Shown piece by piece: positions 1-32,000 of a stretch of DNA of 32,000 nt. The DNA is from Wallemia ichthyophaga EXF-994. Lineage: Eukaryota; Fungi; Basidiomycota. The notes below the pieces were generated by a model. That model worked only from the letters and a program-made list of their open reading frames with translations. It made no database searches and was not told the origin of the DNA. The DNA lies in contig NW_008806293.1 in assembly GCF_000400465.1 (NCBI RefSeq), positions 2,601 to 34,600 of the forward strand, in the 5' to 3' direction. Position numbers and translations under genes: made by a program. The stretch's first letter is position 1, and each line of letters starts with the position of its first letter.

Positions 1-129
1 CCTGCCGCTCGCTTTCCGTTTACCGCCGCTGATCATGGCTGTTATCAACAAAGGAAAATACATGTAAATCTTGAAAATATGTAAATCATCATTTAGCACT
101 ACAGTGTGGACTAGAAGCCCTTAATTCAG

Positions 130-603
130 CTACTCTCGCGCTTGCTCTTGCTCGTGCTGTTGCTGCATCTGTATGAAAAACTTCACCTTCTCCACCGCGC
201 CCACATTCATACGAGTCTGAAGATTAGCCCACCTGAGATGCATATTGCTTGTAGAGTCACCGTGCAGCCGCTCCTTGTATTTCTCTATAGCGACAGCGAG
301 TGACTGGGGATGGTTGTGAATGTGCACGGCTGCGTGTTTGTCTAACAGCATACTGTCCTGGTCTTCAGGTCGGGCATGTCGAGTAAAATGCTGGTACGCT
401 TCTGCTCCAGCAGCTCGGAGTGCTTGTTGCGCTCCCACATTCACATTTTGACTCCCGCCTTGCGGTTTGGCGTTGATTTGCACATCTCGCTCGAACACTT
501 GGATGCGGTAGTCGGGGTGCTTGTGGAGGATATTCGCCAAACATATCCCCGCAATACCACCTCCGATTATTGCTACTCATCTCGGTTTGGTGAGATTTTT
601 CAT
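130..603 (-). pseudogene. Truncated or disrupted FAD-dependent monooxygenase (group A flavin monooxygenase, TetX-like N-terminus)
   Basis: Minus strand reads ATG(603) MKNLTKPR, then TGA (577-579), then in frame VAIIGGGIAGICLANILHKHPDYRIQVFERD...QGGS...GAQQALRAAG...ARPE. This is a GxGxxG dinucleotide-binding motif followed by VFERD. The frame stops at 130 after ~157 codons, far short of a ~400-aa enzyme. Confidence 0.6.
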
Positions 604-841
604 GGAAGTGAGATTTTTCAGTGATTTGAGATTTGAGATTTGCATCGGTGTTGGTGGTAAGTGGACCGGACTGTTCACAGCCTCGGCCCTTATTGAATCC
701 CGGCAGAATCAATCAAGAGGTTCACGCGCCAGATGAAACCATCCGTTGTGGGGTGTTAACGGGGTATAGGAATAGAGTAAGGAAAAAAAAGAAAAAGAAA
801 GACATTTGGATAAAATCATCTCTTGACACCAAACACACATC

Positions 842-2238
842 ATGGATGAGGATTATGACGTGGGTGGTGGATTGAGAAATAAATTAAAACTAAATAAACG
901 CAGGTAATTGTACTTGGGACTGGGTTAACAGAGTGTATTCTATCTGGGCTGCTCAGCGTAGATGGCCAGAAGGTATTGCATATTGACAGGAATGATTATT
1001 ATGGCGGTGAATCAGCCTCATTGAATCTCACTCAACTTTACAAGAAATTCAAGGACACGGCTCCACCTTCAGAACTCGGAAGAGACCGCGACTACGCAAT
1101 CGATTTGATCCCAAAGTTTATCCTTGCTTCTGGTGAACTGACAAAGATTTTGGTCCACACTGATGTCACTAGATACCTCGAATTCAAGCAGATTGCAGGC
1201 TCTTTTGTCCTCCGTGATAAGACCGTATCCAAAGTCCCTAGCACCGAATACGAAGCTGTCCGTTCGAGCTTGATGGGGTTATTCGAGAAGAGGCGCGCAA
1301 GAAATTTCTTCCTCTTTATCCAGAACTACCGCGACGATGATCCCAGCACTCACAGCGGCATCGACCTCGACTCTCACCCCATGCAGGCCGTGTATAACAA
1401 GTTCGGGCTTGAGGCAGGTACCCAAGACTTCATTGGCCATGCTATGGCTCTCTACCTCGACGATTCATACAAGCAGAAACCTGCACGTGAGACTTACGAG
1501 AGAATTCTCCTGTATACCTCCTCCATGGCGAGATACGGCAAATCACCTTATATCTATCCTCTCTACGGTCTCGGTGAGCTCCCACAGGCTTTTGCGCGTC
1601 TGTCGGCTATCTACGGCGGTACTTATATGCTCGATAAACCCATCGACGAGGTTGTTTTGGATGAAAACGGCAAATTTACAGGTGTTAGGTCGGGCGATGA
1701 GACAGTACGCGCGAAGAAGGTTATCGGTGATCCGTCCTACTTTATGAGTAGCACCGAGCAACCGCACCCGCGCGTCAAAGAAGTGGGCAAGGTCGTTAGA
1801 GCTATCTGTCTCCTCAAACACCCCATCCCAAACACGGACAACAGCGACTCGGCGCAGCTCATTATCCCACAGAACCAGGTGGGCAGAAAGAACGACATCT
1901 ACATTGCAGCTGTCTCCTCATCTCACAATGTATGCGCTAAGGATGTTTATGTGGCTATCGTGTCGACTGTGGTGGAGACATCCGCACCTGAAGCTGAACT
2001 TCTTTCAGCGTACAAATTACTGGGACCTATTCACGATAAATTCGTCAGCGTAAATCCACTCTATGAGCCAACTGGCAGCGGTGAAGAGGACAACATATTC
2101 ATTTCGCGCTCTTTCGATGCAACGTCTCACTTCGAGACCGTGGTGGATGACGTCAAGGATATCTGGAAGAGAGTTACGCAAAAGGATCTCATCCTCGAGA
2201 AGAAGACGGAGCCCGAGATCAATGAGAATCAATTATGA
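842..2238 (+). CDS. GDI1: Rab GDP-dissociation inhibitor; exons 842-859, 904-2238 (44-nt intron GTGGGT..CAG); 450 aa
   Basis: Spliced N-terminus MDEDYD|VIVLGTGLTECILSGLLSVDGQKVLHIDRNDYYGGESAS; SPYIYPLYGLGELPQAFARLSAIYGGTYML motif. Confidence 0.97.
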
Positions 2239-2295
2239 GCAAATGAACGACAATAGTAAATGAGTAAATGATTAATCAATGGATCTTACGTATCT

Positions 2296-3076
2296 TTAAT
2301 GTGGCTGTGGATGTGGTACAAAAGGTTCGCTGGTTGGGTCTAGGGGTTCTTCAGGACTGGTTATAGGAATAGCGTTTGAGGTGCTCGGAGGTGGTTTGAA
2401 GGTGTCGACATTAGAAATACCAGGCACACCAAACTCTTCCGGCTTTGGCAAGCTGAATGAGGAGTTTATCAGAGTATGGAGAGACTGCTGCTGTTGGAGT
2501 GGAGGAAGCCCGAACTGGTGGTTTGATTCGAGGCTATAAGGGGCGTTCGAAGGTCTTCTGTGCTGGGTGTTGGTTGATGGGTGAGCTGCAGGAGGCTGAG
2601 CAACAGGTCCACCTGCCAAGCCAATTCCATGAGAGAGAGAGGGAGTACGGGAGTGAGAATGGGACTGCGACTGGCGACGTGGCTGATGACGTGAGTAGAC
2701 TTGAGTAATAATCTGCTCGCTGTCTTGCTTGTTATAAGGCGATATTCTCAATTTGGCTTTGTCTTCTCTGTTTGTGACGAGTATCGCAGGTGGATGAGCA
2801 ACCACGTGCAGATAAGCTCGTTTAGCTGTTGAGCGTGGTTAGAGCGTCTTCAATTCCATCAAGTCAAATCCCACCGCTGACTGGATCCGTGAAAATAACC
2901 AGCGCTGTGGTATCATCAACCCACTTCAACCGAACATCTTCCCATTTATTGAAGCAGCTTTGAATATCTTTAGTCTTCAATTCACTTGGGAATCCTTGCA
3001 GCTCCAAGATCCTTGTAACTGATGCGTTGAATGGTGATAACGCTGTGCTTGTGCTTGTCCCCACGCTCACACTCAT
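2296..3076 (-). CDS. RRM-like (R3HCC1/Thc1-type) domain protein with Pro/Ser/His-rich tail; exons 3076-2875, 2825-2296 (49-nt intron)
   Basis: ILELQGFPSELKTKDIQSCFNKWEDVRLKWVDDTTALVIFTDPVS|AKRAYLHV. Intron GTGGGA..CTAAC..CAG joins two ORF-track frames. The family assignment is from recalled motif similarity. Confidence 0.7.
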
Positions 3077-3131
3077 CGACGTAAATGTCAAAGGTAATAT
3101 AAATTATTAATTTTACTTTCTTATTCAAATC

Positions 3132-4295
3132 CTAACTTATAGTCCTTTGTATATATTCAAAACTCCTCACGCTCCCTCTAAACCAATCAATAGCCTTCTT
3201 ATCGTCTTCTCTTTTCTCACGCGCTGGTGTTTCCTCAAGAGTAAGCTCCTCTATATTCAATCCGCTCCTCTCTATCAAATTCCTAAGCTTTGAGTAGTCT
3301 GCGTGTCTTGTTCGCAGTACTCGCAGTCCTCTACCGTTGGATACAAGTGCATCGAGGAATCCATCACCTTCTGCTACCACATCTGCCACCTCCAACCTAT
3401 TGAACATTTCCCTATTCATTCTAACCTCCTCCCTTCCAATTCTCAACTTTATCCGCCGCAGGGACGTGAGTGAGTGGTGGATTGTGATACTTTCCTCCAT
3501 ATCCACACTGTCATCCGTATATATCTCCATCTCTTCTAACGCTGGTGCGCGTAGAAATCTCAGTGCGCTACTGCTATTCACCAAGGTTAAAATTTTCAGC
3601 TGGGCCAATGAGATTGGTATGTTTAGAGTGAACGCAAGGTTCCCCACATACAGCGTTTCTAGATCTTTGCACTGTGAGATGGTGTACCCAGCCATCGTAT
3701 CCCTGCATTGTGTATTGAGGTGTAGATGTAAATGTCTCACTCCGTTGCTCAAATCTTGGTCGAAATGCGTCGACCACGGGAGTACATTGTGCAGCCTCAC
3801 CACATCCAGCTGATTCTTCTGTATTATGAGCGCGTGTGGCTTATTGTGGGTGTTCAGAGTGGCTGCCCACGCTTCGACGACTGTGCACTCCGGTGGAACG
3901 AAGAAAGGGCCATTAAAGGTTTCTGTGTAGTGCACTACCAGCTTATCCAGCTTTTGTGCGCCTATCAGAGTACGTATAGCTACTCCAGGTACTTGTGTAG
4001 CGCCTAGCAACAATTTCACCTCCTTAATCTTCTTCTTGTTGCGTGAGCGTATCAATTTTATAAACTCTGCAAATTCACTCCGCATACCTCCCTCACTCAG
4101 ATCTCGCTCGTATATTTCCACCCTCTGCCACAGCCGCGGTATCGATAGAATCATCGCCCGCCAATAGCTACATACTTGTGACGCACGCCGTGTTGCTCCC
4201 CAGTCGTCCCTATCGAAACACGCTTCGAGGACGCTCTCCCATAATTCCAAAGGCAGCTTGCGCCATGTGTTTGAATTGGAGTCTGCCACCGCCAT
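3132..4295 (-). CDS. F-box-like protein with LRR-like C-terminal region (~387 aa, intronless)
   Basis: WRKLPLELWESVLEACF...ASQVCSYWRAMILSIPRLWQRV is an F-box pattern. LxxLxL repeats follow. First ATG is at 4295; the track start at 4310 is GTG. Confidence 0.8.
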   Translation of the reverse strand: MAVADSNSNTWRKLPLELWESVLEACFDRDDWGATRRASQVCSYWRAMILSIPRLWQRVEIYERDLSEGGMRSEFAEFIKLIRSRNKKKIKEVKLLLGATQVPGVAIRTLIGAQKLDKLVVHYTETFNGPFFVPPECTVVEAWAATLNTHNKPHALIIQKNQLDVVRLHNVLPWSTHFDQDLSNGVRHLHLHLNTQCRDTMAGYTISQCKDLETLYVGNLAFTLNIPISLAQLKILTLVNSSSALRFLRAPALEEMEIYTDDSVDMEESITIHHSLTSLRRIKLRIGREEVRMNREMFNRLEVADVVAEGDGFLDALVSNGRGLRVLRTRHADYSKLRNLIERSGLNIEELTLEETPAREKREDDKKAIDWFRGSVRSFEYIQRTIS

Positions 4296-4327
4296 GACAG
4301 TACTCTTCACAACATTCTTTCATCTCA

Positions 4328-5191
4328 ATGGACAGCCTCATCGCCGGTGGTCTTAGCGGCGCTTTCGAGGGCTTTGTCACGTATCCCACTGAATTCGTCA
4401 AGACGCGTTCACAATTCCAGGCGGCGGGAGTAAAGCCATCGACGTCTTCACCGGTGGACATTATACGCTCAACCATCAAACTCCATGGAATAAGTGGGCT
4501 ATACAGCGGCTGTTCAGCGCTAGTAATTGGTAATGCGCTCAAAGCCGCCGTTCGATTCCTCAGCTACGACTCATTCAAGAAGAGCCTTCTCGACAAAGAC
4601 GGTAAATTGACAGCACCTAGATCCCTCCTTGCAGGTTTAGGTGCTGGTACCACTGAGGCTATCTTCGCCGTCACCCCCTCAGAGACTATCAAGACGAAGC
4701 TTATCGACGATGCCAAATCTGCTTCACCACGTTTCCGCGGTTTAGTACATGGCACTACCCTCATTATCAAAGAACATGGCCTTAGTGGACTTTATAGCGG
4801 CCTCACTCCCGTTATAATGCGCCAAGCGGCTAACTCCGCTGTAAGATTCACCACTTATTCCTCCCTAAAACAGTTCGTACAAGGTAACTCTAGACCAGGC
4901 CAGTCTCTCCCCCCTTCCATATCCTTTGCTATTGGCTCAGTTGCAGGCATCGTCACCGTCTACTCCACAATGCCGCTAGATGTGATTAAGACGCGCATGC
5001 AGGGCCTCGATGCACGCTCACAATATCGCAACTCGATCCACTGCGCTTATCGGATTTTCACGGAAGAAGGTCTTACTAGGTTCTGGAAAGGCACAACTCC
5101 TCGTCTCGCTAGACTGTCAATGTCGGGCGGTATCGTTTTTGCTAGCTATGAGCAGATTATGGGTGTGCTTGGTAAATTTAGAGATGCATAA
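4328..5191 (+). CDS. CTP1: Mitochondrial citrate/tricarboxylate carrier (SLC25A1), 287 aa
   Basis: Three carrier signatures (PTEFVKTR, PSETIKTK, PLDVIKTR); KAAVRF, RQAANSAVRF and PRLARL citrate-carrier motifs. A short upstream exon cannot be excluded. Confidence 0.9.
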   Translation: MDSLIAGGLSGAFEGFVTYPTEFVKTRSQFQAAGVKPSTSSPVDIIRSTIKLHGISGLYSGCSALVIGNALKAAVRFLSYDSFKKSLLDKDGKLTAPRSLLAGLGAGTTEAIFAVTPSETIKTKLIDDAKSASPRFRGLVHGTTLIIKEHGLSGLYSGLTPVIMRQAANSAVRFTTYSSLKQFVQGNSRPGQSLPPSISFAIGSVAGIVTVYSTMPLDVIKTRMQGLDARSQYRNSIHCAYRIFTEEGLTRFWKGTTPRLARLSMSGGIVFASYEQIMGVLGKFRDA

Positions 5192-5672
5192 ACTTAACTC
5201 TCAATGGTGAAAATTTGATAATTTGAGGAGAGAAAAATATAATTTGTATCATGCGATAAAACAAGACTAACGAACTATTTGATTTTATTTTATTTTCCTC
5301 TTCTTCCACTTATCCTTTGTGATATTTCTGGTATATCAAGCTTGAGCATCCAATTATCTAATTTTGTTATCTGTTATATGCGTAAATACTATTCAATAAG
5401 ATTGATAATTTTTTTTCTATTTTTCTACTTTTTCTCGCTGAAGACGATGAGTGAAAAGTTTTGAGCCGTGAGAACGAGTAAACGTGTAAACGAATAAAGT
5501 CAAGAGTCATTAGTGAAACAAGAAAATGCGCAATCAACCAGTACTATAAACGTTGCGAATGTTAAATTTTGAGGAACGCGAGGAACGCAAAGAACGCAAA
5601 TCAAGAAAGAAAAGAGAAAGCGAGAAAACTATTAAATTAATATCTACCATCTACCATCTACCATCTCTGCAT

Positions 5673-8039
5673 TCAATTCCATATATTCTTTATATCACGA
5701 TTGTGCTGCGCTGATGATGTGGGGTGTTGAGACGATGTAGAAAATGGTGATGTCGTGCGTTGCTGCTTGTGATACTGCTTGTTGAGATTACCGAGGTGAC
5801 CGAGTTGATCGAAATGATCGAAATGATCAAATTGATCTCTTATACCCATTCCACCCATCTCTGATGCAAGGAATCCATCGTAATTGATATGCTGTTGCTC
5901 CTTATGCGCTTGCGAGTAAGCCTGATAATGCTGCTGCTGCTGTTGTTGTTGTTGTTGTTGTTGTTGTTGATTGAGTTGCTGTTGGCTTTGGTGTATATGT
6001 TGCTGTTGAATATTTTGCTGCGTGTTCTGCTCCCTATTATGCTCTCTCGATTTGAAAAAGCTCTCCAAGGTATTCGCAGGCATAGCCTTGAGTGGCGGTG
6101 AAGGCATAGGGTTTGTTGGATTTGGTGATGTCAATGTAGTAAAGTTATCTTCAAATGATGCTGCAGTTGTTGGTGATTTGTACGACGCTGTCGATGCTGG
6201 TGTACCCGGAGACTCGGGTTTCATGAATGACTTGAACAAACTTCTCTCGCGCTCCATCACTGAGAAATCAGGAAAGTTGGCTTTATCAGAGGGCATGTAA
6301 AAGATAGGGTCGGTACGGTTAGCTGGGGGAGGAGCTGAATTAGTTACTGAAGCTGATGAAGGCGCTGATGCAGATGATCCTGCTCCCGCACCGCCTGCGA
6401 AATTAACTTGACCGAGTGGTGAGGGTTGCCTCTGAAACTGCTGTTTGTTCTCCTGTGGCTGGAAGACGTCGAGGTTGGGATTGTACAGCGAAGGTGTTTG
6501 CTGTGGGTGTGGGTGGTTGTTCGCCACCTGACCGGAAGCTGAAGGTGGTGCGGGAGTTGATGCTGGCGACTGCGAAGGGCTCTCACCCTGACCACGCATG
6601 CCTGAAGTAGCTGCAGCGAGGTGTTTGATAGCATTATGCACGCTCGTATTGGTCACTCCGGCATTACCGAGGTTCTGCAGGGCATTTGAGAGTTGCATTG
6701 CTTGCGATGGCGTCAGATTCGCCATTTGCCCCAAAGCCCCAATTCCTAATCCAAGCTGCGCAGCTTGAGCAGCAGCTTGAGCAGCTTTGTCGGCTGTGCA
6801 TAGATAATTAGTATCAAGTTCATATATCATTAAAACTCCCACACTCACATTGTGATCGTCCCCATGATAGTCGTATACGTCCTCCACCTATAGGGAAACC
6901 TTGCATACGTTCAATGGCGCGCTCAGCATCAGCTTTCCGAACGAATTGCACAAACCCACACCCCTTGCCTGGGGGTATTTTGACATAGGTGATAGCTCCG
7001 AATGGCGCGAAAAAGACTCTGAGAGTGTCTTCACTGATGAGAGAGGACAATCCGCCGACAAATACCGTAGTGTTGTGTGGGTCTGACGACGCATTAGCTA
7101 CAGCTGCATTAGCGATATGCGATGCAGTCGACGAGGGCAAGGACGAAGAAGTAGAGTTAAAGTTTGTGATTTTGTTGAGTTGGTCAGTGTGTTGTCTGTG
7201 TGTGTGCAGTGTGCGTCTCTCAGCCTCCTCATCGAGGGCTATCATTGAGTTTTCTGCGTTTAATGGGTATATGTGTGGAGTGGGGTGTAGTGGAAGGTGG
7301 GAATTTTGCTGGAGTTGCTGTGTATGCTGCTGCTGATGGGTTTTTATCTGCGTTGGTCATATTAGTAAAATGACGTAATCGATTGAATCCACACCACACC
7401 AACCTTAGGAGTCGCTGTGGATAGCCTGATGGGACGACCAGCGACGGGGATTCCCTGCATTTCATCCAAGGCACGCGCCATTTCGTCCTCATTAGAAAAG
7501 CGAACAAAGCCGAAACATCTTGAAGATCCGGTAGCATTGTCAGTCATAATTTTAACGTTGGTGCATGTAGTAAAAGGGTTTGAGAGGTTGGGCGGGTGCT
7601 GAAACGCGCGCATTAGATCGTGTTCTGTGGCATCAGGAGACAAATCGCCGACGAAGACAGAGAATTCGTTGAGTAGCCTGTCTGGGGAAGTGGAGGAGTT
7701 CGATACGCGAGTGAAAGGATTTGAGATTAGGTGGGGTGCATTGATAGCCCAGTCGCCCTTGAATGGTCTCGATGTACCAGGCATGGACACCTTGTTGACG
7801 GTTGCTAGCACCTCCAACGCCTTCTGGTGCGTGGGGAACGTTATGAAGCCGTGGCCTACGTTGTTTGTAGTCGTGTGCGACGATCGTACATACTTCACTG
7901 CCGTCTTCTCCGGCCAGCTTAGCAGCGCAGGCAGCAGCCTCACGTAGCTCTCCGTCATCACCTTATCCAAATCGATGTAGATCGTGCGGTGAACATCCGC
8001 GTCGTTGTCGTATTTCTCGTCGATGCTGCTCAGGTTCAT
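5673..8039 (-). CDS. NAM8/NGR1/Csx1-like triple-RRM RNA-binding protein with Q/N/H-rich C-terminus; exons 8039-7404, 7347-6849, 6793-5673
   Basis: RRM2 FSVFVGDLSPD..SRCFGFVRF..RPIRLSTATPK and RRM3 NTTVFVGGLSSLISEDTLRVFFAPFG..KGCGFVQF..RIRLSWGRSQ|SDKAAQ. Introns 7403-7348 (56 nt) and 6848-6794 (55 nt) join three ORF-track frames. Confidence 0.88.
5925..5972. repeat. (CAG/CAA)n microsatellite encoding polyglutamine in the NAM8/NGR1-like protein
   Basis: Plus strand tgctgctgctgctgttgttgttgttgttg...; the protein reads QQQLNQQQQQQQQQQQQQH. Confidence 0.9.
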
Positions 8040-8399
8040 TGGCCAATTACAGCAATTACAGCAATTCTACGATAAGTGTTTCGAAGCAAGAGCTAAGCGA
8101 GTTGAACGGAGTTTGCCAAGTGGCCCGAAATAGAATTCAAATTAGTTTCTAAACGGGGATTTAGCGTGGTTGTTTGGAGCAAACATTGTTGAGTGCACTC
8201 CCGCCTTTCCCAGTGGCAGCTGTCAGTATTGCGTCTAGGTCTGATTTATGCCGTTTTTTCAAATTCTGCAAATGAATTACCCTGTACAATACTCTGCGAT
8301 GTCTTCTATCGACGTATACCTTTTTTATCTTTCTATTTTCCCTCTTCATCGAGATGTCCACTCACGCCACACTCCACACTTGACTCCACAGCACCCCCA

Positions 8400-9735
8400 T
8401 CAATTAGACAGCGCGTGCATAATGTAAGTCCACGTAGCCAGGCTTATTGCGTTTGTTGGAAATGCCCTGACGAATACCTACCGGGTGTTTATTTAGCCGC
8501 ACGCGCCGCCAGGAACGCGTTCAAACTCACCGTGCTGTACCCTTTGAAGAAGCCGGGGATGCCTCCCGAGGCGTATATCTTCCTGGCCGTGTCGACGACG
8601 CCGTGCAGCTGTGGCTTGTGAAGATCGTCGAACATGAGCCGGCTACCATGTCAGCCTGGTTAGGGCAAGGTGGGTTTCGTGGTACTGCAACTTGGTGCGT
8701 CAGCGTCATCCAGCCCTATCACTTAAGGCACACCAACTTACCTCACTTCTTTATGTTGTCGAATGGTAATGCAGCAGTCCAGAAAAACGTCGCTGCCACC
8801 TGCATCATGTGATGTCAGTAGTGAGATCGGCTGTTTTTGCCATTGTGCCAATTAAGGTGACTCAGGTACGCACACCGCCAGAAATAAAAGATGCAGTCCC
8901 GAGACTGACGGGAGTATCAAGACGAGCGAACTGGCGCATGCAGAGCTGTTTTGGTTGTAAGTTTAGTGTTTGTTGGTGTTTATGACCATGTTTATGACCA
9001 TGTACCGGCCAAAGCGCAATCTCACCTCGAAACCAGAAAATAGAACCGCAAACTGCGATCTGAAGAGCAGAGTGGCTGTGTATCCTCTGTAGAGTCCCTT
9101 CACTCCGTAATGATGGTAAACCTCCCGCGCTATCGGCCACGGACCTGAATACTTGCGGTCGATCTTGTTGCGCTCGAGTTGGTTTTGCAGCCTCACCTTG
9201 ACGAGCTCGGCGGGATGTGCTACTACGCCGTTTGTCCATCCTGCGCCCATACCCGCGAGTGCTTGGCCTGTGAGTGTGAGTGTGAGTGTGAGCGTGAGCG
9301 TGAGCAACGATGGCATGCAGTGGCAAACGCCAACGCCAAACGCCAAAGGTAAAGGTACGCACCTGCATAAGTCAGTCTCCTCTTGTCGGGTGAGTCAGTA
9401 TCTGTGTCCGGTTGACGCTCAGTAAAAAACGCCAAGCGATTCTCAAGCAGGAGCAAGCGGTAATTATGCAGACTGCCCATGAGGAGCGCATCGGAGCATC
9501 CCCAGCTAATAGCAGGAGCGAGGCCGCCTTTGTAAAGCGCGAGTATCTTCTCTTTAGCTAGCGTCTTACGTAGGCAGTCAATAGGACCGCTGAATACACC
9601 CGGTGGCGAACACTGCAGACGTGTCTTGACAGTGTCGAAGGGGTGCCCGACAGCCATCTTGGTCAACCCTGATCCTACACCGGCCATGAAAGAACGCAGC
9701 TCCGATCCTTTATCCGTCGTGGCTGTGCTGCTCAT
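8400..9735 (-). CDS. Mitochondrial carrier (carnitine/basic amino-acid, YMC1-like subgroup), 309 aa; exons 9735-9363, 9267-9026, 8945-8874, 8799-8747, 8642-8531, 8477-8400
   Basis: Three signatures: GHPFDTVKTRLQ, AHPAELVKVRLQ and ALPFDNIKN|RLM (split by intron 4). C-terminal VFVRAFPTNAISL. The spliced length of 930 nt is 310 codons including the stop. Confidence 0.88.
8643..8746 (-). other. Candidate [D5,6] stwintron: internal intron 8741-8685 nested in the donor of external intron 8746-8643
   Basis: Minus strand: AAG AA|GTGAG[GTAAGT...GCTGAC...TTGCAG]TACC...CCCTAAC..GCTGACATGGTAG|C CGG. Removing the bracket gives donor GTGAGT and a 47-nt intron. Confidence 0.7.
9269..9306. repeat. Hexanucleotide (TGTGAG/CGTGAG)n microsatellite in intron 1 of the carrier gene
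   Basis: tgtgagtgtgagtgtgagtgtgagcgtgagcgtgagc is directly visible. Confidence 0.9.
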
Positions 9736-9781
9736 TACGTGTTTCGGCCTTGTGTTTTGTGATTTGCGTTGCGAGAAGACA

Positions 9782-10678
9782 ATGACGACGTCGCCGTCCA
9801 CCTCGAGTGCAATCGTTTTTAAAGAATACAGCGATATATATAACTCGGCAATTGAGCGTGCACGCTTTAGACCAATTTTCGTCCCAGTGCTTAATTCCAT
9901 ACATGGGGATATAGACGAGTTGGCGAGGGTAATGTCTGATGGCGCGGGGGCATATGATGGCGTCGTTGTCACTTCCCAGCGAGCTGTGGAGGCGTGGAAG
10001 TCGGCGGCAGAAGTTGCTCAAAATGCGCCGAGTGCGCCATGTGGAAGCACTCACAGCTATCACACTCAACATTCCCCTCAGTGAGCACATCTGGTGATGC
10101 TCACGCTCGCGCTCATTTGAAGCAGGCTTGAATGGTCCGATTTGCCTTTCTACTCAGTAGGCCCATCCACCAGCCACGCGCTGCGCAGTCTGGGTAAATG
10201 CACTTGCCCACACTTAACTCCTAAATATATAATGGGCGGCGAAGAATCAGGAAATGGAGTAAAATTGGCTGATTACATACTTTCAAATCACAAAGATGGC
10301 AATGACAAAAAGCACAATCGCATTCTTTACCTCGTCGGCGATAAAACGGCTTCGGAGCTCAGCAACATTCTCCAGGATAATGGCGTATTAGTGGATAGAT
10401 TGCAGGTGTACGCCACGAAGCGATTGTCAGTTGAACAATTACAATTTAACATACACAAGGCTAATGCTGGAGATGCCAAGTGGATCATCATTTTCTCGCC
10501 TAGTGGTGCGGATGTGATTATACCTGCTATCAAAGAAATGGAATTGAATGTGAAGGTGGCTTGTATTGGGCCAACTACCTCCAAGTATGTGCAAGAAATA
10601 ATGCAGGTTTGTGTGGATGCAGTGCCTGCTAAACCAGATGCCCAATTGCTGGCAGAGGCGATGAGCAGAGTAGATTGA
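9782..10678 (+). CDS. HEM4: Uroporphyrinogen-III synthase; exons 9782-10080, 10126-10678 (45-nt intron GTGAGC..CAG)
   Basis: YDGVVVTSQRAVEAW, Q|LEWSDLPFYSVGPST, ILYLVGDK, IIIFSPSG and VACIGPTT...AKPDA motifs. Confidence 0.88.
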
Positions 10679-10729
10679 CTAAATGAATAAAAGAAGTTCT
10701 ATGTATTGATATTGTACATTGCAACATAA

Positions 10730-11518
10730 TCACTTTGGGATGAAAGGAATGCGAAGACCAGACATGAGCGCTCTAGTCTTAGCTTCAGCGCCTCTGCCTT
10801 TTTGATTAGATATGAATTTGATGTCTAAACCATGTGAGCGTGGATACGAATCAAAAGCAGCTTCAATTTGAGGGAAGAGGGACATAGCAGAGGGAGGCAG
10901 ACCCATTTGAAAGACGCCCGAGTTAGCAGAAGGAGATTTTTCATCAGCGCTGACTGGAGGGAGTGAGATACCGTTAAAGTCCCTGATACGTGGTAAAACG
11001 AATTCGGTGAGAATGTCAATGAAATCGAACATTTTGTCACCAGATAGTTCAACCTTAACGGAGAGGGGCATACCGTGGCGTATTTTCCATTGAGCGACAC
11101 CTTTGCGTGCTTTACATACTGTAACACCTTTAGAGTGGAAATCACCGCCAGAGTGCTCAGCGTGACCAGAAATAGATTGTAAAGCCATGATAGCCGAGAG
11201 GAGAGCGCCTTTGTTGTTTATAGACTCCTTGACCATCGTGTGGATGACAATTTTATCTAGATTGATAGGATTTGATTGGTTGGGATTCGGGAGAGGATCA
11301 CGGTTACCTCTAGGGCGAGGTTGTTGGCGGTGAGCCGTGTAAGGGTCGTTAGAGTCCCATGAAGGTAGAGGGCGGCTGTGTTGTTGTTGCCTGGGATTGT
11401 GAGTCATGTAGAGTAGAGCGGGGGAAAGAGTATTTTGGAAATGCGATTTGAGGCGTGGCTGGTGAGTGCTCCCAGTGAAGAATGAATGTTGCTGTTTAAG
11501 TAAATTCGATCTGATCAT
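10730..11518 (-). CDS. MRPL7: Mitochondrial large-subunit ribosomal protein uL5m, ~262 aa
   Basis: LDKIVIHTMVKE..AIMALQSISG..KARKGVAQWKIRHGMP..FVLPRIRDFNG are L5 motifs. The N-terminus MIRSNLLKQQ resembles a presequence; the track start at 11638 is an upstream non-ATG extension. Confidence 0.9.
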   Translation of the reverse strand: MIRSNLLKQQHSFFTGSTHQPRLKSHFQNTLSPALLYMTHNPRQQQHSRPLPSWDSNDPYTAHRQQPRPRGNRDPLPNPNQSNPINLDKIVIHTMVKESINNKGALLSAIMALQSISGHAEHSGGDFHSKGVTVCKARKGVAQWKIRHGMPLSVKVELSGDKMFDFIDILTEFVLPRIRDFNGISLPPVSADEKSPSANSGVFQMGLPPSAMSLFPQIEAAFDSYPRSHGLDIKFISNQKGRGAEAKTRALMSGLRIPFIPK

Positions 11519-11532
11519 GATGGTGGTTGGAT

Positions 11533-11557
11533 AACAACAACGACGACGACGACGACG
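11533..11557. repeat. (CAA)/(CGA)n trinucleotide run filling most of the 39-bp MRPL7/ARC18 inter-ATG spacer
   Basis: aacaacaacgacgacgacgacgacg lies immediately before the ARC18 ATG. Confidence 0.85.
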
Positions 11558-12185
11558 ATGCCAGTGAGTTTTAGTTGGCTCAAGAGAGGTACATAACACT
11601 CCCAGGCATATCACAGCAACTTCAACGACGATAAACAATCAAAACTCATCGGAAACGTGTCAATACTCCCATTCAGTTCAAAACACAGGGGAATTGCACC
11701 CACACCACCAAATGACCCGGAGTATATCGATATCATATCAGAATCTATAATTCTATTCAGAGCCAATAGTTTATTCAGGAACTTTGAAATCAAAGGTGGC
11801 GGTGATAGAATGTTGATTTACTTGATTCTATTCATATCGGATTGTATCGCCAAGTTGAGCAGAGGACAGGTAAATAGTGGTGACGCAATGAAGCAACTAC
11901 ACACGCTCGCTGTAGATAGCTTCTCGCTCCCCGGTGAAGCTGGTTTCCCTTTAAACAGCTTATACGCGCCACCACAATCTAAAATGGATGCAGGTGAGTT
12001 ATATACGTGTTTATAAACCCATTTAACACCCTATAGACACCCTCCGCAGCTACCTCACTCAAGCTCGCGTTGAAACTGTGAACCGACTTATACCCATCTT
12101 ATACGCCCAATCAAATACAAGTCCAGACAAATATTGGATGTCCTTTAACAAACGCAAGTTTATGGGTAAATCCCTCTCCTTGTAA
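11558..12185 (+). CDS. ARC18: Arp2/3 complex subunit 3 (p21-Arc); exons 11558-11563, 11606-11993, 12037-12185
   Basis: MP|AYHSNFND..., LFRANSLFRNFEIKGGGDRMLIYLILFISDC, D|TLRSYLTQARVE and KYWMSFNKRKFMGKSL. Both introns (42 and 43 nt) have GTGAGT donors. Confidence 0.96.
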
Positions 12186-12236
12186 TTGTTTTTAAGTTGA
12201 ATAAATTTTACACCTTACGCTTCCTTCACGACACTC

Positions 12237-14286
12237 ATGGCTGCACCTGTAAAATCATTAAAGAGTATTGCACCTGTACCGAGTGCCAATGACTTCTTGG
12301 ATAGTTAGTTATATCCCTATTTATATTTCTGTCGCTCACCCACCCCCAGTCGTCCTATCTAAAACTCAAAGGAAGACACCGACGGTGATCCATAAGAATT
12401 TCAAGATATCGCGTATCAGATCATTTTACATGAGAAAAGTTAAATTCACCCAGGAATGCTTTAACGAGAAGCTAGACGCTATCTTGGGCGAATTCCCGAT
12501 GTTAGACAACCTCCACCCCTTCTTATCCTCCCTTATGAATGTCTTATACGATAAGAATCATTATAAGCTCGCTTTGGGTCAGCTGAACACCGCTCGCCAT
12601 CTCATAGATCAAGTCTCAAAAGACTACATTCGTCTCATGAAGTTTGGTGACTCCCTTTACCGTTGCAAGCAGCTCAAACGCGCTGCTATGGGCCGTATGG
12701 CGACCGTCATGCGCAGACAGAAGGATCCTCTCGCCTACCTCGAACAAGTCAGACAACACATTGCTCGTCTTCCTTCCATAGACCCTACTACCAGAACTAT
12801 GCTCATTTGTGGTTACCCAAATGTTGGAAAATCTTCTTTCATCAATAAAATCACTAGAGCTGACGTTGACGTTCAACCATACGCTTTCACCACAAAGTCC
12901 TTATTCGTCGGTCACATGGACTACAAGTACCTCCGCTGGCAAGTCATTGACACCCCGGGTATCCTCGATCACCCACTCGAAGAGATGAACACCATCGAAA
13001 TGCAATCTATAACCGCTATGGCTCACTTACGCTCTGCTATTCTCTACTTTATGGACTTATCTGAGCAATGTGGTTACACCGTTGAAGCTCAATGTAAACT
13101 CTTCTCTTCCATCAAACCTCTCTTCGCTAATAAGCCCGTTTCTATCGTCTTTAACAAGATTGATGTTGCTACTTTTGATGATCTCACTGATGAAAAGAAG
13201 ATGGCTGTTCAGGAGGTACTCGCTGATGGTGATGTGAAAAAGTTGCAACTCTCGTGTATGTCTGAGGAAGGTATTATGGACGTACGTAACCAAGTCTGTG
13301 AAACTCTCCTCGCACACCGCGTAGACACTAAAATGCGTGGTTCCAAGATCAACTCTGTGGTCAACAGAATTCACGTTGCTCAACCAAAACCCCGTGATGA
13401 CGTCGAGCGTACTGCTCAAGTTCCAGATATTGTCAAACAACGTAAGGGTTACGATAAGGAGGATCCACAAAGGAAGACTCTCGAGCGTGATATTGAGGAG
13501 GCTAATGGTGGTACTGGTGTTTACAGCGTTGATCTTCACAAGAACTACCTCCTCGAGAACGATGACTGGAAGAAAGACACTATGCCTGAATTCCTCAATG
13601 GTCATAACGTCGCTGACTTTGTTGATCCTGATATCGAAGAGAAGCTTGAGGCTCTTGAGCGTGAAGAGGATAAATTGGAGGCTGATGGTTTCTATAATTC
13701 TGATGAGGAGATATTAGACAGTGAAGAGGAAGAAACACGCAGCAATGCTCAAGCTATTCGTGAAGAGAACAACCTCATCAAATTAAAGTCACAGGATCAA
13801 ACAAGAAAGAAGAAGAACGCAATGATGCCACGTACCCGCCAAACGAGAACTTTGGATGATATGACTGCTGACTTAACTGCTAAGGGTATAGACGCATCCA
13901 AGATTGAGGACAGGGCCATGTCACTCGCCAAGGCTAAGGGACTGGTTGGAAAGCGTAAGCATGATGACGTTGAGATGAAGGAGGTTGATGAGGGTAGTGA
14001 GGATGCTGAAGGAATGGAAGTGGATCAAGATAAGGCATCTAAGAAATCTAAGGGTGTCGCTGCAGCTGATAAACCACTTCATCCACGCGCTCCTAAGAAG
14101 AATAGAGCCGTTGAAGGTCTTGGTAGTAGAGCAAATGAAGAGCAGGCTAAGAAATACAGAGCTTTGGCTTCTAGAGAACCTGCTAGACATTCCAAGGCTT
14201 CTGAATCTGACAGACACATACAAACTGCTAGACCAAAATGGATGATGTCTGGAAAGAGGAAGATGGGAACCAACGACAGACGTTAG
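12237..14286 (+). CDS. NOG1: Nucleolar GTP-binding protein 1; exons 12237-12303, 12350-14286 (46-nt intron GTTAGT..CAG); 667 aa
   Basis: PVPSANDFLD|IVLSKTQRKTPTVIH; GYPNVGKSS P-loop; DTPGILDHPLEEMNTIEMQS; C-terminal GKRKMGTNDRR. Confidence 0.98.
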
Positions 14287-14372
14287 AGTTTTGTTGTTTA
14301 TCATGCTTTATTTGTATTTTATGATTATTTTATTTTATTTCGAAATATGCGTGATCCTGATAACAAACGGTC

Positions 14373-15955
14373 ATGACAGACGCGTACAATGATACACACG
14401 CGCACGACGACGTACAAGAATACTCGTCTGGCTCAGAGCTAGGCCTCGACGCTGATGAAGAAGATTGTCAGGAGCTGCGACGACTGCCACGCGAAGAACG
14501 TCTACACGCCATCGACGACATGTGCGATTTGTACAAGAGCGTCGATGGATTTGGGGAGAATTACAAGCTTGTCGATAAGCTTGGTGAGGGTACATTTTCA
14601 GCTGTGTACAAGGCGATTGATTTGAAGCACCACGATTACGATAACAAGTATTGGTTCACCAAGGAGCAAACAGATACGCGACAGCTTCAGCATAGGGGTA
14701 GAAAGGTTTATGTAGCTTTGAAAAGAATTTACCAAACGTCGTGTCCACTGAGAATACAGAATGAACTCGAGCTGTTACATTCACTCAGGCGATCTAAATG
14801 GGTTTCAACAATGATTAGCGCCTTTAGACATAAAGACCAAGTTGTTGCTGTTATGCCATACCACCCTAACAACGATTTCCGCGAGTATTATCGACATGTG
14901 GACTACAAGACTGTGAAGAAATACTTCAAATCACTCTTCAAAGCCTTACGCGATGTCCATCGAATGGATATCCTTCATCGCGATATCAAGCCTGCCAACT
15001 TCCTGTTTTCGCTGCAAGATCAGAAGGGGGTGTTGTGCGATTTCGGTCTGGCGCAATACACGTTGGATGACGGCTGGCATGGTCATTGTCATCATACTCA
15101 GCCCTCCCGCGAACATCCCCATGGACAGAACAAGTTATCTATGAAGGATATACGCTCTGAGAAGGATACAAGAGCAGTCGAGCGGACTGCTGATGTCGTA
15201 CGCGAGGCTGATCGTCGTATGAATGACCCCAAATTGCCCGTAGGGTATAGCACAGATGAGAAACGACCAATAGTGCGAGCTAATAGAGCTGGCACACGTG
15301 GTTTCAGAGCGCCCGAAGTTTTGCTCAAGTGTCAAGACCAGACGACGGGTGCGTGTTGTTTTATTTGTTGGTTGCTACCCACTAACATAAACATTTTTCA
15401 AATCCAGCCATCGACATGTGGTCCGCTGGCGTTATTCTCCTCTCCTTTCTCAGTCGCCGTTTTCCGTTTTTTAACAGCAACGACGATAACGAGGCGTTGG
15501 TAGAACTGACTACGATATACGGACTGAAAAGGATGATCAAGTGCGGTGAAATTCACAACAGATCTATCCTCTCGAACATTCCTCACGTTCAACATGGCGG
15601 TAAACACCTTCATCTGCTCCTCTACCAACTCAACCCATTCATTTTCCCGCGACCGCCGTCAGCATGGCACCATGGCGATGTACAGGGTTTGCGGGGTGAT
15701 GGGAAAGATAATAGTGAGACAGTCATGGATACTGAAAATACCAACATCTTTGCACTCTGTAACCAGCCATTCGAAAAGGAGATTGGAGAGAATCTTTTCA
15801 ATAGCTTTAATCAGCAATTCGCTAAGCCATGGCCTGAGTTGGAGCTCTACCACGCCATCGACTTGTGTAAGAAACTTATGCATCTCGATTGCACAAAGAG
15901 ACTCAATGCACAGCAGGCGCTGATGCATCCTTTTTTGTATGGAGCTGGTAGCTAA
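14373..15955 (+). CDS. CDC7: Cell division control protein 7 kinase (DDK catalytic subunit); exons 14373-15348, 15408-15955; 507 aa
   Basis: LGEGTFSAVYKA, VALKRIY, HRDIKPANFL, DFGLA and the CDC7-diagnostic RANRAGTRGFRAPEVLLKCQDQTT|AIDMWSAGVILL. One 59-nt intron, GTGCGT..CTAAC..CAG. Confidence 0.95.
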
Positions 15956-16180
15956 TAGGGGGAAATAAGATTGATGGATAACATGATATACTTTAGGCTA
16001 ATTTTATGTGTTTGTTTGTATATAGAGGAAGTTTTTCACTGCGTCATCAGCCACCTACCTTTTTAGGCTTTACTTGCCTATTTGGGCTGAAAAGGGTGAT
16101 ACGCGCGCGTAGTTTGTGCTGATATCTTTTACTTTCAATCCAAAGATTGGACAGAGTGCGAGTGTCCAAGATAGTGAAAA

Positions 16181-18621
16181 ATGGTCGATAAACACCCACG
16201 CACAGCACACACACGCAACAGAGCTAAATCAGAGGCCAGCTTAGGAGCGAGGATTGGGCACAAGTTGTTTAAGCGCAAGGAAACGCAGACGCAGACACAG
16301 ACAAGGACACATTCACAGATACAGTCACACTCACACCACGACAAGGAGAACGAGCATGAGAACGAGCACGAGAACGAGCACGGCGCGGGTCATCGGAATG
16401 TGAGCGATGACACGACGTTCAGACGAGATCAAGACAACGACACACAAAGCAACACACAAAGCAACACCTCATCCACGCACAAGGTCAAGGACAAGGTCAC
16501 AAAGCAAGACCCGCAGCTGCGCTCTCACAGCTCATTCTCACTGCTGGACAGACTCAGTGCGCGGAAACGCGTAATCAGCCTGCCTGCACTGACACTAAGG
16601 CAAAGCGTGCATGACGAGCGCAGCAACGCGAGCTCCTCTGCGCAGCGCTTGCCATTACTGGAAGGCGACGAGAAGCTAGGAGAAACGGAGAAAGACGAGA
16701 AAGAGGCGAAAGAGGAAGCAGCGCGACTGCGACTGCGCGACCGCAAGAAGCTGCGTAAATCCGAGGAGACGATACAGAAAGTGATGGCGAGGAAAGGTAG
16801 GTATGGAGTTGTAGAATGCAGTTTCAAAGAAGGTGGGCTAACAAAACAAACACAGCTGATTTGCTCGACTACGCACGTCGTCCACCCACACCTAAGCAGC
16901 TATTCGACGCGTCGTGCTGTACGGTTGTAAGCGAGGATGGGACGCCAGTGGCGTTTGGATCGCTGTACAGCACCCGCCGCACAATAGTGATCCTTCTCCG
17001 ACACGCATACTGCTCACTGTGCCAAGCGTATGCGCGCACTGCTGCACAACTCGACCCCACCCTCCCGATCGTCTTTGTCACGCCGACGAGCCACAAGATT
17101 ATTGCGTCGTATCGCAAGCAGCTTAGTATCCCATTTGCAGTGTACAGCGACAGCTCGCGTCGGGTATACGAGGCGCTGGGCGTGAAGCTGCGCAGTACGA
17201 ATCCAGGCACAGTCAAGGATGTCGGTGGATACACGCACAGTCTGAGCAGCTGGGAGAGCGTATCTGTAGCTGCGAGACTCACCCCCACGCATCCCGGCGA
17301 TACGAAGCAGCTGGGCGCCGAATTCGTTCTGGGGCCGGGCGCAGGTGTCAGCTATACGCACCGAATGATCACCACGCGTGGCCACGCGCCCATCAAAGAC
17401 GTCATCCGGGCTGCACTCACCGGAGCGGGAGAGGGCGTAGATGTAGGTTTGGGGGTGGGCGTGCCGCGTGGAAGAGTGGCTGGCCTCGCGAGAGAACGCG
17501 TCATGTCATCCCCGGGTGCTTTCAACTTCCCCACCCCTCCGACGCCGTTTACGACGCGCTTGCCTGCAGGCGCGGCACACCCGTCCATGCCGAATCTGCA
17601 CCAAGTGGGCGAGGTAGGGAGCAGAGGTAGCAATCAGAGCAATCAGAGCAATCATAGCAATCATAGTGAGGAATATCAAGACAGCCTCGTCGACTTGACA
17701 GTCAGCACCAACACACCTTCTATGCTTCTCGGCCAGACGCTCCCGTCGCCGTCGCCGTCGCTCGCGCATCTTGGCCACTACATCTCCCGCGGATACTCGC
17801 AGTCGGGCGGAAGAGAGCCAATCACGCCGACACTAGACGACGGACAAGTGCATGTCGTTGAGCGGCCACAGCGCCCACCGCGTAACTTCTCGCGTCCTAG
17901 TAGTCTCTGGGTCAAGGATGGAGAAGAGGAGGCTGCGGGTGTTCCACCTGTCCCGCCTGTGCCCAGTGCACCGCCGCAGAATAGCTCCCACTCATCCCTT
18001 CCTTACCCTGGGATAGGCACTGATACACCGCGGTTCCTCGAAAATGGCCTGCGCTCACCCACTCCACCTACCCTCAAGCATGGCAAGGTCGAAATGGCTC
18101 AACCTGACCAGGACTTTTTCGAAATATACGCCAGTTACGATACAGTCTTTCGCGACGATAGCTATACTTTCGAACCAAGCGCTACGTTCGCAAGCCTTCG
18201 TGCTGCGTTTGAGAGCGATGTCGAGCGTGTTCATTGCGACGCGGAGAATGAGAAGCGGGAGCTTTTAGCGAGCCGTGGTGAGCAGGTTGATCAAGAGAAG
18301 AATAAGCGGGATGAGCAGGATGAGCAAAACACACAGGATAAGGAAAACAACCAAAACAAGATCAATTCTCAGACCTCTAACATAAACACCCACACACCCA
18401 AACAAGCCGTGTTGAGCTATAGCTTGGATGAAAATGCAGCACGCGAGATGGAGGTTGATATTAATAATAACCACAATAAACGCGGGAGCAGCATTATCAA
18501 GCGCATCGAGAACACTGCACGCCCACAACTACACGCCGTCTACCCGTCCAGCGAATTCGATAGCAGCTTTGGAGTAAATAGATTTAACAGTATTCCGCTG
18601 TGGAGACCACGGCTGCGATAA
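16181..18621 (+). CDS. AhpC/TSA-like (peroxiredoxin-like 2) thioredoxin-fold domain protein with long disordered N- and C-terminal arms; exons 16181-16796, 16856-18621
   Basis: TIVILLRHAYCSLCQAY...PFAVYSDSSRRVYEALG...QLGAEFVLGPG..SYTHRMITTRGHAPI matches the AhpC-TSA_2 pattern. A 59-nt GTAGGT..CTAAC..CAG intron joins two ORF-track frames. Confidence 0.78.
16346..16381 (+). repeat. 12-nt (GAGAACGAGCAY) tandem repeat encoding (ENEH)3
   Basis: gagaacgagcatgagaacgagcacgagaacgagcac is directly visible. Confidence 0.85.
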
Positions 18622-18703
18622 TTCATTGAGCCATGTAATTAAGATTAAAATGATATTGATTTGTACTTATTCATTACATAATAATATATACAATACAAAG
18701 CAC

Positions 18704-20380
18704 TCAAATATCACACTTACCTGGACGTACAGCACACCACAATGGTTGGAGTGCAGCGGCATGCACGCCCCTGTCGACCAATCTGTACCTAACATCGTTC
18801 ATCCTGTAGAGAGCGTCGTCGGCATTAGCAGTGCGTGTCTCTGGCGCTGGATGTGTCCAGAAAACTTCCGCACCAGCAGCAGCACGAGGCCTAAGAAATG
18901 AAGTTAGTAAGATAATAGAGAAAATAGACAACAATTCCCACCAAATAAGAGATTCGAAATTGGCAGAGTCAGCCTGCTCGGACCACAGCGTAGTCTCACC
19001 ACCAGCGACTCTGTTTCTGTCGCTCTCGTTCATGTTGGCGTAAGCGTCGAACGAGTAGATCTTCTGCCATGATTTGAAAGGATCGCACCAGGAAGTACCA
19101 TCGGGTGCTCCACCGAGCCAACCACCTGTACCGCAATCGAGATACATGTAGTCAGACGCGGCGTGAATAATGCCAACGCTGGATGGTTGCGATGCGAGAA
19201 TTTGTGACGTAAAGTCTGCGGTGGACCAGTTAATAACAAGCGTGCCATCACTCAGCGGCATCTCATACTCGGTTGACAGCTCGTGCCAGACAACAGCAGT
19301 CTTGTTGTACTCGGAAAGCTTGTCGGTGAGCGCTGATTGGAAGGAGCGGACGAGCGGTGCCAACTCCTCAAGTGTCATATCGTAGCAAGCTGGATTGAGC
19401 TCGTCACCGCCCGTACCGAAATACTTGGATTGAGTACGTGGAAGGAGATCGTCGAGTATTGACTCTACGAATGGGATCACGTCATCGTTCTCCAAGTCTA
19501 ACTGGCCGGCTGGTGGCTCAGCAGCGTATTGCGACCATGGTCGACGATCAATACAGCTGACGAGCTCAGGGTGTGACTCAGCTACCGATTGCGTGTGGCC
19601 GGGAAGATCCATTTCAATTACTACATCGACCCCTTTTGAGCGAGCATGGTTGATGATGTCGTCAACGTCTTGCTGTGTGTAGAGCATGCCTGGGTATGCG
19701 CCTTGCTCGTAGAGCTCAGGGTGAACATCGGTGACGAGTGGCCATGAGTGTTGATCAGTCATGTGCCAGTGGAAGACAGAGAGCTTAACAAAGGACATGG
19801 TATCGATGAGAGAGAGGAGGGAGTCCTTGTTGTAGTAGTTACGTGAGGTGTCCAACATAACACTGCGCCAGCCAAATTCAGGAGCGTCGTTGATGGTGAT
19901 TGGGGCGTTTGTAAGGTAGTGCTTATCTTGAGAAGGGTGCTTGTAGAAGAGCTGCTGGAAAGTAGACAAAGCGCGGTGCAAACCTAAGACATTTGCAGAG
20001 GAGATAGTAGCGGTGATGTCAGATTCCATGTAAGGAATATTGAGGTAGTACGATTCATCGCGGTCGTCGATAGGCTGGTTGAAGATGTCTTGGATTGGCA
20101 TATCGTTTTCAATGTTGACGTCAACAGAGGTGATTACGGGAGTGGAGTCAGTGAGTGATTCAACATCCTCGCCGCCCAAAGCGATGGAAAGTCTTCTGTG
20201 TTGGGAGCTGTGAATTTGATCGAGTGCGTTGTTTACAGTATCTTTAACATGTTCCGGAGAGTTAACATTAGGAGAAGGGCCGAGGAGTAGGAAATTATCA
20301 GCGTATTCGAAGGATTGAGGGTACGGGATAATAGCGTGAGCAAGAGAGACGAAGAGCAACAAGATTATTATACGAGACAT
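18704..20380 (-). CDS. Secreted GH20 beta-N-acetylhexosaminidase; probable 51-nt intron at 18941-18891
   Basis: Signal peptide MSRIIILLLFVSLAHA; DAPEFGWRSVMLDTSRNY; FHWHMTDQHSWP; catalytic HxGGDE-equivalent FGTGGDE; WSEQAD...W|PRAAAGAEVFW. Confidence 0.93.
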   Translation of the reverse strand: MSRIIILLLFVSLAHAIIPYPQSFEYADNFLLLGPSPNVNSPEHVKDTVNNALDQIHSSQHRRLSIALGGEDVESLTDSTPVITSVDVNIENDMPIQDIFNQPIDDRDESYYLNIPYMESDITATISSANVLGLHRALSTFQQLFYKHPSQDKHYLTNAPITINDAPEFGWRSVMLDTSRNYYNKDSLLSLIDTMSFVKLSVFHWHMTDQHSWPLVTDVHPELYEQGAYPGMLYTQQDVDDIINHARSKGVDVVIEMDLPGHTQSVAESHPELVSCIDRRPWSQYAAEPPAGQLDLENDDVIPFVESILDDLLPRTQSKYFGTGGDELNPACYDMTLEELAPLVRSFQSALTDKLSEYNKTAVVWHELSTEYEMPLSDGTLVINWSTADFTSQILASQPSSVGIIHAASDYMYLDCGTGGWLGGAPDGTSWCDPFKSWQKIYSFDAYANMNESDRNRVAGGETTLWSEQADSANFESLIWWELLSIFSIILLTSFLRPRAAAGAEVFWTHPAPETRTANADDALYRMNDVRYRLVDRGVHAAALQPLWCAVRPGKCDI

Positions 20381-20454
20381 GAGAGTTAGAAAGTGAAAAG
20401 TGTTCTAGTCTGATGAAAAAGGACATTAGACTGGAATGTGCAATGTGTAAATGA

Positions 20455-20786
20455 TTAAATGCTCCATTCCCAATCAATATAAGTGAAGGGTATTATGCCT
20501 TCAACGCTCTCCAACTCGTAGCTCTCTTTGCTGAAATATTTGAACCTGCGTGCAACCACCCAACCTTCGGTGAACTCTGAGACGATGAAAACAAGTTCGC
20601 CGTGCTTGACGCCCAGCTCCGAATCGTTCTCCGGCTCAAAGTCGTAGAGCATACATTTTATGCAGTTGAGTGTAGAGCCATGTACACCTCGATACCTATC
20701 GTCGTCGGCGTTGTATGCAAAGTCCTTTACGTCTGCGAGTGGTTAGGACACACCGTCTAGCCATACGCACCCAACCTACTCAGCAT
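20455..20786 (-). CDS. NBP2: Small SH3 adaptor, Nbp2/Skb5-like (~94-97 aa); short exon from ATG 20786, intron to acceptor 20733, exon 20732-20455
   Basis: VKDFAYNADDDRYRG resembles the Nbp2 IKDYAY..LHYG motif. The SH3 LYDFEPENDSELGV..GWVVA..GIIPFTY resembles the Nbp2 ALYDFEPENDNEL. The donor is either 20779 (GTAGGT, 47 nt) or 20770 (GTGCGT, 38 nt); both keep the frame. Confidence 0.72.
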
Positions 20787-20834
20787 TTGCGTCGTGTACG
20801 TCGTAATCGAGTGGATTGCACCAATTACACCTCA

Positions 20835-23800
20835 ATGGACAACACCGACCAACTGCTCGCGTTGGAATTAAAAATAAGATTCAAAAATAACTATTTTATA
20901 TTTATTTATAATGATTACTTATTATTTTTCAATTTCAACTTTATTCTACTAAATTTCAAATGGATCGGTTCCGGGGCCAGAGATTTGCTGGTTTACGCGG
21001 ATAAGTTGTTTATTCAATTTGCAGACAGGATCGATGTCTTTGATTTCCTTGATAGCGATTGTCTCACTATTGCTGCCACTTTACATGCTTCGGACATTCT
21101 TCACTTCACTCACAATCACGCATACACAATCCTCATGACGCCATCTTCTGTCTCCGTGTACCAAAACTTCATTCTGTCTTCCACCGCGCCCTCAACCAAC
21201 CCCCACATTCCTTCCTTGTCGCCTGATTCTTGTTATCTGGCAATGTCTCACTTGGGCTCCTCCACTGTCCTCCTCCAGCGCACGCCCTCGCTTTCCCCGT
21301 TCCAATCGCTTCCCCACCTTTCCCCAATACGCTCTCTCCAATGGCGTGACAACTCCCTCCTCATCGTCGAAACTTCTGACAACGACTTGTACGCGTACAT
21401 ACGATCTTCTCCCACCAAATTCGACCCATGGACTATCTACGTCTCTCCTTGCCTATTGCGCTCTTTCTGGCTCGGTCCCTCCACCACTGATCTCCTCCTC
21501 AGGCGCGCTCTATCTGACTCCAACTACCTCTTCCATCAAAACAGCCCGCTCTCCTCACTCATCGCGACTAGGCGCTACGAGAGCGTCTCTCAAATCAGCC
21601 AGTTCTCGCGCGATCTCATTCTAAACTTTTCCTCAGACGGCTACAACTTGTCCATCAACGCTATCAACGATACTTCTCACTCTACTTGTAATTACATTCG
21701 CTCCTCGCCCATCGTACAACTCAAGTTGAACGAGTATATTCCCAACGATATTACTGATATACGCCTCACCTGCAGTAGCTCTCATTCTCCCATCTATATC
21801 ATAGCTCTCAGGGATGCCAATAGAGGTTTGCTGGTGGGCGTGCTCAACCCGGCTTCTATCTTTGATCCTGTCCCTGATACTAACCTTCATCCACCCATTC
21901 ACTGGTTACGCAACGCTGATCACGCTCAGCACACATACGCTATCCGCTTCATCACCACTGATCCACTCGGTCAAACACTCTCGACTTACTCTCATCAAGA
22001 CGGAAAACTTATTCATTGGCATGTCGTAGACACTCCCTCAAATGCCATGCATAAACTCGGAATCTTAAATAGTGTGGCTTCGCTTGATGGTCTGCAAGAT
22101 GTGTACGCATCTATACACGTTCACAATGGTGTGTCACTTTTGCATTGGCATTTTACGCTTCACTCACATAGCCAAAGTATTCGCAATTGCATTTCAAGAT
22201 AGAGTAGAGGTGCACAAAGATGGTAGTTTAGTCAGGTCACTTCCATTTAAGGCATCGACTGTGCTGTTTACAAGCAATTCCAAGCACCTACACGTAGTAG
22301 AGCATAATGATACATCCATGATAGTGACATGGCTTGCGTTGAGCAGCTGTGACGTCGTTCACCGCGAGACTCTGTCACCAATACTACATTCAGCAACTGT
22401 ATCCACTAAGTACCTCACCAAAGCTAATATTCCTTCGTATAAGTCACGTTCGCGCCCCAAGTCAGCCGTTACTTATGATATCCATCCCCTCCTTTTAGCG
22501 GTGAATGAGGATGGTAGGGTGATCTTTGTGAAGATAGAAGATAAGTTAAGAACTCACACGTCAGACACAACATTACGCATTGAAGAATTTACAAATTCAG
22601 ACCTTCTTGCGTCATGTTCACACTCTCGCCACACTGCCGTAGCAGCAAATGGCAAAGTGAGGATATACAACTATCACAATATCCTCGAGCACGAGTATGC
22701 ACCAAGCCTGACCCTAAATATGGAATTTCTCAGCCTTGCCGACTACGAAGGTGGCGTGCTCCTGCTAGTTAACGAATCCAATTTGGTTCGGATTTGGGTG
22801 TCTACGCATGATGTATCGACACGCTGGATCGAGCTTACGCGTCTGACTCTGCCAGCTTATGAATCAACAGCTATTACCGCTGCTACTTTCCTCCATAATG
22901 GTACTGTTGCGCTCGTCACTAACGCCAACATACACATCCAGTCGGTGTTGCACCTTCTGTCCACTTCTCTCTCTCCTTACTTGGACGGATTTATTGGAGC
23001 GTCTGAAAAGCCTCTCCGACAGCTTTCACTTTATGAGGTCGTCGCTCTTGTTGCGGGCCCAGTCCAGGAATGGTATCCTGGTTTTATGGCTAGGTGTGTA
23101 GATCTAGGATACACTGAGATGCTCAGGGGGGCTTTGCGCAGATTAAGACGTGCAATCGTGCACCACGATATGAGCAAACTTGTCAATGCGTTTGTATTAG
23201 CTGATGAAGAGGATTGCGAGGAAGATGATGAAGATAGCAGATACCCTGTCATAGACGAGCAGTTTATAAACGCTCTTTCCACTGTCAAGGGATTCATCGG
23301 CAGTAGCGCTTATGATTCCCTCAGCAATATCATCAGGAGCATACAATTAGCATCAGATAACTGCACGAAAGCCGACGAGTATGCATGGAAAGCGGTATAC
23401 TATGCCTCTCTTGCTAATCGACTCAACTCTCACATCGCATTGTTCGCGCTTCTGTCACAGAACGAGCAGCTCATCTCAGACGTACTGCCGAACGACGCAG
23501 CCACACTGCTTGCATACCCTAGCATATGGCTTCCAGACCAACATTATCAAAGTAAAATGGAGATTATTGCTAAGAAGATGTCTACTACGACGGAAGACAC
23601 CATCGATCCTAGCCGCTATGCTGTCTCAGTTGTGTATTTCGCCCTCAAGAAGAAATCATCGGTACTAACTCTATGGAAATACGCTTATGGACATAAAGAG
23701 CGTGAAAATGTTGTGCGATTTCTCAGTAGAGATTTCAACGGCGATGGTGAGCAGGCCCAAGTAAACAGGGTGGCTGCTACCAAAAACGCTTACGTTCTGC

Positions 23801-24502
23801 TGTCTAAACGTCGTTATGGTGGGTCGTGCTTTATAGGTATACATACGTCATCTTACATAGCATATAGATTACGCTGCTGCGTTTTTTGTCCTCGCTCATA
23901 AACACGCTGATGCTACGAAAATTCTCATCAAGCACTGCACAGACTACGAGTTGGCATTGTGTGTTGCAAGGTCAAGTGGTGATAATACACTCTTTAACGC
24001 TGTCTTGAAAGATATGGCACTTTGGGCTGTTCGACATGGTGATACGGCTTTGGTTGTCGCTGCACTAATCAAACTGGACCGTAAAGTGCTGGCATCAAAA
24101 TGCTTGCTTGATATGAAGAGTGCCTTGAGAGATGATTTCTTTGCTAATACAGTGCTCGGCGATCCTTGCGATTTGGATTTCGCGCTAGTCGGACTATATA
24201 ACAACAGCGCCATCCCTAAAGCTTTCATTGAGGGTGAAGGCAAAGTGGCGATGAGGTGCGCTAATCAGCTTGCTAGAGATGGATGTCATGTACTCGCTGT
24301 TAAACTCTTATCTGAGTGGAAGTTTGGCGGTGTGAAGGAAAGATTGGATAATTTGGAAAGAAACACAAACACAGCTCCACAATCGCATACAAACAACTCG
24401 ACTCTAACGCCCGCACAACCCAAAACTAACATCGTTGCATCCCAGCCTAAGCAGTCTTCGCAGCATGTTGATCAATTCGACATGTCAGCATTTGGATTCT
24501 AA
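20835..24502 (+). CDS. RAV1: RAVE complex subunit Rav1 / rabconnectin-3 alpha-like; introns 22129-22171 and 23819-23867; start uncertain
   Basis: Rav1p_C motif AATKNAYVLLSKRRY|DYAAAFFVLAHKHADA; the N-terminal region is beta-rich and WD-like. Two 43-49 nt introns join three long ORFs. Confidence 0.88.
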
Positions 24503-24553
24503 TAACTGATATAATCGTATAGCAATGCATTAAAATAAAGAAAGCTTTAGATA

Positions 24554-25957
24554 TCACTTTGCTTCCAGCTTAGCAAACCGCTTCTGTATATCATTCATCC
24601 TTTCCATCACAGCATCAATGTTGCGCTTTGTTATCTCGTCATTTTCTTTAAGACTAGCCTCGAGCGTGCTAGTAACCTCACTAAGTGTCTTGACATTAGA
24701 TGACGTCGATAGCAGTCTTGCCTTGAAATCGTCAATCTCGCCCACGACATCCGCACTGCGTCTATGGACCCCTTGTAATGTTCTTAGTCTGTCGAGCAGA
24801 TGTGGAGTGAGTGGTATAAGTGGCTCAATGCGCTTGAGTGAATCGAATAGTCTGTCTATTTTCTCGCCTTGGCCATCGTCCATCTTGATGTTTGGTATAG
24901 TGTCTGAATCATCTTTGTGCCGTCTCGCTTCATGCATTTTCTCCATCTCCGTGTTGAGCAGTTTGAGACGACGAGAAATAGCGTCGAGATGGCGAGGTTG
25001 GGTCAGCAACGACATTTGCTGCTCTAGCCTGCTAATTGTTGTCACAAGCGGGGAAGGGAACGTATCACCTGCCTAGGTTGGGTTTGTGAGCGTCATAATG
25101 TATTTAATTTCTACTCACATCTGTAGACACACCAACTGTGTCAGTCCCGACGCTCTTTTCGAGTGCGCGCAGTCTTTCATCAAGAGTAAGCAAACGTGTG
25201 TCTTCAGAGAAATCTTTAGGTTGCTTAGATCGTTCTTCAGGCTGTTTAGGGTGCTCTTCACTAGTCTCTTCTGCGTGCTCACGTCCCTCCCGATCCTGAG
25301 GCACATTCTCGCGCAATTGAAGTGGAGGTGCACGTCTATTGCCAATGCTACTAATACGAGTTCTGTACTCCATCAACTGCTTTAATATTCCATCGATATC
25401 GTCATCCTGGTCACCACCGCTCACGCCGCGTTCGATATCTGCAATCTCAGCATTGATGAGATGGAGACGGTCTCGTGTATTGATTCCCTTCCAGCGCTGA
25501 GTGCTAAATTGCTCGCTCTCGTCACTATCGCCATCGCTGCCGCTGGATTCAATCACGCCTAGTCTAGCAACTGAGCCAGAAAAGTCTATTGATAGTGAGC
25601 CTGTGTGGCTTGTACTGATATTCCAGCCCACCTTGCCCTTTCACGCCATTGAATCGCCGACGCCTGAACTTACGGCTTGTGCTTTTAGCATTTGGGAGCT
25701 TCGCGGCGTCAATCGCGTCAGCGTCATTCGAAGCGTTCTGTTGAGTTTCGCGGATATCATCTTCATCTGAGAGCTGCTGTGTGTTAGAATGAGCGTTGTA
25801 TAGAGCATCGTCGCGCACAGCTTGTGAAGAATGCGGCACTGGCTCTTCAGTCTCGTAAACATCTGGCGCTGTGTCCTAATACAGTTAAAAATCCATTAAT
25901 AATCCGCTAGTCACCCACTATATCTGGTAAATTAGCGTATTTCGAAGATGTGCTCAT
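24554..25957 (-). CDS. Dynactin subunit 2 (dynamitin/p50); exons 25957-25919, 25875-25632, 25585-25119, 25072-24554; 422 aa
   Basis: MSTSSKYANLPDI|DTAPDVYETEE is the dynamitin N-terminal motif. Coiled coils follow, with IPLTPHLLDRLRTLQGVH and a terminal IDAVMERMNDI. Three 43-46 nt introns give 423 codons. Confidence 0.9.
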
Positions 25958-26042
25958 CGCTGTTTACTATCAAAGACATTTGTGTTTGAGTCTCGCAACA
26001 AAATGATAATTTTCAATAATTTAAGCTTCTACATTTCACTCC

Positions 26043-28986
26043 TCACATATCTGCTAAACCTCCTGCTTTTACTTTGGATCTGGTTACGCGAGTAGGCGCA
26101 ACGTTGCTAGCCCCGGCTCTTCTCTCAGCCGGTATGGCACTCCCGCTCGCCCTCCTAACAGATTCATTCATCCTCGCTATCTTACTCACTGGCGCTGGCA
26201 TTACACTCCTACGACGTGGTTTCTTGGCTTCCTCCTCATCAGAGCTTTCTGACTTTTCACTCTCGCTCGATGACGACGACGGTTCGTCGGGGTCTGATGT
26301 TCTAACGCGTTGTACTGTTGGTCGAGGTCGTCCCTCTAAAGCAGGCGATGCTCTCGGAGAGGCCATTGGTGATTCTATCGCATACCTCGTCTTATCCTTG
26401 ACAATCTCCGAGAGTGGCAGGAATGAGCTACTCGATCTACCACCTGATTGAGGCTTCTTCGATGACTTTTTCACAAGATCATCAAAGTTTATCGACAGAC
26501 GTGGTGGCATTGCTATTTTGCGCGGTGGTTCTATGATGCCTCCTTCTGAATGACGCGGGCGATTATTACTTGGGATTTGTATACCGTTATTCTTAGTTTC
26601 CATGCGTTGTCGCTTTGTCTTTTGTTCATGGGCTTCGGCGTCCTCGTCGGATGTATTCTCCTCACGCGTTCTTTTGAGCGATGGTCGATTCTCCTCTTGT
26701 GTTGCTGGCTGACTGTCGGGTATAACCGTATCCTGAGATTGCTCGGGTGCCTGCATGGGGGCATTCATCTGAGTATTCATTAGCGTCTTCGTCTGCGCAG
26801 CCAAAATACGCACAAAATTATCACTCGCAGCTTGAATTTGTGTATAATCCTGTGTCTGTGATTGTTGATGTGACTGTGGCGATTCTTCTACATTCTCCTT
26901 TTCTCGCTCCCCTTCATGCACCTTTGTATTCTCCTTTTTTGGACTCTTCTGTGGTGATTCTGTATGAGTAGGTGGGTGAGGCTCGGTGTGAGCTTCACTC
27001 CGTTCAGCCTGCATCTCATTCCGCGTAGCAGCATTAGTATTATGCACTTCATCTCCAAGGAAAGTTCCCTCAGGCTGTGTTCCAAGCTGAGCCATCGACA
27101 CATCGCTTCTCCTTCCACCTCTGGCACCTTGAAGCATATTTAAATCACCACCAAAACTCTGATTGGCAGTCATAGATGAATTTACCTGTGCAGAGACGGC
27201 TCTCTCAGACGCAGTTGGAGATCCTGCTGGAACTGGTTCGAGATTAGATGTAGAGTGTACAACCGGAGGTGCATTTCTTGTCATCTCTTGTTGCTGCTCC
27301 CGTTGATTATCCTCGTTAACTTCACCTTCACCTTGGCCTTCATCTTCATCTTGATAGATATCGTCAAAATTGTCATTGTTCTCTTCAGACGAGCCACGTT
27401 TATTTGCATTTGTTGATTTATTCAACTTTGTCTTCTCTCTTTCGCGGTCTTGGGTGTCATCACTCTCATAGTCGGTCATTACTTCGTCATCGTCTTTTGC
27501 ACCATCAATCAACTTTTCTGTTGCTTCATCGTCCTTTTCGTCACCAAGTACTGCTTGGATACTGCGACGAGGTTGTTTGGGTACTTGGGTTGAGCTACCG
27601 AATAGCTTAGATAGGTCGAGCTCTTCGTCTTGAACTTGCCTCTCGTGTGGTAACGATGGGTGTTTAAAGGGAGATGATTGCGGTGATTGTGAGAAAGTTG
27701 GCTTAGTCGTTTGAGTGGATGGTAAGGATAGCTGTATTTCAGAAGGTTCTTCTCTTGCCACTTCTTCTGAATTTGGTTGAGGTTGTTGTTGTTGTTGCTG
27801 TGGTTGTAGTAACGGCTGTGGCTGTGACTGTGGCTGTGACTGTGGTTGTGACTGTGGTTGTGTTTGGGACTCTTGTTTAGTGTCTTGTTCCATCCCATGC
27901 TCTTGATGAGAATTTTCTTGTTTATGTGGTGTTTCAGTTGGTTGTTGTGACTTATCTACAGGGTGATCCTCATCCTCGTTAGATTGCTTCTCAGAATTTT
28001 CATACTGCTCTTGCTGTTCACTTGAATCATCAACTTGGTTTGAGGGATGTGGCTGAGCAGATGGAGGAATTTGGGAGGGAGGTAGAGATTCATGGTCCTG
28101 ATCAAATTGTTCAATAGGAGAACTGTAACCTGCATCAAATTGCTTGAAAGCATCTTGATCAGTTTGAGTTTCTTCATCAGATTGCTCATTTAAGCCTTCT
28201 AGAGTTGGTGGCTGGCTGTTAGAGTATATCTTAGGAGGTGAAGATTGTAACTGATCGACGTCAGAAGGAGTGGTGACTTGTCTCTTACCTTTATCATCGC
28301 TATCGTCGCTGTTATAGATAATTGTAGAGCGCATAGCACTGAGTTGAGGAATGTCTGAGATGGATTTCAAGTTATTTTGATAGGAATTTTGATGAGATTG
28401 AAGGGAAAAGTACTCTTGAATAGTCTCCTTGACAAAAAGAGCAAAGTAATCTTCAATGGGTGGATGTGAGTCTGTGGATTTAGACATGATTGCAGATCTT
28501 GGTTGTGCGATGCGTCTTCCTTGCTTTGTGATAGGGGAAGTGGGGTCAGAGGAAAGTAAGGAGAAGGAAGGATTAGTGGATAGATGTTTCTTTGCTGTTG
28601 TTGCAGTCGTCGCCGTCGTCGCAGCGTTTGAAGTGGATTGAATTGGAGTTTGAGGGTGTTTCAAACTCAACTCAAATCTACATTTAAACTTTTGAAAGCC
28701 CCTTGAATTATTCTTTGCCGCGTTGAAATCGTCTTCTAAGTTAAGGGTGAGTGGATTATCAAGTAAATAGAAGCCAGAACTAACCATTACGAATTTGTTG
28801 AATATCTTTTCCATTTCTAGTGAGGACGAGTGAAATATCAAATAAACCCCTCAATTCAAGCTTTTTATTGATCTTGTGTAAGCAATCATCTAAGTCCGTA
28901 TCCTCTAATAGCAACTTGAAGCAATTCTTATCATCAAACAGCGTAACCTGTTCAGGCAATTCATTTCCACTCTTCTTCCGTCCCAT
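26043..28986 (-). CDS. Uncharacterised 964-aa protein: small folded N-terminal domain plus long acidic, Q/S-rich disordered region; exons 28986-28785, 28735-26043
   Basis: A 2.7-kb open frame is joined to an upstream ATG frame by a 49-nt GTTAGT..TTAAC..TAG intron. NLS-like KRTRE..KTKRQR. No family recognised. Confidence 0.75.
27781..27860. repeat. PolyQ and (QPQS)n coding repeats in the orphan protein
   Basis: Plus strand ggttgttgttgttgttgctg...ggctgtggctgtgactgtggctgtgactgtggttgtgactgtggttg. Confidence 0.85.
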
Positions 28987-29078
28987 ACTACCAACACGAC
29001 GGTTACGTTAGAAAATGGGCCGACGGTGAGTTGCTTATAAAAATTAGTTGAACTTGAAATTTATAAGCCTCAAGTTCT

Positions 29079-29476
29079 ATGAAATCTCTCGATGATATTC
29101 TAGACGCAAAGCTCAATTCTATCATGTAAGTCGCGTCTTCTAGTAGCGTAATAGGGATTTAACTTTTATTAGTAAATATACTATTACTAGGCATAATAAG
29201 GGTAATAAACATGCCTATAATACTCTTGTTGATAATTTAGACATCAACGATTCTAAAACGCGGTCTATCATCGATGACCTAATCAAGCACACCCTGAAAT
29301 CCACAATCCCAAATAATATACACAACTCACACACCTTTTCCCTCCCTCACATTCCCCAACTATCTCAACTTCCGCGTTTGGAAGTCTCCCAATACACCCC
29401 TCACTCGTCGCGCAACCAACAAGAACGCTCTCAAATCAGCGAAATTGATTCTTTCATCTCTCAACACAACATCTAA
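29079..29476 (+). CDS. Small spliced hypothetical protein, 116 aa; exons 29079-29125, 29173-29476
   Basis: ATG followed by a consensus GTAAGT..TTTAAC..TAG 47-nt intron. The spliced frame MKSLDDILDAKLNSII KYTITRHNKGNKHAYNTLVDNLDINDSKTRSIIDDLIKHTLK...SQHNI* is open for 117 codons and exactly fills the gap between its neighbours. It is absent from the ORF track. Confidence 0.65.
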
Positions 29477-29499
29477 TCATTCTTTGTATGTACATTACT

Positions 29500-31612
29500 T
29501 TATCGATGCTTGTTGTATGCTTCATTTAGTGTTGCGAACACTCCTTGTGCTATCATTCGCTGTTCCAATGAACTAGTTTTGGTGTTTATCTGAGTATATT
29601 AGCTGTATTCGTTTCAATAACCCTCAACCCACCTTGTCTGGATGCACTTTAGACACCGTACGCATGTAAACCTTTTTCACAGATGCATCACTAACCAACT
29701 CATGCATACCAAACTTCTTCAGTCCGAGTTCTGGCCAGAGTATTGTATCTACTGATGATAGCAGTGCACGTATGTTATCCACTTTACCCGCTTTCCATTG
29801 TAGTAGTTGTGCATCAACTCCATCTTTCAGTGCATGCCTTTCTGAATCCTCCGCTGCTTCCTGTAACGATGCAGCTTTTGAACGCTCAAGTGCTGCTTTT
29901 GCGGCCTTTTCACCAGCTGCTTTGATTGTGTTGTTTTTGGTGTTGGTGTTGGTGGGTGTATTCATCCTTTTCTTCGGCTGTTGAGCTTCTTTAACCCGTC
30001 TAAGCCCTTCTATGGCTTGATTCTGTATACTTGCAAGTTTAGTTGATATGCTTATCAGCTTTTCATAATCATCTTGTGCATCTGTATGTTTTTCGTTCAT
30101 TTCATAACTAGATGCACGAGATCTGTATGCTTTGGCGACTGTTTCTAACACATTAACACCATCACTAGGTTCATAATCTTGATTTACGATCGAAATTGCA
30201 CTTGACGCAGCTTTAACTCCACCATCACCATCACCATTCTTCACGTGCGTAGCGGCAAGATTAGTATTGATTACAGCACAGCGTATGTGGTTGGGAGGTA
30301 TAACCGACGCTGCTTGCTCATACAACTCAACAGCTTGAGCATATGATCCTAACTTGAATGCTTCATTCCCTTGAATGCGCAAAGCAGCTGATTGATCCAA
30401 TGCTGCTTGTGATACAGGAGGATTCACACGTGATTTTTTTGGTTTAGGTGATGTTATCGGTGGTTTTGTCGGTGTTCTTGGTTCTGCTGCTACGGGCGTA
30501 CCTGTGCGACTGCGAACGGCATGTCTCGCTGGAGATACATAGGACTTGGGTTTAAATGCATCGAGTAGACTGCCAGAAGATTGTTGTGAAGACTGTCTAG
30601 ACGGTTGCTGAGAACTCTGCTCACGTTGCTCGGGCTGCTGAGATTGTTGCATCTTGGTTGGTAGAAATGAACTCTGTTGTACAGGTATATCATCATCTTT
30701 GAAACCACTAGACTCTCCTTCCTCCCAACGTCTTTTTCGTTCTTCATACTCCCGCTTCTCATTGGCTTTTCTTAAACGATCTTGATCAGATTGTTGCTGA
30801 TTTACGCGCAAACGTTGATCTTCTAAAGCTTTTTGAGCCATGTTCTTCCCAACAGACCAGTAAGAAGAAGCTTTAGAGAAGAGATCGTTACCGATCGTGG
30901 AAGCTTGTTGAAGTAGTTGGTCAGATTGAGGTAATTGAGGGGAGTGTTGGGTTTGTTTAGGTGGTTGAGATTTGGGTTTGTGGGTATCAGGAGGTTCTTG
31001 TGGTGTATCAATTTGTTGATTAGCATTAGAGTGACTAATAAGGATGGTAGCTGCAGCTGAGACATCAAAATTTGCGCTTTTAAGAGCGTGATTGGCATCT
31101 AAAGCGCTAAAACCCATCTCAACGAGCTGACCGATAAGGTGAGGGGGTGGAGATGAGGATTTTTTTGGTAAAGAGTGTGTCTCAGGTGGGTGACTGTGTA
31201 CAGGCTTAGCGAGATCACCGAGGATATCGAAATCGTCAGGATTATTGGAAGGGGAGTTGATTGAAAGAGACTTAGAGGAATCAAGGACGCTAAAGTCATT
31301 AAAGCCATCGACAAGGGTATCGTCACCGAGGAGGTTGTTTGAGAGGTTGTTATTAGTGGTGGTGGTGGTGGTGTTGCTACTAGTGCCAGTACTAGTACTA
31401 GTGCCACCCAAGAAATCCAAACCATTCCAATTAATATCGTGTGTCTGTTGGTTGTGCTGTGGTTGTTGCTGCGGCTGGTCCTTTAGCAACTGGTTTCCCT
31501 GCTGTTGCTGCCTTCTCTGACCGTCTAAATCGAATAAAGTTTTATCAGAATTTCCATTAAAGTCTAAAAGACCATCGAAAGCATCCGACTTTTTGTTTGA
31601 GTTTGAATTCAT
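29500..31612 (-). CDS. SWA2: Auxilin-like clathrin-uncoating co-chaperone (UBA + TPR + C-terminal J domain); exons 31612-29633, 29589-29500; 689 aa
   Basis: UBA: LIGQLVEMGFSALDANHAL. TPR: LRIQGNEAFKLGSYAQAVELY. J domain: NIRALLSSVDTILWPE..VKKVYMRTVSKVHPDK|INTKTSSLEQRMIAQGVFATLNEAY. Confidence 0.93.
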
Positions 31613-31641
31613 TTGATGGTTCCAATCAAACAGCCAGGTCA

Positions 31642-32000
<359 letters not shown>

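What the first reader, a model, noticed from the sequence alone, without database searches (positions are those of the whole stretch)
8643..8746. Candidate [D5,6] spliceosomal twin intron (intron inside a splice donor) in a basidiomycete-type mitochondrial carrier gene
Seen (minus strand): exon ...GAC AAC ATA AAG AA | GTGAG + [GTAAGT ...GCTGAC GCACCAAGTTG CAG; 8741-8685, 57 nt] + T ACC...CCCTAAC CAG GCTGAC ATGG TAG (to 8643) | C CGG CTC ATG. The 104-nt interval is about twice the local intron size and has two complete donor/branch/acceptor sets. Excising the inner intron fuses GTGAG and T into the consensus donor GTGAGT of a 47-nt intron. Both excisions restore the carrier signature PFDNIKN-RLM. 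Removing only the inner intron, or using GTAAGT with the distal acceptor, leaves an in-frame TGA (AAG AAG TGA). Known: stwintrons with the inner intron in the donor were described mainly in Ascomycota; I am not aware of one reported at this locus or in this lineage. Inference: obligatory ordered two-step splicing, possibly a regulated NMD-coupled switch for the carrier.
Basis: partly seen in the sequence, partly recalled or inferred. Interest (0 to 1): 0.75.

Follow-up and report, generated by a model that had tools for sequence, protein, structure and literature searches.

The report
Probable nested twin intron in Wallemia
A 104-base intron in a mitochondrial carrier gene of the salt-loving fungus Wallemia ichthyophaga looks like one small intron sitting inside the start signal of another; relatives keep the same layout, so it is probably the first such "twin intron" seen in a basidiomycete, but no RNA evidence for two-step removal could be obtained.

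Summary
The sequence observation is correct. The window is Wallemia ichthyophaga EXF-994. The gene (minus strand, 9735-8400) encodes a 309-aa SLC25 carrier with five introns.

Intron 4 (8746-8643, 104 nt) reads GTGAG + [GTAAGT...GCTGAC...AAG/CAG] + T...GCTGAC...TAG. Removing the inner 57 nt (or 51 nt) turns the sub-consensus donor GTGAGG into GTGAGT.

The pattern alone is not beyond chance in one genome. The same architecture is kept in W. hederae (5+49+42) and the W. mellicola complex (5+50+43), although the intron interiors cannot be aligned.

- A complete inner 3' site followed by T arises in only 2-7% of shuffles per lineage.
- None of 30 sampled Wallemia donors has G at +6.
- Neighbouring introns are 42-59 nt.
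- Three other long introns of the same gene contain no nested unit.
- Trametes and Tulasnella have one canonical 59-65-nt intron at this exact position.
- An RNA-seq contig confirms the final junction in the W. mellicola complex.

Verdict: a probable [D5,6] stwintron, a known kind (Aspergillus rtnA) in a new phylum. The splicing intermediate was not observed, so obligatory order and any NMD switch remain unproven. The reference annotation wrongly splits this gene at the intron.

The parts
8400..9735 (-). Mitochondrial carrier (SLC25, carnitine/acylcarnitine-Ymc-like) gene. Six coding exons: 9735-9363, 9267-9026, 8945-8874, 8799-8747, 8642-8531, 8477-8400 (stop included). Product 309 aa.
   Evidence: Model built. 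Pfam Mito_carr E=2.3e-50 with 3 repeats. 77% and 74% identical over the full length to the W. mellicola and W. hederae carriers.
8643..8746 (-). Complex intron 4 (104 nt, phase 2, inside the Asn codon of PFDNIK-N-RLM): the candidate [D5,6] stwintron.
   Evidence: The orthologous junction AAGAA^CCGG is seen spliced in RNA-seq contig L005 of a W. mellicola-complex species.
8742..8746 (-). GTGAG, the first five bases of the external donor. It reads GTGAGG before inner excision and GTGAGT after.
   Evidence: PWM score 4.0 before versus 9.7 after; the weakest of 30 sampled Wallemia donors scores 5.3.
8736..8741 (-). [quoted passage not shown] Preceded by AG, it forms the full AG|GTAAGT consensus.
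   Evidence: Kept as GTGAGT in W. hederae and GTGTGT in W. mellicola/L003, with variation only at the degenerate positions 3-4.
8685..8741 (-). Internal intron, 57 nt (or 8691-8741, 51 nt, if AAG 8693-8691 is the acceptor).
   Evidence: Its size falls in the local modal range of 42-59 nt.
8699..8704 (-). GCTGAC, branch element of the internal intron (branch A at 8700).
   Evidence: Counterparts are CTTAC/TTAAT (W. hederae), TTGAC (W. mellicola) and CTGAC (L003).
8684..8693 (-). Internal 3' splice region AAG|TTGCAG|T. Both AGs are followed by T (8690 and 8684), and that T becomes +6 of the external donor.
8650..8655 (-). GCTGAC, branch element of the external intron (branch A at 8651).
8643..8645 (-). 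TAG, acceptor of the external intron.
   Evidence: This is the only acceptor that restores the carrier reading frame.
8743..8745 (-). In-frame TGA reached whenever the external donor is not used. It serves as the stop codon of the 247-aa gene model in the EXF-994 reference annotation.
   Evidence: L007 gene 8901-9893 equals window 9735-8743.
8633..8635 (-). ATG (Met of RLMFDD) used as the start of the spurious 60-aa gene J056_002330 in the reference annotation.

Best explanation
Intron 4 of the W. ichthyophaga carrier gene is a donor-disrupted spliceosomal twin intron of type [D5,6].

Inferred pathway:
1. By intron definition, U1 binds the consensus AG|GUAAGU at 8741 and U2 binds GCUGAC (branch A at 8700). 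The 57-nt (or 51-nt) internal intron is cut out at CAG 8685 (or AAG 8691).
2. This joins GUGAG to U and creates the consensus donor GUGAGU of a 47-nt (or 53-nt) external intron.
3. The external intron is removed using GCUGAC (branch A at 8651) and UAG 8643, joining AA^C to give PFDNIK-N-RLM.

The position is an old basidiomycete intron position. In an ancestor of Wallemia, a canonical GTRAGT intron of about 50-65 nt became nested. This happened either by a 5-nt duplication of the donor (W. hederae still reads GTGAG-GTGAG-T) plus a new internal 3' site, or by insertion of a whole intron between +5 and +6.

A minor one-step route from GUGAGG, and mis-splicing from GUAAGU to the distal UAG (which gives a premature stop), may coexist.

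Shown: the anatomy, its conservation, the ancient position, and the final junction in a sister species. Inferred: the order of the two reactions and that the route is the main one.
For: 1. Every element is present at the stated coordinates, and only full removal gives an open carrier frame.

2. The architecture is kept in three lineages whose intron interiors cannot be aligned:
- W. ichthyophaga: 5+57+42
- W. hederae: 5+49+42
- W. mellicola and L003: 5+50+43
External units are 47-48 nt in all.

3. The inner donor varies only at its degenerate positions (GTAAGT, GTGAGT, GTGTGT).

4. In composition-matched shuffles, a branch motif, then the first AG 5-22 nt downstream, then T, with both units 42-70 nt, arises in only 2-7% per lineage.

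5. In W. mellicola the [D5,6] parse is the only nested parse. The three other long introns of the same gene (95, 80, 74 nt) contain no nested unit, and the lengths of introns 1 and 2 (95 and 80 nt) come from tandem repeats.

6. Among 30 sampled Wallemia donors, +6 is T in 25, A in 3, C in 2 and G in 0. GTGAGG and GTAAGG score below the weakest sampled donor, while the reconstituted donors score at the top.

7. Local introns are 42-59 nt. RNA-validated introns in the W. mellicola complex are 44-53 nt, against 98 nt for this one.

8. Trametes (65 nt, GTGAGT) and Tulasnella (59 nt, GTAAGT) have one canonical intron at exactly this position and phase. This is the pattern the literature describes for stwintron emergence (PMC7138796).

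9. A second W. ichthyophaga strain carries 4 SNPs inside the intron. None removes a proposed signal; three lie outside all signal motifs and one turns the alternative branch-like CTAAC into CTAAT.

10. The final junction is confirmed in RNA-seq contig L005.
Against: - No splicing intermediate, lariat or read-level data could be examined.
- For a [D5,6] type the uninterrupted outer donor (GTGAGG) differs from consensus only at +6, so a one-step excision is chemically plausible. Gene predictors modelled exactly that in W. mellicola and W. hederae.
- Introns of 74-95 nt are spliced in the same gene, so length does not force two steps.
- The donor sample is small (n=30; the 95% upper bound for G at +6 is about 10%) and partly rests on gene models solved from annotation.
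- W. ichthyophaga and W. hederae still share similarity over the first ~30 nt of the intron, so they are not fully independent for the donor.
- The W. hederae inner branch (CTTAC/TTAAT) and the W. mellicola inner acceptor (AAG) are sub-consensus.
- The motif alone is not significant in one genome.
Confidence: 0.62

Rival explanations
1. It is an ordinary single intron. The 104 nt are removed in one reaction from the weak donor GUGAGG to UAG 8643, and the inner donor, branch and acceptor are unused look-alikes.
For: - GTGAGG keeps G1, T2 and G5, which are invariant in all 30 sampled donors.
- Introns of 74-95 nt are spliced in this gene.
- Annotators of W. mellicola and W. hederae predicted a single intron.
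- The motif GTRAGGTNNGT is not rarer than chance in the window.
- In Lipomyces starkeyi a related complex intron is removed by either route (PMC7138796).
Against: - A consensus donor 5 nt downstream, together with a good 3' site at the preferred intron length, should out-compete the weak pair and yield premature stop codons. Selection should therefore erase them.
- Instead all of these elements are kept in three lineages with otherwise unalignable interiors. The shuffle probability is 0.02-0.07 per lineage for the 3' part alone.
- None of 30 donors has G at +6.
- Control long introns show no such look-alikes.
Confidence: 0.2
2. It is a conserved tandem 5' splice site with a regulatory or helper role. 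Either U1 docks on the downstream consensus GUAAGU and hands cleavage to the upstream GU, or cells switch between the productive GUGAGG site and the unproductive GUAAGU site (frameshift, TGA, decay) to tune carrier level. Either way the whole intron leaves in one step.
For: - The tandem donor is conserved across the genus.
- Using GTAAGT with the distal acceptor gives an immediate TGA.
- Alternative 5' site use is reported in W. ichthyophaga transcriptomes in general (PMC3849046).
- That U1 binding can activate a nearby GU is established knowledge from other systems (own knowledge, not tested here).
Against: - It does not explain the conserved inner branch, AG and T, nor the constant 47-48-nt external unit.
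- It does not explain why the intron is twice the modal length in all species.
- No expression or isoform data for this gene were found.
Confidence: 0.12
3. There are two separate genes, as in the reference annotation: a 247-aa truncated carrier ending at TGA 8745-8743 and a 60-aa protein starting at ATG 8635, with no intron between them.
For: This is how GCA_000400465.1 is annotated.
Against: - A carrier needs three complete repeats. The split cuts the third signature PFDNIK|NRLM in half.
- Orthologues in Wallemia, Trametes, Tulasnella and Austropuccinia are continuous across this point.
- RNA-seq contig L005 shows the junction spliced in a sister species.
Confidence: 0.02

Closest known systems
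[D5,6] stwintron in the reticulon-like gene rtnA (AN5404) of Aspergillus nidulans, conserved across Pezizomycotina (Kavalecz et al. 2019, PMC6616335)
   Same: The layout is identical: the internal U2 intron lies between nucleotides 5 and 6 of the external donor (GUAAG|U). The two units are of similar, normal size (75+76 nt there; 57+47 here). The arrangement is evolutionarily stable across a whole clade.
   Different: - Different gene, phylum and intron position.
- There the intermediate was cloned and sequenced; here it is only predicted.
- There it takes part in exon skipping; nothing of that kind is seen here.
- The units here are much shorter, matching Wallemia's ~45-60-nt introns.
Complex intervening sequences [D4,5], [D6,7] and [D7,8] in Lipomyces rtn genes, and the 'stwintronisation' model (Ag et al. 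2020, PMC7138796)
   Same: - Nested introns at a position that holds a plain canonical intron in relatives.
- Abutting or duplicated donor elements: W. hederae GTGAG-GTGAG-T looks like the 5-nt donor duplication that the model proposes.
- One-step and two-step routes may coexist, as in L. starkeyi.
   Different: - Different split point in the donor.
- Lipomyces species differ from one another in layout, whereas all Wallemia lineages share one layout.
- The Lipomyces cases were verified experimentally.
[D1,2] stwintrons of Hypoxylaceae/Xylariaceae (PMC9024468, PMC12403724)
   Same: An internal intron disrupts the donor. Occasional mis-splicing from the inner donor to the outer acceptor leaves extra bases in the mRNA.
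   Different: - Those are split between G1 and U2, and many are recent sequence-similar copies that spread to new positions with near-terminal inverted repeats.
- This one is a single old locus. It shows no significant RNA structure (z=+1.15), and no second copy of the motif occurs in the window.
Recursive splicing at ratchet points in long Drosophila and vertebrate introns (own knowledge)
   Same: An intron is removed stepwise, and a 5' splice site is regenerated after the first reaction.
   Different: In recursive splicing the upstream exon is joined to a regenerated donor and the segments abut. Here the first reaction is internal to the intron (nested), the exon is not involved, and the scale is 100 nt rather than kilobases.

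Membership tests
[D] stwintron sensu stricto (Flipphi/Fekete/Karaffa definition) | An internal sequence with all three U2 elements (donor, branch element, acceptor) and a viable length | tested here: met
   GTAAGT 8741-8736, GCTGAC 8704-8699, then AAG or CAG; 51 or 57 nt against a local range of 42-59 nt. This is sequence-level evidence only.
[D] stwintron sensu stricto (Flipphi/Fekete/Karaffa definition) | The internal intron lies inside the 6-nt donor of the external intron, and its excision recreates a canonical donor | tested here: met
   GTGAG|[inner]|T becomes GTGAGT. The same holds in W. hederae (GTGAGT) and W. mellicola/L003 (GTAAGT).
[D] stwintron sensu stricto (Flipphi/Fekete/Karaffa definition) | The external intron has its own branch element and acceptor and a viable length after inner excision | tested here: met
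   GCTGAC 8655-8650 and TAG 8645-8643. External unit 47 nt here, and 47 and 48 nt in relatives.
[D] stwintron sensu stricto (Flipphi/Fekete/Karaffa definition) | The mature mRNA joins the exons at the outermost splice sites | tested here: met
   RNA-seq contig L005 shows AAGAA^CCGG in a W. mellicola-complex species. For W. ichthyophaga itself this is supported only by the reading frame and homology.
[D] stwintron sensu stricto (Flipphi/Fekete/Karaffa definition) | A splicing intermediate lacking only the internal intron is detectable | not testable with these tools
   There is no read-level RNA access. The intermediate junction was not found in metagenome contigs.
[D] stwintron sensu stricto (Flipphi/Fekete/Karaffa definition) | Inner excision is required: the whole sequence cannot be removed correctly in one reaction | tested here: inconclusive
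   GTGAGG scores below all 30 sampled donors, and G at +6 was never seen. However, it keeps G1, U2 and G5, so one-step use cannot be excluded.
[D] stwintron sensu stricto (Flipphi/Fekete/Karaffa definition) | Both sets of signals are conserved in orthologues that keep the intron | tested here: met
   Three lineages plus a second strain.
Mitochondrial carrier family (SLC25, Pfam PF00153) | Three tandem Mito_carr repeats, each with a PX[DE]XX[KR]X[KR] signature | tested here: met
   Pfam reports 3 stretches at E=2.3e-50. The signatures are PFDTVKTR, PAELVKVR and PFDNIKNR in the spliced model. The third exists only if intron 4 is fully removed.

The most novel reading that the evidence does not exclude
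The nested intron is an obligatory two-step device that Wallemia uses as a post-transcriptional gate. The ratio of productive two-step splicing to GUAAGU-to-distal-UAG mis-splicing (immediate TGA, then decay) would be modulated, for example by salinity, to set the level of this carrier. That would make it the first functional, regulated stwintron outside Ascomycota.
Probability: 0.06. Interest if true: 0.65.

Novelty: new member of a known kind. Interest (0 to 1): 0.45.

Why it matters
- **Wider range.** If confirmed by RNA data, this extends spliceosomal twin introns from Ascomycota, the only phylum with validated cases in the literature read here, to Basidiomycota. That would show nested splicing by intron definition is not an ascomycete peculiarity.
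- **A clean evolutionary example.** The position is ancient and holds a canonical intron in Agaricomycetes, yet it is nested throughout one genus. W. hederae still reads GTGAG-GTGAG-T, which looks like a 5-nt donor duplication.
- **Practical value now.** The W. ichthyophaga EXF-994 reference splits this carrier into a truncated 247-aa protein and a 60-aa orphan (J056_002330). The two models should be merged. Tandem donors of this kind are likely to break gene predictors elsewhere too.

Tried and rejected
- **Significance of the motif alone.** One match against 0.42 expected, and for the looser GTNNGGTNNGT 5 against 2.6. Not significant, so the case rests on comparative evidence.
- **RNA evidence for W. 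ichthyophaga.** The only Logan contig carrying the gene (L006) is genomic. A search with the C-terminal half found only the mis-annotated 60-aa protein. The supplements of the genome paper list no per-gene splicing data and do not contain the locus tag.
- **Intermediate junction in JGI metagenome contigs.** The W. mellicola-type junction gave 0 hits. A degenerate search for further orthologous exon/donor sequences also gave 0 hits.
- **Intron-hosted small RNA as a reason for the size or conservation.** No Rfam match up to E=1. Folding energy is no better than shuffles (z=+1.15). Rejected.
- **'Long because of repeats'.** True for introns 1 and 2, but not for the candidate.
- **Second tandem-GT site at 20765-20775 (minus strand).** It lies at the 5' end of an SH3-domain gene. 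No consistent nested model was found, so it was left aside.
- **Exact mapping of P0001 on L001 and P0016 on L011.** My script failed on both. The relevant regions were read directly instead.
Full report
**What is in the window.**
The window is identical over 18,635 bases to scaffold KE007243.1 of Wallemia ichthyophaga EXF-994 (Basidiomycota, Wallemiomycotina). On the minus strand, from ATG 9735 to the stop ending at 8400, I built a six-exon model. It translates into a 309-aa protein with three Mito_carr repeats (Pfam E=2.3e-50). The protein is 77% identical to the W. mellicola carrier and 74% to the W. hederae carrier over its full length. More distant hits are named SLC25A20/29-like or Ymc-like. 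The introns are 95, 80, 74, 104 and 53 nt.

**Check of the observation.**
Exon 4 ends AAG AA at 8747. The layout that follows is:
- GTGAG (8746-8742)
- GTAAGT (8741-8736)
- GCTGAC (8704-8699)
- AAG (8693-8691)
- CAG (8687-8685)
- T (8684)
- CTAAC (8663-8659)
- GCTGAC (8655-8650)
- TAG (8645-8643)

Exon 5 starts C CGG CTC ATG. Only full removal restores PFDNIKNRLM. Retention, inner-only removal, and GTAAGT joined to the distal TAG all read AAG AAG TGA. GTGAGG joined to the proximal CAG also runs into stops.

The 'twice the local intron size' claim is wrong against this gene's other introns. It is right against the neighbourhood, where 11 introns in flanking genes are 42-59 nt, and against the published genome mean of 61 bp. 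Tandem repeats lengthen introns 1 and 2: (CTCACA)6 and a GGCGTT-type repeat in intron 1, and a 12-nt duplication in intron 2. The candidate has no repeat.

The bare motif GTRAGGTNNGT is not significant in one genome, with one match against 0.42 expected.

**Relatives.**
I fetched the orthologous loci of W. mellicola CBS 633.66 (L001) and W. hederae (L002). I also fetched genomic contigs (L003, L004) and an RNA-seq contig (L005) of a W. mellicola-complex species, and a second W. ichthyophaga strain (L006). The intron sits at the same position in all of them and has the same anatomy:

| Lineage | Total (nt) | Layout | Split |
|---|---|---|---|
| W. ichthyophaga | 104 | GTGAG + [GTAAGT...GCTGAC...AAG/CAG] + T...GCTGAC...TAG | 5+57+42 (or 5+51+48) |
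| W. hederae | 96 | GTGAG + [GTGAGT...CTTAC...CAG] + T...ACTAAC...CAG | 5+49+42 |
| W. mellicola | 98 | GTAAG + [GTGTGT...TTGAC...AAG] + T...CTAAT/CTCAC...AAG | 5+50+43 |
| L003 | 98 | as W. mellicola, but with inner branch CTGAC | 5+50+43 |

The inner donor varies only at its degenerate third and fourth positions. The external unit is 47-48 nt in every lineage. Beyond the first ~30 nt, which W. ichthyophaga and W. hederae share, the interiors cannot be aligned.

The second W. ichthyophaga strain differs at 11 positions in 3,164 nt. Four of these fall inside the 104-nt intron, and none removes a proposed signal. One of the four lies in the alternative branch-like CTAAC and turns it into CTAAT.

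**How unlikely is that?**
I shuffled the interior of each intron, keeping its composition. I then asked how often a branch-like motif is followed, 5-22 nt later, by its first AG and then a T, with both units between 42 and 70 nt. This happened in 2-7% of shuffles per lineage.

That test fails to refute in two further lineages.

As a real-sequence control, the three other long introns of the same gene contain no internal donor-branch-acceptor unit at all. In W. mellicola the [D5,6] parse is the only nested parse possible.

**Donor strength and intron size.**
I assembled 30 Wallemia donors from three sources: gene spans and product lengths in the annotations, exact protein mapping, and alignment of RNA contig to genome. 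G1, T2 and G5 are invariant. Position +6 is T in 25, A in 3, C in 2 and G in none.

With a small-sample weight matrix, GTGAGG scores 4.0 and GTAAGG 2.5. Both fall below the weakest sampled donor (5.3). The regenerated GTGAGT and GTAAGT score 9.7 and 8.1, and the inner donors score 7.1-9.7.

In the W. mellicola complex, six RNA-validated canonical introns are 44-53 nt against 98 nt for this one. A seventh canonical intron, of 43 nt, is retained in the same RNA contig.

**Age of the position.**
An intron in the same phase, in the same Asn codon after DN[IV]K, is present in:
- Trametes cingulata (65 nt, GTGAGT)
- Tulasnella sp. (59 nt, GTAAGT)
- Austropuccinia psidii (170 nt)

It is absent in Calocera, Mixia and Kockovaella. 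So a canonical intron at an old basidiomycete position became nested in the Wallemia lineage.

W. hederae reads GTGAG-GTGAG-T, a perfect 5-nt tandem copy of the donor. That is the event proposed in the 'stwintronisation' model (PMC7138796). Insertion of a whole intron between +5 and +6 is an equally possible origin.

**RNA evidence.**
The RNA-seq contig L005 shows the final junction AAGAA^CCGG. The outermost splice sites are therefore right in a sister species.

No data on the intermediate could be obtained:
- The only other contig of the species is genomic.
- Metagenome scans found nothing.
- The genome paper's supplements carry no per-gene splicing table.

No small RNA or stable fold explains the intron.

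**Interpretation.**
The best reading is a [D5,6] stwintron:
1. The consensus inner donor pairs with the nearest 3' site, at the genus-typical intron length, and is removed first.
2. The regenerated GUGAGU then drives removal of the 47-nt remainder.

I give this 0.62. The main rival (0.20) is one-step removal from the weak GUGAGG donor, with the inner signals unused. It is hard to square with conservation of a stronger competing donor and a complete competing 3' site, both of which would produce stop-containing mRNAs.

A conserved tandem donor acting as a U1 docking site or as an unproductive-splicing switch (0.12) explains the donor but not the inner 3' site or the doubled length.

The annotated two-gene model is refuted (0.02). 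'Obligatory order' and 'NMD switch' remain speculation.

**Comparison with the known.**
Stwintrons have been validated only in Ascomycota. Almost all are [D1,2] (PMC12403724). A [D5,6] case is established for rtnA of Aspergillus nidulans and Pezizomycotina, with a sequenced intermediate (PMC6616335). Lipomyces carries [D4,5], [D6,7] and [D7,8] forms, described as the first outside Pezizomycotina (PMC7138796). I found no report from Basidiomycota.

This is therefore a new member of a known kind in a new phylum. It meets every sequence-level criterion. The experimental criterion is untested, and the 'one step impossible' criterion is inconclusive.

**Side result.**
The EXF-994 reference annotation breaks the gene exactly here. 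It has a 247-aa model ending at TGA 8745-8743 and a 60-aa 'hypothetical protein' J056_002330 starting at ATG 8635. The two should be merged.

Noticed in passing
window 8400-9735 (minus); L007 8901-9893 and 10001-10236: The W. ichthyophaga EXF-994 reference annotation splits this carrier into a 247-aa gene (stop at TGA 8745-8743) and a 60-aa hypothetical protein J056_002330 (start at ATG 8635). The break falls exactly at the complex intron. The merged 309-aa model is continuous with all orthologues.
   Followed up: yes
window 9269-9304, 9324-9347 (intron 1) and 8977-9003 (intron 2): The two longest other introns of the gene are lengthened by tandem repeats. Intron 1 holds (CTCACA)x6, which makes a run of branch-like CTCAC motifs, plus a GGCGTT-type repeat. 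Intron 2 holds a 12-nt unit x2.2.
   Followed up: partly
L006 versus window 10557-7394: A second W. ichthyophaga strain (Logan SRR25393958) is 99.65% identical. Four of its 11 differences lie inside the 104-nt intron, about 3.8% against 0.2% elsewhere. One of them creates a second CTGAC upstream of the inner branch site.
   Followed up: partly
L005 1513-1555 (RNA-seq contig SRR23314750): The transcript-derived contig of a W. mellicola-complex species retains a canonical 43-nt intron (GTGAGT...ACTAAG...CAG, after SSFE), while the 98-nt complex intron is fully removed. The contig also fuses neighbouring genes on both strands, which reflects the very compact genome.
   Followed up: partly
L012 1537-1706 (Austropuccinia psidii orthologue): The intron at the same position is 170 nt, and its annotated donor GTAAAC lacks the otherwise invariant G5. 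It may be mis-annotated or may be a complex intron itself.
   Followed up: no
L002 3089-3262 and around 3505-3560 (W. hederae P0002 model): The W. hederae gene model looks wrong in two places. It has an extra 'IR' in PFDTIRIKTRL, with 40-56-nt mini-introns around it, and a non-homologous stretch TTSVGGFRSRMDKVGGKYFMYTLLIHSS where relatives have GQALAGMGAGWTNGVV.
   Followed up: no
L003 938-1062 versus window 9362-9268: Intron positions differ within the genus. The W. mellicola complex has an extra 44-nt phase-2 intron after GWTN, which leaves a 37-nt exon. W. ichthyophaga has no intron there.
   Followed up: partly
window 20765-20775 (minus): A second abutting GT pair, GTTGG-GTGCGT, sits just after a possible ATG at the 5' end of an SH3-domain gene. 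The 38/43-nt candidates did not give a clean model.
   Followed up: partly
window 9736-9782; L007 8854-8901: The divergent HEM4 (uroporphyrinogen-III synthase) gene starts only about 46 bp upstream of the carrier ATG, so the two genes share a tiny bidirectional promoter region.
   Followed up: no
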